Of a DNA stretch of 64,000 nt, positions 1-64,000 are shown in pieces. The position numbers were made by a program, and so were the translations under genes. How positions within the stretch are numbered: position 1 is the first letter of the stretch; each line of letters opens with the position of its first letter. The notes under the pieces are model-generated. The model was not told the DNA's origin and did no database searches. It saw nothing but the letters and a program-made list of their open reading frames with translations. The DNA lies in NCBI GenBank assembly GCA_963712745.1, contig CAVQJC010000020.1, positions 32,001 to 96,000 of the forward strand. Direction: 5' to 3'. The DNA is from an uncultured Chloroflexia bacterium. Its GTDB lineage: Bacteria > Chloroflexota > Limnocylindria > Limnocylindrales > CSP1-4.

Positions 1-200
1 GCTTGATCGACGTGCCCTACGTGATGAAGACTAACCGTACTGGCGCCGCCACCCGTCAACTGGTCGGGATGGCGCGTCAGGCATCCGAGAGGAAGGTGGA
101 CTCGCGTAGGGAGAACCAGCCACCCGCTGTGTACCCTACCCACGCACGACCTCCGTCGGGGTGTAGCACAGCGGTAGCGCACATGGCTTGGGAGCCTTTC

Positions 201-536
201 ATGCCGCGACCGTACACCCTCGAGTCACTCGAAGGTCAAGAGGTCACCGAGCCCAGAGCGAGGCCGAGTGCCGGCGAGTGTCCATCGCGCCGGCTCGGTC
301 GCGGCTGCGCCCACGAGCTCGGCATCAGCGAGACGACGGTCCGCCAGCATCTGTCTGGTCTGTACCGGCGGACCGGGTGTGTGAACGCGGCGCAGGCGGC
401 GTACTGGTTGGGGACGGGGCAGCTCGTGAGCACGCGAGCCGGGGGTCGCAGCTACCCCTCGGGGGAGGACTCGGGCACCGGCGGTGGCCCCTCCGGGGTG
501 ATGTGGCCGCTCAACTTGCAGCAGGGGCTGTTGTAG
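201..536 (+). pseudogene. LuxR-type C-terminal HTH DNA-binding protein (N-terminus apparently frameshifted)
   Basis: AHELGISETTVRQHLSGLYRRTGCVNAAQAAYWL matches the LuxR/GerE HTH pattern; upstream residues look out of frame; 3' end overlaps the convergent gene. Confidence 0.5.
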
Positions 537-1003
537 TCGATGACGACGTAGGCCATCAGGCCCTCGTAAACACCCTCACCGACGAGCCAGCCCGATACTT
601 GGTCGGTCCCCTCGTCTTCAATCGTGATGGAGTCCAAGGTGCCCTCCCACGCACCGTCGTCGTTGACGACCCGGACGAGGGAGGAACCGATGACCCCGGT
701 CACACCTGTCGCCGAGTCGCTGAGGGCTCCCTGCCGATAGTCCAGGGTGGTGCCGGAGTTCGTCATCAGCCCATCGATCCGTGAGTCGTTCGAGGCCCAC
801 CGGGCGCTGAGCACGAAGGTTTCGGCGACGACGCCATCCGGACGTGTCTCGCTCGTCTCGACGGTGTAGCTGGGGTCGAGCCCGCCATCGCCGCTGAAGA
901 ACGACGGGGCCATGGGGTCTTCGGACTGCGCGACGACCCCGATGGTCGAGGCCACGAGCAGGCCGATGGCGATGGCGGCGATGCGGGATGTGAGCTTCTT
1001 CAC
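452..1003 (-). CDS. Secreted hypothetical protein (beta-rich domain shared with the C-terminus of 7933-9408)
   Basis: AAGGAG RBS before GTG; signal peptide MKKLTSRIAAIAIGLLVASTIGVVAQ; motifs WASNDSRIDG, VVNDDGAWEG, LVGEGVYEGLMAYV. Confidence 0.75.
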   Translation of the reverse strand: MKKLTSRIAAIAIGLLVASTIGVVAQSEDPMAPSFFSGDGGLDPSYTVETSETRPDGVVAETFVLSARWASNDSRIDGLMTNSGTTLDYRQGALSDSATGVTGVIGSSLVRVVNDDGAWEGTLDSITIEDEGTDQVSGWLVGEGVYEGLMAYVVIDYNSPCCKLSGHITPEGPPPVPESSPEG

Positions 1004-1080
1004 GTCGTTCTCCTTGTTCAGACCCGTTTCGCGGGATGGGTGGCTAGTCGTGGATAAGCCGCCACCTGTGGCAGACCGGC

Positions 1081-2511
1081 CTAGTCGGTGGCCGCCACGG
1101 CCTCGGGGGTGATGACGTAGAGACCTCGACGGTGCTCGAGGAATCTGGCGGCGCTGACCGTCACCCAGGCGGTGGCGTCTGGACCGAGCTCGATGTCATA
1201 GGTACCGAACGACGACTCCTTCTTGTCGCTGACAACGAACCCGTTGAGCGGGTCGCTGGCCCAGTCGGCCAGGACTTCCGGGTAGCGTCTCCACCGCACG
1301 CCGTCGAACGAGACCGGCAACGTGAGCCCTCTGACGTCGCTCAGGTCCAGGTCGATGTTGGCGCGGCCACGGTCCTGCGCCGAGTAGGCGTCGGTGAGCC
1401 AGACCGTGCCATCGGGGCCGACGGCCTCGATCGTCGAGCCGAATGTGTCAGCGGCGAGCACATATGGGAATGCCTTCCAGGCCCCGCCATCGAAGCGTGC
1501 GAGGTGGCGTTCTTCCTCGCCGAGCTCATCGTCTGACCGGATCTCGGCCCAGAGGATGCCGTCCCGATTGCTCGCGAGGCCGATGACACCGTGGTCCTCT
1601 TCGCCGCCAAGGGGTCGCACGACCTCCCAGGTCGCACCGTCGAACCGGAGCAGGCCGCCCTCGGGGATGCCCAGCCAGACCGTGCCGTCGGGCGTGATCT
1701 CGATGCTCCATGTTTCGCCGCAATCCGGTCCGCATGGCCAGGCAGGGAGGCCATCGCCGATGGAGTACATGGACCATCCCGCTGGACCGAGCCGCAGGAG
1801 GGACACGTGAGCGATATCGCCGCAGCTCGCACCGACCGCCCAGGCGACACCGTCGGGGCCGACGGCCAGGCTGGGGAGATAGTCCGGTGGCCATCGTGGG
1901 TCGGGACCCGACACGGGGGCCTCCAGGCCCTCGCTCCGTAGCGTCCATGACTGGCCGTCGAAGGAAGAGATGGGTGGAAGCACGTCCGCGCAGCTGTCCT
2001 TGCCCGTGGCCCACAGGGTCCCGTCAGGTCCGAGGGCCAGGTCCCCCGCGATGGACCCGCGATGGCCCTGCCGGCCGAGCTCGCGGACGCTGCCGGCTGT
2101 CCACGTCCAGACCGTTCCGTCATCGCTGACGATGATCCCTTCGATGCTCGCCATCTCCTGGCCCGTTCCGTCAGCCGCGATCTTCAGCACACCAGGTGCC
2201 ACCTCTTCCGTCTCCAAGCGGGCCAACAGCTCATCGGTCGCTCGTAGCGAGGCGTCGGGCGACGCGACCGCCGGCACGGGCTGGTCGCTCGACTGCGACC
2301 ACACCCCAGCGAGGAGGAAGCCGCCGAACAGCGCCACGATGACGCCGGCGACGACGAATCTGGTGGCGCTGAACATGGCGACGAGCCGCGTCTTCGGGAC
2401 CGTGGTCGTGGCCGCGAGGACCGATGCCGTCACGTCGACGAAGGGTTCAGGGCCGGCCATATGCCGGAGCCTCGCGGCGAGTTGCCGTTCGAAGGCGCTC
2501 ATGTCGTCCAT
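1081..2511 (-). CDS. Putative anti-sigma factor with one TM helix and extracellular beta-propeller repeats
   Basis: Coupled (TGATG) to the ECF sigma gene; N-terminus MDDMSAFERQLAARL, TM FVVAGVIVALFGGFLLAGV; repeated GPDGT.W / RFDG..W blades. Confidence 0.75.
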   Translation of the reverse strand: MDDMSAFERQLAARLRHMAGPEPFVDVTASVLAATTTVPKTRLVAMFSATRFVVAGVIVALFGGFLLAGVWSQSSDQPVPAVASPDASLRATDELLARLETEEVAPGVLKIAADGTGQEMASIEGIIVSDDGTVWTWTAGSVRELGRQGHRGSIAGDLALGPDGTLWATGKDSCADVLPPISSFDGQSWTLRSEGLEAPVSGPDPRWPPDYLPSLAVGPDGVAWAVGASCGDIAHVSLLRLGPAGWSMYSIGDGLPAWPCGPDCGETWSIEITPDGTVWLGIPEGGLLRFDGATWEVVRPLGGEEDHGVIGLASNRDGILWAEIRSDDELGEEERHLARFDGGAWKAFPYVLAADTFGSTIEAVGPDGTVWLTDAYSAQDRGRANIDLDLSDVRGLTLPVSFDGVRWRRYPEVLADWASDPLNGFVVSDKKESSFGTYDIELGPDATAWVTVSAARFLEHRRGLYVITPEAVAATD

Positions 2512-3053
2512 CAGGCGAGTTCCCCCCTGAGTCGTGCGAGAAGGCGTTCGAGGCGCGTGCGCGTGCCCGACGGGCTGAGACCGATGGCGATCGAGAGCTC
2601 GGTCGCATCGAAGCCCGCGACGTAGCGCATCGCGAGCAGGGCCCGGTCATCAGGGTCGAGCCGCATGAGCGCGGCGTCGAGGTCCATCGAGTCGATGCCG
2701 GTGGCCGGGTCGACCCCACCCGCCGGTTCTGACGGCACGGAGAGGGCCTCGACCTGGGAGCGTCGGTGCCGCTTGCGCATGAGCTGCTTCGTCTCGTTGA
2801 CCGCGATCGAGACGAGCCAGGGCCGGAGTCGCTCGGGCTCTCGGACCGAGCCGAGCTTGCGCCAGGCGATGGCCCAGGCCGCCTGGACGGCGTCGGCCGC
2901 GATGGCGTGGTCATGGCCGACGGCGACGCAGACGCGGTGCATCTCCGCCTCGTAGGCCGCGACGATGCGACCGAAGGCGATCTCGTCCCCGGCGACCGCT
3001 GACGCCATGACCTTGACGAGGTCGACGTCAGCGGTCGTGATCATGGCCTCCAT
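2511..3053 (-). CDS. ECF RNA polymerase sigma-70 factor
   Basis: Region 2 (GDEIAFGRIV..AADAVQAAWAIAWRKL..LRPWLVSIAVN) and region 4 (LDPDDRALLAMRY..GTRTRLER). Confidence 0.9.
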   Translation of the reverse strand: MEAMITTADVDLVKVMASAVAGDEIAFGRIVAAYEAEMHRVCVAVGHDHAIAADAVQAAWAIAWRKLGSVREPERLRPWLVSIAVNETKQLMRKRHRRSQVEALSVPSEPAGGVDPATGIDSMDLDAALMRLDPDDRALLAMRYVAGFDATELSIAIGLSPSGTRTRLERLLARLRGELA

Positions 3054-3354
3054 AGCAGGTAGATGCTTGGCGGGTGGCCAAGTGTCTCAGGTGACCCGCA
3101 GATAGCAAGCGCCACCTGCATGCGGTCCGCGACGACGCGACCTTGAAGGAGCCGGATGGACGTCGCCGCTTCTTGCATCGTCACTTGGCCGGGACCATCC
3201 CACATCCGTACGACATCCCGAACACCTGTACGACGCCTCGCTTGACGCCACCCTGACCGCCCCGTATCCCTGAGGACGTGCACCGACGTCCTCCCCTCCT
3301 CCATCCGCGTCGGGCCGGGCGAACTCCCCCCACCCGGCCGACGCGTTCCGTTCG

Positions 3355-3486
3355 ATGAGTCCCCTCGAGCTCGTCCTCTTCGGCGCCGCCTGCTACCTGT
3401 TCGGGCTCGTCTCCGGCGCTGTCGTCATCCCCTGGCTCGTGGACCGGGGCCTCTTCCCCGTCCGCCGGCATGGTCCGTGTGAATGA
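3355..3486 (+). CDS. Small single-TM protein, 43 aa (not in ORF track)
   Basis: ATG 3355: MSPLELVLFGAACYLFGLVSGAVVIPWLVDRGLFPVRRHGPCE*; overlaps the start of the next gene. Confidence 0.45.
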   Translation: MSPLELVLFGAACYLFGLVSGAVVIPWLVDRGLFPVRRHGPCE

Positions 3487-3679
3487 CGAAGGTCGTGCGC
3501 CCAACGACTATCGGTGGGCGAGGCAGGTGTCCGCGCTCCTGCTCATCGGGCTCGTCGTCGTCATCGTCGTCCTCGACGTCATCGTCGAAGGCTATGACGT
3601 GAGCCCGCCGGTGCTGATCCCGTTGCTCCTGACCGCGGCCGGGCTGCTCTCGGTCGACCTGCCGCGGGTGCGTCCCTGA
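3470..3679 (+). CDS. Small two-TM membrane protein, holin-like
   Basis: Two hydrophobic segments; TGATG coupling to the downstream peptidase. Confidence 0.55.
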   Translation: MVRVNDEGRAPNDYRWARQVSALLLIGLVVVIVVLDVIVEGYDVSPPVLIPLLLTAAGLLSVDLPRVRP

Positions 3680-4522
3680 TGGCGGCGTACGAACGCACGG
3701 GACCCCTGAAGCTCGAGCGCCAGCTGGATGGCTCGGCTTCCGAAGCGTTCGACTGCGGCGTCGCGGCCTGCGTCATGGCCCTCGATGACGCGAGCTACGG
3801 CCTGGTCCGCCCCTCCACGGAAGCCGTCCGCAAGCGCATGGGCAACGACCGCGACGCTACGAACCCCGACCAGTGGAAGGCCGCCATCGACTCCTTCGCC
3901 GACCGTTTCGCGACAGTCGGCCTCCAGCCACCCAAGACCAGCGTCGTCCGGGGCAAGGGCCACGACGAGCTCTGGCGCCTCCTCCACGACCGCCGCCGCC
4001 GTGTCATCGCCGCCCTCCACTACGGCACCGTGGCCTCGGAGAAACGCTCGCTGTGGGCGAGCCGGAGTTTCCGGGGCAACCATGCCGTCTACCTGCGCGC
4101 GGCCACGCTCGTCGACGAGGCCCGCAAGGTGCCGGCGTACGACCCGCTCGCCGATGGGAGGTTCAAGGGCTGCCCGAACGGTCGGCGCCTCTGGCCGTTC
4201 TGGCTCGTGCGCGCCGCGACCGGCAACGTCCGGAACGACAAGGGGCGGCGCCTCTATCCCGGCGAGGACCGCTGGATCGGCCTCGTCGTCTCGAAGGCAA
4301 GGCCGATCGGCGAGCCCGACGATGGCGTCGATCCCGGTGACCCTGACGCCGGCGACCCGGACCTGCCCGACGCCACCGAGCTGCTCGAGGTCATCGCCGA
4401 CACCGCGGGCATGCTCGAGGACCACATCGCCAGGCTTGAGCGCGAACCTCAGCGCGTTGCAGCCGTACCTGCCGGCAGCGAAGGCGTCGGAGGCAGAGCC
4501 GACGGACGGCGTCGCAGCGTGA
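3679..4522 (+). CDS. C39-like cysteine peptidase, putative endolysin (frameshift near 4435)
   Basis: Cys/His/Asp motifs AFDCGVAAC, GNHAVYL, AYDPLADG; the alternative frame gives a plausible C-terminus ending at TGA 4520-4522, overlapping the holin GTG. Confidence 0.6.
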
Positions 4523-4827
4523 GCGCGATCAGCGACCTCCTCGCGTGGGTCCAGGGTGGGCTGCAAGGGCTTGGCCAAGCCGTGTCGGTGCGTGTCCGCG
4601 AGGAGCCGGTCCTGACCGTCGGGCTCTTCCGTGCCGCGGTCACGATGCTCGTCGGCTTCGGGCTCGGATGGAGCGGGGAGCAGGTGGCCCTGATGGTCGC
4701 CTTCGTGGAGGCCGTCACCGCCTGGGTCGCCCGTCGGCAGGTCACGCCGACCGAGAGCCCATCGTTGTCGGAAGGCCAGACCGTCCGCCTACCCGACGGG
4801 ACCGCGGCAGCGGTAGTCAAGGCCTGA
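4519..4827 (+). CDS. Phage holin-like protein
   Basis: REEPVLTVG..GLGWSGEQVA..ARRQVTP resembles actinophage-type holins; GTGA start/stop overlap. Confidence 0.65.
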   Translation: MSAISDLLAWVQGGLQGLGQAVSVRVREEPVLTVGLFRAAVTMLVGFGLGWSGEQVALMVAFVEAVTAWVARRQVTPTESPSLSEGQTVRLPDGTAAAVVKA

Positions 4828-4836
4828 CGGTCGTGG

Positions 4837-5217
4837 ATGGCTCGCTCCCGTGTCTGCGCCTGTCGGGGCTGCGAGCACCACGCCGGCGCCTGCGGCTGGC
4901 CCACGACGAACGAGCGTCGCTGCGACCGCTGCGGTCGGCCGGGCTTCGCCAACCGCTTCCGGCGCACGCCCGATCATCCCATCCGGCGGACGTCGGCGTG
5001 GCGACGGCTGGCGAAGCGGACGGTCGAGACGCACGTCGCGGTCCACGGCTGGACCTGTCCCGGCTGGCATCGCGAGCCGCATCCGGTGCGACCCGGCGGA
5101 CTCGCGGCCGACCATCCGATGCCGCTCGTCCTCGGGGGCGAGCCACTGCCGGCGCGGCCCGGTGTGCTCTGCGCGAGCTGCAACGCGCGGAAGGGGTTGA
5201 GCCAGCGGCGGCGATGA
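4837..5217 (+). CDS. Phage-type HNH endonuclease
   Basis: ADHPMPLVLGG..LCASCNARKG HNH core, N-terminal Cys pairs, and a W.RL motif typical of terminase-associated HNH proteins. Confidence 0.8.
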   Translation: MARSRVCACRGCEHHAGACGWPTTNERRCDRCGRPGFANRFRRTPDHPIRRTSAWRRLAKRTVETHVAVHGWTCPGWHREPHPVRPGGLAADHPMPLVLGGEPLPARPGVLCASCNARKGLSQRRR

Positions 5218-5322
5218 GCGAGAGGATGACCCATCAGAAACTGGGATAGGTATGGGCGTCCGCTGCTCCTTAGAGTGTGAGAGCGCGAGGACGTGCTTCG
5301 CGCCGAAGCGGTGACACGCCAC

Positions 5323-5890
5323 ATGCAACGAGCGCTCGTCGAGCGGGCCCAGGCCGGCGATCTCGATGCCTTCACGGAGCTGGTGAAGGTCATACGCGCC
5401 GAGGCTCCATGGCGTCGCCAATCTCATCCTGCGCGACATCGAGCGTGCCCAGGATGCGGTCCAGGACGCACTGCTGATGGGCTGGCGTGACATCCGGGCG
5501 CTCCGCGAACCGGATGCGTTCGAAGCGTGGCTGCGCCGGCTCACCGTCCGTGCCTGCTATGGGGTCGCCCGAGAAGGAACGGCGCCGCGAGCAGGGTCGA
5601 GCTGCACGTGGTGCCCGACCCGGTCTTCAGCAGCACACCTGACGCGTCGGCCGAGCTCGCCGAGCGCGACTGGCTGTACGACATGCTCGGTCGACTCGCG
5701 ATCGACCAGCGTGTCGTCGTCGTCCTGCACTACTACCTCGACCTCCCCGTGACCGAGGTGGCCGAGATCCTCGACATCCCCTACGGGACCGCAGCGTCCC
5801 GTCTCCATCGTGGTCTCGACTCGATGCGCCGATCGATGCGCGTCGAGCCCGGGACGGCGCGCAGCCAGTCGGCCGAGGTGTCGTCGATGA
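5323..5890 (+). CDS. ECF sigma-70 factor (several frameshifts: pseudogene or assembly errors)
   Basis: MQRALVERAQAGDLDAF / AQDAVQDAL / WRDIRALREPDAFEAWL / DQRVVVVLHYYLDL..YGTAASRLHR spread over three frames. Confidence 0.75.
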
Positions 5891-7285
5891 ACGACGAACG
5901 ATCCTTCGAGCGCCTCTTCGCCGACCGGATGGCTGCCGAGCGCGGGAGCGCCCAGCTCCCCGACTGCGTTCTACGACGACTTCCGACAGCGAGCCAGCCA
6001 CGCGCGACAGCGTCCGCGGTGGCTCGCGCTCATCAAGGAGCCCCCCATGCGTATCTCATCTCGTCTCGCGGTCGGATCACCGACCGCGCGCGTCGCGGCC
6101 ATCGTGATCGCGACGCTGCTCCTCGCGGTCACCCTCGCCGGCGCCGGCATCGCCGGCTCACGCCTGCTCGCCGCAGACGGCCCACTCGTGGTCGATCCGG
6201 CTGACCCTGGTGCCTATCAGACCATCTCCGACGCGGTCGCTGCCGCGGTGGACGGCGACACCGTCCTCGTGAAGCCTGGGACCTACCCCGAAAGCGTCGC
6301 CATCAGCGCAGACATCACGCTCCAGGGTGATGGAGAGCGGGGCAGCGTGCTGATCGAGTTCGCCGCCCCCGCGGATGGACCGTCCTATCTCGAGGGAGGG
6401 CCGGGCGGCGAGCCATTCGGGTACGGGATCCTGCTCGATGGCAGCGATGCCCAGGTCTCGAACCTCACCCTCCAGGGACCAGCCGACGACGGGACCGACC
6501 CAGCGGTGAGCGCGGTCTATGTCGTCGGTGGCGCGCCGGTCGTGGACGGCATCGACGTGGTCCTCTCCGGTGATCGCTGGGACTACGGCGGTGGCTGGTA
6601 CTACCGGCGCAGCGCCGTGCGCGTCACAGGTGGTTCGACGGTCACGGTGCGAAACAGCGCCTGGGATGGCTACGTGAGGATGTTCGGTGAGCCCAATGCC
6701 CCGACCTTCGAGGGCAACACCATCACGGCTCATGAGATCTCGATCGCTGACGGTAGCCAGGAGCCCGTGATCCGTGGCAACACGCTCCTCGAGGGTGCTG
6801 CGCTGCTCTGGGATGATCCCGGTTCCGGCGGCATCGCGGAGGACAACGACATCACGGGCTACATCGGGATCAGCGAGGACAACGACCCGGTCGTGCGCGG
6901 CAATCGCATCCGGCAAGGTGCTTCGGCCGACGCCGGACGGTTCTTCGGCGCTGGCATCGGCATCGCTGGTGGCGCGGCCCCGATCGTCGAGGGCAACGAC
7001 ATCGTCGACAGCAGCATCGGCGTCTTCGTCATCGGCGCCGACGCCGCACCGGAGATTCGCGGCAACTCGATCCGAGGCAGCTCGAACTCAGCCATCATCG
7101 TGGCCTCGGGAGCGGCCGCGTCGATCGACGACAACGCCATCGAGGACAACGCGACCGGCGTCGCCGTGAGAGAGCCGTCTACCGTGACCTTGAGCGGGAA
7201 CACATTCTGTGGAAACGAGCAGGACCTGGAGGTTCCGGAGGGGTCGGAGTTGACGTTGGAGGGCAATACCGTCTGCGATACATAG
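5887..7285 (+). CDS. Putative anti-sigma factor with TM and right-handed parallel beta-helix (frameshift near 5965)
   Basis: ATGA overlap with the sigma gene; MNDERSFERLF N-terminus; YQTISDAVAAAVDGDTVLVKPGTYPE and repeated I.GN.I beta-helix turns. Confidence 0.75.
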
Positions 7286-7498
7286 ACGGACACCCGCCTC
7301 GCAAGGGCCCGCTGGTCGCGGCAGACGCCGCGGCCAGCAACGGCGATCCGGCTCGACACCTCGGTCAGCCCGGTGAAGACCACCGGTACCCACATCTATG
7401 GCACGCCAGCGCCCGGGGGACCCCGCAGCGTGTTGCACGCGCGGCCGAGTTTCGCCGTTTTGGGCCGTATTGATGCGGAAACCCGGTCGCACGATGGG

Positions 7499-7793
7499 AT
7501 GATGTTCGCGATGGATGACCTCGAGGCCGTGGCGCGGATGGGCACGGCGCAGCTGCGGGCGCTGGTCACCCCACCCCGCCGTTGCCGCGGGTGCGACGTC
7601 GAGCTCGAGGCCCGACCCGGGCGTGGCCGCCCCCCGGTCTGGTGCCAGGCCCACCGCAGCGCCGTCAGCCGCCGGCCCGCCGGACGCGTCTGCCGCGGGC
7701 TGCGGCGTCTCGCTCGATGGTCGGCGCCGTCAGACCATCGTCTGCGGCGAGCGATGCCGCTCCCGTGTCAGGCGCCAGACGCACCGGGCGTGA
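7499..7793 (+). CDS. Small Cys-rich zinc-finger-like protein (frameshift near 7697)
   Basis: CRGC..GRGRPPVWC..H and C.GCG..DGRRRQTIVCGERCR, the pattern of phage-associated Zn ribbons. Confidence 0.45.
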
Positions 7794-7932
7794 ACGGATG
7801 GGCACCGCGTTCGCCCAGGGCGCGACAGGGCCCCCACGTGCCGCGATGGATGTCGGATGTCGGCGCGGCCGGTCTTCGCTACCGTTCTCGGCCGGATGAG
7901 CGCGTTCGCAGCCATCGTCCCCGGCCGAACCG

Positions 7933-9408
7933 CTACGCCTCTGACGGCGCCTCCGGCATCGGGCCGGGGAAGATCGCGCCCTGGAGGGTCGACCCCATCC
8001 AATCGAGGACGACATACGCCGTCAGACCGCTGTACGCACCCTCGCCGGCAAGCACGGCCGTGAAGGGGGCTGCATGCTCGCCGTCCATCTGCAGACCCGT
8101 GCCAGTGCCCACCCAGCGTCCACCATCATTGGTGACCACGATGGTCGCGGCATCTAGCGTCAGGTAGGCACGTGGGAACATGTGCCAAGTCCCGGCATAC
8201 GTCACGTCGCCCGTGATGCGTGGGTCGCTCGCATCCCAGGTCATACGCAACGTGACGTCTTCCTGGAGCTGCATCGGGTCCCCGTAGGTCACGGTGGGGG
8301 CGCCGTACCAGTCGGTATCGTCGAGGGTGCCCGTCAAGGGAGCGGGGTCCATCGCGCCGAGCGGAGCCGGTGACGGCGCGTTCGCACAATCGGGCGGCCA
8401 CGTCGCCTGCGGTGCGGCACCCAGGGATGGGTCGTTCACGAACACGACGATCTCGCCGTAGCTGCCGAGCGCCGACGACTCGATGGTCCCGTCCGGTGGG
8501 ACGAGCAGCACCTCGGCCGGCTTGGACGGATGCATCAGCCGGTACGAGACACGGTACCCGGCGTCGAGGATCCGCTGGTGCGCGGTCGCGGGGTCGAGCT
8601 GGAGGATGCCACTGCAGTGGAGCGGCTGCTCGGGCTCGAATGGGTCGGTCTCTGCCACCATCCCGCCATCGGGCGGCGCTGCATACAACCTCTCGAGCGA
8701 CCGAGGGCTGACCGCCAGCGTCATGCCGCTGATGGCCAAGACGCCCGGCACCCGGTTGCGGTCGTCGCCCGGTCGACCTTCTCCCACGAGGTCGATCTCC
8801 ACGTCGCCCTCGTAGGTCTCGCCGAGCGGCGTCTTGAAGAACGGCCCGTAGGCGTAAATCCACTCCGCCGGATCGTATCCGTCCCGAGTCCGGATCTCGT
8901 CGACCCACCAGTCGGTGCCATCGGAGCCGAAGTACAGGTAGAGCCGCTGCTCGAGGTCCTGCTCGGTCCACTCCACCTCGAGCGTCCAGTAGTCGGGGCC
9001 GCCCGGATCGGAGTGCACTTGCGGCTCGATGCCCTCGGTCGTGAAGACGAGGTCATTGGCCTCGATGGAGAAGGCGTCCGCTGACAGATCCACCATCGGC
9101 GCGGTCCAGTGGATGACCGGAGCAGGCGACGATGATGGTGCGGCGCCCGGGACCGAGGGCGCGGGCGAGGTCACCGTGCTCGCGAGGTAGACGGTACCGA
9201 TGAGCGCCGCGATGACACCACCGACGACGAACTTGGTGGCACTGGACATTTCGAGGAACCTCCAAGTGATGTGAGGCAAGAAGCCGCCGTGGCGGGACGC
9301 TCCGGACGACACGGCGTGGACGTGCACGCGGAGGCTGGGCGGGACCGACACCTGGGTCCGACGGCCGCCGATGGTGCGGAGGGCGAGGTCGAGGTCGTGA
9401 TCGTTCAT
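7933..9408 (-). CDS. Putative anti-sigma factor with TM and multi-domain extracellular part
   Basis: ATGA coupling to the sigma gene; MNDHDLDLALR N-terminus; MSSATKFVVGGVIAALIG TM motif; C-terminal domain similar to 452-1003. Confidence 0.75.
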   Translation of the reverse strand: MNDHDLDLALRTIGGRRTQVSVPPSLRVHVHAVSSGASRHGGFLPHITWRFLEMSSATKFVVGGVIAALIGTVYLASTVTSPAPSVPGAAPSSSPAPVIHWTAPMVDLSADAFSIEANDLVFTTEGIEPQVHSDPGGPDYWTLEVEWTEQDLEQRLYLYFGSDGTDWWVDEIRTRDGYDPAEWIYAYGPFFKTPLGETYEGDVEIDLVGEGRPGDDRNRVPGVLAISGMTLAVSPRSLERLYAAPPDGGMVAETDPFEPEQPLHCSGILQLDPATAHQRILDAGYRVSYRLMHPSKPAEVLLVPPDGTIESSALGSYGEIVVFVNDPSLGAAPQATWPPDCANAPSPAPLGAMDPAPLTGTLDDTDWYGAPTVTYGDPMQLQEDVTLRMTWDASDPRITGDVTYAGTWHMFPRAYLTLDAATIVVTNDGGRWVGTGTGLQMDGEHAAPFTAVLAGEGAYSGLTAYVVLDWMGSTLQGAIFPGPMPEAPSEA

Positions 9409-9980
9409 CGGGACACCTGATCGGAGGAGGCGTGGTCGAGGCTGTCGCGCAGGCGGGCTCGCGCCGAGCGGAGGCGGGTGTTGACGGTCTGGAGCGGGAT
9501 GTCGAGGAGGACGGCGATGTCGGCGAGCTCGAGATCGAGGAAGTGACGCAGCGCCAGCACCACGACGTCATCGGGCTTGAGCCGGGCGAGGGCCTGTTCG
9601 ACAAGCATCCGCCGATGGACCTCGGCCGTGGCATCGGGGGTGCTCAGGGTCATCTCGGCGATGTCCGAGGCCCGGCGTCGTGATGCCTGTCGCAGGCGAT
9701 CGCGACAGACGTTGAGGACGATGCGGTCGAACCAGGCGTCGAACCTCGACCGGTCGCGCAGCGAGGACCAGCGCCGCCAGGCGAGGACGATGGCGTCATG
9801 GACCGCATCCTCGGCCTCGTGCTCGTTCCCGAGGATGGCGTTGGCCAGGCGGTAGCTCGCCTCGAGGCGCTGATCGGCCAGCTGCTGGAACGCCGCGGCC
9901 CTTCCCGCGTCGGGCTCATCGGCACGCCTTCCCGCCGACATCGTGCCCGCTCCCGACATGGGACCCCGCTCTGCCTCCAT
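9405..9980 (-). CDS. ECF RNA polymerase sigma-70 factor
   Basis: AEDAVHDA..AWRRWSSLRDRSRFDAWFDRIVLNVCRD; VLALRHFLDLELADIA..TVNTRLRSAR; start placed at ATG 9980 by analogy with 3053. Confidence 0.9.
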   Translation of the reverse strand: MEAERGPMSGAGTMSAGRRADEPDAGRAAAFQQLADQRLEASYRLANAILGNEHEAEDAVHDAIVLAWRRWSSLRDRSRFDAWFDRIVLNVCRDRLRQASRRRASDIAEMTLSTPDATAEVHRRMLVEQALARLKPDDVVVLALRHFLDLELADIAVLLDIPLQTVNTRLRSARARLRDSLDHASSDQVSR

Positions 9981-10132
9981 ATCCAATAGACGATGGGGGA
10001 TGACGGGATTATTGGGCCTGCGAATGCGGGAGGTCCAACCAGCGTCCGTGGTACACGTCTGGCCCACGGGCGCGACGGGGCGCCCACGTGGCGGACTGAC
10101 CATCGTGCTGGCGTCCAGCCGAAGGCACGAGG

Positions 10133-10161
10133 AAAGGCCCCGGACGTTCGCCCGGGGCCCC
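10133..10161 (-). terminator. Intrinsic terminator-like hairpin after the small-ORF operon
   Basis: GGCCCCGG..CCGGGGCC stem followed by TTT on the minus strand. Confidence 0.5.
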
Positions 10162-10181
10162 GTTGGTGAGCGGCGCGGGAC

Positions 10182-10409
10182 CTACGCGGCGTCAACCTCC
10201 GGTCCATCGGTCGACTCGGCAGCCCTCCGTGCCTCGCGCAGACCCTTGACGTACGCGCGCCAGTGCTCGGTGCACATCGTGCCCAGCCCATCCTTGCGGC
10301 TGGGCTGCTTGGGGAACTCGCTGATCGGTGCCTCGTGGGGCTCGATGCCGAAGCGGGCGCTGCCCGCGCAGCGACGGAGCTCGGTGGTGGTGGTCTTCCT
10401 CGTCGTCAT
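10182..10409 (-). CDS. Small hypothetical protein with Cys/His motif (phage-like)
   Basis: RRC..H..P.SEF...SRKDGL..MC..H; AAGGAG RBS; ATGA overlap. Confidence 0.6.
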   Translation of the reverse strand: MTTRKTTTTELRRCAGSARFGIEPHEAPISEFPKQPSRKDGLGTMCTEHWRAYVKGLREARRAAESTDGPEVDAA

Positions 10410-10720
10410 CTTGGGTCTCCTTCGGTCAGTGCGTCCTCGATCTCGTCGAGCCAGCCCTCGAGCGACTGGCCGCCGCCCTCGTCGTAGCCGGTGCCCTCGC
10501 GGTAGGCGTCGATGCGGTCGGTGCTCATGCCGGCGGAACGCATGGCCTGCTGGACGCCCGCCCAGGCATCCTGCCAGTCGCGCCAGGCCCGGCGGGCCTC
10601 CTCGAGCGCGTCGGCGACCCCGTCGCGGGTGGCCGTGTCGGGGATGTTCCCGTAGCGGCGGTCGGCGCCGGGTCCACGGGGGTCGTACCCGTGGGTGCGG
10701 ATCATGTCGGTCCGGCTCAT
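10406..10720 (-). CDS. Small hypothetical protein
   Basis: ATGA-coupled at both ends; GC3-rich codons. Confidence 0.6.
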   Translation of the reverse strand: MSRTDMIRTHGYDPRGPGADRRYGNIPDTATRDGVADALEEARRAWRDWQDAWAGVQQAMRSAGMSTDRIDAYREGTGYDEGGGQSLEGWLDEIEDALTEGDPR

Positions 10721-10899
10721 GCCGCGTACTCGCCTTCGTTGAACAGCCAGTCGCTCAAGGCCTGGAGGTCGTGTCGGGTCTTCTCCATCGAGCCGACGGT
10801 GGCCCAGCTGATGGCGTCGGGGTCGGGAGCCGTGTCGTGGTTGGCGACGGCCACCTGGATGCGGCTGATCAGTGCCAGTGCTGTGGCGTGGTGCTCCAT
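10717..10899 (-). CDS. Small hypothetical protein, possibly 5'-truncated (phage-like)
   Basis: HD.APDPDAISWATVGSM motif; ATGA overlap with the next gene. Confidence 0.5.
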   Translation of the reverse strand: MEHHATALALISRIQVAVANHDTAPDPDAISWATVGSMEKTRHDLQALSDWLFNEGEYAA

Positions 10900-11228
10900 G
10901 CCTTGACAGCCCGCACGGGCAGCCTCCCTTGCCCCCCGTGCGGCGACCTCAGCGGTTGACCCGAGGTCAGCCATCGGTACGGACGCCGGCGCCAACCCTA
11001 GCAGGCGCAGTCAGCGGCGAGATACGTTCAGCTCATGACCGACCATGAGGCCTAGACGCGCGCGGGCCGGCAGGTTGTACGCAACCAGGCGGCAAACCCA
11101 GCCCAAGATGGCGCTGAACACCCTCCAGTCACGGCAGGCCGTGTCCGAGCGAGACCCAGTCGGGTCGCTGCGCGCGGCACGCACAAGGCCCGCCCCTCGC
11201 GGGACGGGCCTGTCGATGTGCGTGTGGC

Positions 11229-11675
11229 CTACGCGTGGGCTGGGACCGTGGCTTCGGTGAAGGCCTTGATATCGAGGAGCATCTTGCGCACGCTCCCTTC
11301 CATCCAGCCCTTGGTCATGAGGTTCTTGAGGGCCCCCGGCAGCGGGCCGGGGATCTCGAAGTCGGACTCGATGGCCAGGCGCGTGGCGTCGCCGTCGGGT
11401 TCGAGCCGCCAGACCATGTCCCACGGACCAGGCTCGGCCTTGACGTGGCAGAGCCGCAGCGGCTCGACCTCGGTGACCGTGAGGTCGTACTTCGTCTCGA
11501 AGCCCAACATCCGAGAGGTCTGGACGAAGGTGGTCCCGACCTGATCGAGCGGTCCGCTGAAGTCGGTGTGCTTGGCCCGAGGCTGGATCTCATCCCAGTG
11601 CGAACTGTCGGTCACGTAGGACCAGACATGCTCGGCGGGCGCCTCGATGCGAATCTCGTCACGGATGTGCTGCAC
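11229..11675 (-). CDS. SRPBCC/START-domain (polyketide cyclase-like) protein
   Basis: EIRIEAPAEHVWSYVTD..W..VGTTF..VTEVEP..W.LEPDGDATR. Confidence 0.85.
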   Translation of the reverse strand: MQHIRDEIRIEAPAEHVWSYVTDSSHWDEIQPRAKHTDFSGPLDQVGTTFVQTSRMLGFETKYDLTVTEVEPLRLCHVKAEPGPWDMVWRLEPDGDATRLAIESDFEIPGPLPGALKNLMTKGWMEGSVRKMLLDIKAFTEATVPAHA

Positions 11676-11696
11676 CGCCTATCCCCCCTTTGCTCG

Positions 11697-11772
11697 GCGG
11701 GCCGGGTTCGCCAGTGGCTCGGCGCGGTCCAAGGCGGCCATGGTCATCGGGCCGCACGTCGTCGCCTCCCGC
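11697..11772 (-). ncRNA. c-di-GMP-II-like riboswitch upstream of the SRPBCC gene
   Basis: Minus strand GCGGGAGGCGACGAC-GUGCGGCCC-..UGGCCGCCUU-GGACCGCGC-CGAGCCACUGGCGAACCCGGCCCGC: terminal GCGGG/CCCGC stem, long internal stem, CGCC/GGCG pseudoknot pair; ends just upstream of the RBS. Confidence 0.7.
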
Positions 11773-12229
11773 TGGGTTGATTCTCCACCTGACAGCAAGT
11801 CTCAGCATGCCCACGGCCTCACGACGCCGCCACCCTGACTCCATACCTGACCGGGACGCCGACCCTCGCCGCGGCCGACCGGCTATACGCAAGCGGATGC
11901 GCGCGCCCTGCGGGCTGGAGGGCGTGGTCCGGCGTCGTCGTAGCGGACGCGCAGCTGGCGGCCCTGCCAGGGGATGACGAGGGGCCCGGGGCCTTCATGC
12001 ACCTAGGCTGTGGTGTGCGCGTGATGACCGCCAGTCACGCCTTTCGGTTGGCCACGCGTTGACACGATCGGGCCATGGTGACGGTCCAAACACCGCAGGC
12101 CGCCGTGGCAGTGCGCCGACACGCCATCGACACACCGACCTGCCACTTTGCCTGCGAGTAGGCCTGTCCGGGATACCGCGGACGGACCCGCGCTAGCTTC
12201 GCCGCAAGACATAGATGGGGTTCGAAGTC

Positions 12230-13319
12230 ATGAGAGATCGACTGATGGCAATGCTGATGCTGCTGGCGCTCGGGATGGTGCTGGGAGGCATCGGTGCAGT
12301 GACGACCGCGTCGGACGAGCCAGAGGGGATGATTCCCGACGATGCGGCGAGGGCGACGTTTGCCGGGGGCTGCTTCTGGTGCATGGAGGCTGCCTTCGAG
12401 CAGCTGGACGGGGTCTACGAGGTCATCTCCGGTTACACCGGCGGCTCGGAGAAGGACCCGACGTACGAGCAGGTGTCCTCGGGCATGACCGGTCACGCGG
12501 AAGCGGTCCAGGTCAGCTACGACCCGATGCGGATCGGCTACGACGAGCTCCTGGATCTCTTCTGGCGACTGATCGATCCGACTGACGCCGGCGGGCAGTT
12601 CGTCGATCGGGGCTCGCAGTACCGCACGGCGATCTTCTACCACGACGACGAGCAGCGGGCCCTGGCCGAGGCGTCGCGGGACGCGCTGGCCGCAGAGCGG
12701 CCGCTTCGACGGGCCGATCGTGACCGAGATCGTCGAGGCCGGGCCGTTCTACCGCGCCGAGGAGTACCACCAGGACTTCTACAAGAAGGCGCCCGAGCGC
12801 TACGAGTCCTACCGCGCGGGCTCGGGACACGATCCGTTCCTGGAGTCCATCTGGGGTGACGAGACGGGCGAGACGCGAGGCCGGCGAGCGCGACGAGACG
12901 ACGACGACCTGCGAGCAAGCCTGACGCCGCTCCAGTACCACGTGACCCAGGAGGACGGGACGGAGCCGCCGTTCGACAACGCCTACTGGGACAACAAGCG
13001 GGCCGGGATCTACGTCGACGTGGTCAGCGGAGAGCCCCTGTTCAGCTCGACCGACAAGTACGAGAGCGGCACGGGCTGGCCCAGCTTCACCCGCCCCATG
13101 GAGCCGGACAACATCGTCGAGAACGAGGACCTCAGGCTGTCCAGGCCACGGACCGAGGTGCGAAGCGCGGAAGGCGACAGCCACCTCGGACACGTGTTCC
13201 CCGACGGTCCCGAGCCCACGGGTCAGCGCTACTGCATCAACAGCGCTGCCCTGCGTTTCATCCCCCTCGAAGACCTCGAGAAGGAAGGTTACGGGCAGTA
13301 TCTCTCCCTGTTCGAGTGA
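12230..13319 (+). CDS. msrAB: Exported peptide methionine sulfoxide reductase MsrA/MsrB fusion (frameshift near 12694)
   Basis: Signal peptide; Msr[21 protein letters not shown]; Msr[33 protein letters not shown]. Confidence 0.9.
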
Positions 13320-13442
13320 GCGATACGGTCGCCGCGTCCAAGTCAGAGGCGCGACCCATGTGACCCCGTTGCCCTCTGCTGGTCACGAGGCAGCAATGGT
13401 GCAGCGGAATGCACCCGACCGGTCACCGCGCCAGGCGGCCGA

Positions 13443-14384
13443 TCAGCCCCGCTCGACGAGTGGCTTCACCTCGCCGACCAGGCGCTCCAGCGTCTCCTCG
13501 TCGAACGGCGCCATCTCCTCGATCGTGAAGCCTTGGAATCCGGCGGCGACGAAGGCAGCCATGCGCTCGCCGATCGCCTCGACCGAGCCGGCCCAGAAAC
13601 TCGCGTCGGCGCTGCCGGGCTCCATGCTGTTGGCCGCCAGCTGGCGGTCGAGGACGGCGCGGGCGTCGGCCTCGCTATCGCGGATCACGATCTTGCAGTT
13701 GTAGGTCAACTCGATCTCACTGGGGTCGCGCCCGACATCTGCGCAGTGCGCCCTTAGCACCTCGATCTTGTGTGGTGCCTCAGTGAGCTCGAGTTGGGCG
13801 TTCCAGATGTCGGCATGGCGGGCGACGCTCCGGAGCGTCTTCTTCTCGCCGACGCCGCCGACCATGATGGGCACCCGTGCCTGGATCGGAGGCGGAGCCA
13901 GGCGCAGCCGCTCGGTCCGGTAGCGCGGGCCATCGTGCGTCACCTCCTCTCCGGCCATCAGGGGGCGCACGACCTGGAGGGCCTCCTCGAGCCAGTCCAG
14001 GCGGTCGCCGAAGCCTCGCCCGAACTCGACCCCGAACGCAGCGTGCTCGCGCTCGTGCCAGGCGCCACCGAGCCCGAGGATGGCGCGACCGCCACTGATG
14101 TGATCGATGGTCGCGACGGTCTTGGCCACCACCGCGGGGTTGCGGAACGTGTTGGCGCCGACGAGGAGCCCGAGGCGAGCGCGCCTGGTCACCGCAGCCC
14201 AGGCAGCCAGGCTCGCGTAGCCCTCGAAGACGGGCCGGTCCGGGTCACCCACGGCCGAGACCAGGTGGTCCCATGTCCAGAGGTGGTCGTAGCCGAGCTC
14301 GTCGACGCGGCGGGCGGCCGCTAGGAAAGACGGCCAGTCCGTGTTCTGGGCCCACAGCTGGATCCCGAGTCCGATGGTCGACAT
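13443..14384 (-). CDS. LLM-class (luciferase-like, probably F420-dependent) oxidoreductase
   Basis: GYDHLWTWDH, FRNPAVVAKTVATIDHISGGRAILGLGGAWHEREH, PIMVGGVGEKKTL. Confidence 0.9.
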   Translation of the reverse strand: MSTIGLGIQLWAQNTDWPSFLAAARRVDELGYDHLWTWDHLVSAVGDPDRPVFEGYASLAAWAAVTRRARLGLLVGANTFRNPAVVAKTVATIDHISGGRAILGLGGAWHEREHAAFGVEFGRGFGDRLDWLEEALQVVRPLMAGEEVTHDGPRYRTERLRLAPPPIQARVPIMVGGVGEKKTLRSVARHADIWNAQLELTEAPHKIEVLRAHCADVGRDPSEIELTYNCKIVIRDSEADARAVLDRQLAANSMEPGSADASFWAGSVEAIGERMAAFVAAGFQGFTIEEMAPFDEETLERLVGEVKPLVERG

Positions 14385-14989
14385 CTATCCACATCCTCCC
14401 GATGACATGCGCCGCTCGTGTCAGCCCAAAGCCTACCGGCGAACCGCCGATGCGCGCCTGATTCTGCGTCTAGACGACCAACCAGGCTGCCACTATCCGA
14501 TGATGGTGTCGGTACCTGGGGGTGGCCGGGGTAGCCACCGGGTCGAAGACACTGGAGCGGACTGTGGGGCCGGGATCGATACCTGAGTCACCCCAAGGTG
14601 AGGCAGGCAGACATGTCGACCCGTCAGAGGTCGTCGGCATGAGCGGTCAGCTTCCGGCGACGCAGCGGATGATGTTGTCCCACATGGGCGCGTACCCGTC
14701 CCAAGCCATTCGACGGCGGAGAGAGTCGAGAGCCTGGTGCGGCCTGGCGGTGCTGCAGCATGCCTCCAAGCCGCGTAGTGCGGCCCGCAGGGTCCCGAAC
14801 TCGGATCTGCATCGATGACCGGCCACGACCTGCCCATCGTGTGGGGTATGAGTCCGGGGCGACGCCGGCCAGGCCCGGTCCCGATGCTGCACATCCGCCC
14901 TACCTACCCCACACTCAACGGCATGAAGAATGGCTGGCGCCGAATGATCAGCTCACCGCTCGGCACCGCGATCGCGCGAACGTAGCTCG

Positions 14990-15448
14990 GTGCGGGCCAT
15001 CACAGCGGCAGGAAACGACTTGGCTGCCACGACCGGCACCTACGTCCTGGTGCTGAGCAGTCCCCGGACCGCTCGCATCGCAGTCGGCAGGCGGCTGTGG
15101 GTGACGCTGGACGAAGGCTGCTATCTCTACGTCGGCAGCGCCTTCGGCCCGGGTGGGCTCGACGCGCGACTGCGACGCCACCAGCGTGGCGACGGCCGGC
15201 GTCACTGGCACGTCGACTACTTGCGTGCGGCAACGACCGTTGTCGGAGCGATCGTCGATCGCGGCAGCGAGCGGCGTGAGCACCAGTGGGCCGCCGAGCT
15301 GGAAGCCTGCGGGGAATACGCGACCATCGCCGGGTTTGGCTGCAGCGACTGTCGCTGTACGACTCACCTGTTCCACGCGGCCAGCGCACCGGCGTCGCTG
15401 GCGAACCGGCTGAGTGGCGCACCGCGATGGTGGCGTCCGCCGCGATAG
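14990..15448 (+). CDS. GIY-YIG (DUF123/Uri-type) endonuclease
   Basis: GTYVL..YLYVGSAFGPGGL..RH..HWHVDYL..GFGCSDCRC..HLF. Confidence 0.85.
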   Translation: MRAITAAGNDLAATTGTYVLVLSSPRTARIAVGRRLWVTLDEGCYLYVGSAFGPGGLDARLRRHQRGDGRRHWHVDYLRAATTVVGAIVDRGSERREHQWAAELEACGEYATIAGFGCSDCRCTTHLFHAASAPASLANRLSGAPRWWRPPR

Positions 15449-15455
15449 TCGGGCA

Positions 15456-15665
15456 TCAGGCGGAGACCGAGAGCACCACGCGCGTGCCGCCAGACGGATC
15501 GTGCTCGATCCGCACGTTGCCGCCGTGACGGCGGGCGATGCTTCGCAAGTGCGGCAGGCCGGCGCCGAAGGGCTCAGTGGTGTAGAGCGGCTCGAACACC
15601 TGCTCCCGTGCGTCCTGGTGCAAGCCGGGGTCGTGCGCCCCGCGTGCGCACACCGTGACGACCGA
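15456..15665 (-). pseudogene. Degenerate histidine-kinase HATPase C-terminal fragment
   Basis: EQVFEPLYTT..GAGL..IARRHGGNVRIEH..GGTRVVL (decayed F/G2 boxes). Confidence 0.55.
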
Positions 15666-15705
15666 CTCCTCCCGCTCGACCGCCGCCAGCGCCTGGCAGA
15701 CGTTC

Positions 15706-15783
15706 GCGACGGAAGTCTTCGCCAGTGGCTCGGAGCGACTCAAGGCGGCCAACGTAGGCGCGTCGGACTTCACGGCCTCCCGC
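15706..15783 (-). ncRNA. Second, degenerate c-di-GMP-II-like riboswitch copy
   Basis: GCGGGAGGCCGUGAAG..UUGGCCGCCUUG..CCGAGCCACUGGCGAA matches the 11.7-kb copy; 3' strand of the terminal stem is decayed. Confidence 0.5.
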
Positions 15784-15947
15784 TGCTTCCGGTTTCTCCG
15801 CTCGGTGTCCACTCACCCGCTACGCGCAATGTGCCGGTGCGCTTCGCGTAGCGTCAGAGCCCGATAGGCGCGAGCTACGAGGCGCCCGCCAGGGTGCTCG
15901 CAGCGGCCCGGGTCACCGGGTAGAGCAGGGGCCGTTACCCTCCCTCT

Positions 15948-16355
15948 GTGATGGTCGACCTCTTCCGTATCCTCGTCGTAATCATCCTCGTGATGCATGG
16001 CCTGGCACACCTCATCTGGTTCCTGGCAGCCTGGACGCCTGTCCGCACCGGTGTGAAGGACGGTCCCTGGTTGTTGCCCGGGAACGTCACCATCCGTAGT
16101 CCGCTCGGCAAGATCCTCGGCCTGGTGGCCCTATTGGCGACGGTCGTCTTCGTCCTCGCCGGCCTGGGCTTGCTGCTTCAGCAGCCCTGGTGGGCGGAGC
16201 GGACCTACCTCGGCATCTTCCTCTCCTTCGTCGCGGTCGTGCCCTGGTTCCGCCAGTCCCCCGGCTCGACGGCGGTGAACGCGCTCCTCGCCGATCTGGT
16301 CCTGCTCTTCGTCATCACCATCTTCAGCGCCGACCTCGTCGTAGCCTCGACCTGA
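15948..16355 (+). CDS. Four-TM hypothetical membrane protein
   Basis: Four hydrophobic segments; HGLAH motif in TM1. Confidence 0.7.
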   Translation: MMVDLFRILVVIILVMHGLAHLIWFLAAWTPVRTGVKDGPWLLPGNVTIRSPLGKILGLVALLATVVFVLAGLGLLLQQPWWAERTYLGIFLSFVAVVPWFRQSPGSTAVNALLADLVLLFVITIFSADLVVAST

Positions 16356-16448
16356 GTCGAGTCCCGTTGACTTCGCACTATCGCCCGAACGGGTACACTC
16401 CGACTCGCTCGGTCCACCCGCCTTCGTGCGGTCGGACGTCGTGCGCAT

Positions 16449-16525
16449 GGTGGCTATAGCTCAATAGGCAGAGCATCGGATTGTGGCTCCGAAGGTTACG
16501 GGTTCAAGCCCCGTTAGCCACCCCA
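16449..16525 (+). tRNA. tRNA-His (GUG)
   Basis: Acceptor stem GTGGCTA/TAGCCAC with G-1:C73, anticodon arm TCGGA-TTGTGGC-TCCGA, T-loop GGTTCAAG, encoded CCA. Confidence 0.95.
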
Positions 16526-16550
16526 CCTCCCCTCGTGGATGACCGGCGTC

Positions 16551-16605
16551 GAGCGGCACCGAGAGGCACCCAGCGGCACCAAGATTGCTGCACAGATTGC
16601 TGCAC
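16551..16605. repeat. Short tandem repeats just 3' of tRNA-His (integrase arm-site-like)
   Basis: 3x (G/C)AG(C/A)GGCACC at 16551-16580 and 2x AGATTGCTGCAC at 16582-16605. Confidence 0.6.
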
Positions 16606-16752
16606 GGATGACCACTGCCTGAGCCGAAGCATTGGCTGCGCTGCCGCGACATCAAGTCAGGCCGAGTCCCATCTCTCGGACCGAGCACCCCACTGCGGAA
16701 CCTTCCCTGTCGGTCCCATCGCGGAACCCGTCAAGTCCAGTGAGACACGTCG

Positions 16753-17763
16753 TCAGGTGATGCTCTGTCCCTCCACCTCCTTGGGCTTGTTGATCCAGGC
16801 TGGGCCGGGCAGCCTCGGCGGGTTCGGTGGTCCGTTGACGAAGCGCTCGGGATGGACGGCATAGGCAGCGTCGAGCACCCGGCCGCGTCCCTCGCGGACC
16901 GCCGCGGCGGTACCGAAGTGGACCGACGCGGGGGTGTGGTAGCCGATGCCCGAGTGGCGGTGGTGATGGTTGTAGGTGTCGAAGAAGCCGTCGGCGAAGG
17001 CACGGGCGTGCTGCAGCGAGCCGAACCGCTCCGGGAAGGCCGGGCTGTACTTGAGCGTCTTGAAGCCGGCCTCGCTGTAGGCGTTGTCGTTCGACACGTG
17101 GGGCCGGGAGTGGGTGCGTCCGATGCGCAGGTCCGCGAGGAGCTGCGAGACGGGCTTCGAGGTCATGGCCGAGCCCCGGTCGGCATGGATGGTGAGCGTG
17201 CCCGCAGGGATGGCCTGGGCGGTCACCACGGCCTCGATCCAGTCGCGCACGACGTGGCTCTCCTGGCCCTCGACGACGAGCCAGCCGGGCACGTAGCGGC
17301 TGAAGATGTCGAGCATCACGAAGAGGTCATACCAGCAGCCCCGGCGTGGCCCCCGCAGCGCGGTGGCGTCATACGACCACACCCGCTCCGGCCCATCAGC
17401 CACGAGCTCGGGCACGGTACGCGGTGGATGGCTCGCCACTCGTCGTCGCTCGCGCACCTCGCCGTCCGCGCGCAGCAGCCGATACATCGTGGACTCCGAG
17501 GCGAGCCAGGTACCCTCGTCGAGCAGGGTGGCCCAGACCTGTACCGGCGCGTGGTCCACGAAGCGCTCCGAGTGCAGGACGTCGAGCACCGACCGGCGCT
17601 CGACGGACGTAAGGGCGTTGGGCGGGCTCGGCCGTGGCTTGGGTGGACCGAGCCGGGGGCCTTGAGCGTGGCGGTAGTGGCTGGCGCGGGCACGACCGAC
17701 CGCCTGACAGGCACCCTTCGTGCCGACCAGCGGCTCCAGCTCACCGAAGGCGGCCTCGATCAC
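16753..17763 (-). CDS. IS3-family DDE transposase OrfB
   Basis: WSYD, LDIFSRY, IHADRGS, SNDNAYSEAGFKTLK, YNHHHRHSGIGYHTP; GTG overlaps the OrfA stop (GTGA). Confidence 0.9.
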   Translation of the reverse strand: MIEAAFGELEPLVGTKGACQAVGRARASHYRHAQGPRLGPPKPRPSPPNALTSVERRSVLDVLHSERFVDHAPVQVWATLLDEGTWLASESTMYRLLRADGEVRERRRVASHPPRTVPELVADGPERVWSYDATALRGPRRGCWYDLFVMLDIFSRYVPGWLVVEGQESHVVRDWIEAVVTAQAIPAGTLTIHADRGSAMTSKPVSQLLADLRIGRTHSRPHVSNDNAYSEAGFKTLKYSPAFPERFGSLQHARAFADGFFDTYNHHHRHSGIGYHTPASVHFGTAAAVREGRGRVLDAAYAVHPERFVNGPPNPPRLPGPAWINKPKEVEGQSIT

Positions 17764-18170
17764 CGCGGCTGCTTCGGGTCCTCGTCGCTCTCGGCCAGCA
17801 GCCGTCCCAAGAGCTCGGACGCTTCTCCCTGGATGTCGATGACCAGGCGGGCCTTGGCCAGCTCCGCCTCGGCCGTCTCGGCGCGGCGACGCAGCCGGGC
17901 CAGCTCGCGCTGCTCCGGCGAGACGGCCGGTGGTCTCGGCCTGGGGGCGAGTCCGGCGAGGGCGCCCGCGTCGCGGGACCGGCGCCACTCGCTGATGTGC
18001 GAGGTATAGAGGCCCTCGCGTCGAAGGATGGCGCCCTTCGAGCCGCCACCGGCTGCGGCCTCGTACTCCGCGAGGATCTCGCGCTTGTACTCGGCGCTGA
18101 ACGTCCGGCGCACAGGGCGTGCGGGCAGGGTCGGGTCTCGGTCCATGGCCGCATCATGCGCGCGCTCCAT
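17760..18170 (-). CDS. IS3-family transposase OrfA
   Basis: RRTFSAEYKREIL..GAILRREGLYTSHISEWRR plus leucine-zipper-like tail. Confidence 0.85.
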   Translation of the reverse strand: MERAHDAAMDRDPTLPARPVRRTFSAEYKREILAEYEAAAGGGSKGAILRREGLYTSHISEWRRSRDAGALAGLAPRPRPPAVSPEQRELARLRRRAETAEAELAKARLVIDIQGEASELLGRLLAESDEDPKQPR

Positions 18171-18308
18171 GGTCAGTGGTCAGGGTCATGATCGTCAGGC
18201 TGTTCCTTCTCGCCCCGGGAGTGGTGATGGGCTACTGCCCGTGTCTCACCTCAGCCTGACAGGTAGGGTCGTTCGAGCGCCGCAGGCAGCCGAGGCGGCG
18301 CGATGCGG

Positions 18309-18824
18309 CTACCGCTCCTCGGCAGGCTCCGTGGCTGGGTCGCCCTCATCGAAAAGGAGTGACACCTTGCCATCGGGCTGGACTCGGTAGAACCACGAAT
18401 GTCGCCACTCGCAGGGGTCAGGCAACGGTGGGGTCTCGCTGGACGGACCGTCGCCGTCATAGAGCGTGGAGCAGTCCCGCACGAGCGTGGTCTCGATGAG
18501 CCAGTTGCCGGGGTAGTGGAAGTCGATGAAGCCCAACCCTGAGAACTCGGTGGGCAGGGTGGGCAGCACCCGGTAGTAGTCGGAGCCGAGGATGATGCCC
18601 ATGTCGAAGTGGGCACTCCGCTCGATGTCGAGTCGGCGGAAGTCGGGCAGGTCCACGTAGCGCGGGTCGGTGGCGAGGACAAGCGCGACCGCCTCATCTC
18701 GGGTGAGCCCCATCTGCTCGGTCGGAGCATCACTCGCCGACGACGAAGGCTGTGCCACGGTCGCTGTGCCAGCGAGGAGCAAGCAGGCGAGCGTCGCTGC
18801 AATCGCCATGCGGAGGCTTCTCAT
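18309..18824 (-). CDS. Secreted hypothetical protein
   Basis: AAGGGGA RBS; signal peptide MRSLRMAIAATLACLLLAGTATVA; Cys pair and W.YRVQPDG.V.LLFDEGD C-terminus. Confidence 0.7.
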   Translation of the reverse strand: MRSLRMAIAATLACLLLAGTATVAQPSSSASDAPTEQMGLTRDEAVALVLATDPRYVDLPDFRRLDIERSAHFDMGIILGSDYYRVLPTLPTEFSGLGFIDFHYPGNWLIETTLVRDCSTLYDGDGPSSETPPLPDPCEWRHSWFYRVQPDGKVSLLFDEGDPATEPAEER

Positions 18825-18840
18825 GGAGTTCCCCTTCTTC

Positions 18841-18884
18841 ACGGGTCGGGTTCGCCAGTGGCTCGGCGCGACATCGCCTCCCGC
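18841..18884 (-). ncRNA. Internally deleted c-di-GMP-II-like riboswitch copy
   Basis: GCGGGAGGCGAUG-UCGCGCCGAGCCACUGGCGAACCCGACCCGU: both ends of the 11.7-kb motif with about 30 nt of the middle missing; abuts the RBS. Confidence 0.5.
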
Positions 18885-19038
18885 TTGGGCGTATGACACT
18901 CCTGCGTGGGGGTGAGGTCAAGTGACCGACGGCCTAGGGCCGCTACTCCGGCCACCGCCCAGCCTTCAACTCACCGAGACACCGCGCCATCTCCTGCGCG
19001 CACTCCTACTCGGTCCTGCCGACAGCCGTCCACTGGTG

Positions 19039-20055
19039 CTAGCGCCCAATTTCGGCCACCGCCCGAGCGTGTGCGGCCAGACCGGCGAACGCTTCTTCCA
19101 GGAACTGGTGCACCTGCTCGGCCTGTCCGACCGACCTCGTAGCGATGTCGTCAGAGCGGAGCAGCTCTAGCTGACGTCGATTGTCGAAGCGCGCGACCGG
19201 CAGTTGGAATGTCGCCTGATGTGCGTGTAGCGTGATGGTCCCGGGTCGTTCACTGTGGTCGATGAGCCAGCCCATGTCGTCCATCCCGTAGCAGGTCCTC
19301 ATCGTCGCTTCGGGCACGGCATGATGAAGGGTCGAGCCCTGCGCACCCGGCTGGGCCCGCTGCACATTGCGACGGCGGCTCTCTTCGGGTGTCACCCACA
19401 CGTAGAGGATCACGGCACGGCGGAGTATCTCGGCAGACAGCAGAGACAACGCATACGCGTAGCCGTACGGCGGCGCGAGTGGGAGGGCCGAGCCTTCGGG
19501 CCCGCCCCTGGAGAGCTCGATCACCACGGTCGTGCCGGGCGGTCGGGTCCGAGCTATCCATTCCCCCGCGAAGCGGGCGGCGTCGTCCGCGATGGCCGTC
19601 GACACCGCCAAGCGACCCGGCGGCCCCAGAGACGAGAAGGGCGCTGGCATCCCCGCCAGAACGTGGGCACGCTCCAATCGATCGATGATCCAGTCACCCG
19701 GCGTCAGCGTCGACGGGCCTCGCGGTTCATGCAACGCGGCGTAGTCCTCGTTCAGGAGGTGGACGAGGGCTCCGAATACGCGGGGGTCCTCGAACCGCAC
19801 TCGCGTCGGGTCGAAGAAGACGGGGCCATAGCCCAGGTCTTCGAAGACCTCGGAGATCCGCCACATGAAGCTGACGTACGGGAAATCGTCGAGCTGGATG
19901 GTCGGCCCGATACGGGACCGCAAATCGGCAGCATGCGGCGGTACGGTGGACAGGAACCGGCGGATCACCGACTTCCCGCAGGCTGGCAGGCCGAGCAGCA
20001 GCAGGGTGTCGATGCGGTGACTCGCCGGCCCATCGTCCACGGGACACGCCCCCAA
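19039..20055 (-). CDS. P-loop NTPase/kinase-like hypothetical protein
   Basis: LLLLGLPACGKS Walker A; VVIELSRGG; lid-like EESRRRN; start uncertain. Confidence 0.7.
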   Translation of the reverse strand: MGACPVDDGPASHRIDTLLLLGLPACGKSVIRRFLSTVPPHAADLRSRIGPTIQLDDFPYVSFMWRISEVFEDLGYGPVFFDPTRVRFEDPRVFGALVHLLNEDYAALHEPRGPSTLTPGDWIIDRLERAHVLAGMPAPFSSLGPPGRLAVSTAIADDAARFAGEWIARTRPPGTTVVIELSRGGPEGSALPLAPPYGYAYALSLLSAEILRRAVILYVWVTPEESRRRNVQRAQPGAQGSTLHHAVPEATMRTCYGMDDMGWLIDHSERPGTITLHAHQATFQLPVARFDNRRQLELLRSDDIATRSVGQAEQVHQFLEEAFAGLAAHARAVAEIGR

Positions 20056-20205
20056 CGCCGCCGGGCGACCACCGTGCGTAGCGCAGATGCAGCGGCGCCG
20101 CCCGTACGCCGATTATCCGCCAGGCTGCAACCGACATCGGCTCTGGCGGACTCGTCGACTGGAGCGGCCTTGGCATGCCGCAAGCTGCTCCCGGCAGCCT
20201 CGGCA

Positions 20206-20490
20206 TCAACCGGGCCAGCCTTCTCCGACGGCCCGCCTCTTCGCAGGCTTGCGGTGGTAGGCGCTCAAGATGCGATGCGGCGGCACCTCAGGGTCAGTGG
20301 CAACCGCCGGCGCTGCGACGAAGGCGCCGAAGCCGGGCTCGACGTCAAGCCCACGTCGCGCCATCTCGACCTGCAGAGCCAGGCGCAGCATGCGCCAGTA
20401 GGGCGGCCGGACCAGGCTGCGCTCCGCGGCGAACCGCACCAGCTCCTCGTCGCTGAAGGAGCGCAGGAATCGCTCGAAGGTCCTGGTCAT
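20206..20490 (-). CDS. Hypothetical protein
   Basis: GGAGG RBS before ATG 20490 (MTRTFERFLRSFSDEEL..). Confidence 0.4.
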   Translation of the reverse strand: MTRTFERFLRSFSDEELVRFAAERSLVRPPYWRMLRLALQVEMARRGLDVEPGFGAFVAAPAVATDPEVPPHRILSAYHRKPAKRRAVGEGWPG

Positions 20491-20701
20491 CGTGGCCTCC
20501 CTGGGACGAGCTACGGAACGGCGTGCAACTCGATGCTGGCCGCTGCGGGCCACGAATGCCATGTCACATGCCGGCAGTCGATCGGGACCAGCGCTGCCGC
20601 GACTGTGCAGTGTCGTCCTCAGCACCGTGTGTTGCCGGCGAGGCGCGTACCATCGGGTCACAGCACCAACGACGCCCGACACGGGCGATGGAGAGGGACC
20701 G

Positions 20702-21808
20702 ATGATCGACCGCACATCCCATAACGATGCCGAGCGTGAAGCCCGCGAGAAGCCCGAGATCGCGGCCGAGGACCTGCAGCCCCACTACTGGGCGGACCAG
20801 GACCGGTACGAGCGCATGGAGTTCCGATTCACGGGCAACTCGGGCTTGCCGCTGTCGGCAATCTCGCTTGGTCTGTGGCACAACTTCGGCGACGACACGC
20901 CGTTCGCCCGGCAGCGCGCGATCGTCCGCCGCGCGTTCGACCTGGGCATCACCCAGTTCGACCTGGCCAACAACTACGGGCCGCCCTTCGGCTCGGCCGA
21001 GGAGAACTTCGGCCGCATCTTCGCCAAGGACCTCAAGCCCTACCGCGATGAGCTGGTCATCACCACCAAGGCTGGCTGGCACATGTGGCCTGGTCCCTAC
21101 GGCTGGTCAGGCTCGCGCAAGCACGTGCTGGCCAGCCTCGAGGCCAGCCTCTCGCGGATGGGCCTGGACCATGTCGACATCTTCTACTCCCACCGTATCG
21201 ATCTCGATACCCCGCTGGAGGAGACGATGGGCGCGCTGGCGACAGCGGTGCACGAAGGCAAGGCCCGCTATGTGGGCATCAGCTCGTACTCGCCGGCGCG
21301 AACGCGCAGGGCGGCTGCCATCCTGCGCGACCTGGGCACGCCCCTGCTCATCCACCAGCCCAACTACTCCATGTTCAACCGCTGGATCGAATCCGAGTTG
21401 CTCGATGCCCTCCAAGCGGAAGGGGCAGGCTGCATCCCCTTCTCGCCCCTGGCCCAGGGCCTGCTGACGAGCAAGTACCTCGACGGCGTGCCCGCGGGCA
21501 GTCGCGCCACCCAGGGCAAGACTCTCAGCGATGACATGCTCAGCGAGGAGAACCTGGCCCGCATCCGGGCGCTCAACGACATCGCCCAGCGGCGCGGACA
21601 GTCGCTCGCGCAGATGGCCATCCTGTGGACACTGCGCGATGTGCGAGTGACCTCGGCGCTCATCGGCGCCAGCTCGCCCGAGCAGCTCGAAGACAGCGTG
21701 GGCGCACTCGACGGTGCCCCGTTCAGTGACGATGAGCTGGCCGAGATCGACCGCTATGCCCAGCCAGGGTCGGGCGTCGACCTCTGGAACGTTTCGGCCG
21801 GCCTGTAG
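20702..21808 (+). CDS. Aldo/keto reductase, YghZ/Gpr (L-glyceraldehyde-3-phosphate reductase) type
   Basis: SLGLWHNFG, FDLANNYGPP.GSAEENFG, TKAG..MWPGPYG, IHQP.YSMFNRW. Confidence 0.9.
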   Translation: MIDRTSHNDAEREAREKPEIAAEDLQPHYWADQDRYERMEFRFTGNSGLPLSAISLGLWHNFGDDTPFARQRAIVRRAFDLGITQFDLANNYGPPFGSAEENFGRIFAKDLKPYRDELVITTKAGWHMWPGPYGWSGSRKHVLASLEASLSRMGLDHVDIFYSHRIDLDTPLEETMGALATAVHEGKARYVGISSYSPARTRRAAAILRDLGTPLLIHQPNYSMFNRWIESELLDALQAEGAGCIPFSPLAQGLLTSKYLDGVPAGSRATQGKTLSDDMLSEENLARIRALNDIAQRRGQSLAQMAILWTLRDVRVTSALIGASSPEQLEDSVGALDGAPFSDDELAEIDRYAQPGSGVDLWNVSAGL

Positions 21809-21835
21809 CCCGACCGGCGGCGGCCGGGATCCTCG

Positions 21836-22870
21836 CTAGTTGGTGAGGGTGACCTTGCTGATCGAGCGCGGCTGCTCGGGATCTCCGCCCTTGGCCATGG
21901 TCACGTGCCGGGCATGCAGCTGGCCAGGAACGATCGAGACGATGGGCATGAGCCACTCGGGCACGCCGCTCGGCAGTGGCAGTGACCAGGTGCCCTTGGC
22001 CCTCAGCGCCTCGTCGTCGGAGACGACGAGCAGGCGCGCCCCGAGCTCGCCACCCAGTCGGGCGATGACCTCGGCCATGTCACGCTCGGTCGCGCCGCGC
22101 GGGGCCACGCAGAACGTGGGAAAGCCGGCCTCGATGAGCGCCAAGGGACCGTGGATGAAGTCGGCCGAGGAATACGGGTCGGCGAGGGTGTAACTCAGTT
22201 CCTTGAGCTTGAGGGCCCACTCGCGCGCGGTCGCGTAGTGATAGCCGCGTCCGAGGATGACGCAGCGCTTGAGCTGCGTCATGTCGGCCGCGATGCGCGC
22301 GGCCTCGTCGTCGACGTCGAGGACGCGTGCCAGCGCCTGCGGCAGCAGGGCCAGTTCGGCCGCGGCAGCCGAGTCGGAGAGCCCGGCCGCCAGCATGGCC
22401 AGGACCAGGAGCGTGGCGGTGTAGGTCTTGGTGGCCGCCACCGCGCGCTCCGGGCCGGCGCGAAGGGCGATGTGATGGGCGGCTGCCTCGGCCATGTCCG
22501 AGCCGAGCGTGTTGGTGATGGCCAGGGTCAGCGCCCCCTGGGCACGCGCTGCCTGGATGACACCCACCACGTCGGGAGAGGCTCCCGACTGGCTGATGCC
22601 GATGACCAGGGCGCGGCCGTAGTCCGGCGAGGCTCCGTAGAGCGAGTGCACGCTCGGCGTGGCCAGGCCCGCATATGTGCCGGCCAGCACCCCCATCGCG
22701 TATTGCGCGTAGATGGCCGCGTGGTCCGAGGTACCGCGCGCGGCGATGACGATGTGGCTCGGATCAGCCGCCCGGATCGTCTCGCACACCGCAGCGATCT
22801 CGGGTCCCGCCTCCTGCAGCAGACGCGCTGCCACCTCGGGTTGTTCTCGGATCTCGTCGATCAGGGCCAC
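21836..22870 (-). CDS. Double-SIS-domain sugar-phosphate isomerase/deaminase (GlcN-6-P deaminase type)
   Basis: EIREQP, ARGTSDHAA, ISQSG.SPD, VAATKTY, E.ALKLKE, HGP, PRSISKVTLT. Confidence 0.85.
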   Translation of the reverse strand: MALIDEIREQPEVAARLLQEAGPEIAAVCETIRAADPSHIVIAARGTSDHAAIYAQYAMGVLAGTYAGLATPSVHSLYGASPDYGRALVIGISQSGASPDVVGVIQAARAQGALTLAITNTLGSDMAEAAAHHIALRAGPERAVAATKTYTATLLVLAMLAAGLSDSAAAAELALLPQALARVLDVDDEAARIAADMTQLKRCVILGRGYHYATAREWALKLKELSYTLADPYSSADFIHGPLALIEAGFPTFCVAPRGATERDMAEVIARLGGELGARLLVVSDDEALRAKGTWSLPLPSGVPEWLMPIVSIVPGQLHARHVTMAKGGDPEQPRSISKVTLTN

Positions 22871-24528
22871 TGCGAAACCTCCATGCCGTGTCCGCGAGCA
22901 TAGAGCCCCGGGATGTCCACGGGCAGATGGCCGCCTATCGGAGCCCGGCCGAAGAGCGCATCCGCCACCGCGCCGACGCTGGCAGGCACGATCGAGTACG
23001 AGCACAGGTGGGTCGCCGATCGTGGGTAGTCGGCGAGGTCGTAGGGCGTACGCATGGCCACGGTCACGGTCGGGGTGCCGGTCGCGAGCACCGCTTCCAC
23101 GAGCCGCGCCTGGGCCGGCTGCACAGCGGTGGCCAGCGTGGCCACGATAGTCAAGTCGGCGTCTGCCGCGGCAGACATCGCAGCCGCGATGTCTGCCGAC
23201 CCCGGCTCGGACGGCACCCGAATCTCGACCACGTTCGCATGGTGCCGAGCCACGGCCCCCGCCAGCGCCAGCGGCTCAGTGGCCGACGAATCGGCCGGGG
23301 TCAGCTCGCGTGGCTCGGGCGCGATGACGACGACCCGGTCGTCGTCGCCAGGGCGTAGCGGGAGCAGACCGGCCTCGTCCCGTACGAGCGTGATGGCGGC
23401 GCGCGCGGACCGTCGGGCGAGTTCCCTGTGCCCCTCGCTTCTCACGTAGGCGCGCTCGGGCCAGGCGAAGTGCTTGAGCCAGCGCCGCAGCCGCAGCAGG
23501 CGACGCTGCGAGGCACTGATCCGAGTCAGGGGCACCAGACCTCGCGCGGCCGCCTGTCGCAAGCCCTCCTCCAGGCGGCGTTGGGCAGAGCGGTCGGGTG
23601 TCATCAGCAGCAGGTCTACGCCGGCCCGCAGGGCCACGATGGAGTCCACCACGCCGCCGATCCCCTGGGCCACGGCCTTCATGTCCATGGCGTCGGTGAT
23701 CGATACGCCTTCGAAGCCGAGCCGCTCGCGCAGAAGCTGGTGCATCACCCGGCCTGAGACGGTGGCCGGTAGCGAGCGGTCACCCGTCACCGCCGGCAGG
23801 GCCACGTGGCCCGACATGACCATGCCGGCGCCGGCTTCGAAGGCCCGGCGGAAGGGGATCAGTTCGCGAGCTTCCAGTTCCTCGAGTCCGCGCTCGATGG
23901 CCGCCAGGTCGAAATGGGGGTCAGTGTCCACCGCCCCGAAGCCCGGGAAGTGCTTGGGCGTGGCCACCACACCGCCTTCCTGCAAGCCCCGCGTGAGCGC
24001 TGCTGCATGCCGTCCGACCGCGGCCGGATCGGAGCCGAAGGAGCGCGTTCCCAGGGAGACGTTGCCGGGCTCCACGGCCACGTCGCAGACTGGCGCGTAG
24101 TCCACGGTCACGCCCAGCGCCCGAAGCTCACGGCCCGTGGCCCGGCCGACTGCCTCGGTCAGTGACTCGTCATCGGCGGCTCCAAGGGCCATGGCGCCGG
24201 GGAACCGGGTCGTCCCGTGGCCAAGGCCTACCAGCTGCCCGCCTTCCTGGTCTGCGCCGATGAGCAGCGGCAAGCGCCCCGCGGCGGCCGCGTGGAGCTC
24301 GTCGGTGAGCGCGGCGATGCCATCGGCGTCAGCCGCATTGGCCCGCAGGAAGACCGTCACGCCGTGGGTGTTTCCGGCGGCGATGCGCCGTAGCAGCCAT
24401 GGCGGCGGCTGCGCACCTTCGAAGGCCGGCAACAGCTGGCCGATGACCGCATCCGCCGGCGCCGTCGGCCGACTCGGGAAGCTGGTGCCACTCACTCGGC
24501 GGTTGCGTGCGCCCGCTGTCTTGGTCAC
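22861..24528 (-). CDS. nagZ: GH3 beta-N-acetylhexosaminidase
   Basis: ADQEGG, APVCD, RSFG, KHFPG.G....DPH, ITDAMDM. Confidence 0.85.
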   Translation of the reverse strand: MTKTAGARNRRVSGTSFPSRPTAPADAVIGQLLPAFEGAQPPPWLLRRIAAGNTHGVTVFLRANAADADGIAALTDELHAAAAGRLPLLIGADQEGGQLVGLGHGTTRFPGAMALGAADDESLTEAVGRATGRELRALGVTVDYAPVCDVAVEPGNVSLGTRSFGSDPAAVGRHAAALTRGLQEGGVVATPKHFPGFGAVDTDPHFDLAAIERGLEELEARELIPFRRAFEAGAGMVMSGHVALPAVTGDRSLPATVSGRVMHQLLRERLGFEGVSITDAMDMKAVAQGIGGVVDSIVALRAGVDLLLMTPDRSAQRRLEEGLRQAAARGLVPLTRISASQRRLLRLRRWLKHFAWPERAYVRSEGHRELARRSARAAITLVRDEAGLLPLRPGDDDRVVVIAPEPRELTPADSSATEPLALAGAVARHHANVVEIRVPSEPGSADIAAAMSAAADADLTIVATLATAVQPAQARLVEAVLATGTPTVTVAMRTPYDLADYPRSATHLCSYSIVPASVGAVADALFGRAPIGGHLPVDIPGLYARGHGMEVSQWP

Positions 24529-24537
24529 CGATCTGGC

Positions 24538-25416
24538 TCAGCCCTTGACCGAACCGGAGAGGATGCCGCGAACGAAGTAGCGCTGAAGCAGAAGGAACAC
24601 CGCCAACGGCAGCAACATCGTGATGAACGCCCCAGCGGTGAGCAAGTTCCAAGCCTGGCCGCGGCTGCCGATCAGTTTCAACAGCTCGAGCGTCATGACT
24701 GACTGGTCCGGCAGTCCCCCGAGATAGACGAGCGCGATCAGCAGGTCATTCCAGACCCACAGGAACTGGAAGATCGCGAAAGCCGCGAGGGCGGGCACCG
24801 AGAGCGGCAGCACGATGCGCGTGAACATCTGGAAGTGGCTGGCGCCGTCGATGCTCGCCGTCTCGAACAGATCTCCCGGCAGCTGACTGATGAAGTTGTA
24901 GAGCAGGAAGGTGGCCAGCGGAAGACCGAAGGCGGTGTGTGCCAGCCATACGCTGATGAAGGTGTTGTTCAGGTTCATCGCGGCGTAGAACTGCTGGACC
25001 GGGATCAGCGCCATCTGCAGCGGCACCACCATGAGCGCCACCACCACCAGGAACAGCGTGCCCTTCAGCGGGAAACGCATCCAGGCGAAGGCATAGGCCG
25101 CGAAAGCCGCCACCGTGACGGGGATGATCGTCGAAGGGATGGTCACGATGAGGCTGTTGATGAAGGCGTTGGCCATGTTGGCCGTGCCGAGGACTGCCTC
25201 ATAGTTGAGCAGTGTCCACTTCTCCTCGAACGGGCTGAGCAACGTGGTCCACCACCCGCTCGTGGTGACCGCCTCGGCACCTCGGAACGAGCTGACCAGG
25301 ATCCCCAAGGTCGGGATGAACCAGACCGCGCAGAGCACGATGACCGCGACCCGCAACAGCCAGCGGTTGACCCGGGGCCGTCGTGGTGCGGGCAGGGACC
25401 GAGATCCTGCCGTCAT
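24538..25416 (-). CDS. Carbohydrate ABC transporter permease
   Basis: ETASIDGA EAA loop; QFLWVWNDL. Confidence 0.9.
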   Translation of the reverse strand: MTAGSRSLPAPRRPRVNRWLLRVAVIVLCAVWFIPTLGILVSSFRGAEAVTTSGWWTTLLSPFEEKWTLLNYEAVLGTANMANAFINSLIVTIPSTIIPVTVAAFAAYAFAWMRFPLKGTLFLVVVALMVVPLQMALIPVQQFYAAMNLNNTFISVWLAHTAFGLPLATFLLYNFISQLPGDLFETASIDGASHFQMFTRIVLPLSVPALAAFAIFQFLWVWNDLLIALVYLGGLPDQSVMTLELLKLIGSRGQAWNLLTAGAFITMLLPLAVFLLLQRYFVRGILSGSVKG

Positions 25417-26591
25417 GCCGACATCCCCTGCTTGCGGACGTTGCGGATGTTGAGCAGGGCCAACGGCAGGACGGCCAGGAAGAGCACGACCGCCAGGACC
25501 GACGCGCGCCCGACGTTGAAGAACTGGAACGCCTGCTGGTACACCTGGTTCGCGACCACGTCAGTGTCGAAGCGGCCCCCGGTCATCGTGTACACGATGT
25601 CGAAGACCTTGAGTACGACGATGGACACGGTGATCGTGACCATGATCAGCGAGCCTCGGATCAGGGGCACGGTGATCTTGAAGAACTTCTGACGTTCAGT
25701 GGCACCGTCAAGGCTGGCAGCCTCCAGCAACTCGTTGGGCACGCCCTTGATGGCCGCCGACAGCACGACCATGGCGAAGCCGGTCTGTAGCCAGATGAGG
25801 ATCGCGATGAGAGCGAACGTGTTGAGATGGAAGTCGGAGGTCTGGATCCACGGGACCGGCTCCCCGCCGAGCCCCGTGACGATCGCGTTGAGGACGCCGT
25901 ACTGCTCCTTATCAGGCGCCCGCCAGACGTAGATGAAACGCCAGATGACCGAAGCACCGATGAGCGAGATGGCCAACGGCAGGAAGATGATGGTCTTCGC
26001 CGTCGACTCGTACTTCACTCGGTCCACCAGGGCAGCGATGAGCAGGCCGAAACCCACTGCTCCTGCCACCCCCACGACCAGCCAGAGGATGTTGTTGAAA
26101 TACATCTGGTGGTTGGCCGGATCGGTGAGCGCCCAGCTCCAGTTGGCCAAGCTGTCACCCTCGGTCACCGACAGCATGATCGTCCGGGCCACTGGCCAGA
26201 CCAGCCAGACTGTCAGGAGCAGCAGCGCCGGCCCCACGAAGACCCACGGCAGAAGGCTGGAGCGCCAGCGTGGAGACAGATGCATGACGACCGCGTTGAG
26301 GCCCCAGTAGAAGAGCCAGATGCCGCCGACACCGACGGCCAGGGCGATGCCCGCGAGGAGCAGCTTGGGTACGACGGTGTTGCCGCTGCCCGCTCGCAGA
26401 GCCGCGGCCTCTTCCGCGTTGCCCAGCAGGTCGAACAGCACCGCGAGCGTGTTGGCGGCAGCCGTCTGATCGACCGCCAGGTAGTAGACGCCGATGGCCA
26501 CCCCCACAACGGCCAGGATCGCACCGACCGGGATGAGGAAGGCACGCAGCGAGGCATCTCGCTGGTCGTCCAACGTCGTCCCGCTCGTCAC
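25413..26591 (-). CDS. Carbohydrate ABC transporter permease
   Basis: EAASLDGA EAA loop; LKVFDIVY. Confidence 0.9.
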   Translation of the reverse strand: MTSGTTLDDQRDASLRAFLIPVGAILAVVGVAIGVYYLAVDQTAAANTLAVLFDLLGNAEEAAALRAGSGNTVVPKLLLAGIALAVGVGGIWLFYWGLNAVVMHLSPRWRSSLLPWVFVGPALLLLTVWLVWPVARTIMLSVTEGDSLANWSWALTDPANHQMYFNNILWLVVGVAGAVGFGLLIAALVDRVKYESTAKTIIFLPLAISLIGASVIWRFIYVWRAPDKEQYGVLNAIVTGLGGEPVPWIQTSDFHLNTFALIAILIWLQTGFAMVVLSAAIKGVPNELLEAASLDGATERQKFFKITVPLIRGSLIMVTITVSIVVLKVFDIVYTMTGGRFDTDVVANQVYQQAFQFFNVGRASVLAVVLFLAVLPLALLNIRNVRKQGMSA

Positions 26592-26630
26592 TCGTTCATC
26601 CTCCGATGGCCGTCGTGTGATGGGCTCGTT

Positions 26631-26666
26631 CGGAGGGGCGGGCAGCTAGAGCCGCCCGCCCCTCCG
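26631..26666. other. GC-rich stem-loop between the binding-protein and permease genes
   Basis: CGGAGGGGCGGGC..GCCCGCCCCTCCG inverted repeat. Confidence 0.6.
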
Positions 26667-26683
26667 AGTACGTTCGCCTGGGG

Positions 26684-28084
26684 CTACTCAGTCGGCCACG
26701 TGGCGTCGATGGACTGCAACACCTCGTCGGTGTTCTCACCGCCAGCGCTGATCCAGTCCACCATGCCCGACAGGAACGAGCCGCCGCCCACGGACGGTGG
26801 CATCGAGTCCGAGGCGTCGTTGGCTACGGACGTTGCCTGGGCCACGATGTCCGCGGCAACCTGCAGCTTGTAGTTGCCCTCGAACCACTCGGGCGGGGTC
26901 GTCGAGTTGGCCGAGAGGATGCCCTCGCTCTTGATCCAGGCCTCAGCCGCCTCCGGCGTCGCCAGGAACTGGGCCATGGCCCGAACCTCGGGACGGTCTG
27001 TCGTGACCATGAAGGCATCAGAGGAACCGAGCAGTGGGTTGCCGTACTCCTCCTTGATGCCGGGGAGGTAGAACAGGCCGATGTCTTCGCCGATGACGTA
27101 CTTGGAGCTTGGGTTCTCAGCGGCGTCGTCGTAGTCGGGGAAGAACGTCGGGCCGTACCAGTTGGCCTGCTTCTGCATCCAGCAGCTCGGAGCCTGGAGG
27201 TCCTCATCGAACATGGGATCCATGGTCTCGCCGACCCACGTGTTCAGGATGTAGGTGTTGCCACCATAGGCGTAGTCGGGAGTAAAGAAGATCTGGCCGA
27301 CCGTTTCGAAGGCCTCCTTGAGCTCGGGACTGTCGAACGGCAGTTCGCCTGCCAGCCACGCGTTGTAGGCATCGACACCCGCGGTGCGCAGCAAGACGTC
27401 CTCGACCCAGTCGGTGGCGACCCACCCGGTGACGGCGCCGTGCTCGACGCTGATGCACCAGGGGTTGCTGCCACCGGCCACGATCTGGTCGCTGAGCTCG
27501 ATCAGCTCATCCCACGTGGTCGGCACCTCGTAGCCCGCAGCCTCGAACGCCTTGATGGGATACCAGACGTGCGACTTGGTGCCTACCTGGTAGGGAATGG
27601 CCCAGATGTTGCCATCGGCGTCGGTGTACGCACCTAGGACCGGCTGCTCCGCAACCAGCTTGTCGGTGTTACCGACGATGCCGCCGATCTCCTTGATGAG
27701 CCCATCGGCGCCGTATCGATTGATCGTTGCAGGCTGGGCGAGCTGGATGATGTCAGCAGCGCTGCCACCGTTCAACCCCACGTTCACCTGTGTCTCGTGC
27801 AGGCCGCCCGGCACAGCTGCCAATTGGATGTCGATGCCGGTCGCGGCCTCGAACGGAGCCAGGGACTTGGCAAAGACTTCGCCGCCACCTTCGATGTACT
27901 GCGTCTGGACGATGACCTTGGTGCCGGCGAGGTCACCTGCGAGCGCCTGGTCGAGCTCGGGGTAGCCGGTGGGAGCATCGGGGATGCCTTCGACTTCGCC
28001 AGCGGCGACGCCGAGACTGCTGAAGGTGAGCGCGACGGCCGCTAGCGTGGTGCCGGCGATCGCAGTCTTTCGTGTGTGGTGCAT
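26684..28084 (-). CDS. Carbohydrate ABC transporter substrate-binding protein (AglE-like)
   Basis: AGGAGG RBS, signal peptide, PTTWDEL, PWC.S.E....TGW.ATDWVED. Confidence 0.9.
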   Translation of the reverse strand: MHHTRKTAIAGTTLAAVALTFSSLGVAAGEVEGIPDAPTGYPELDQALAGDLAGTKVIVQTQYIEGGGEVFAKSLAPFEAATGIDIQLAAVPGGLHETQVNVGLNGGSAADIIQLAQPATINRYGADGLIKEIGGIVGNTDKLVAEQPVLGAYTDADGNIWAIPYQVGTKSHVWYPIKAFEAAGYEVPTTWDELIELSDQIVAGGSNPWCISVEHGAVTGWVATDWVEDVLLRTAGVDAYNAWLAGELPFDSPELKEAFETVGQIFFTPDYAYGGNTYILNTWVGETMDPMFDEDLQAPSCWMQKQANWYGPTFFPDYDDAAENPSSKYVIGEDIGLFYLPGIKEEYGNPLLGSSDAFMVTTDRPEVRAMAQFLATPEAAEAWIKSEGILSANSTTPPEWFEGNYKLQVAADIVAQATSVANDASDSMPPSVGGGSFLSGMVDWISAGGENTDEVLQSIDATWPTE

Positions 28085-28100
28085 TGCACCTCCTCCTTGA

Positions 28101-28123
28101 TCTCGTCCGCTTGTCGAACGAGA
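28101..28123. promoter_or_regulatory. Putative ROK operator upstream of the binding-protein gene
   Basis: TCTCGT-N11-ACGAGA palindrome with the same geometry as the sites at 29486 and 29521. Confidence 0.5.
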
Positions 28124-28281
28124 AGGGCTACCTAACGGTGAGGACGCCGCAGCGTCCAAGCTCTAGTTGGGGCCTTCGCTGCCCTCCTCCCTTTGCATCC
28201 TCCAACGCGGGAGGGCGCGATGATCCTCGTCACAGCGAATGCCGTTTCCGATGTGCCGCGATGTCCGCTTGTCCGTGTCCG

Positions 28282-29529
28282 TCACTTGGCCAGCGCCAAA
28301 CCGAGCTCGGAGGCCATGAGCATGGCCGCAGCGCCGAGCTCGACAGCTTCGTCCCCGGTCCGGCCCAAGTGGATGGTGCTGCGCTCAGCAAGGAGCGGCA
28401 GCGAAGAGCGGTAAGCCTCAGCCCGCACGCTCTCGAGCCAGGCCTCGCCGTAGTCGGTCATGGGTCCGATGAGCACGATGTCGCGGGCGCCGAGCGTGCC
28501 GATCATCGTCGCCAGCACCCGCCCCAGCGGCGGGCCGGCCTCGAGCACGATCTGGTTGGCCAGCGGATCGCCGGAAGCGAATGCCAGCTGCATCGACTCG
28601 TGCGTGATGGGCTGCTCCGAAAGCGTCGAATCCGTGCGCGACGGGGCGAGATGCCGAGCACGGTCCAGCACCGCTCTTGCGCTTGCCACGGTCTCCAGGC
28701 AGCCACTACTGCCACAACGACAGTGCACCCCGTCATCGGTTACGCGCGTATGGCCGATCTCGCCCGCTCCCGAGTCATCCCCGGTGTAGACGCGCCCACC
28801 AAGAATGATCCCCGCTCCGATGCCCTCCCCGACCTTGACCACCACCATGGCTGAGGACGTGTCGTGACGGCCGAAGGCCCACTCCGCCATGGCGGCGGCC
28901 TGAGAATCGTTCACGACCACGGTGGGCAACCCTGTCAGCGAGGTCAGCCGCTCACCGACCGGCACATCGCGCCACTCGAGCCCGACGGCCCAGCGAACGG
29001 TGCCGGACGCCGTGTCGATGAGACCTGGCGTGCCCACCCCAACGCCTAGCAGCGGGCGCTCTGCTGTCCCCACAAGACCCGTCACCAGTGACTCCAGGTC
29101 AAGCATCGCCTCGACTCCATCGCGGCCCTGCAACTCGCGAGAGTGACGCACCAGCACGTCGCCATGGAGGTTGACCAGGGCCCCTCGCAGACGATGACGA
29201 TCGACATCGATGCCGAGCAAGTGCCGGGCATCTGCGGGGACGCGCAGCAGGATGGGGGCCTTGCCGCCAGTCGAGGGACCGGTGCCGACCTCGATCACAA
29301 GGTCGTCGGCAAGGAGGCGCTCGACCATATCGGAGACGGTCGTGCGAGTCAGTCCGGTGGCTCGCGCGACATCAGCGCGGCTGAGCGGCCCGCCTTCGTA
29401 GACAGTGCGCAGCACGAGCTGCTCGTTGGATCGCCGGGTCTGCCGATGGGTCGCCTTCGCAGGTGGTGCGGTGGGCACGATCTCACTTTGTAAGAGGACT
29501 GGACGAAGTGAGCATACGCTCTTTGTCAA
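28282..29529 (-). CDS. ROK-family transcriptional repressor (NagC/XylR-like)
   Basis: wHTH LSRADVARATGLTRTTVS; GIGAG..GAGEIGH..CRCG..GCLE; true start probably GTG near 29478. Confidence 0.9.
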   Translation of the reverse strand: MTKSVCSLRPVLLQSEIVPTAPPAKATHRQTRRSNEQLVLRTVYEGGPLSRADVARATGLTRTTVSDMVERLLADDLVIEVGTGPSTGGKAPILLRVPADARHLLGIDVDRHRLRGALVNLHGDVLVRHSRELQGRDGVEAMLDLESLVTGLVGTAERPLLGVGVGTPGLIDTASGTVRWAVGLEWRDVPVGERLTSLTGLPTVVVNDSQAAAMAEWAFGRHDTSSAMVVVKVGEGIGAGIILGGRVYTGDDSGAGEIGHTRVTDDGVHCRCGSSGCLETVASARAVLDRARHLAPSRTDSTLSEQPITHESMQLAFASGDPLANQIVLEAGPPLGRVLATMIGTLGARDIVLIGPMTDYGEAWLESVRAEAYRSSLPLLAERSTIHLGRTGDEAVELGAAAMLMASELGLALAK

Positions 29530-29543
29530 TACCCTTTACAAAG
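29486..29543. promoter_or_regulatory. Two putative ROK autoregulatory operators
   Basis: CTTTGT-N11-ACGAAG (29486-29508) and CTTTGT-N11-ACAAAG (29521-29543). Confidence 0.6.
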
Positions 29544-29619
29544 TTTCCCCGAGGCTCTGCGTGCGCACCCGCCAGGTCTCCCACGCCGCGCGTGGGCAAC
29601 TACGAAGCGTCGGGCGTAG

Positions 29620-31593
29620 CTAGGCTGGCACCTGCGGCTCAGGGCCGATGATCATCTTCTCCGGCAGGGTCGCTCCACCCGCTCGACGGGCACCTCGAGC
29701 GGCACCGGAACGCGACCGCTTGTGGCCGTACATGGCCGCATCCGCCGACCGTAGCAGCGCCTTGCCGCTGCGGCCATCACGCGGGTGCAGGGCCAGGCCG
29801 ACCGAGCACGAGATGTGGACCTCGCTGCCATCGGCCATGGGATGACCGAGCTCGACCACGGCGGTCGCTGCGCGCTGCGCGACATGGGCAGCCTCGTCAC
29901 CGTCGGTATCGGGCATCAGCACCACGAACTCGTCGCCGCCGTAGCGAGCCACGACGTCGCTCGTCCGAACGGCTGCGCGCAGGGCCCCGGCGATAGCCCG
30001 CAAGACGCGGTCGCCTGCCTGGTGCCCGTGCTGATCATTGATGCGCTTGAAGTCGTCGAGGTCGACCATGAGCACGCTCATGGGGGAATGGGAACGCGTG
30101 GCGCGGGCCGTCTCCTGGCGGATCCGGTCCTGCAGGTGACGGTGGCTGTACACGCCCGTGACCAGGTCCGTTTCGGCCGCATCGCGCAGCTGCCGGACGA
30201 GGCGGGCGTTCTCGAGCGCCGCTGCGACCTGGTTGGCCATCGTGCGCAGCAGCGAGGTCTCGCCGTCACGGAAGTTGCGCCCGCCACTCGCGGCGATGAA
30301 CTCCACGAGTCCCGTGACGCGGCCGCCCGTGGACAGCGGCAGCAGCAGCACGGCCGCACCGCCGAGCTGATGGAGACGCGAGAGTTCGGCGGGCTCGAGC
30401 TCGTCGACACCCGAATGGAGCCAGACCGGCTCGTCATTGAGCAGCACGTGTCGCAGCGTGCGGTGGGCAGCGAGGTCCCGCTCGGGGCCGATGAGGGGTC
30501 GCCCGTCGGCGCCGATAGGCAGGAGCTTGCCGCTCTCCTCGTCCCAGCGCGAGATGAGGCAGGCATCCATGCGGGCTGCCTTGCGCAGCTTGGCGGCCAG
30601 GACGGTGGCCAGGTCGCGCTCGTCGCTGGCGCCCCCACCTGCCTGGCTGATGTCGAGCAGTGCGGCGAGCTCGCTGACGTGCGTGTCGCGCTCCGCGAGA
30701 AGGCGCGCGTTCTCGATAGCGACCGCGGCCTGGTCGGCGAGCACGCCGAGAAGCCGCAACTCGTCCTCGGAGAAGCGCTTGAGGCCGAGCCGGGAGAGCA
30801 CGACCACGCCGATGACCCGGCTTTCCGAGCGGAGGGGGGCAAGCAACATCGACTCTTCCGTCAGCTGCGCCGAGCCGGGGACCTGGACGGCCCGCGGGTC
30901 CTGGGCTGCGTCATCGATGATCAGTTGTTGGCCTGTGGCAGCGACCCAGCCCGTGATGCCCTCCCCCATGGTCACCCGCAGGCCTGCCGGTGACTCGCCG
31001 AGGTACTCGCGTGCGTGGGGCCGGAAGGCCACCGGATCGAGGGTGCGCCCGTCGTCGCGCAGGACGTAGACGCGGGCGTTGTCGAAGGCCACGACACGCT
31101 GGGTCTGCGAGCAGAGCGCCGCGCTGACCTCTTCGACGCTGGTCAGGCGGGTCAGCTGTGCGGCCACCGACTGCACGGCCTCGAGTTGGGCCGACCAGGC
31201 GATCGGACGCGGCCCCAGGCGGGTGGCGACGCGGCCGACCAGCTGGCGAGCCTGCACCCGAGCCAGGGCCAGGTCCTCGTCGGTGAAGGGCTCATCGCGA
31301 CGGCGTTCCAATACCAGCAGGCCGCCACGCTCCTCGGGCAGCGCCAGGCGCGCAACCGCACCCGGAGACTTCGCATCGCCCCGTGCCGTCGGCAGCCAGC
31401 GTCGCAGCAGCCCTCCTTCTTCCGCCTGGCTCGCGCTGTCGGCCTGTCCCTCCGAGAGGGCCTCGCCGTCGCGCACCGAGGCCACCAGGTCGAGTACGCC
31501 GTCGCCGCGATCGAGATAGAGACTGGCCCCCCGGTCAGCCTCGACCGCGATGGCCAGGTGCTTGAGCGCGGTGGCGACTTCCCGGCTGAGCAT
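29620..31593 (-). CDS. Multi-GAF diguanylate cyclase
   Basis: GAF ends LADQAAVAIENARL and MANQVAAALENARL; TDLVTG, DLDDFKRINDQHGHQAGD, RTSD I-site and RYGGDEF; no TM segment seen. Confidence 0.92.
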   Translation of the reverse strand: MLSREVATALKHLAIAVEADRGASLYLDRGDGVLDLVASVRDGEALSEGQADSASQAEEGGLLRRWLPTARGDAKSPGAVARLALPEERGGLLVLERRRDEPFTDEDLALARVQARQLVGRVATRLGPRPIAWSAQLEAVQSVAAQLTRLTSVEEVSAALCSQTQRVVAFDNARVYVLRDDGRTLDPVAFRPHAREYLGESPAGLRVTMGEGITGWVAATGQQLIIDDAAQDPRAVQVPGSAQLTEESMLLAPLRSESRVIGVVVLSRLGLKRFSEDELRLLGVLADQAAVAIENARLLAERDTHVSELAALLDISQAGGGASDERDLATVLAAKLRKAARMDACLISRWDEESGKLLPIGADGRPLIGPERDLAAHRTLRHVLLNDEPVWLHSGVDELEPAELSRLHQLGGAAVLLLPLSTGGRVTGLVEFIAASGGRNFRDGETSLLRTMANQVAAALENARLVRQLRDAAETDLVTGVYSHRHLQDRIRQETARATRSHSPMSVLMVDLDDFKRINDQHGHQAGDRVLRAIAGALRAAVRTSDVVARYGGDEFVVLMPDTDGDEAAHVAQRAATAVVELGHPMADGSEVHISCSVGLALHPRDGRSGKALLRSADAAMYGHKRSRSGAARGARRAGGATLPEKMIIGPEPQVPA

Positions 31594-31598
31594 GACCG

Positions 31599-32183
31599 TC
31601 AGTGCCCGAACGGCTGGGGCGACGTGGCCGCCACGGCCGTGGCGGCGACGTCGGGCCGACGCATGGCGCTAACCAGGAAGACGATGGCACCGAGGGCGAT
31701 GAGCGCGTCGCCTACCGAGAAGGCGGTCGCCATGGGCAGCGGCGGAGGAAAGACGAAGATGTCACCGAGGAAGGGGAAGAGCGTGGCCGGCCCGATGAGG
31801 GCCACGTTGGTGTAGTGGTCGACCGGCAGGGCCGCACTCCCGGTGAGTTGGATCCAGGCTTCGGGGGACGAGGGCATGTAGCCACCGTTGGCCAGCACGG
31901 CCACGAGGTTCAGTCCGGCGCCGAGGCCAAGGATGCCCATGCCCGGCAGGCGCAGATTGCGCAGGAGCGCGGCCAGCACCATCAGCGTCGAGGGCACGTA
32001 CAGGAGGGGTCCGCCAGCCCCGACCAGCTCCGCGACCGGACGAGCGAAGAGCAGGAGTTGTATGAGTAGCCCCGCGACCGCCAGTTGCCACCACACGAGA
32101 TGGACGCGCTCGAGGTTGCGGACCCGTCCACCCATCAGCCGACCGAGCAGCAGGCCGGCGGCGATGGCATAGAGCAGCAGCAT
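31599..32183 (-). CDS. DUF5317-family membrane protein (candidate aspartyl intramembrane peptidase)
   Basis: GGRVRNL..W; G..LN...VLANGGYMP; LGDIF..FSVGD..IALG; about 5 TMs; GGAGG upstream of ATG 32183. Confidence 0.85.
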   Translation of the reverse strand: MLLLYAIAAGLLLGRLMGGRVRNLERVHLVWWQLAVAGLLIQLLLFARPVAELVGAGGPLLYVPSTLMVLAALLRNLRLPGMGILGLGAGLNLVAVLANGGYMPSSPEAWIQLTGSAALPVDHYTNVALIGPATLFPFLGDIFVFPPPLPMATAFSVGDALIALGAIVFLVSAMRRPDVAATAVAATSPQPFGH

Positions 32184-32322
32184 CGAGTCGCGGGGCCTCC
32201 CTATGCAAGACGCCGGCGCTGACGGCGCCGGCGAGGATGTCACTCGGTATCGCGCATGTGGGGTGGGATGGGACCGGCGAACGGCGCGAGGGTGGGCGTC
32301 GCCGGCCCCGTGAGTTTGTCGT

Positions 32323-32409
32323 CTACCACCAGCGGATGGGCGCCGCCAGCACGAGCACGAACGCAGCGACCGCAGCGAGGCGGAGTGCGAGATCCTTGTA
32401 ACGGCTCAT
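32323..32409 (-). CDS. 28-aa signal-peptide-like precursor MSRYKDLALRLAAVAAFVLVLAAPIRWW
   Basis: GGGAG RBS 9 nt before ATG 32409; basic n-region, hydrophobic h-region, short WW-terminated tail; first gene of the DUF5317-GGDEF unit. Confidence 0.75.
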   Translation of the reverse strand: MSRYKDLALRLAAVAAFVLVLAAPIRWW

Positions 32410-32659
32410 CCTGTGTATCTCCCAGTGAGTCGGGCCTGGGCCCTGGGTCCGCGAGTGCTCGGGTCTCGGTCGAGGGAGGTGGCTCCCTGACGCCTCAGAT
32501 ACTCGCGGCCACGGGTAACACCCTCCATGGCGAAGTCGTACTAGGACCGGGTTTGACGGCGCGCACCAGTCCCGACCGCCCAGCACCGGCAACGACCTCA
32601 CCCCACGGGAGCGCAAGTGCCGCCGGGAGACCGGCGCCGGCAGCCCGTATGCTCCAGTC

Positions 32660-33238
32660 ATGACCGACGACCACCTCAGAGAGACCAGCGTGGAGCGGCG
32701 CCTGCTTCACCGGGGCCGATTCATCAACTTCCGCATCGACACCATCGAGGACCCACAGGGCAAGCGCCACACGCGCGAGGTCGTGGAGCACCCCGGCGCC
32801 ATCTGCGTCATCCCCATCCACGGCGAGGAGGTGCTGATGGTGCGGCAATGGCGCACGCCCGTGGCCAAGGTCGTGCTCGAGCTGCCGGCAGGGACGCTCG
32901 ATCGCATGCCCGACGGGTCCGTGGAGGACCCCGACGATGCGGCTCCGCGCGAGCTCGCGGAGGAGACCGGCTTCCGAGCCGGCTCCTGGCGCAAGCTCGG
33001 GCGTTTCTGGACTGCACCGGGTTTCACCGAGGAGCAGATGCACCTGTACCTTGCCACCGACCTCTGGCCGCTCGAGGACTACCGCGGTCCCGATGTCGAC
33101 GAGTACCTCGACCTCGTGCGGCTGCCCTGGCAGGAGGCGGTAGCGATGGCGGCGCGCGGCGAGGTCGAGGACGCCAAGACGCTGGTCGGCCTGCTCTGGC
33201 TGGGCCGGCTGGCCGACGCGGGCGAGCTACCCGGGTAG
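32660..33238 (+). CDS. nudF: NUDIX hydrolase, ADP-ribose pyrophosphatase type
   Basis: REVVEHPGA, ELPAG..RELAEETG Nudix box, APGF..E, EDAKT. Confidence 0.85.
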   Translation: MTDDHLRETSVERRLLHRGRFINFRIDTIEDPQGKRHTREVVEHPGAICVIPIHGEEVLMVRQWRTPVAKVVLELPAGTLDRMPDGSVEDPDDAAPRELAEETGFRAGSWRKLGRFWTAPGFTEEQMHLYLATDLWPLEDYRGPDVDEYLDLVRLPWQEAVAMAARGEVEDAKTLVGLLWLGRLADAGELPG

Positions 33239-34345
33239 CCACTCCCTGAGATCGATGGGCGAGAGACGCGGGCTGGACGTGACGCCCGGGATACGACCGC
33301 GTTTGGCGATCGGCCGTCCGTCGATCTCCTTGAGGTCCCCGGTGAAGTCGATGGGCGAGGCCCCGCTGATGTAGCTGCCGACGGCGAAGAAGTCGACCGG
33401 GGCACCGGCATCCTTGAAGTACCGGATGCGGTCGGGCGTGAGGCCGCCCGAGACGATGACCTTGACCTGTTCGAAGCCGTCGAGGTCGAGCCGGGCCCGA
33501 ACCTCCATGACCAGGTCGGCCGTCACCCGCCCCCGCTCCGAGGGCGTGTCGAGGCGGACGCCGTAGAGCCGCTCACCCAGCGCGTGCGCCACGCGCAGCG
33601 ATTCTTCGGCCTCGTCCTTGAAGGTATCGACGAGGACGATGCGCGGCACGTCCGGCGCCACATGGCGGTCGAAGGCCTCCGCGGCATGGACCGTGTCGCC
33701 GATGACGAGCACGAGCGAGTGCGGCATCGTGCCCGTGGGGGCCAGCCCGGCCAGGCGCGCACCGGCCGGCGTGGAGGCACCCACACAGCCACCCACGATG
33801 GCTGCGTAGTCAAGCGCGTCGGTGATGTGGGGGTGGACGTGACGTGCGCCGAAGCTGATGACCGGCTGGGGCGCGGCTGCGGCCACGCATTCGCGGGCCG
33901 CGTTGGCCCAGCCCGTGGACTGGGCGAGCATGCCCAGGATGGCCGTCTCGTACAGCCCGAACGCACGGTAGCGCGCACGGATGCGCATGACGATCTCCTT
34001 GGCCGAGAACTCGTCCCCATCCGAAAGCGACTCGACCACGTATTCCTCGTCACTCTCGGCGAACACGGAGGCCAGCAGGACCTTGGCCTCGTCGATGCCG
34101 CAGAGGATCCCCTCCGAACGCGAGAAGACCTCCATGACCACGACCGGGTCCAGGCCCTCGCCCTCGAGGATCTCCTCGGCACGCCGGAAGTAGACGTCAG
34201 CCGACTCCCCGCTCAGCACGTCGTGGGAGGGCCGGCGGCGTTCTCGTGTCACTCGGTCCATCAGGTGCGCAAGTGTAGCGACTGGGGCTATCGCTGGCTC
34301 CGGGTTCCACCGTGCATCGACTGGCATCCCGCGCTCTTGAGCCAC
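33227..34345 (-). CDS. pncB: Nicotinate phosphoribosyltransferase (short type)
   Basis: ADVYF, SFGARH, GTMPHS, LVDTF, GVRLDTP, VSGG, AKRG; start uncertain. Confidence 0.85.
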   Translation of the reverse strand: MAQERGMPVDARWNPEPAIAPVATLAHLMDRVTRERRRPSHDVLSGESADVYFRRAEEILEGEGLDPVVVMEVFSRSEGILCGIDEAKVLLASVFAESDEEYVVESLSDGDEFSAKEIVMRIRARYRAFGLYETAILGMLAQSTGWANAARECVAAAAPQPVISFGARHVHPHITDALDYAAIVGGCVGASTPAGARLAGLAPTGTMPHSLVLVIGDTVHAAEAFDRHVAPDVPRIVLVDTFKDEAEESLRVAHALGERLYGVRLDTPSERGRVTADLVMEVRARLDLDGFEQVKVIVSGGLTPDRIRYFKDAGAPVDFFAVGSYISGASPIDFTGDLKEIDGRPIAKRGRIPGVTSSPRLSPIDLREWLPG

Positions 34346-34498
34346 TGCTGTGCGAGCGCGTATCGCTTCGGTGGCACACGCGCGGGCTCCCCATCATAGG
34401 ATGGAGCCGCACGCCCAGATGGCATGCCCCACCGGCCGCTCGTCCCCCGAGCCCCGGGACGGTGCCACGCGTAGCCGCGGACAGAGGCAGATGTCACC

Positions 34499-35338
34499 AT
34501 GATCGAGCTCGGCGTCTTCGCCAGGGCCTTCCCGTCGGGACCCGCGGCTCAGGTCGCGGGGATGATCAGGGCCGCAGGCTTCACGGCGACCCAGCTCAAC
34601 CTCTCCGCCATCAGGCGGCCAACACTCGATCCGAGCCTCACCGTTCCCGAAGCCGCCACGATCGCCAAGGCGTTCGAGGAGGCTGGCGTTCGGATCTGGG
34701 GCTTGTCCGGCACGTTCAACGCCATCCACCCTGACGAGGCTACGCGCAAGGCAGGCGCCCGTGCCTGCCGCAGCAATATCGCCAGAGCCGCGGTCATGGG
34801 AGCGGAGGTCGTGACTCTTTGCAGCGGTACCCGCGATCGGGAAAGCAAGTGGCGTGCACATCCCGACAACCGCTCGCCCGCGGCATGGCGGGACTTGCGC
34901 ATCACCCTCGATTCGCTGATACCGGCAGCGAGCGAGTCAGGTGTACGACTCGGCATCGAGCCCGAGCCCGGCAACGTCATCCACGATGCCAAGTCTGCGA
35001 TGCGGCTGTTCGCCGAGCTGGGCGATGACGCCCGCTATCTGGCAGTCGTCCTCGACCCTGCGAACCTTCTGACCGTGCGCACGCTGCCGCACCAGCGGGA
35101 GATCCTGACCGAAGCTTTCGACGGGCTCGGGGAACAGACCGCGGCAATGCATGCCAAGGACGTCGTCGCGGCGGGATATGCAGCACCTGGCATGGGCGGG
35201 ATGGACTACGAGCTCGTGATGCGACTTCACGCCTCACTGCCCCGGCCCGTCCCCGTCATCGCGCAGGATCTCACCGCCGACGATGCTGCGCGCGTGGCCT
35301 CCTTTCTGTCCGAGCGCGCAGCTAGCGCCGCGCCGTGA
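34499..35338 (+). CDS. Sugar-phosphate isomerase/epimerase (xylose-isomerase-like TIM barrel)
   Basis: SGTFN, LCSGTRD, GIEPEPGNV, LDPAN, HAKD. Confidence 0.85.
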   Translation: MIELGVFARAFPSGPAAQVAGMIRAAGFTATQLNLSAIRRPTLDPSLTVPEAATIAKAFEEAGVRIWGLSGTFNAIHPDEATRKAGARACRSNIARAAVMGAEVVTLCSGTRDRESKWRAHPDNRSPAAWRDLRITLDSLIPAASESGVRLGIEPEPGNVIHDAKSAMRLFAELGDDARYLAVVLDPANLLTVRTLPHQREILTEAFDGLGEQTAAMHAKDVVAAGYAAPGMGGMDYELVMRLHASLPRPVPVIAQDLTADDAARVASFLSERAASAAP

Positions 35339-35459
35339 TCGCATCCCGCCCCAGGGGCGCCGGCGAGTATCTGCCGACGACGACAGAGCCGGTACGGCCA
35401 GGTCGACCGGATCTCGAGCTGCATCGGGAGCCACGCGCTTGATCGCCAAGAAGGCACGC

Positions 35460-36196
35460 GTGCTCGTCATCGGCCGCCAAGCCCGGCAACGGCCGCCCGG
35501 GCTTCCCGAGACGGCCACGGGTGCCAGCTACGTGATGGCCGACGACATCGGGGCCGCTAGGGCCAACCTCGAAGACTGCGACGTCGTGTTCCACTACGGG
35601 CCTCCACTGGAATCGCTCGAGTCGACTTGGCACGCCGCCAGGCGATTGCGTTGGCTGCACATCGGTGCCGTGGGGGTCGAACGGGCGCTCTTTCCTGAAC
35701 TCATCAGGAGCGACGTGACAGTCACCAACAGCCGCGGCGTCTTCGACGCTCCGCTCTCCGAGTACGTACTGGCGCTGATGCTCGCGCTGGTCAAGGACGT
35801 GCCGGGGACTGTTCGGGCTCAGGCCGCACGCCGATGGCACCCTCGCGTCCTCGGGTCGTTGTCTGGCGGACGGGTAGTCATCCTGGGTGCTGGCACGGTG
35901 GCACGGGCAGCGGGATGGCTGCTCCGATCGATCGGCCTCGAGGTCACGCTCGTGGCGCGCTCCGGCCGTGAAGGCGAGCCCGGCGAAGGCTGGATCCATG
36001 CCGCCAGCGACCTGCATCGCCTGCTTCCGGCTGCCGATTGGCTCGTCATCGCCGCGCCCCTCACGGCTGAGACCAGAGGTCTCATCGGTGCCCGTGAGCT
36101 CGAGGCACTGCCTCGCGGAGCACGCCTCGTCAACGTCGGTCGCGGCCCGATCGTCGTCGAGGAGGCCCTCATCAGGGCCGTAGATTCGGGACGAGA
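35460..36196 (+). pseudogene. D-2-hydroxyacid dehydrogenase, C-terminally truncated
   Basis: LRWLH..AVGVE, VTNSRGVF, ILGAG.VA, APLTAETRGLI, VNVGRG..EEAL; homology stops at DSGR with no ALDV/EPL/TPH; start uncertain. Confidence 0.7.
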
Positions 36197-37006
36197 TCAG
36201 GCGATGAGCAGGATGTGGTTCGGGTCGATCAGCTCCCGGATGAGGCGGACCTGGTCTGTCGTCGGCGCCTCGGTGGTCGGGCAGTCTTCGGGTATCAGGG
36301 GGCGGAAGCTCATGGCGTCGAGCACCTGCTCCAGTTCGACGCCGGGATGGACCGAGAGAAGCTGCATCTCCTTCGTCTCGGCGTCGAACCCGAACACGGC
36401 CTTGTCGGTGATGACGCGCCAGGGCCCGCCCGGATCCATCCCCAGCTGCTCGCGAGAATCCCCGCCATCGAGGTGCCCCACACTGGTGATGAAGTCGACG
36501 CGCTCCACGAAGGTCCGCTTGCGCAGGTCGGTGATCACGATGGGTCGCTTGACGTAGGCGAAGTGGTCGGTCTGGGCGAGGCATCCCACGAGCCGGACCT
36601 TGGGCTTCCGATAGTCGCCGATGGCGGTGATGTTCAGGTTGCCGAAGCGGTCGATCTGGGGAGCCGAGTCGAACGACACGTCGAACTGACGGCGCGCAAG
36701 CATGTCGCACTTGTCGCCCGTGTGGGCCATCTGGCTCGCACAGGGCCAGGTGGTCACATGGTGCTGCGTCAGTTCTGGAGGGATCCGCGTCAGGTCCGGG
36801 CTGAGGAGGTTGCCCCAGTAGATGGTGATGTCCGGGGCATGTGTCAGCTGCGCCAGCCTGGCTGAGGCGATCGGGATCCCGACCGCCAGCGTGAACGCCC
36901 GTCCAGCAGTGCCGACTCCGACGAACGCGAGGTCGCCATCACGCAGCTCCCGGGAGGCAGCGACGACCAACAACTCGTTGAGGGTGTAATCGTCCGCGTA
37001 GGCCAT
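36197..37006 (-). CDS. Family I CoA-transferase beta subunit (GctB/IpdB-like)
   Basis: ELRDGD..FVGVG, QIDRFGNLN, RTFVERVDFITS, VITDKAVFGFD, SVHPGV. Confidence 0.85.
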   Translation of the reverse strand: MAYADDYTLNELLVVAASRELRDGDLAFVGVGTAGRAFTLAVGIPIASARLAQLTHAPDITIYWGNLLSPDLTRIPPELTQHHVTTWPCASQMAHTGDKCDMLARRQFDVSFDSAPQIDRFGNLNITAIGDYRKPKVRLVGCLAQTDHFAYVKRPIVITDLRKRTFVERVDFITSVGHLDGGDSREQLGMDPGGPWRVITDKAVFGFDAETKEMQLLSVHPGVELEQVLDAMSFRPLIPEDCPTTEAPTTDQVRLIRELIDPNHILLIA

Positions 37007-37018
37007 CGGATTCGACTC

Positions 37019-37900
37019 CTAATGTACTGAGAGCTCGAAGATGCGCTGGGGAGTCAGCGCCTTTTGCAGGTACTCCCAGTGATCCTCGACGCCGTGGATG
37101 TACTTCTCCGCGTACTCGTCGAAGCGACCGCCCTTGGAGCACTCCTGGTAGTACTCCATGTGTGCGACGTCCTCGTCGTAGTAACCATCACAGCTGAGCG
37201 GATGCGCACCGAATGGCGCCTCGACGATGGCTTCGACCCACAGATGCGGGATGTAGGTCAGGTTGGGCCGTCGCAGGATCTCCTCATGCGGGACGATCTT
37301 CTCCACCGTGACGATCAGCCGGTTCGCCGCCTTGGCCATGATGGGATCGATGTCGTCGCTGTCCCGCTGCACCGGGAACTGCACGTTCCCGTACTCGTCC
37401 CCGACGTAGCCGTGGAGAACGGTGAAGTCGGCGACGGCTGCCTCTACGGCGTGATAGGTCTTGCCGGTGAAGGGGCAGACGATCTCGCGGATCTGCTCCT
37501 TGTTGTAGGCGGCCATCCCGGTGCCCATCAGGACATCGGTGGGCATGAACGAGATGCCCTGTGCAGCCGCGCGGAACCGCGCGATCATCGACGTCTCCGG
37601 GAAGTCACGAATCTCGATCGATCCCTGCTCGACGCCGCGCCGGAAGTTGTAGGCCATCCCGAATTGGAAGAGCCCCTCGTAGACCGCTTCCACCCGCTTC
37701 ACGGCGCCGGCACCGGCGAGCATGTCCATGGTGAAGCCCGCCGGGAAGGCCAGGATCCGAAGATCCGAAACACCCTGACGGATGAGCTCCCTGACGAACG
37801 CGGCCGGCGACCGCCTGATGATGCTGCCACCGACCGCGATCGTGCTGCCGGAAGGCACCAACCGGGCAGCCTCTGCCATCGTCACGAGCTTGCGTTTCAT
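37019..37900 (-). CDS. Family I CoA-transferase alpha subunit (GctA/IpdA-like)
   Basis: GSTIAVGG..RSP, RAAAQG..F.P, CPFTG, DEYGNV, IVTVEKIV, PFGAHP. Confidence 0.85.
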   Translation of the reverse strand: MKRKLVTMAEAARLVPSGSTIAVGGSIIRRSPAAFVRELIRQGVSDLRILAFPAGFTMDMLAGAGAVKRVEAVYEGLFQFGMAYNFRRGVEQGSIEIRDFPETSMIARFRAAAQGISFMPTDVLMGTGMAAYNKEQIREIVCPFTGKTYHAVEAAVADFTVLHGYVGDEYGNVQFPVQRDSDDIDPIMAKAANRLIVTVEKIVPHEEILRRPNLTYIPHLWVEAIVEAPFGAHPLSCDGYYDEDVAHMEYYQECSKGGRFDEYAEKYIHGVEDHWEYLQKALTPQRIFELSVH

Positions 37901-38003
37901 CTTGGGCTGCCCCTCTCTCGAACCTCGCTCAATGTCTGATGCGTGAAGCCGTCGGAATCTGAGCGGAATGACGTGACGACCAGATTGCCATCAGTACACC
38001 TGC

Positions 38004-39194
38004 TCAGATGACGCCACTGGCCGCCAGCTCTTCCACGGCATCACTGTCGAGGCCCAGCCATTCAGCGTAGACCTCCCCGTTGTGCTGCCCCAGTAGCGGC
38101 GGCGGGCGGCGGATGCTCTGGCGCGATCGAGAGAAGTGGACGTTCAATCCATGCATCGGGAAGCGCCCTACTGTGGGGTGCTCGATCTCGACCAGCATGT
38201 CGCGATGCCTGACCTGGGGATCTTCGACCACTTCGTCGATGCTCGCCACCTTCGCGCATGGAAGTCCGGCCCCGCGAACCAGGTCCACGACCACGTCGGC
38301 GGGTCGTTCGATGACCCAGTCGGACAGCACGGCCTCGCTCGCTTCGACGTTGCGCATGCGAGCCTCGTTGGTCGCGAACCGCGGGTCCTGCAGGATCTCC
38401 GTCCGCCCGATGACCTCGAGCAGTCGCGGGAAGAGCGAATCAGTCGCAGACGCGATGTAGACCCATCGACCGTCCTGGGCCTCGAAGAGGTTCGACGGGG
38501 CAGCGTAACGATCCCGATTCCCTCGCCTGGTCATCTTCTTGCCGAGCAGCAGATACTCGGGGATAGCCGTGACGAGGAACGAGACGGCCGTGTCCAACAG
38601 TGCGACATCCACGTGCTGGCCTTCCCCGGTCTCGTCCCGGGCGCGCAGTGCCCCGAGGATGCCGAACGCGGCATAGATCCCGCTGGCGTAATCGACGAGG
38701 AACGTGCCGGTGGTTACCGGCGGCCTTTCCGGCTCGCCGGTCAGGTCCATGAGGCCGCCCATCGCCTGGGCGATCATGTCGAAGCACGCGTAGTCCGCGT
38801 ACGGCCCGTCCTGACCGAAACCGGAGATGCTTGCCATCACCAGGCTCGGGTTGATCTCCTTGAGTACCTCGTACCCGCAACCCATCTTCTCCATGGTGCC
38901 GGCTCGGAAGTTCTCCACCAGGACGTCGGCTTCCCGCACCAGTGACTTCAGGAGCTCGATACCCCTGGGGTTGCGGAAATCAAGCGTCACCCCACGCTTG
39001 TTCCGGTTCATCATCATGTAGTAGAGACTCTCGCCACCGACCTTGTCGCCCACGCTCCGGACGTCGTCGCCACGCCCGATACGCTCGACTTTGACCACGT
39101 CGGCACCCATGTCACCGAGCAACATGCAGCAGAACGGTCCGGCGAGCACACGGCTGATGTCCAGGACCTTGATACCTTCGAGTGGAGCCTGCAT
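38004..39194 (-). CDS. CaiB/BaiF family III CoA-transferase
   Basis: PLEGIKVLD..LAGPF..LGDMGADVVKVE, NRNKR, DVLVENFRAG, SGFGQDGPY, VDY..G. Confidence 0.92.
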   Translation of the reverse strand: MQAPLEGIKVLDISRVLAGPFCCMLLGDMGADVVKVERIGRGDDVRSVGDKVGGESLYYMMMNRNKRGVTLDFRNPRGIELLKSLVREADVLVENFRAGTMEKMGCGYEVLKEINPSLVMASISGFGQDGPYADYACFDMIAQAMGGLMDLTGEPERPPVTTGTFLVDYASGIYAAFGILGALRARDETGEGQHVDVALLDTAVSFLVTAIPEYLLLGKKMTRRGNRDRYAAPSNLFEAQDGRWVYIASATDSLFPRLLEVIGRTEILQDPRFATNEARMRNVEASEAVLSDWVIERPADVVVDLVRGAGLPCAKVASIDEVVEDPQVRHRDMLVEIEHPTVGRFPMHGLNVHFSRSRQSIRRPPPLLGQHNGEVYAEWLGLDSDAVEELAASGVI

Positions 39195-39444
39195 CGCGAC
39201 GTTCCTTCCTGTCAGAGCTACCGGCAGACCGGAAGCGCGCTGGCTACACCCGCGCCTTCAGCTCGCATGTCCGACGCGGGCAGCGCCACTCGAGTGGGCG
39301 GTACGGCAGCGCCCGGGTCCAACGCTTCCCCGGCCCTCGCCGCTGCACCACCGAACCGCCCGGTTACCATGTAGGTCGAAACGATAGTCGAAACGATTGG
39401 CCCGTGCACACCATGCCGATCTACGGAGCCTGGCCAGGCGGCGC

Positions 39445-40503
39445 TCACCGGGGGCCGATCTCGACTGTGGCACCGTCTCTCGCGGAACTCTCCGCCGCCG
39501 CTTCGATCAGGCGTAGCGCTTCGATCCCGTCATGAGGCGATGGATCGGTCTCATGACCCTCCAGGATCGAGCGAGCGAAGGACTCAAGCTGACGCTTGAA
39601 CGGGTCGGTGTCCTCGAAGCGCGGGACTGCTGCCGTGCGCTCGTCTTCGAGGTACAGCTCGACCCGACTCCCGAGCCTGGAGAAGACGTACGGCGACCGG
39701 ATGCGGATGTGCCCCAGCTCGCCGTAGATATCCGTCCCTTCTGACCAGTCGCTGTGGACGTTGGTCGTGATCTCGAACGAGGCGAGTCCACTGCCCCTCG
39801 CGATCCCGGCGGTGCCATGCCAGGTATGGTCTCCATCGACCGACGAGTGGCGGGCACTGAGCCAGGCCACGTCCCCCGCCAGATAGCGCAGCCCATCGAA
39901 CAGGTGGGCGCCGTGGGTGAGCAGACGGTAGCGCTCGGCATCACTCTTCGCCTCCTCCTCGACCCGACGCACAGCCTCATCGACCACGACGGGCGGGAAC
40001 AAGGTGCGCTGCAGGCCCGCCCTCGACGCGGCCATGACGCGATACCACGTCTGCACGCTGAGGATCCGGCCGATGCGCGCGACATTGGCTCTTGCGAACT
40101 CGACTGCCGGATCGTGGCGCTTCATGCAACCGGTCTGGAGACGGAGCCCACGATCGCGTGCGGCGTCCGCGAGCCGCTGCGCCTCTGCTGCGGTCATGGC
40201 AAGCGGCTTCTCCATGAGCACGTGTTTGCCTGCTTCCAAGGCATGGAGCCCGAGGGGTAGATGGAACCGGTCGGGCACGGCGATCAGGACCGCATCGAGA
40301 TCCAACGCCAGCAGCTCATCGGTATCAGTGAATGCGTCGACGCCATGGCGCGCACCCACCGCGGTGACAAGCTCCGAGGACGGGTCGCTGATGGCGACGA
40401 GCCGGATACCCGCCGCCTTGGCTGTGGCAGGCAGGTGCGCGACCTGGGCGATGCGCCCGGCGCCGATCACACCAAGACGGATGCGATCGTTCGTGACACT
40501 CAC
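39445..40503 (-). CDS. Gfo/Idh/MocA-family oxidoreductase
   Basis: GVIGAGRIA, AGKHVLMEKP. Confidence 0.9.
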   Translation of the reverse strand: MSVTNDRIRLGVIGAGRIAQVAHLPATAKAAGIRLVAISDPSSELVTAVGARHGVDAFTDTDELLALDLDAVLIAVPDRFHLPLGLHALEAGKHVLMEKPLAMTAAEAQRLADAARDRGLRLQTGCMKRHDPAVEFARANVARIGRILSVQTWYRVMAASRAGLQRTLFPPVVVDEAVRRVEEEAKSDAERYRLLTHGAHLFDGLRYLAGDVAWLSARHSSVDGDHTWHGTAGIARGSGLASFEITTNVHSDWSEGTDIYGELGHIRIRSPYVFSRLGSRVELYLEDERTAAVPRFEDTDPFKRQLESFARSILEGHETDPSPHDGIEALRLIEAAAESSARDGATVEIGPR

Positions 40504-41510
40504 GGGTGGCCTCCGTTCTCAGGCTCTGAACTTGCCAGGAGCGCTGCACCGGTGGCCGCTGCGAACGGCCCGATGATGTCCCGACGCAGTGGTGGCAACT
40601 GGCGCTCGCGGGCATAGGGCCAGCGGCTCCGCAATTCCCGTTCAGCGTGCGGCAGGAGCCAAGCGCCCGCGGCGTGCCCGAAGCCACCGGAGATGAGGAC
40701 GATGCCGGGATCAAGCGCCACGCACAACGTGAGGATGGCGCGGCCGAGCATGGCTCCGCCATGCGCCAGCAGGCCCGCGGCCCAGGGGTCACCACCCCCG
40801 GCTGCAGTGACGATCGCACGGGCCGAGTACGGCTGGGATGCACCGATGGCTGTCAGACGGGCCTGCGAGTCCGGCGGGGGCGGCGTCAGCAGCGCCGACT
40901 CGGCTACCCCGCGACCCGACGCGAACTGCTCAACGCAGCCCGTTGCTCCGCACAGGCAGATGCGCTGATCGGCAAAGTCCACCGCCACGTGTCCGAATTC
41001 GGCTGCGTAGCCGTTCTCCCCGAGGACGATCCTGTCGCCCACCATGATCGACCCGCCGATACCGGTTCCGAGCGCAAGCAGTAGCGAAACCCGGGGCTGG
41101 CTTCCGGCACGTTCACCGTCCACTCCGTCGCCCATCCGAGTCACCAGCCGCATGTGACCGTAGAGCGCAGCGTTGGCGTCGTTGACCACGATCACCCTAC
41201 GCCCGAGTCGGGCCGCCAATCGTGGTCCCAGGTCGAGATCGACGGCGCGGAGCGTGGGCGAACGGACCAGTGTGGAACGGTCCCTGCTTACGAGACCCGC
41301 GACCGCGACGCCGAACGCGCTCACGTCGGCAGCATCCAGCGCGTGTTCGGCCAGCAGTGCTCTGGTGGCTGCGAGCACGATGTCCGTCAGTTCATCGGCT
41401 TGCCTGTCGATGTGCTCGGCCCAGGACCGTCCGAGCATCCTGCCAGCCTCGTCGACGAGCGTGACCGCACACTTCGTGCCACCGACATCGACACCCACGA
41501 AGTAGGTCAT
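40500..41510 (-). CDS. ROK-family sugar kinase
   Basis: GVDVGGTK, VNDANAA, LGTGIGG, EFGH..CLCG..GCVE; no HTH. Confidence 0.85.
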   Translation of the reverse strand: MTYFVGVDVGGTKCAVTLVDEAGRMLGRSWAEHIDRQADELTDIVLAATRALLAEHALDAADVSAFGVAVAGLVSRDRSTLVRSPTLRAVDLDLGPRLAARLGRRVIVVNDANAALYGHMRLVTRMGDGVDGERAGSQPRVSLLLALGTGIGGSIMVGDRIVLGENGYAAEFGHVAVDFADQRICLCGATGCVEQFASGRGVAESALLTPPPPDSQARLTAIGASQPYSARAIVTAAGGGDPWAAGLLAHGGAMLGRAILTLCVALDPGIVLISGGFGHAAGAWLLPHAERELRSRWPYARERQLPPLRRDIIGPFAAATGAALLASSEPENGGHP

Positions 41511-42331
41511 CTGATCGGGACCGCGTCTGCAGCCTGCTGAGCAAGGAACTCCTGGACCGTCGAGCGTGCCAGGGCCGCGTACACGGCCGGGTCGGCGTCG
41601 CGAGACGGCAACTCCGAAAGGCGCGACCCAGATATGCGTCGGTGCCATTCATGAGCCACCGCGCGAGGGTGCAACGGATCGTTCCGCGCCGCGACGATCA
41701 GCGACGCCGGCGGGTGCGGGAAGCTCTCGTCGGGCGTGAAGGCGGTCCAGGTCGCACCCTCGGCGAGCCTCAGGGCGCGTTCGGCGGCCTGAGCGGAGGT
41801 CACCTTGTCGCGGAGACTGGCCGCCGCCCGCGCCGAAGCCGCGGTGACCTCCCGGTACTCGTCACTGGCGAGCAATCGGCTGAGGGCATGCCTCGGATCC
41901 TCACGCAGGTAGGCCGCGATCGACGCATTGACGCGAAGGTGCTGAGCCGGCGCGGATCCGTGGGCGGGACGGATGAAGACGGCTGCCACGATGTCGAGGG
42001 AGGCGTGTCGTACGAGCTCCAGGGCCACGGTCGCCCCAAGCGAGATGCCCAGCACGAGCAGGCGCCTGGAGCCCAGGCCCAACTGCTGGATGAGTGCCTC
42101 CACATCAGCACCGAGCTGAGTCGGCGTGAAGTCCTCCGGTTCTCCGAGGAACTCGGTCTCACCATGGCCGCGCAGGTCGGGAGCGAGCAGGCCGGCCTGA
42201 GGCACGTCGAAGCCTTCGAGATACATGCGTGGCTGGTCCCTGCTGGCGCTGAGACCGTGCAGGGCAACGACCAGTCCGGATCGATCCTCTCCCAGCAGGG
42301 TGAACGCGGCAGCGTCGACGTATCCGGACAC
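41507..42331 (-). CDS. Alpha/beta hydrolase
   Basis: LHGL, PDLRGHG, GISLG nucleophile elbow, NDPLHP. Confidence 0.8.
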   Translation of the reverse strand: MSGYVDAAAFTLLGEDRSGLVVALHGLSASRDQPRMYLEGFDVPQAGLLAPDLRGHGETEFLGEPEDFTPTQLGADVEALIQQLGLGSRRLLVLGISLGATVALELVRHASLDIVAAVFIRPAHGSAPAQHLRVNASIAAYLREDPRHALSRLLASDEYREVTAASARAAASLRDKVTSAQAAERALRLAEGATWTAFTPDESFPHPPASLIVAARNDPLHPRAVAHEWHRRISGSRLSELPSRDADPAVYAALARSTVQEFLAQQAADAVPIR

Positions 42332-42443
42332 CTAGGACACCGACCGGGTCAGTCGATAGTGCCGGACCACCAGGCACTCCGCGCCGGACACGAGCACCGA
42401 GAGCCCGATCTCGAGGGCGAGGCAAGCGTGACAGCTACGCCGG

Positions 42444-43414
42444 TCATCCACGTCGGTCGCTTCCATCGAGCAAGGACACGACCTCGCTCCGGGTCGGCAT
42501 CGCGGTCGAACAGGCTCGACGAGACGCCACGATGGCGCCAGCTGCGCTGGCGAAACGAAGCATCTCCGTGAGGTCAAGGCCGGAGAGTAGGCCATGACAG
42601 AGCGCGCCGCCGAAACCATCGCCCGCCCCCAGTCCATTGACCACGTCGATCGGTAGCGCAGGCATGGCGACCCGGCGCGTCCGGGTCTTGGCCAGGACCC
42701 CAGCCGGACCCAACTTGATGATCGCGAGCTCGACCCCTGCCGCCAGCAAGGCGTCGGCGGCCCGGTCGGGTTCCGACTCCCCGAGTACCACCTCACACTC
42801 ACCGAGGTTCCCGACCACCACGGTCACCCGACCTAGTGCCCGACGGCCCTCGGCTCGCGCCCGGTTCGGGGAATCCCAGAAGGTCGGGCGATAGTCGAGA
42901 TCGAGCACCGTGAAGCCCGAGCGGCCCCTGGCGCGCCAGGCGGCATGGTGGGCCGCGCGACTTGGATCTCGTGACAACCCCGATAATGTCGCCCAGTACA
43001 CCCCGGCTGCAGCGATCGCATCAAGGTCCAGGTCACTCGCCTCGATCAGCAGGTCGGGAGGATCTGGCTGCGGAAGAAGTAGAGCGGGAACTCGTCTGGA
43101 GGGAAGAGCTCGCAGAAGGCCAGCGTCGTGGTCGTGCCAGGAACCTCGGAGACGAAGTGGTCGAGGACCCCGAGGCGTCGGAGTTCGCGATGGACGAAGG
43201 ACGCGAATGGATCGGTCCCGGTTCGCGTGATGACCGCCGCCCGGTAGCCGAGACGCGCAGCCGCGACAGCAACGTTGGTCGGACTCCCGCCGAGGTACCG
43301 ATGGAATGACTCGACACGGTCCAGCGCGATGCCGTCATGGTCGGGATACAGATCGATGCCGACGCGGCCGATGGCCAGGACATCGAGCGGCGTTCGCGTA
43401 GTGGATCCAGCCAT
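42444..43414 (-). CDS. iolC: 5-dehydro-2-deoxygluconokinase (PfkB family; frameshift near 43060)
   Basis: IGRVGIDLYP, YLGGSPTNVAVAAARLG, FCELFPPDEFPLYF, LDLDYRP.FW, VVNGLGAGDGFGG. Confidence 0.85.
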
Positions 43415-43608
43415 CTATCTACCCCGATTCCGTACCTACGCTCGCTTCGAGCGGAGACCGGGCCTGCCCGTCTGTGACACCATGGAGCGATGCGAAGCGG
43501 GTACTACAAGGCCAATCACGCTGCTCCCATCCCGGGCCGCATCCCCAGGCAGCGGCTGCCCCGGCCGCGGGGATGGGCTGTGCCGTTGCGAGAGACTGTG
43601 GGTATGCG

Positions 43609-44349
43609 ATGAATGACATCGAGCAGATGAATGACATCGCCGCACTGGCCTTCGACACGGGGGGCACGGTCTTCGACTGGCATTCCGCGGTGCATGAAGG
43701 TTTCAAGCGACAGGGTGAGCTTCGCCACGTCGACGCGGATTGGCCTGCGCTGACCAAGACCTGGCGTCGGCTGTCGACCGGCATGGTCCATGCAGGTCTC
43801 CCACAGCAGGGCGGGCGCGCGACCCTGGACATGGATGACGTGCTGGCGGTGACGCTGGGGGCCACGCTCGAAGAACACGCCGTCACGGGCTTCGGGCCTG
43901 ACGATCTTTCGCAGCTCACGCTCGCATGGCGAGCGATGGCGGCGTGGCCAGACGTGATCAACGCGCTGCCCTGCCTGCGGCAGCGTTTCGTCGTCTCCCC
44001 GTTCACTATCCTCACCACGGCGCTGGTGATCGAAGCGTCGCGTCGCTCGGGGCTGACATGGGATGCGGTCATCTCATGCGAGATGATCGGCGTGTACAAG
44101 ACACATCGCACGACCTACGAGACGGTCGCCCGCTGGCTGGATCTGTCGCCCCATGAGATCATGCTGGTCTCGACGCACAACGATGACATCGAGGCCGCGC
44201 GAGCCTCTGGCATGCGCACGGCCTTCGTGTACCGGCCTGACGAGTGGTGGGACATCCCATCGCTCGATCCCGAACCCGGCGACGCGGCCGAGCTGGTGGC
44301 CGCCGACCTGAACGATCTTGCCCGCCAGCTGGGGCTGGATCCACCCTGA
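43609..44349 (+). CDS. HAD hydrolase, haloacid dehalogenase type II-like
   Basis: FDTGGTVFDW, AWPD, GVYK, H.DD..AA..GMRTAFV.RP.EW. Confidence 0.85.
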   Translation: MNDIEQMNDIAALAFDTGGTVFDWHSAVHEGFKRQGELRHVDADWPALTKTWRRLSTGMVHAGLPQQGGRATLDMDDVLAVTLGATLEEHAVTGFGPDDLSQLTLAWRAMAAWPDVINALPCLRQRFVVSPFTILTTALVIEASRRSGLTWDAVISCEMIGVYKTHRTTYETVARWLDLSPHEIMLVSTHNDDIEAARASGMRTAFVYRPDEWWDIPSLDPEPGDAAELVAADLNDLARQLGLDPP

Positions 44350-44408
44350 ACTCGGGCTGCGCAGCAAACCCTTGCACGGACCCCTGCTGCGGGGCATCGC
44401 GATGACGG

Positions 44409-45986
44409 TCACGTGGCGCGCCTTGGGCTGACGGCGGCATCGCCGTCCTTCGTCTTGGTCGTGGTGCCGGCCTCCGTGGCGAGTGCGTGCACGACCTTCT
44501 TGGTGTTCGTGTAGAGCGCACGATAGAGCTGATAGTTGGGTTCGTATCGCTCCGACCGCCGTGGGTCCGGCTCGACGCGATCGACGATGCGAACCCATGA
44601 GTGGCCGTCCCCGGAACCCTCATCGAGGAGGCCGACCGCAGTCGCTGCCAGGTACGCATCGCCATAGGCGGCCCCGGTCGAACGATCCGGTATCTCCTGT
44701 ACCAGCCCCGTCACATCAGAGACGATCTCCAGCCAGAGACGGCTGGCGGTGCCGCCACCGACGGCGACCGTTCGCCGAGGAACCGTGCCGCTATCGATCA
44801 TCGTCTCGAGATTGTGGCGGATGCCGAACGCCGTACCCTCGAGGATGGCTCGGTACACGTCCCCACGACGATGCGACAGACTCAAGCCAGCGATGACGCC
44901 GCGGGCCTTGGCGTCGTTGAACGGGCTCCGCTCCCCGCTGAAGTACGGCAGGAGGAGGAGGCCGCGAGCGCCCAGCGTCAATTCCTCGGCTTCGAGCGAC
45001 AGCTGCTCGTACGCCGCACCAGCGTCGAGAGCCCCACCGATGGGGAATTCGCGGGCGAACTGCTCGCGACACCAAGTCGTGATCGAACCGCTCGTCGAGA
45101 GCGCCGCGGTCAGCACGTACTCGTCAGGCCACGAACCGCGTGTGACCCACAATGGCCTGGCGGTCTGAAAGCCGTCGAGCACCAGGACGAGCGCAGACGT
45201 GCTGCCGTAGGAGAGCATCAGGTCGCCCGATCGGATGACGCCGGCGCCGACGGCCTCGGCCGCACCGTCCGTCGTCCCGGCCAGGACTGGCGTCCCGGCT
45301 GGGATGCCAGTGGCAGCGGCTGCGCTGCGCGTCACCGGACCGACCACCTCGCTCGGCCAGCGTAGCGGCGGTAGCAGGTCGGCCCGAACCAAGCCGTCGG
45401 CAAACCTGAGGTCCCAACGGGCTCGGCGCAGATCGTAGAACGGAGCGAAGTACGAGGCGTTGTGATGATCGGTCGAGTATTCGCCTGTCAGCCGCAGAAC
45501 GAGGTACCCGGCCGCCGTCATCAGCCTGGAGGTCCGGCTCATCACATCCGGCTCATTCTCGATCAGCCACATGATCTTCGGTCCAGCCGCCTGACTCGTC
45601 ATGTGCGTGCCGCTCAGACGAGCGATGGCGGCTCTGCGGCCGTGCTCGAGCCTTGTCAACTGGTCGTCGGCCCGGTTGTCAGCGCCGTACAGGATGGCCG
45701 GACGAAGCGGACGGCCGGACCGGTCAACGGGGAGCAGGCACGGACCGATGGCGCTCAGACCCACGGCCGCGATCTTGATCCCGGGGGGCAGGTTCTCCAT
45801 GAGCTGGCGACTGAGTGCCCTGAAGTCATGCCACCAGACAGCATCGGCGTCGTGCTCCAGCCTGCCCGGCCCAGGCATCGAGACACCGTGCTCGACACGC
45901 GCCTCCGCGAGGAGGACACCATCGGGGGTACACGCGACACCCTTTGAGCTGTATGTCCCGATGTCGATGCCGATCACTGCATCCAT
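44409..45986 (-). CDS. FGGY-family carbohydrate kinase (xylulokinase-like)
   Basis: GIDIGTYSSK, PAILYG.D.R, LPYFSGERSP, RAILEG, AVGGG. Confidence 0.9.
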   Translation of the reverse strand: MDAVIGIDIGTYSSKGVACTPDGVLLAEARVEHGVSMPGPGRLEHDADAVWWHDFRALSRQLMENLPPGIKIAAVGLSAIGPCLLPVDRSGRPLRPAILYGADNRADDQLTRLEHGRRAAIARLSGTHMTSQAAGPKIMWLIENEPDVMSRTSRLMTAAGYLVLRLTGEYSTDHHNASYFAPFYDLRRARWDLRFADGLVRADLLPPLRWPSEVVGPVTRSAAAATGIPAGTPVLAGTTDGAAEAVGAGVIRSGDLMLSYGSTSALVLVLDGFQTARPLWVTRGSWPDEYVLTAALSTSGSITTWCREQFAREFPIGGALDAGAAYEQLSLEAEELTLGARGLLLLPYFSGERSPFNDAKARGVIAGLSLSHRRGDVYRAILEGTAFGIRHNLETMIDSGTVPRRTVAVGGGTASRLWLEIVSDVTGLVQEIPDRSTGAAYGDAYLAATAVGLLDEGSGDGHSWVRIVDRVEPDPRRSERYEPNYQLYRALYTNTKKVVHALATEAGTTTKTKDGDAAVSPRRAT

Positions 45987-46014
45987 GTGGCTGCCGCCTC
46001 CCAGGCTTGCAGGA

Positions 46015-47004
46015 CTAGCTCACGGGCTCGCCGAGGGTCCGCAACGCTGCGCGCACGAGGTCCGACTCGCCCGGCAGGTACTCATCGATGAGCACCTCCC
46101 CGAACGGGATCGGCGCCCACGCGCCGCCAAGCCGCTGTATGGGCGCATCGAGGTAGCCGAACGCCTCCTCTGCGACGGATGCGGCGATCTCACCGCCGAT
46201 CCCACCGAAGACCGGCGCCTCGTGAACGACCACGAGGTGGGCCGTCTTCACCACCGACTCGACGATGGTCTTGACGTCGAGCGGCAGGACCGTGCGGATG
46301 TCCACCACCTCCGCGCTGACGCCGCGGTTGGCGAGCGTCTCCGCCGCGCTGAGGGACCGATCGACCATGGCCCCCGAGGCCACGATGGTGACGTCATCTC
46401 CGCGACGCTTGACGTCGGCTCGGCCGATGGGCACGAGGAACTCGGCGTCTGGCACTTCGCCCTTCTTCCCGTAGGTCTGTTTGTGCTCGAGGAAGATGAC
46501 CGGATCGGGCGAGCGGATGGCTGACTTCAGCAATCCCAGGAGGTCATACGGCGTCGAGGCCATCACGATCGTCAGGCCGGGGACATTCGTGAGCCACGAC
46601 TCGACCGACTGCGTGTGCTGCGCTCCCCAACGTGCTCCGGCCCCATAGGTCATGCGGATCGTCAGCGGCGCACTGACCTCGCCGGCGGAAAGGAACCTGG
46701 CCTTCGCCGCCGAATTGACGATGCCGTCCATCGCGATGGTGGTGAAATCCGCGAACATGATCTCGAGGATCGGACGCATGCCCATCATCGCGGCGCCAAC
46801 GGCGATCCCGGCCAGCGCCAATTCGCTGATGGGTGTATCGAAGACCCGCTCGGGCCCGAATTCATCGAGGAGTCCACGCGACACCTTGAAGACTCCGCCC
46901 GGCTCCGCCACGTCCTCGCCGAAGAGGAAGACGCGTTCGTCCCGCTGCATCTCTTCCCGGATCGCGCGCTGCACGGCATCGCGGTTCGTGACCACACCCA
47001 TCAC
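46015..47004 (-). CDS. 2-oxoacid/acetoin dehydrogenase E1 beta subunit
   Basis: GEDV..GGVF, DTPISE, EIMFADF, AQHTQS, DPVIFLEHK. Confidence 0.92.
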   Translation of the reverse strand: MMGVVTNRDAVQRAIREEMQRDERVFLFGEDVAEPGGVFKVSRGLLDEFGPERVFDTPISELALAGIAVGAAMMGMRPILEIMFADFTTIAMDGIVNSAAKARFLSAGEVSAPLTIRMTYGAGARWGAQHTQSVESWLTNVPGLTIVMASTPYDLLGLLKSAIRSPDPVIFLEHKQTYGKKGEVPDAEFLVPIGRADVKRRGDDVTIVASGAMVDRSLSAAETLANRGVSAEVVDIRTVLPLDVKTIVESVVKTAHLVVVHEAPVFGGIGGEIAASVAEEAFGYLDAPIQRLGGAWAPIPFGEVLIDEYLPGESDLVRAALRTLGEPVS

Positions 47005-48035
47005 GTGCCCTCCCGCGTGGCCTCGGCAGGCGCATACACGTCTCGGTAGAGCTCGGCCGGATCAGGTGTCGGACTCTCCTCGGCGAAGCGCACCGCCGCG
47101 GCGATCTCTTCGTCGACTTCACGCCCGATTCGCTCAGCCAGCTCGTCATCGAGCAGCTCGCGTCGCTGGAGTTCTCTCCGCAAGAGCGTGATCGGATCCT
47201 TCGCGAGCCAGGACTCGACCTCGCCCGCGTCGCGGCCTTCGGTCGGCGGATGACTGGATGAATGACCGCGCTGGCGATAGGTGATGCACTCGATGAGGGT
47301 GGGCCCCCCGGCTGATCTCGCGCGAGCGACGGCATCGGCCACCGCGTCATGGACCACCAGCACATCATTGCCATCGATGGTCGATCCCCCGAAGCCGTAG
47401 CCTTCAGCCCGCATCGACAGGCTGGGACCCGCGAAGTGCTTCTCGATGGGAGTGAACTCCGCGTAGCCGTTGTTCTCGATGATGTAGACGATCGGAAGGC
47501 GGAAGACCCCCGCGAAATTGAGGGCCTCATGGAAGTCCCCTCGCTGAGCTGCGCCGTCGCCGAAGAAGCAGACGGCGACACTATCGCGAGCCTGCATCTT
47601 GAACGCGAGCGCGGCTCCGGTCGCTACGGGGATCGAACCGCCCACGATCGCGCTGCCCAGCATCACGCCCGACGAGGGCGCGGCCATGTGGTGAGCAGTC
47701 GCCTTGCCGTTGGCGGCGCCGGTGGCCTTGCCCAGCATGCCTGCCAGGAAGTGGCGCGGCGAGACGCCCCTGACGAAGTAGGCGCTTCGCGTTCGAAGCG
47801 ACGGCAGGATGACGTCGTCGGGTCGCAAGCCATAGCAGGCTCCGACCCCGATGGCCTCCTGTCCCTGGCTACCGTGCAGTGACTCGACAACGACCCCCGT
47901 GGACCACAGTTCCTGCGCTCGATCCTCGTAGGCGCGAGTCAGGACCATCCAGCGGTACATCTTGAGGAGGTCAGCCTCGGTGAGTGCGTCGGATGGCCGC
48001 TGGCCGATCGCCGGAGGTCCTTCGTGTGCCGTCAT
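47001..48035 (-). CDS. 2-oxoacid/acetoin dehydrogenase E1 alpha subunit
   Basis: GQEA, TPP motif FFGDGA..HEALN..ENN, TYR..GH. Confidence 0.92.
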   Translation of the reverse strand: MTAHEGPPAIGQRPSDALTEADLLKMYRWMVLTRAYEDRAQELWSTGVVVESLHGSQGQEAIGVGACYGLRPDDVILPSLRTRSAYFVRGVSPRHFLAGMLGKATGAANGKATAHHMAAPSSGVMLGSAIVGGSIPVATGAALAFKMQARDSVAVCFFGDGAAQRGDFHEALNFAGVFRLPIVYIIENNGYAEFTPIEKHFAGPSLSMRAEGYGFGGSTIDGNDVLVVHDAVADAVARARSAGGPTLIECITYRQRGHSSSHPPTEGRDAGEVESWLAKDPITLLRRELQRRELLDDELAERIGREVDEEIAAAVRFAEESPTPDPAELYRDVYAPAEATREGT

Positions 48036-49219
48036 CCGCCTTCTTCGCCCATCGCTTCGAGCCGGCGTTTGACGTCAGCAAGGAACGATACGGCGTCCGC
48101 CCCGTCGACCGCCCGATGGTCGTAGCTCAACGAGAGGTACATCAGTGTGCCGACCTCGACGGCCCCCGCGCGGACTACCGGGGCCTCCGCCACGCGACCC
48201 ATGCCCAGGATGGCGACCTCCGGCACGTTCACGATCGGCGTGAAGAACAGCGAGCCGTAGGTTCCCGAGTTGGTCAGCGTGAAGGTCGATCCGGTCAAGT
48301 CCTCGGGCTTGATCTCGTTGCCGCGAGCGGCCGAAGACAGACGCTCGATGGCCGACGCGAGCTCCGCCAGCGAGAGCCGGTCGGCGTCCTGGATGACCGG
48401 GACGACGAGCCCATCATCGCGGGCAACGGCCACTCCCAGGTTGATGTGCTGATGCCGGAAGAGCCGGTCCTCCTGCAGCGTCGCGTTGAGCGCCGGGAAG
48501 GCGACCAGGGCACGCGCCACAGCCCAGGCCACGAAGGCCGTGAAAGGCAGGCGCGAGGCCTGGCGGTGCGTCGCTACGGAGCTCATGTCGACATCGATGA
48601 CCGTGGTCACGTCGGCGACGGTTCGCCGACTCAACGCAAGGCGCTCCGCGATCCGCCTCCGAGTGCCGATGAGGGGAACCTCGGTGACTCCCGCGGCGGG
48701 TACCCCACGGTTCGATCCTGCTCTGGCGGCGGCCCGCACATCCGCTTCGGTGACAAGGCCACCCGCCCCGCTCCCGCCGACCTTGGCGATGTCGATACCG
48801 AGTTCGGTAGCAACCCGTCGAGCGGCCGGTGACGACGGTTGCCGGCGACCGCCGCCAGGCGATCGCGTCGGTGTGCTGTCACTCATGGCCGAGGCACTCT
48901 CCGGGCTCGGCGCGACCGGCGCTGCCTGCGAGTGCGAGCCACCGGTGGCCGCGGCAGGCTCGGTGGCTGGCAGCTCCTCGTCTTCGCCGGCGATGATGGC
49001 CAGGACGCTGCCGACCTCCGCATCGTCCCCGACCTGGGCCAGGACGCGGCGCAACACGCCCGAAGCCGGAGCCTCGACGTCCACGTTGGCCTTGTCGGTC
49101 TCGACGACCAGGATCGGTTCCCCCTCGTCGACCGCATCGCCTTCGTTCTTCAGCCACTCCACGACCTGCCCTGTCTCCATGTCCTGCGACAGACGTGGCA
49201 TCAACACCCGTTGACTCAC
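48032..49219 (-). CDS. Dihydrolipoamide acyltransferase E2
   Basis: Lipoyl VETDKA, E3-binding SPAARR, catalytic DHRAVDG; start placed at GTG 49219. Confidence 0.9.
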   Translation of the reverse strand: MSQRVLMPRLSQDMETGQVVEWLKNEGDAVDEGEPILVVETDKANVDVEAPASGVLRRVLAQVGDDAEVGSVLAIIAGEDEELPATEPAAATGGSHSQAAPVAPSPESASAMSDSTPTRSPGGGRRQPSSPAARRVATELGIDIAKVGGSGAGGLVTEADVRAAARAGSNRGVPAAGVTEVPLIGTRRRIAERLALSRRTVADVTTVIDVDMSSVATHRQASRLPFTAFVAWAVARALVAFPALNATLQEDRLFRHQHINLGVAVARDDGLVVPVIQDADRLSLAELASAIERLSSAARGNEIKPEDLTGSTFTLTNSGTYGSLFFTPIVNVPEVAILGMGRVAEAPVVRAGAVEVGTLMYLSLSYDHRAVDGADAVSFLADVKRRLEAMGEEGG

Positions 49220-49268
49220 CAGATGGACTCCTCGCTGCTCTCCGCCGACGCCATACCGCGCCAGCGCG

Positions 49269-49290
49269 CAAACGGTTCGCGAAACGTTTC
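49269..49290. promoter_or_regulatory. Putative LacI-family operator(s) in the divergent promoter
   Basis: GAAACGTTTC palindrome (49281-49290) next to an imperfect CAAACGGTTC. Confidence 0.6.
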
Positions 49291-49384
49291 TGGAAGTATA
49301 GCCCGAGGCCATTGGATGGTATAGGATGGCCGGCGGAGGTTTGGGCATGGGCCCAGTCACTGGCAGTAGCCCAAGGAGGAGAAG

Positions 49385-50620
49385 ATGAGATTCAGGTCAG
49401 GCACATCCATCGCGTTGGCCTCGGTCCTCGCGTTCGCGGGAGCTGTGAGCGCAGCGGACTCCGGCGAAAGCATCGACTACTGGTACTGGCAGGACGACGT
49501 CACGGATACGACCATCCAGGACCTCGCGGACCAGTTCGAGCAGATCAACGGCATCACCGTCAACATCCGCGACTCCGTCGCTCAGCCGCAGTTCTACGAC
49601 AGCCTCGTCAACGCCATCGCGGCCGGCAACGCACCCGATGCGACCCACCTGAACACGAACATGTTCGGCCAGCTGCTCCAGGCCCAGATGCTCGAGCCGC
49701 TCGACGGCTACATCGAGGGATGGGCAGCCAAGGACGACGTCATCCCCAGCATGTGGGACTTCGTGACCAGCCCGGACGGCTCGACGATCTTCGCGATGCC
49801 CAACAAGTTCCTCATGTTCTATCTGTACTACCGTTGCGACCTCTTCGAGGCGGCAGGCGTCGAAGTCCCCACTACGCAGACCGAGTTCGTGGAAGCCGCT
49901 GCGGCGCTCACCGATCCAGAGAACGAAACCTGGGGCTTCGATATCCGAGGCGGGCCCAACGGCCAGGACCAGTGGGCAGCCTTCCTCGTCGCGGGTGGCG
50001 CGCGCTTCCTCGATGAGGACGGGAACGTCGCCTTCGACAGCCCCGAGACCAAGGCCTCGAACGACCTGTACATCTCGACCTATCCGTCCGCGCCGCCAGG
50101 GGCCGTCAACGATGGGTTCGCGCAGATCATCGCCAACTTCCAGTCAGGCACGGCGGCCATGATCATCAATCATCTGGGTGCAGCCAAGACACTGGAAGCC
50201 AGCAACGGCGACCAGGTCTGTGTCGCGCTCATCCCGTCGGCGACCGGCGACCCCAGCCAGACGACGTACATGGGCACCATGAACGCGAACGCGGTGCTGG
50301 CTGACAGCGACTCCAAGGATGCTGCCTTCAAGTGGATCGCATTCCTGGCAGAGCAGCAGCCGCAGCTCGCCATCACGCAGTCCACCAACGGCTACCTGCC
50401 GGTGGTCCAGTCCGTGGCCGGTGATCCCCGGTTCGAGGACGATCGCTTCTTCCAGATCTCTGTCGAGGCCGCGCAGAACGTGGTCACGGCCTGGCCGGCG
50501 ATCCCCGGGACCACCGAGGCCACGCAGAAGACGTGGCAGCCACTATTCCAGGGCGCCTTGCTCGGCGAGAACGACAATAACGCCGTCGTGGAGGGGGTCG
50601 CAGAGACACTGGCGCAGTAA
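49385..50620 (+). CDS. Sugar ABC transporter substrate-binding protein
   Basis: AGGAGG RBS, signal peptide, AAGNAPD, LYYR.DLF..AG..VPTT. Confidence 0.9.
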   Translation: MRFRSGTSIALASVLAFAGAVSAADSGESIDYWYWQDDVTDTTIQDLADQFEQINGITVNIRDSVAQPQFYDSLVNAIAAGNAPDATHLNTNMFGQLLQAQMLEPLDGYIEGWAAKDDVIPSMWDFVTSPDGSTIFAMPNKFLMFYLYYRCDLFEAAGVEVPTTQTEFVEAAAALTDPENETWGFDIRGGPNGQDQWAAFLVAGGARFLDEDGNVAFDSPETKASNDLYISTYPSAPPGAVNDGFAQIIANFQSGTAAMIINHLGAAKTLEASNGDQVCVALIPSATGDPSQTTYMGTMNANAVLADSDSKDAAFKWIAFLAEQQPQLAITQSTNGYLPVVQSVAGDPRFEDDRFFQISVEAAQNVVTAWPAIPGTTEATQKTWQPLFQGALLGENDNNAVVEGVAETLAQ

Positions 50621-50730
50621 CCCGACCCTACAAGTGCAAACCTGATCGGGATGACCGATCGTAGCCCTGCCGCCCCGCCGCCGGAGTCACCGGAGGCGGG
50701 GCGACTCCCTCTCGATATCCACGATGTGAC

Positions 50731-51678
50731 GTGTCCCGCCCGGTAGATGCGCCGCTCAGACCCGAGCCCGAGACCGGCCGGTCTCGCTTGTCAGGGGTCT
50801 GGCGTGGACGTTCGCTGCCCGTGCACTGGATCATGCTCGCACCGGCGCTGCTGATCATCGGCGGGTTCATCCTCTACCCGGCGTTCAACGCGCTGTGGCT
50901 GTCGCTGACCGAAACGAACCTGCTCAACCTCAGTGCGCAGACGTTCGTCGGTCTCGACAACTTCATCGGGCTCATCGAGTCTTCCGAGTTTCACAAGGCG
51001 CTGCGCAACTCGGCGGTCTGGACCATCGGCAACGTGGCCTTCCAACTCGTCCTGGGCATGATCGGCGCGTTGCTCCTCAATCAGGCAATCAAGGGGCGAG
51101 GGCTCATCCGCGGGCTCGTGCTGCTGCCCTGGGCGACCCCGAGCGTGCTGGTCGCCCTGATGTGGATGTGGATCCTCGACCCGAACCTGGGCATCCTCAA
51201 CGAGATCCTGCAGGCCGTGGGTCTGCAGGACACCCCCATGGCCTGGCTGGCGGACCCGGCGACGGCATTGCCGACCCTCATGTTCATCGATATCTGGCAG
51301 GGCGTCCCCTTCTTCGCGGTGATGCTCCTGGCAGCCCTGCAGGCGGTGCCGTCCGAGCTCATCGAGGCTGCCAGGATCGATGGCGCGAATGCCTGGAAGA
51401 CCTACTGGTACATCACGCTGCGCCTCATCATGCCAACGGTCCTCATCACCACCATCCTGCGGCTGATCTGGACGGCGAACTACTTTGACCTCATCCTCAT
51501 CCTCACCAACGGTGGCCCCGCGAACGCGTCGCTGACGGTCCCGCTGCTCGCGTATCAGACGGCGTACCGCGGGTTCGACTTCGGGACGGCCGCCGCGCTC
51601 GGAGTCACACAGGCAGCCGTGCTGATGATCCTGGTCGTCTTCTACTTCCGTCTGACGAGGAAGGCCGAGATCACATGA
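50731..51678 (+). CDS. Sugar ABC transporter permease
   Basis: LLPWATP, EAARIDGA, LTNGGP. Confidence 0.9.
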   Translation: MSRPVDAPLRPEPETGRSRLSGVWRGRSLPVHWIMLAPALLIIGGFILYPAFNALWLSLTETNLLNLSAQTFVGLDNFIGLIESSEFHKALRNSAVWTIGNVAFQLVLGMIGALLLNQAIKGRGLIRGLVLLPWATPSVLVALMWMWILDPNLGILNEILQAVGLQDTPMAWLADPATALPTLMFIDIWQGVPFFAVMLLAALQAVPSELIEAARIDGANAWKTYWYITLRLIMPTVLITTILRLIWTANYFDLILILTNGGPANASLTVPLLAYQTAYRGFDFGTAAALGVTQAAVLMILVVFYFRLTRKAEIT

Positions 51679-52556
51679 CCGCGCTGGGGAATGCTGCACG
51701 ATCGGCCTCGGTGGCGACGGCGCGACCTCCGCGCAGCCGCTGGCCATCCTTCATCCGGCCGGTCTACCTGCTCATCGCAGCGTGGATCGTCGGGGTCTTC
51801 GCGCCGTACACGTGGATGTTCATCACCTCCATCACACCTCCGAGCGAGATGTCGACGGGGGGCATCCTGCCCCGGGATCCGACCTTCGACGCGTACACGA
51901 ACCTGCTCACGACAACGCCCTTCTTCCAGTACATGGCCAACAGCTTCATGGTGGCCACGGGTACCGTGATCCTCACGATCTCGAGCGCACTGCTGGCTGG
52001 GACCGCGCTCTCCCGTTATCGGTTCCGCGGTCGCCGGGCGGTCCTGGTCGGCATCCTGCTGGTCCAGCTGTTCCCCACCATGTTGCTGATCGTGCCGCTC
52101 TATATCGAGCTCAAGAACCTGGGCCTCCTCGATAGCAAGATCGGGTTGGTGTTCGTCTACAGCGCGTTCGCGATGTCTTTCAGCACCTGGCTGATGAAGG
52201 GGTTCGTCGACCAGATCCCGATCGAGATCGAGGAGGCTGCCTACATCGACGGGTGCTCGAAGCTCCAGGCTTTCCGGCACGTGATCTTGCCCCTGTCACG
52301 TCCGGGCATCGCCGCCGCCGGGACGTACGCGTTCATCTACTCCTGGAACGAGTTCCTATTCGCCTTGACGTTCACGGCAAGTACCGAGAACAGGACGATC
52401 CCGGTCGGTCTCAATCTGTTCATCGGAGAGAACCTGATCCGCTGGGAGTTCCTCACCGCGGGTGGAGTACTCGCCGCCATACCCATCCTCATCGGTTTCA
52501 TGTATGCCCAGCGGTCGCTGATCTCCGGGCTGGCGTCCGGGGCTGTCAAGGGATGA
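51675..52556 (+). CDS. Sugar ABC transporter permease
   Basis: EEAAYIDG, SWNEFLFA, GAVKG. Confidence 0.9.
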   Translation: MTALGNAARSASVATARPPRSRWPSFIRPVYLLIAAWIVGVFAPYTWMFITSITPPSEMSTGGILPRDPTFDAYTNLLTTTPFFQYMANSFMVATGTVILTISSALLAGTALSRYRFRGRRAVLVGILLVQLFPTMLLIVPLYIELKNLGLLDSKIGLVFVYSAFAMSFSTWLMKGFVDQIPIEIEEAAYIDGCSKLQAFRHVILPLSRPGIAAAGTYAFIYSWNEFLFALTFTASTENRTIPVGLNLFIGENLIRWEFLTAGGVLAAIPILIGFMYAQRSLISGLASGAVKG

Positions 52557-52614
52557 TCAGCTGCTCGCCGCGAGGAACGACCGTCACATCCGATAGCGCC
52601 ATAGGAGCCGCACC

Positions 52615-53703
52615 ATGAAGATCGCCTCCATCGACACGATGGTGACTCGCCTCCCCATCCTCACCGGTGACTGGTACGACACCATCCACCACGTCACGCA
52701 TATCGAGCTGGTGCTGGTCGAGGTCACGTCCGACAGCGGGGTCACCGGGACCGGTGTCAGCCACACCTCGGGCGATGGCGGCAAGACGATCGAAGCGCTT
52801 ATCCGCAACAGCCTCATCCCGTTCGTGGTCGGCAAGGACGCATCGCCGCGCGCGGTGTGGCACGAGGCCTGGCACTTCCTGCATGACCTGGGCGGAGCCG
52901 GATTCACCACCACCGCGCTTGGTGCCCTGGACATCGCACTCTGGGACCTCGTCGCCCGAGAGCAGGGCAAGCCGCTCGTCGACGTCCTGGGCCGGGTGCG
53001 AACGACGATCCCGGTCTATGCGAGTGGGATCAACCTGGGGCTGTCCGAAGATGATCTCGTGGCACAGGTGACACGCTGGCGGGATGCTGGCTATCCGGCC
53101 ATGAAGGTCAAGATCGGCAAACCCGATCCCACGGAGGATGTCGAACGACTCTTAAGGATCCGTGAGGTGATCGGTCCCCGAGCCCTCATGGTCGACGCGA
53201 ACCAGGGCTGGGGTCCCGAGGACGCCGTACGGCGCATCAATGCCCTGCGGGGCCTGGACCTCACCTGGGTCGAGGAGCCGCTCCTCAGCGATGACATCGC
53301 GGGGCACGCGCAACTTCGACGTCAGATAGAGACACCCATCGGCATCGGCGAGAATGTCTACACCATCTATCAGTTCCGCGACTACCTCGTCGCCAATGCT
53401 GTGGACTATGTCCAGGCAGACATCGTGCGCGTAGGAGGCATCACGCCGTACATGGAGATCGCGGCACTCAGCCAGGCGTTCAACCGTCCGATGGCGCCGC
53501 ACTTCATGCTGGAGCTGTCCGCCCAGGTCCTGTGCGCACTCCCCAACGCCTACATCGCCGAGGACACCGAAGGTGGCACGCTCAGTGCTCTCAAGGCCGT
53601 GCGCACGCCGCAACCGGTCGTGGACGGTCACTTCACGGTCCGAGACGTGCCTGGCCACGGTCTGGACTTCGACCGCGACTACATGGAGCAACACCGAGTT
53701 TGA
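52615..53703 (+). CDS. Mandelate racemase/acid-sugar dehydratase (enolase superfamily)
   Basis: DIALWDL, KVKIG, MVDANQ, WVEEP, GEN, GGIT, PH. Confidence 0.9.
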   Translation: MKIASIDTMVTRLPILTGDWYDTIHHVTHIELVLVEVTSDSGVTGTGVSHTSGDGGKTIEALIRNSLIPFVVGKDASPRAVWHEAWHFLHDLGGAGFTTTALGALDIALWDLVAREQGKPLVDVLGRVRTTIPVYASGINLGLSEDDLVAQVTRWRDAGYPAMKVKIGKPDPTEDVERLLRIREVIGPRALMVDANQGWGPEDAVRRINALRGLDLTWVEEPLLSDDIAGHAQLRRQIETPIGIGENVYTIYQFRDYLVANAVDYVQADIVRVGGITPYMEIAALSQAFNRPMAPHFMLELSAQVLCALPNAYIAEDTEGGTLSALKAVRTPQPVVDGHFTVRDVPGHGLDFDRDYMEQHRV

Positions 53704-53725
53704 TGCCGGATCAAGCCGCTTCGCC

Positions 53726-54640
53726 ATGAGCACGATGAGAGGGATCGTCACGCCCTTGTGCACCCCGCTCGACGCGAGGGGCCAGGTCGACGCGCGCAGT
53801 CTCGAGCGCCTGGTGGGCCGTCAACTCGATGCAGGAGTCGATGCCCTCTTCGCGCTCGGATCGAGTGGCGAAGCCATCTATCTCGATGATGCGGCCCGGG
53901 CCACGACGCTGCAGGTCGTGACTTCGGCCGTGAGCGGCGCCGTTCCCGTCCTCGCCGGAGCGCTCGGCGGCTCGACGGCACGAGTCCTTCAGCAGGTTCG
54001 TTGGATCGAGCAGTACCCGGTCGCCGGCGTCGTCGTCACGGCACCGTTCTACGCCGACGTAAGCGCCGTCGAGATGGCCACACACTTCGAGCTGATCGCG
54101 GCCGCCAGCCCGCTGCCGGTGGTCGCCTATGACATCCCCGGGAATGTAGGCCGCAAGCTCCCTTCGGATGTCGTCATCGACCTGCTGCGACGCGATGTGC
54201 TGATCGGGCTGAAGGACACATCCGGTGACATGGCAGCATTCCGGCGGGTGCTGCGCGAGGTTGGCGGTGACGCGCGACGGATGGTGATGATCGGCTCGGA
54301 CAGACTCGCCTCCGAAGCTCTGGCGGCCGGCGCGGACGGCGTCGTCCCCGGTATCGGCAATGTCTGTCCCGACCTCTTCGTCGACCTGCACGCGGCCCAC
54401 CTCGCGGGCGACACGGAGGAGGTCCGGCGCCTCCAGGACCAGATCGATGTCATGTCGGACATCCTGGCAGTAGGCCAGGCGCACGGGCTGGGCCGCCACG
54501 CGTCAGAGCTCGGAGCTCTCAAGTGCCTGCTGCACCGCGATGGAGCCATCGACAGCCCGCTCGTCAGCGTCCCGCTGGCGGCGTTCCCGCCGGCGGCGGC
54601 GGCAGAGGTGCTGTCGATCGCAGAGCGGATCGGTCGGTGA
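53726..54640 (+). CDS. DHDPS/NAL-family aldolase or dehydratase
   Basis: GIVTPLCTP, LGSSGE, APFY, YDIP, GLKDTSGD. Confidence 0.88.
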   Translation: MSTMRGIVTPLCTPLDARGQVDARSLERLVGRQLDAGVDALFALGSSGEAIYLDDAARATTLQVVTSAVSGAVPVLAGALGGSTARVLQQVRWIEQYPVAGVVVTAPFYADVSAVEMATHFELIAAASPLPVVAYDIPGNVGRKLPSDVVIDLLRRDVLIGLKDTSGDMAAFRRVLREVGGDARRMVMIGSDRLASEALAAGADGVVPGIGNVCPDLFVDLHAAHLAGDTEEVRRLQDQIDVMSDILAVGQAHGLGRHASELGALKCLLHRDGAIDSPLVSVPLAAFPPAAAAEVLSIAERIGR

Positions 54641-55575
54641 TATCGATCGGACTGGTGGGTACAGGCTATTGGGCCGAGACCATCCACGCTCCAGCCATCG
54701 CCGCCCTCGAGGGGGCAGGTAGGCGTGGCATCTGGGGCCGGAATGCGACCGAGCGCGATCGGATCGCAGCGTCACTCGGACTGCGCGCCTTCAGCAGCTT
54801 CGAGGAGCTTCTTGCCTCGGTCGACGTCGTCGACTTCGCTGTACCGCCAGCAGCACAGGTCGGCATGGCGGTCACAGCGGCACGAGCTGGCAAGCACCTG
54901 CTTCTCGAGAAGCCCATGGCACTGTCCGTGCCGGACGCCCAACGCATCGATGCCGCCGTGTCCGAGGCTGGGGTCGCTGCCGTCGTGTTCCTCACACGAC
55001 TGTTCGACGAGGTGCGCTCCGAATGGCTGCGGGCACAGGCGCGCATGGGCAACACGAGCGGCCACGTGGAGTGGATCTCCGCCGCGCTGGCCCAGGGGAG
55101 CCCGTACGCCAGATCCGCCTGGCGTCGAGAGGGCGGTGCCCTCTGGGATGTCGGGCCGCACATCGTGTCGCAGCTCGTCGCGGTGCTGGGGCCGGTGACC
55201 CGCGTTTCGGTGACCGCCCACGATCCGGTGGGCGAAACGCACCTCTCGCTGCAGCATGAGCGAGGCGCCACCAGCACCGTCAACATGACCATGCACGCCG
55301 ATCCGGCTGACAAGGCCGAGACGTTCGAGTTCTCAGGCTCGTCTGGCCACGCTCGCTCTCCCGACACCCCGCTGGACTTCGCAGCGAGTTTCGATCGCGC
55401 CTTGACGACACTCATCGCTCGGATGGAGGGGCCAGCCGAAGGTGCGGATGCCGGCTACTCGACGCGAGCGAACGTGGGCCTGACCAGCGTGCTTTGCGAG
55501 ATCGAAGCTCTCATCGGCGACGGCACGCTCGACGTCTTCGTCCCGGTCACGGAGGCGATCCCGTCCCCAACGTAG
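54637..55575 (+). CDS. Gfo/Idh/MocA-family oxidoreductase
   Basis: IGLVGTGYWA, AGKHLLLEKP, GALWDVGPH; GTGA coupling. Confidence 0.88.
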   Translation: MISIGLVGTGYWAETIHAPAIAALEGAGRRGIWGRNATERDRIAASLGLRAFSSFEELLASVDVVDFAVPPAAQVGMAVTAARAGKHLLLEKPMALSVPDAQRIDAAVSEAGVAAVVFLTRLFDEVRSEWLRAQARMGNTSGHVEWISAALAQGSPYARSAWRREGGALWDVGPHIVSQLVAVLGPVTRVSVTAHDPVGETHLSLQHERGATSTVNMTMHADPADKAETFEFSGSSGHARSPDTPLDFAASFDRALTTLIARMEGPAEGADAGYSTRANVGLTSVLCEIEALIGDGTLDVFVPVTEAIPSPT

Positions 55576-55597
55576 GCCCCGCCAACCCGGCGCGGCA

Positions 55598-56426
55598 TCA
55601 CCAGGCGGTCCAACCTCCGTCTACGACCAGGTTGGCACCGGTCATATAGGCCGAGGCCTCAGAGATCGATGAAGATGACCGCGCCGTTGAACTCGTCGGC
55701 CTGAGCCATGCGGCCGATGGGGATCCGCGCCGTGTAGTTCGCCTGGAAGGTCGCGTCCTGCGTGTCGCGGGCGACCCCGGACGGTGTCAGTGTGTTCACA
55801 CGGATGCCGTGCCGCCCCCAGTACGTGGCACAGTACCTTGTGAGGTTGTAGACGCCCGACTTGGCGGCGCTGTATGCAACAGGCTTCACGAAGGGGACAC
55901 CGGTCTGCTCCTCGCGGTACGCGTAGATGTCCTGGATCGGCGAGACCATCCCGTAGATCGACCCGACGTTCACGATAGCGCCCGGCTTGCCGGCCTGCCT
56001 CATCCGTGCCCCCACCGCCTGCGTCGTGAGGAAGGTCCCGACCAGGTTCACCTCGACGACCTCGCGGAACACCTCCTCAGGGAACTCCTCGAACGGACCT
56101 GAGACGCTTGGAGGTGCACTTGGCTGGGTGTCGAGGCCGGCGTTGTTGATCAGCGCGTCGGGCGTGTCCCAGCGGCCCTCCAACTCGTCGAGCGCCTGCT
56201 CGATCGTCACCCGCTTGGTGATGTCGACGGTGTGCAACGAGATGCGGTCGCCGGCTGCTCTCTCGCCGAGGACGGCTGAGGCGCGCTCGCCGGTCACGTG
56301 CCGCCCGAAGATCGCGACACGGGCACCTCGATCGAGGAGCGCTTTCGCGACCTCCGATCCGATCTGCCCCAGGCCACCGGTGACGATGACGATCTTGTCC
56401 TGCACGCTGAAGAGCGGGTCATGCAT
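55598..56426 (-). CDS. SDR-family oxidoreductase (frameshift near 55665)
   Basis: TGGLGQIG, INNAG, GSIYG, YSAAK; tail ASAYMTGANLVVDGGWTAW* lies in the shifted frame. Confidence 0.88.
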
Positions 56427-56590
56427 CGCGAGACACTCCTTCTCAGATCCGGGTCGCTTGATGTGCGGCTGAGGCGCTGCCCATGGGTCGGATGCTCCGC
56501 CTCCCGATGGTGGCCGCGGGCAGCCGATGGCGACGCCGGGTGTCCAGGGATCCTTGCTCTTCGCCGTGCTCCAGCCTCGGCATCGAGTCG

Positions 56591-57556
56591 CTACTTGATG
56601 GCGAGGGCATTCGCCGACGAGCCCGATCCACCCGGGTAGTTCATGGGCGCCGCAACGAACAGGCCTTCGTAGACACCGTTCGCCGCGCAATCGTCCGCCA
56701 GACCGTCGAGGTCGAAGAGTTCACCGACCGCCATGCCGAGGAGGGTGATCAGGCGATAGTGGAGGAATCCCTCCACGGTCGAGCGGTCGAATGGCATCGC
56801 TTCGAGCGCGGGGGAATCTGCGGCGATCGCCGCGACACCGTTATCCCACAGCCATTCTGCAGTCTCTTCCGCGGCGTCTAGGCCCGGGGCCGGGATGATC
56901 TCAGTGGCCGCGAGCATCTCCCGCCGGGCGTGCTCGAGCTGCCCGTACCAAGCGATCCAGCCGAAGCGGATGAGGAGGATATCGCCACGTTCGAGCGTCG
57001 TCTGCTGTGATCGCAGGACTTCGTCGAGCTCTGTACTCGAGATCGGGGTCCGCTCGTCGTGACTTAGCGGCGCGCCGCGGACGGCACGATAGCGGTCCAC
57101 GTCGAGCAAGACGAACCTGCCCGCGATGCCGCGCTCGGCCCACTTGTCGATGCCCAGGTGCGAGGACCCCAGCCTACCCGCATCGTCCAAGGGGAGACCG
57201 TTGTAGTAGCCGAGTGTCGGGTGACCGACGTGTCGCAGTGCGTCCCACTGGCTCGAGGCCTGTGGGTAGTAGTTGTCGTAGTAATCATCCGTGCCCGGAT
57301 CGAGGTCCTTCTCGATCCTCCGGACTGCCCCGCGACCAAGGACTGGTGGGTCGGGCAGATCGATGCGCCAGTTGAGTGGAAAGACTGTTCCCCAACGAAC
57401 GAGGGCTGCTGCGCGACGAACGACGTCGGGGGTGATGAGGTTCAGGGTACCGACCTCGTCCAGCTCACCGAACAACCCCCACGCGGACCGCGCCGAGCCG
57501 AGGGTCGACACCTCCGGCAGGTCGCGGTAGCGGGGCAACGGACCCTCAGCACGCAT
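56591..57556 (-). CDS. Cyclase-family (kynurenine formamidase-like) metal hydrolase
   Basis: WG.FG..DEVGTLN, SSQWDALRH, GDILLIRFGW, AADSPALE, GELFDL. Confidence 0.85.
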   Translation of the reverse strand: MRAEGPLPRYRDLPEVSTLGSARSAWGLFGELDEVGTLNLITPDVVRRAAALVRWGTVFPLNWRIDLPDPPVLGRGAVRRIEKDLDPGTDDYYDNYYPQASSQWDALRHVGHPTLGYYNGLPLDDAGRLGSSHLGIDKWAERGIAGRFVLLDVDRYRAVRGAPLSHDERTPISSTELDEVLRSQQTTLERGDILLIRFGWIAWYGQLEHARREMLAATEIIPAPGLDAAEETAEWLWDNGVAAIAADSPALEAMPFDRSTVEGFLHYRLITLLGMAVGELFDLDGLADDCAANGVYEGLFVAAPMNYPGGSGSSANALAIK

Positions 57557-58620
57557 CACATCTCCTTCTGCGAAGCATGCTCGGTCTCCGGTGGAAGGAC
57601 GGATGAGGTCGGTCTTACGAGGGGACGACAACCACATGATTCGCGGTGCACGAACGCGGCCCTAAGGCGGACCTCCCGGGGCGCGGCATCCGGCGAAGCG
57701 ATCCGACGCAGGAGTAGGCGCATCGCTTCTCGCCCCATGGAGTAGGCGGGCTGGACGACGGCAGTCAGCGGGGACGTCAGCAGGTGACCGGTAGGCAGGT
57801 CGTCGAGCGATACCACGGCGATGTCATGGGGCACGCGCAGGCCGAGAAGCGCCACCGCCTCGAGCGTCCCGAGGGCCATGTCGTTGTTCCCGGCGACAAG
57901 GGCATCGAAGCGCGCCCCGGAGCCCAGCGCCCCGGTGACTGCGAGCCGAGCGAGCTCGCGGCGCGAACCCCCATCCAGGATGGCGGAATCGTCGATCGGG
58001 AGACCGGCCTGTCCGAGGCCCTCGCGGAAGCCGGAGATGCGATCCTCAGCCGTCGAGATCCCGCGAACGCCAGCGACCATCCCGATGCGCCGGTGACCCG
58101 CGGTGACTAGGTGGTCGACGATGACACGCGTCGCGACGTCATTGGCCACGAGTACTTGGTCGAACTCGGGCGGCCCTGCTCGATCGACGAAGACGACCGG
58201 CGTCTTCGAACGCAGCAGGCTGCGGAACGCCTGCTCTGGCGTGTTCCGCGTCAGGCCGATGACCAGCCCATCGACACGGCGAGAGCGCAGCTCGCGCAGG
58301 GCCACCATCTCCCGGTCGGGGTCCTCACCCGAGTTGACGAAGAGCAGAGTCTGCTGGCTGAAGCGCGCCTCCGTCTCGACACCATCGATGATGCGCGTGA
58401 AGAACGGGTTCCTGATGTCTGGAACGACCAGCCCGATGGTCTCGGAGCGCGTCGATCGCAACGATCGCGCCACGGTGTCAGGCGTGTAGCCAGTCTCTGC
58501 GATCGCTTCAAGCACCTTGCGGCGAGTCTCAGCGCCGACGGGGCGAGCACCCGTGACGACGTATGACGCGGTGGAGACGGAGACTCCGGCGCGTCGCGCC
58601 ACGTCCACGAGCTTCGTCAC
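57556..58620 (-). CDS. LacI-family transcriptional regulator
   Basis: DVARRAGVSVSTAS, GYTPD..ARSL, NPFF, LTAVVQP. Confidence 0.92.
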   Translation of the reverse strand: MTKLVDVARRAGVSVSTASYVVTGARPVGAETRRKVLEAIAETGYTPDTVARSLRSTRSETIGLVVPDIRNPFFTRIIDGVETEARFSQQTLLFVNSGEDPDREMVALRELRSRRVDGLVIGLTRNTPEQAFRSLLRSKTPVVFVDRAGPPEFDQVLVANDVATRVIVDHLVTAGHRRIGMVAGVRGISTAEDRISGFREGLGQAGLPIDDSAILDGGSRRELARLAVTGALGSGARFDALVAGNNDMALGTLEAVALLGLRVPHDIAVVSLDDLPTGHLLTSPLTAVVQPAYSMGREAMRLLLRRIASPDAAPREVRLRAAFVHRESCGCRPLVRPTSSVLPPETEHASQKEM

Positions 58621-58881
58621 GCAGGATGCCTCCCAGAGCGAAGTCTGACGCCGATCACCTTGACGAATCAATTCGGCAACATTGTAGGAGACCCGCCGTC
58701 CGGCGGCGCGGCGCAGGCAACCCAGGACCGACTCCTCAGGCCTGCGCGGCGTCCATGAGGTCGCGGCGAGGGCCCGGACGCTCGCATCATTCAGACCCGC
58801 TCCCCCTCGATGAGCCACGCGGTATCGCCTCGGCCGGGGTGCCCGACGTGGGTCGGATACAGGCGCCGGTGGACCGGTCTC

Positions 58882-59421
58882 TCAGGTGAGCTCGGTCTCG
58901 CTGACGTCGAGCCTCGTCTCGAGCAACTCGGCCAGCTCCTCGCCATAACGTTCGAAGAGCCCTGCCTGCCGCGATGGCCGGGTCATGGGGGGCGGCTGCT
59001 TCTGACCTGGATACAACCACACGACCGCCCGGTCGAGCGTCAGGTCGCAGACCGCCAGCAACCGCCCGATGGCCACGCCGAGCGCGTCGCGGTCGAGCGC
59101 GGACGCCGGCAGCTCGGACGTCAGCATCGGCCGGTCGTCGGCTGAGAGGGCGAACTTGATGAAGGGCAGTTCGTCGTTCCAGCGCAGGAACTGGCGGTAC
59201 GAGACACGGAAGGAGTCGCTCAGCGGCGGCGCATAGTGCACCCACAGCAGCAGCACTGCGCCAGGGTCGAGGATGAGCGTGAGACGGATGTCAGCTCGCC
59301 GTCGCCCGTCGAGCCGCAGATCCCAGCTCGTGATGCCGTCGCGCTCGCCCCGGTCCATAGGCTCGAGTCCGAGCGCGGCCAGCCATGAGTCCACGGTGGC
59401 CGCGTCGACGGCCGGGTGCAT
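58882..59421 (-). CDS. YbjN-domain (type III chaperone-like) protein
   Basis: WDL.LDG, YRQFLRWN..LPF.KF.L pattern. Confidence 0.65.
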   Translation of the reverse strand: MHPAVDAATVDSWLAALGLEPMDRGERDGITSWDLRLDGRRRADIRLTLILDPGAVLLLWVHYAPPLSDSFRVSYRQFLRWNDELPFIKFALSADDRPMLTSELPASALDRDALGVAIGRLLAVCDLTLDRAVVWLYPGQKQPPPMTRPSRQAGLFERYGEELAELLETRLDVSETELT

Positions 59422-59432
59422 TGTCCCGTCGG

Positions 59433-60722
59433 TCAGGACTTCCTGGCCTTCCGCTTGCGCGCACGGGCGGTCTTGACTTCGATGCTGCTGCCACTGGCGA
59501 CCCGCTTGGAGCGGAAGTCCGCCGGGCGCACGTCACCGGCGATGCGCACGTTGCGGCCGATGCGCGCCGAGGCTGGGATCTGCGCACGCTTGCCCACGAC
59601 GGTGATGCCCGAGTTCAGTCGCTCGGGTTCGTCGACGTTGGCGACCTCGAAGTCGTTGCCCGTCCCCACGATGGCGTTCGGCCCGACGTTGACCTCCTTG
59701 TCCAGGATGGCCCGGTCGACCACGGCCCCCGCGCGGATGTGGGTATCGAACATGATCACGCTGTCACGTACGATGGCGCCCGGGTCGACTCGTACGCCCG
59801 GGGACAACACCGAGTGCTCGACGGTGCCGCTGACGATGCAGCCGTGACTGATGAGGCTACGGTGGACGTTGGCGGTGGAACCGATGCGCGCGGGAGCCCG
59901 CTCCTCTGACCGGGTGTGCACCACCCAGTCCCGGTCGTACAGGTCCAGCGGCGGATGGTCGTCGAGCAACTCCATCTGGGTCTCCCAGTATGCGTGCACG
60001 GTGCCCACGTCCTGCCAGTAGCCGTCGAAACGGTGGCCGAAGACACGGGCGCCAGCGTCGAGCATGGCTGGGATGATGTTCTTGCCGAAGTCGTTGCGCC
60101 CCTCGCCAAGCCATTTCTCGAGGGCCCTGGGGTTGAAGACGTAGATGCCCAGGCTGGCGAGGTTCGACTCGGGCTGGCGAGGCTTCTCCTGCCACTCAGT
60201 CACCGCGTCGCTGTCGTCGAGCGTGAGTATGCCGAAGCGACGGGCATCCTCGATCGGTACTGGCTTGACCGCGATGGTCACATCAGCGCGCTTGCGGCGG
60301 TGCTGCTGGATGAACGGCCCGTAGTCCATCTTGTAGATGTGATCACCCGCGAGCACGAGAATCACGTCCGCGCCAGACTGCCGGATCGGATCGAGGTTGG
60401 CCTCGACCGCATCGGCGGTGCCCAGGTACCACTCGCGTGGTCGGCCCCTTGCGAGGAACGGCTGGAAGATGCGGATGCCGCCACTGTTGCGGTCGAGGTC
60501 CCAGGGCCTGCCCGCGCCGATGTGATCGTTCAGCGAGAGGGGTGCGTACTGTGTCAGCACCATCACGTTGGTCAACCCGGAGTTGACGCAGTTGGACAGC
60601 GTGAAGTCGATGATGCGGAACTTGCCCGCGAAGGGCACGGCGGGCTTGGCGCGTTCACCCGACAGCAGCGATAGACGTTCGCCCTCGCCCCCGGCAAGGA
60701 TGACCGCAAGCGTTCGACTCAC
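59433..60722 (-). CDS. glgC: Glucose-1-phosphate adenylyltransferase
   Basis: ILAGG.G.RL..L...[45 protein letters not shown]. Confidence 0.95.
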
Positions 60723-60952
60723 GCCGGGATGCTACACCCGCGGCGCCGTCTCTCGTGGGCACGTTCAGCACACGCCGCCGTTCGCCGCGATGCGTCCGAC
60801 CCTCCCGAAGGTCCTGTGCCCCAGCGGACGGATGCACCAGATCGAAGCCCGTGGGCTCTCCATAGCATCGATTGGCGGCCGCCCAGCGGACGGGACCCAG
60901 CCCGTCGAGCTCGCCAGCGGTGCGGCCGCTTTCAGCACGGGAGAGCCCGCAG

Positions 60953-62176
60953 ATGCCTGCCACCGCGATACTCGAGCGAACCTCGCGCGAGCGCAGCCCG
61001 CGCGCCCTCGTCACGGTGCTGGCATTGGTGATCCTGGCCACGGCCGGTGCAGCCTGGCCTTCGGCTAGCGAGGCTCGCGACCTGACCCCGCAGATCGTGG
61101 CCATCCGTAGGAGCCAGCTCTACTACGAGTCGGTCATGCGGGCCGCCGACCGCGATGTGCACGCCTACAAGCGCGCGCACAAGCAAGCCAAACGCAAGCT
61201 CAAGGCCGCCAAACAGCGGCTGCGCAAGGCCGCTGCGCGCCGGCGCGAGGCCGCAGCGACCCTGGCTGCGACCCGCAGCACGCTGCGGTCTGCCCGATCG
61301 GCCGTCGTAGCCTCGACGACCGAGGCCCCGCCGCCGCCCGACACCGCCACCGCCATCCTCGTGCTTCAGGCAGCCGCAGCAGAGCCCTCGACCGATGACG
61401 AGCCCGCCCTGGCGACCGACCCCCAGCTGGGCTTCCTCGCCTTCGACCCCGCCCAGCCCAGTGCAGGCGTGGCTGCGACCACCATCCGCTCGCCCTCTGC
61501 CGAGGTCACGCTCAAGGACGTCGTGCGGTTGGAGAAGAAGTTCAAGCGACAGAAACGCCAGCTGCGCTCGGTCAAGCGCCTGACGGCACGCGCTGGTCGC
61601 AACGTGCGTGCCAAAGGGAGGAACGTCTCGGCGTCCAGGGCCCGGTACCGCTACGCCATCGCCCGACGCGAGAGCGCGGAAGCGGCGCTCGGCGGGCGCA
61701 TCCTGGCCATGGCCAAGCTGGCCCAGCGGCGGGCGGTCAAGCAGGCCCGCTTCAAGAAGATCAGGACGTCCGGGTTCGTGTGGCCGGCTCGTGGCCGCAT
61801 CAGCCAGTCCTACGGCTGCACCGGCTACCCGCTCAACCCCGCGCGGGGCGGCTGCCGCCACTTCCACGACGGGCTCGACATCGTCTCGTACCGTGGAGCG
61901 CCCATCCGCGCATCCGCCATGGGGGTGGTCTCCTACATCGGTTGGAACCCCTGGGACCAGCACGGACGGGCCTTCATGATCGTGGTCGCCCACGCCAATG
62001 GCCTGGAGACGCTCTACGGCCACGTCCTGCCCACCCGCCGCGTCCGTGTCGGCGAGCTCGTGCGACAGGGCCACGTCATCGGCTACATGGGCAGCACCGG
62101 ACGCAGCACCGGCGTCCACCTCCACTTCGAGTTGCGCCGGGGACGTTCCACCATCAACCCGCTGGGGCATCTCTAG
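60953..62176 (+). CDS. Secreted M23 peptidase with basic coiled-coil N-terminus
   Basis: Signal peptide; HDGLD and HLH zinc motifs. Confidence 0.85.
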
Positions 62177-62269
62177 ACGCACGCGAAGCGCGCTCGGCAG
62201 GGCGCCCGATGGTACCCCGGGGGTCCCCCCGACAGGTGGTGCCGTCCAGCACCGCCGCTGCCCAGCATC

Positions 62270-63340
62270 GTGTCCATGTTCCGAGCACGCCGCGCCCTCT
62301 CGCCCGTCGACCTCGCGTGGCGACTGCTGGCCCCGCTGCTGGTGGCGTCGCTGGCGCTCTCGACGGCCGCCGTGGAGCCGGCTCCGGTCGCGGCCGGTAG
62401 CTCCGGCAGCATCGCCACGCTCCGGCAGCGTCAGGTGCAAGCCGAGACAGCCATGCGACGCGCCGACAAGCAGATCGAGCGTCTCCTGGAGCAGCGCCGG
62501 AAGGGGCCCAAGCTGATCAAGGCCTCGAAGCGCAGGCTGCGCGCGGCCGTGCAGCAGCGAGATGCGATCGGTCAGAAGGCAGACAAGGCCCACGCGCGCC
62601 TCGACCGGCTCACGGTCGAGCTGGGCAGGTCCACGCGGGTGCGTCCCGACCCTCGCGGCAAGCAGGTGGTGGACAAGCCGGCGCTGCGCAAGCGCGTGCG
62701 CAAGGCGAAGGCCAAGGTTGCGGTGCTCGACCGCAGGGTGCAGCGCGCCGAGCGTCGCACCTCCCAGATGCGCAAGCTCAAGCGGCTCTACACCCACAAG
62801 GTCACCAAGGTCCGTATCCGTGCACGGCGGCTCGAGCGTGAGCGGGCGGAGCAGAAGCTCGGGGCTGCCATCGAGCGGATGACGGCGCTGGCCAAGGGCC
62901 GGGCTGACAACGCGCACATCGCGAGCGCCAGGGGGTTCCGCAAGCCGGTGGCCGGCAAGATCTCGCAGCCGTACGGCTGCACCGGATACCACACCAACGG
63001 TCGACGCGGCTCGTGTCGCTACTTCCACGACGGCGTGGACATCGCTGCCAGGCGAGGAACCAGGATCCGCGCCTCAGCCGACGGGTACGTGGCCTATGCG
63101 GGGTTCAGCCCCTGGGATGCCGGCGCGCGTGCCTTCGTGGTCATCATCGGCCACGCTCGGGGCTACTCGACGGTCTACGCTCACCTCCAGCCGACGAGGA
63201 TGGTGCGGACTGGTCAGCGCGTGGAGCGGGGTGACGTGATCGGCGCCATCGGTCTCACCGGTCTCACCAGCGGCCCCCATGTCCACTGGGAGGCCCACCG
63301 CGGCTCGAGGACGGTGGACCCTCGACGGGCTGGGCGCTGA
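62270..63340 (+). CDS. Secreted M23 peptidase with basic coiled-coil N-terminus
   Basis: Signal peptide; HDGVD and HVH zinc motifs. Confidence 0.85.
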   Translation: MSMFRARRALSPVDLAWRLLAPLLVASLALSTAAVEPAPVAAGSSGSIATLRQRQVQAETAMRRADKQIERLLEQRRKGPKLIKASKRRLRAAVQQRDAIGQKADKAHARLDRLTVELGRSTRVRPDPRGKQVVDKPALRKRVRKAKAKVAVLDRRVQRAERRTSQMRKLKRLYTHKVTKVRIRARRLERERAEQKLGAAIERMTALAKGRADNAHIASARGFRKPVAGKISQPYGCTGYHTNGRRGSCRYFHDGVDIAARRGTRIRASADGYVAYAGFSPWDAGARAFVVIIGHARGYSTVYAHLQPTRMVRTGQRVERGDVIGAIGLTGLTSGPHVHWEAHRGSRTVDPRRAGR

Positions 63341-63358
63341 CCGAGCGTCCGCCTCGAG

Positions 63359-64000
63359 CTAGGGCAGGTAGGCGTAGGGGTTCACCGGCGTCCAGTCGCC
63401 GGACCACACCTCGAAGTGGAGATGGCTGCCGAAGCTCCGGCCGGTGTTGCCCATGCTACCGATGCGCTGGCCCTTCCTGACCGACTGTCCGGAACTGACG
63501 GGGTAGGTCGGCAGCATATGCGCGTACAGGGTCGAGAGGCCTCCGCCGTGGGCGATGACCACGATGAAGGCGGGGCTGTACTCGTACGGGTTCCAGCCGA
63601 TGAAGGCGACCACCCCATCCGCGGCCGCGTAGATAGGTGTGCCCGAGCTGTTGGCGATGTCGATGCCGTCGTGGAAGTGAGGGCAGCTGCCGCGCGCCGG
63701 TTCATAGCCGGAGCCGGTGCAGCCGTAGCCCTGGGTGATGGCGCCACGGGTGGGCCAGTCGAAGCGACCGCTGCCGCCGGTGGGCGCGACACCACCGAAC
63801 TGGGCGCTGGCCCGAGCCTGCATGGCCGCGACCTTGTTACGGATGCTGCTCATGAGCTTGGACCGCGCGGCCTGCTGCTTCTTGACGATGGCCAGCGCCT
63901 GCTTCTTGTTGGCCGCGATGCGGGCGATGGCGGCCTTCTGTGCGTCGCGCGCCTTCTCGGTCCTCTTCTCGAGCTGCTTGAGGCGGCGCTCGGCCTGGTG
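63359..64000 (-). CDS. M23 peptidase with coiled coil (5' end outside the window)
   Basis: HDGID and HLH motifs; frame stays open to the window edge. Confidence 0.85.
   Translation of the reverse strand, partial: HQAERRLKQLEKRTEKARDAQKAAIARIAANKKQALAIVKKQQAARSKLMSSIRNKVAAMQARASAQFGGVAPTGGSGRFDWPTRGAITQGYGCTGSGYEPARGSCPHFHDGIDIANSSGTPIYAAADGVVAFIGWNPYEYSPAFIVVIAHGGGLSTLYAHMLPTYPVSSGQSVRKGQRIGSMGNTGRSFGSHLHFEVWSGDWTPVNPYAYLP

What the first reader, a model, noticed from the sequence alone, without database searches (positions are those of the whole stretch)
31599..32183. DUF5317 protein carries a signal peptidase II (LspA)-like aspartate pair
Seen: GAGLN..(NGGYMP)..LGDIF-VFPPPLPMATA-FSVGD-ALIALG, with two Asp 18 residues apart. 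Established: LspA (peptidase A8) has GA.GN..D, V.DF and FN.AD..I..G, with the catalytic Asps about 19 residues apart. Inference: DUF5317 is an LspA-fold aspartyl peptidase acting on a Cys-less, lipobox-like LAA-P site, which would give a function to a DUF.
Basis: partly seen in the sequence, partly recalled or inferred. Interest (0 to 1): 0.8.

Follow-up and report, generated by a model that had tools for sequence, protein, structure and literature searches.

The report
DUF5317 membrane protein, LspA-like aspartate pair
A small five-helix membrane protein of unknown function carries two never-changing aspartates laid out much like the active site of lipoprotein signal peptidase, and is genetically tied to an enzyme that makes the signalling molecule c-di-GMP.

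Summary
Window 31599..32183 (-) encodes a 194-aa DUF5317 protein (Pfam E 6e-25) containing GAGLN, NGGYMP, LGD(141)IF and FSVGD(159)ALIALG. In 85 diverse relatives N76, G88, N92, N99, G101, M103, P104, D141, S156, G158 and D159 are invariant.

Its partner is better supported. The gene sits 5 nt upstream of a GAF-GGDEF diguanylate cyclase. That pairing recurs in 28 of 80 related loci, and natural DUF5317-GAF-GGDEF, DUF5317-PAS-GAF-GGDEF and DUF5317-MFS fusions exist. HD-GYP genes are adjacent in 13 of 30 other loci. My best reading is an outer-leaflet Asp-dyad membrane module that feeds c-di-GMP enzymes.

The parts
31599..32183 (-). DUF5317 gene, 194 aa plus stop. The model gives five TM helices (2-16, 32-45, 48-74, 82-98, 157-174) and a 58-residue extracytoplasmic loop (99-156).
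   Evidence: Pfam E 6.3e-25; AF2 model pLDDT 94.2, pTM 0.87; K+R counts by loop
31908..31922 (-). G88-A-G-L-N92 on TM4. G88 and N92 are invariant. Proposed counterpart of LspA G-x-x-x-N (G102/N106 in S. aureus).
   Evidence: LspA residues from PMC6952399. The equivalence is inferred from spacing and helix order, not from a residue-level superposition.
31872..31889 (-). N99-G-G-Y-M-P104, the family signature at the start of the extracytoplasmic loop. N99, G101, M103 and P104 are invariant. No LspA counterpart.
31755..31769 (-). L139-G-D141-I-F, with the first invariant Asp in a beta-bridge or hairpin just before TM5. Resembles LspA V-x-D-F.
31689..31721 (-). F155-S-V-G-D159-A-L-I-A-L-G165, with the second invariant Asp in the first turn of TM5. 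Resembles LspA F-N-x-A-D-x-x-I-x-x-G.
32196..32201 (-). GGGAGG ribosome-binding site, 12 nt upstream of the ATG at 32183
   Evidence: read directly
29620..31593 (-). Downstream partner gene, 657 aa: a conserved N-terminal region, GAF domains and a GGDEF diguanylate cyclase. GGDEF and the RxxD I-site are invariant in 25 orthologues. Its ATG lies 5 nt after the DUF5317 stop (TGA CGGTC ATG).
   Evidence: conserved synteny; natural fusions

Best explanation
The gene encodes a five-TM inner-membrane protein with N-terminus out and C-terminus in. Its last helices and a small extracytoplasmic beta/helix loop build a polar site at the outer-leaflet face. The site centres on two invariant aspartates (D141 on a short strand, D159 in the first turn of TM5), supported by invariant N76, N92, N99 and S156. 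This site is laid out like the catalytic dyad of lipoprotein signal peptidase LspA: G-x-x-x-N on the preceding helix, [V/L]-x-D-[F/I] on a strand, then F-[N/S]-x-[A/G]-D-x-x-I-x-x-G opening the last helix. The protein lacks LspA's lipoprotein-recognition residues and the usual position of the beta-cradle. I read it as a very remote LspA-like Asp-dyad module, either a hydrolase or a binder of a membrane-inserted peptide or lipopeptide. It is not a lipoprotein signal peptidase. It works together with the co-transcribed cytoplasmic GAF-GGDEF cyclase as that enzyme's membrane-embedded input or anchor, with the state of the outer-leaflet site relayed through TM5 and the cytoplasmic C-terminal helix. 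What is shown: family membership, invariance, confident fold, topology indicators, operon and fusions. What is inferred: LspA-like geometry (about even odds), catalysis (about 0.3), and signal relay to the cyclase.
Confidence: 0.45

Rival explanations
1. DUF5317 is unrelated to LspA. It is a membrane input or anchor module of c-di-GMP enzymes, comparable in role to MASE-type domains. Its Asp/Asn/Ser cluster binds a cation, proton or small ligand at the outer membrane face. The LspA resemblance is a short convergent motif on a generic helical bundle.
Against: Most members are stand-alone proteins of about 190 aa, and 38 of 80 related loci have no c-di-GMP gene within 4 kb. Strict invariance of 11 residues across contexts, including MFS fusions, is unusual for a sensor domain. 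LspA chains are still the tightest long structural matches, with the highest identity in two models.
Confidence: 0.35
2. One reading: DUF5317 is an active LspA-type signal peptidase that removes signal peptides at a Cys-less, lipobox-like site.
For: Same motif and topology arguments as the best explanation.
Against: No candidate substrate was seen in the window or in conserved neighbours. The residues LspA uses for lipoprotein recognition have no counterpart (list from PMC6952399). Canonical LspA is present in the same genome between ileS-like and RluD-like genes and in 60 of 61 phylum genomes. DUF5317 is found in only 64 of 201, so it is not a housekeeping peptidase.
Confidence: 0.07
3. DUF5317 is an accessory or gating subunit of MFS transporters. 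The polar cluster forms part of a substrate or ion path.
For: DUF5317-MFS and MFS-DUF5317 fusions: P0193, P0200, P0254, P0152, P0223 and the genome's own paralogue L003. MFS is adjacent or fused in 4 of 30 loci. Many frames of 620-750 aa appear in the sister class.
Against: The window's copy and its orthologues are paired with a cytoplasmic cyclase, not with a transporter. Five helices with a single polar cluster at one membrane face do not form an obvious through-path.
Confidence: 0.1
4. DUF5317 is a GxGD-type intramembrane aspartyl protease of the presenilin or prepilin-peptidase kind, suggested by L-G-D and S-x-G-D.
For: Two x-G-D motifs in or next to membrane helices. One SPPL2a chain topped the Foldseek list for model 2, but at E 2.4, TM 0.22 and rmsd 17 A, which is noise.
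Against: hhalign against 30 prepilin-peptidase (PF01478) sequences gave score 14.2, P 0.23, 1 aligned column. No A22 or A24 chain appears among the 50 rows of either VIA list. The helix count and the 18-residue spacing do not fit.
Confidence: 0.03

Closest known systems
Lipoprotein signal peptidase LspA (MEROPS A8, Pfam PF01252; PDB 5DIR, 6RYP)
   Same: A small membrane protein with an Asp pair 18-19 residues apart at the extracytoplasmic membrane face. The first Asp sits on a strand after the third core helix and the second in the first turn of the last helix. Shared motifs are G-x-x-x-N, [V/L]-x-D-[F/I] and F-[N/S]-x-[A/G]-D-x-x-I-x-x-G. The last three helices have the same in/out topology. 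LspA gives the best long structural matches.
   Different: There is no PF01252 match. DUF5317 has five helices, not four. There is no beta-cradle between the first two core helices; instead a 58-residue loop lies between the last two. LspA's D/K (H1), N-x-G (cradle) and D-R after G-N have no counterpart, while DUF5317 has its own invariant N76 and N-G-G-x-M-P. It is not next to ileS. It is patchily distributed, and it is linked or fused to GGDEF, HD-GYP and MFS.
Membrane-integral input domains of c-di-GMP enzymes (MASE-type domains; the family name is recalled, and MASE9 appeared weakly in a neighbour)
   Same: A polytopic N-terminal membrane module fused to, or operonic with, GGDEF and HD-GYP proteins.
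   Different: DUF5317 is mostly a stand-alone protein, is also fused to MFS transporters, and has an enzyme-like set of 11 invariant residues.
GxGD intramembrane aspartyl proteases (presenilin/SPP A22, prepilin peptidase A24)
   Same: Two membrane-embedded Asp, one of them in an x-G-D context.
   Different: No profile similarity. Helix number, motif spacing and location differ.
Mini LspA-like proteins of about 115-125 aa found in passing (L064-L066)
   Same: They show that divergent LspA relatives exist in the same phylum.
   Different: They are clearly LspA homologues (hhalign 96%) and show no similarity to DUF5317 (0.3%). They do not bridge the two families.

Membership tests
DUF5317 (PF17248) | Match to the Pfam model above its gathering score (25 bits) | tested here: met
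   88.4 bits, E 6.3e-25, profile positions 2-150 of 151
LspA / peptidase A8 (PF01252) | Match to the family profile | tested here: not met
   No PF01252 hit at E <= 1. A phylum LspA HMM gives at most 8.9 bits on any of 85 DUF5317 sequences. hhalign probability is 12% and 2%.
LspA / peptidase A8 | Two conserved catalytic Asp about 18-19 apart at the outer membrane face, the second opening the last TM helix | tested here: met
   D141/D159 are invariant and 18 apart. Their positions come from the model secondary structure. The outside location is supported by charge counts and fusions. Catalysis itself is not testable here.
LspA / peptidase A8 | The 14 highly conserved residues listed for LspA (PMC6952399) | tested here: not met
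   By motif position, 5 are identical (G, N, D, F, D) and 3 similar (V/L, N/S, A/G). D21, K25, N52, G54, D109 and R110 have no conserved counterpart. The equivalences are inferred, not taken from a residue-level superposition.
LspA / peptidase A8 | Four-helix fold with a beta-cradle, superposable on solved LspA | tested here: inconclusive
LspA / peptidase A8 | Cleaves diacylglyceryl-prolipoproteins at a lipobox; inhibited by globomycin | not testable with these tools
   Needs biochemistry
GxGD aspartyl proteases (A22/A24) | Profile similarity to prepilin peptidase (PF01478) | tested here: not met
   hhalign score 14.2, P 0.23, 1 column, against 30 phylum sequences
Membrane input module of c-di-GMP enzymes (functional class, not a sequence family) | Recurrent fusion or operon with GGDEF or HD-GYP domains | tested here: met
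   Fusions P0123, P0237 and L244. GGDEF within about 1.5 kb on the same strand in 40 of 80 loci. HD-GYP adjacent in 13 of 30 loci.

The most novel reading that the evidence does not exclude
DUF5317 is a new family of outer-leaflet intramembrane aspartyl peptidases, sharing LspA's catalytic architecture but with a different substrate cradle. Substrate binding or cleavage would directly control c-di-GMP synthesis (GAF-GGDEF partners and fusions), c-di-GMP degradation (HD-GYP partners) or export (MFS fusions). That would be a proteolysis-to-second-messenger link inside one operon or one polypeptide.
Probability: 0.25. Interest if true: 0.8.

Novelty: new variant of a known kind. Interest (0 to 1): 0.55.

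Why it matters
DUF5317 is a large family with no assigned function. The representative library holds 2,521 clusters at E <= 0.001, and the family is found in 64 of 201 genomes of this phylum and in the Thermus and Thermotoga control genomes. I found no paper that mentions it. If the invariant Asp pair is an LspA-like dyad, the only known bacterial A8-type architecture gains a second, differently wired family. The input signal of a widespread set of diguanylate cyclases and HD-GYP phosphodiesterases would then become testable with two point mutants. Even if the LspA link fails, the conserved DUF5317 to GAF-GGDEF operon and the natural fusions give this DUF a concrete functional context.

Tried and rejected
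Sequence searches against solved structures gave nothing relevant. phmmer returned 3 unrelated rows at E 0.22-1.2. A profile of A1 returned 2 light-harvesting peptides at E 0.18. NCBIfam returned 0 families.

The ESM Atlas gave no usable hit and holds no model, tried for P0001 and for P0029.

Weak PF01252 hits in three other genomes were checked as possible bridges between LspA and DUF5317. They are mini-LspA proteins, clearly LspA-like and not DUF5317-like. The bridge idea was rejected.

I considered a c-di-GMP or other riboswitch in the 476-nt region upstream (32184..32659). Rfam gave only two chance-level viral-element rows at E 0.26 and 0.9.

Complex prediction was run with DUF5317 (A1) and residues 1-300 of the GAF-GGDEF protein (A4). 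The verdict was 'no answer' (score 0.00), with controls not run. It counts neither for nor against binding.

Clustering neighbours of the 38 'no c-di-GMP gene' loci failed, because spurious high-GC frames merged into one component. In one example, L231, the neighbours are a weak DinB_2-like gene, proline dehydrogenase and P5C reductase, with no shared theme.

The GxGD-protease idea was rejected.

Supplementary figures of PMC6952399, which map the conserved residues, could not be seen. The 14-residue list comes from the main text.

Full report
WHAT IS THERE.

Window 31599..32183 on the minus strand is a 194-aa ORF. A GGGAGG lies 12 nt upstream of its ATG. A longer GTG-started reading of 214 aa exists, but 194 aa is the commonest length among the 120 listed relatives.

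The protein matches Pfam DUF5317 (PF17248) at E 6.3e-25 and matches nothing else at E <= 1. NCBIfam has no model for it.

CONSERVATION.

A full scan of 1.84 billion representatives found 2,521 relatives at E <= 0.001. I aligned 85 full-length ones, 29-51% identical to the query. Eleven columns are invariant: N76, G88, N92, N99, G101, M103, P104, D141, S156, G158 and D159. G165 is among nine more columns at >=90%.

In 153 sequences aligned to the family HMM, D159 is never substituted (126 D, 27 gaps in fragments). D141 is D in 130, R in 1 and a gap in 22. All nine fused forms I checked keep the whole motif set.

This degree of invariance, regardless of context, is what one expects of an active site or an essential binding site.

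FOLD AND TOPOLOGY.

AF2 with this alignment gave pLDDT 94.2 and pTM 0.87. Helices are at 2-16, 21-26, 32-45, 48-74, 82-98, 157-174 and 179-187. The stretch 99-156 holds short strands (103-105, 127-129, 141, 143-144, 154-155) and a helix (107-114).

A second model was made for a relative 29% identical to the query (P0189, pLDDT 94.5). It shows the same pattern.

Lys+Arg counts are 3, 2 and 2 in loops 17-31, 75-81 and the C-terminus, against 1 in the 46-50 turn and 0 in the 58-residue loop 99-156. C-terminal fusions to cytoplasmic domains exist. Together these indicate N-terminus out, C-terminus in, and the 99-156 loop and both Asp at the extracytoplasmic face.

In both models the first Asp is a beta-bridge residue at the base of a hairpin that runs straight into the last helix, and the second Asp lies in that helix's first turn. 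I infer from this that the two Asp are neighbours in space.

IS IT LspA-LIKE?

Evidence for:

(b) Register. The alignment end 174=158 places D159 on P. aeruginosa D143 if the helix is ungapped. For 6ryp, 187=163 places D159 within one residue of D136. The catalytic residue numbers come from passages of PMC8048626 and PMC6952399.

(c) Profile comparison. I built an LspA alignment from 32 phylum loci plus the genome's own LspA (L057 left out). hhalign of DUF5317 against it gave one local alignment of 59 columns, score 25.8, P 0.0024. It pairs D141 with the V-V-D-F Asp and D159 with the F-N-x-A-D Asp.

(d) Controls. The reversed profile scored 12.7. Column shuffles reached the real score in 1 of 100, and blocks of 5 in 1 of 100. 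Four real membrane families from the same phylum (prepilin peptidase, rhomboid, CPBP, PAP2) scored 11.8-16.4 against DUF5317.

(e) HMM scan. The LspA HMM scores >=5 bits on 7 of 85 real DUF5317 sequences, 0 of 85 reversed and 1 of 425 shuffled, mostly on the C-terminal motif.

Evidence against:

- Foldseek found nothing at E <= 0.001 for either model.
- hhalign probability is 12%. With a 12-sequence DUF5317 alignment the tool's own hhalign gave 2%, P 0.025, and aligned only the second motif.
- Blocks of 10 reach the real score in 9 of 100 shuffles, so one short motif carries most of the score.
- As a positive control, mini LspA-like proteins of about 115-125 aa found in three other genomes score 96% against LspA but 0.3% against DUF5317.
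- Of the 14 highly conserved LspA residues (PMC6952399), about 5 have identical and 3 similar counterparts by motif position. D21, K25, N52, G54, D109 and R110 have none.
- DUF5317 has a tight turn where LspA has its beta-cradle.
The structural register is the only partly independent line.

My estimate is roughly even odds that the dyad architecture is truly LspA-like, whether by remote homology or convergence. The protein is clearly not a member of family A8.

The genome has a canonical lspA (PF01252, E 1e-31) between an ileS-like and an RluD-like gene. LspA is found in 60 of 61 phylum genomes searched (this tally includes the unpublished G038). DUF5317 is found in 64 of 201. It therefore does not replace LspA.

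WHAT IT WORKS WITH.

The stop of DUF5317 is followed after 5 nt by the ATG of a 657-aa GAF-GGDEF protein. In 25 orthologues the GGDEF motif (G552-F556) and an RxxD site five residues upstream (R543, D546) are invariant, which fits an active, product-inhibited cyclase.

In 80 related Chloroflexota loci, counted:
- 28 have GAF-GGDEF directly downstream on the same strand, one of them in the same frame as DUF5317 (L244).
- 1 more shows the GAF domain at a contig end.
- 12 have a GGDEF gene about 0.9 kb upstream on the same strand.
- 1 has GGDEF on the opposite strand.
- 38 show none of my four query domains within 4 kb.

Representatives include DUF5317-GAF-GGDEF (P0123, 54% identical over the DUF5317 part) and DUF5317-PAS-GAF-GGDEF (P0237). 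They also include DUF5317-MFS and MFS-DUF5317 fusions.

In 30 more distant loci of the phylum:
- 13 have an adjacent HD-GYP gene (12 on the same strand, 1 a GGDEF-HD-GYP on the opposite strand).
- 4 have an adjacent or fused MFS.
- 14 show none within the 1.5-kb flanks.

The genome's own second copy is fused to an MFS transporter and preceded by an HD-GYP gene.

The link to c-di-GMP turnover is therefore well supported for a large part of the family. Physical binding was not shown.

MECHANISM I COMMIT TO.

I read the protein as an outer-leaflet, LspA-like Asp-dyad site in a five-TM protein. The site binds, and perhaps hydrolyses, a membrane-inserted peptide or lipopeptide. The protein serves as the membrane input or anchor of the co-transcribed cyclase, and of HD-GYP enzymes or MFS transporters in other members.

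My confidence is 0.45 for the whole statement, about 0.85 for the c-di-GMP partnership alone, and about 0.3 for actual catalysis. The main rival (0.35) is an unrelated sensor or ion-binding module whose LspA resemblance is convergent.

No candidate substrate appears in the window or among conserved neighbours.

NOVELTY.

No paper in the searched library mentions DUF5317 or PF17248. If the reading holds, this is a new variant of a known kind: a second family with A8-like architecture, wired to second-messenger signalling.

Noticed in passing
L064:1305-1877 (+), L065:1387-1761 (+), L066:1466-1864 (+): Three genomes of one family in this phylum encode mini LspA-like proteins of about 115-125 aa. 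They keep D..TK, G..CGN, GYATDW and TNVAD but lack most of the beta-cradle. hhalign to LspA is 96%. They fall below the Pfam cut-off (20.7-23.9 bits) and occur alongside normal LspA copies.
   Followed up: partly
L003:1423-3414 (+) and L003:572-1333 (+) (own genome, contig C6): A second DUF5317 copy in the same genome is fused N-terminally to an MFS transporter (663 aa). It is preceded on the same strand by an HD-GYP (HD_5) protein.
   Followed up: partly
L205, L216, L224, L240: Some related loci carry two DUF5317 genes close together on one strand (138-602 nt apart in L205, L216 and L240; about 2.8 kb apart in L224, with a GAF-GGDEF gene between the two copies). In L205, L216 and L224 a GGDEF gene lies next to them. 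In the 12 loci with GGDEF upstream, about 0.9 kb of unassigned sequence lies between the GGDEF domain and DUF5317.
   Followed up: no
window 32184..32659: There is a 476-nt gap between the DUF5317 start and the divergent NUDIX gene (32660..33238, +). No Rfam family matches it beyond chance. It is long for a promoter region.
   Followed up: partly
window 29620..31593 (-), residues 1-150 of the GAF-GGDEF protein: The N-terminal 150 residues have no Pfam domain but are conserved among 25 orthologues (invariant A19, G22, R97, F103, D107, R116, W133). This may be a degenerate GAF domain or the docking region for DUF5317.
   Followed up: no
window 28282..29529 (-), 32660..33238 (+), 33227..34345 (-): The flanking genes are a ROK-family regulator with an HTH, a NUDIX hydrolase, and a nicotinate/quinolinate phosphoribosyltransferase-like gene. 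None shows an evident link to DUF5317.
   Followed up: partly
L004:2062-3381 (-): The HD-GYP partner upstream of a DUF5317 gene has a weak MASE9-like membrane region (E 7.6e-4, below cut-off). Some partners are therefore themselves membrane proteins.
   Followed up: no
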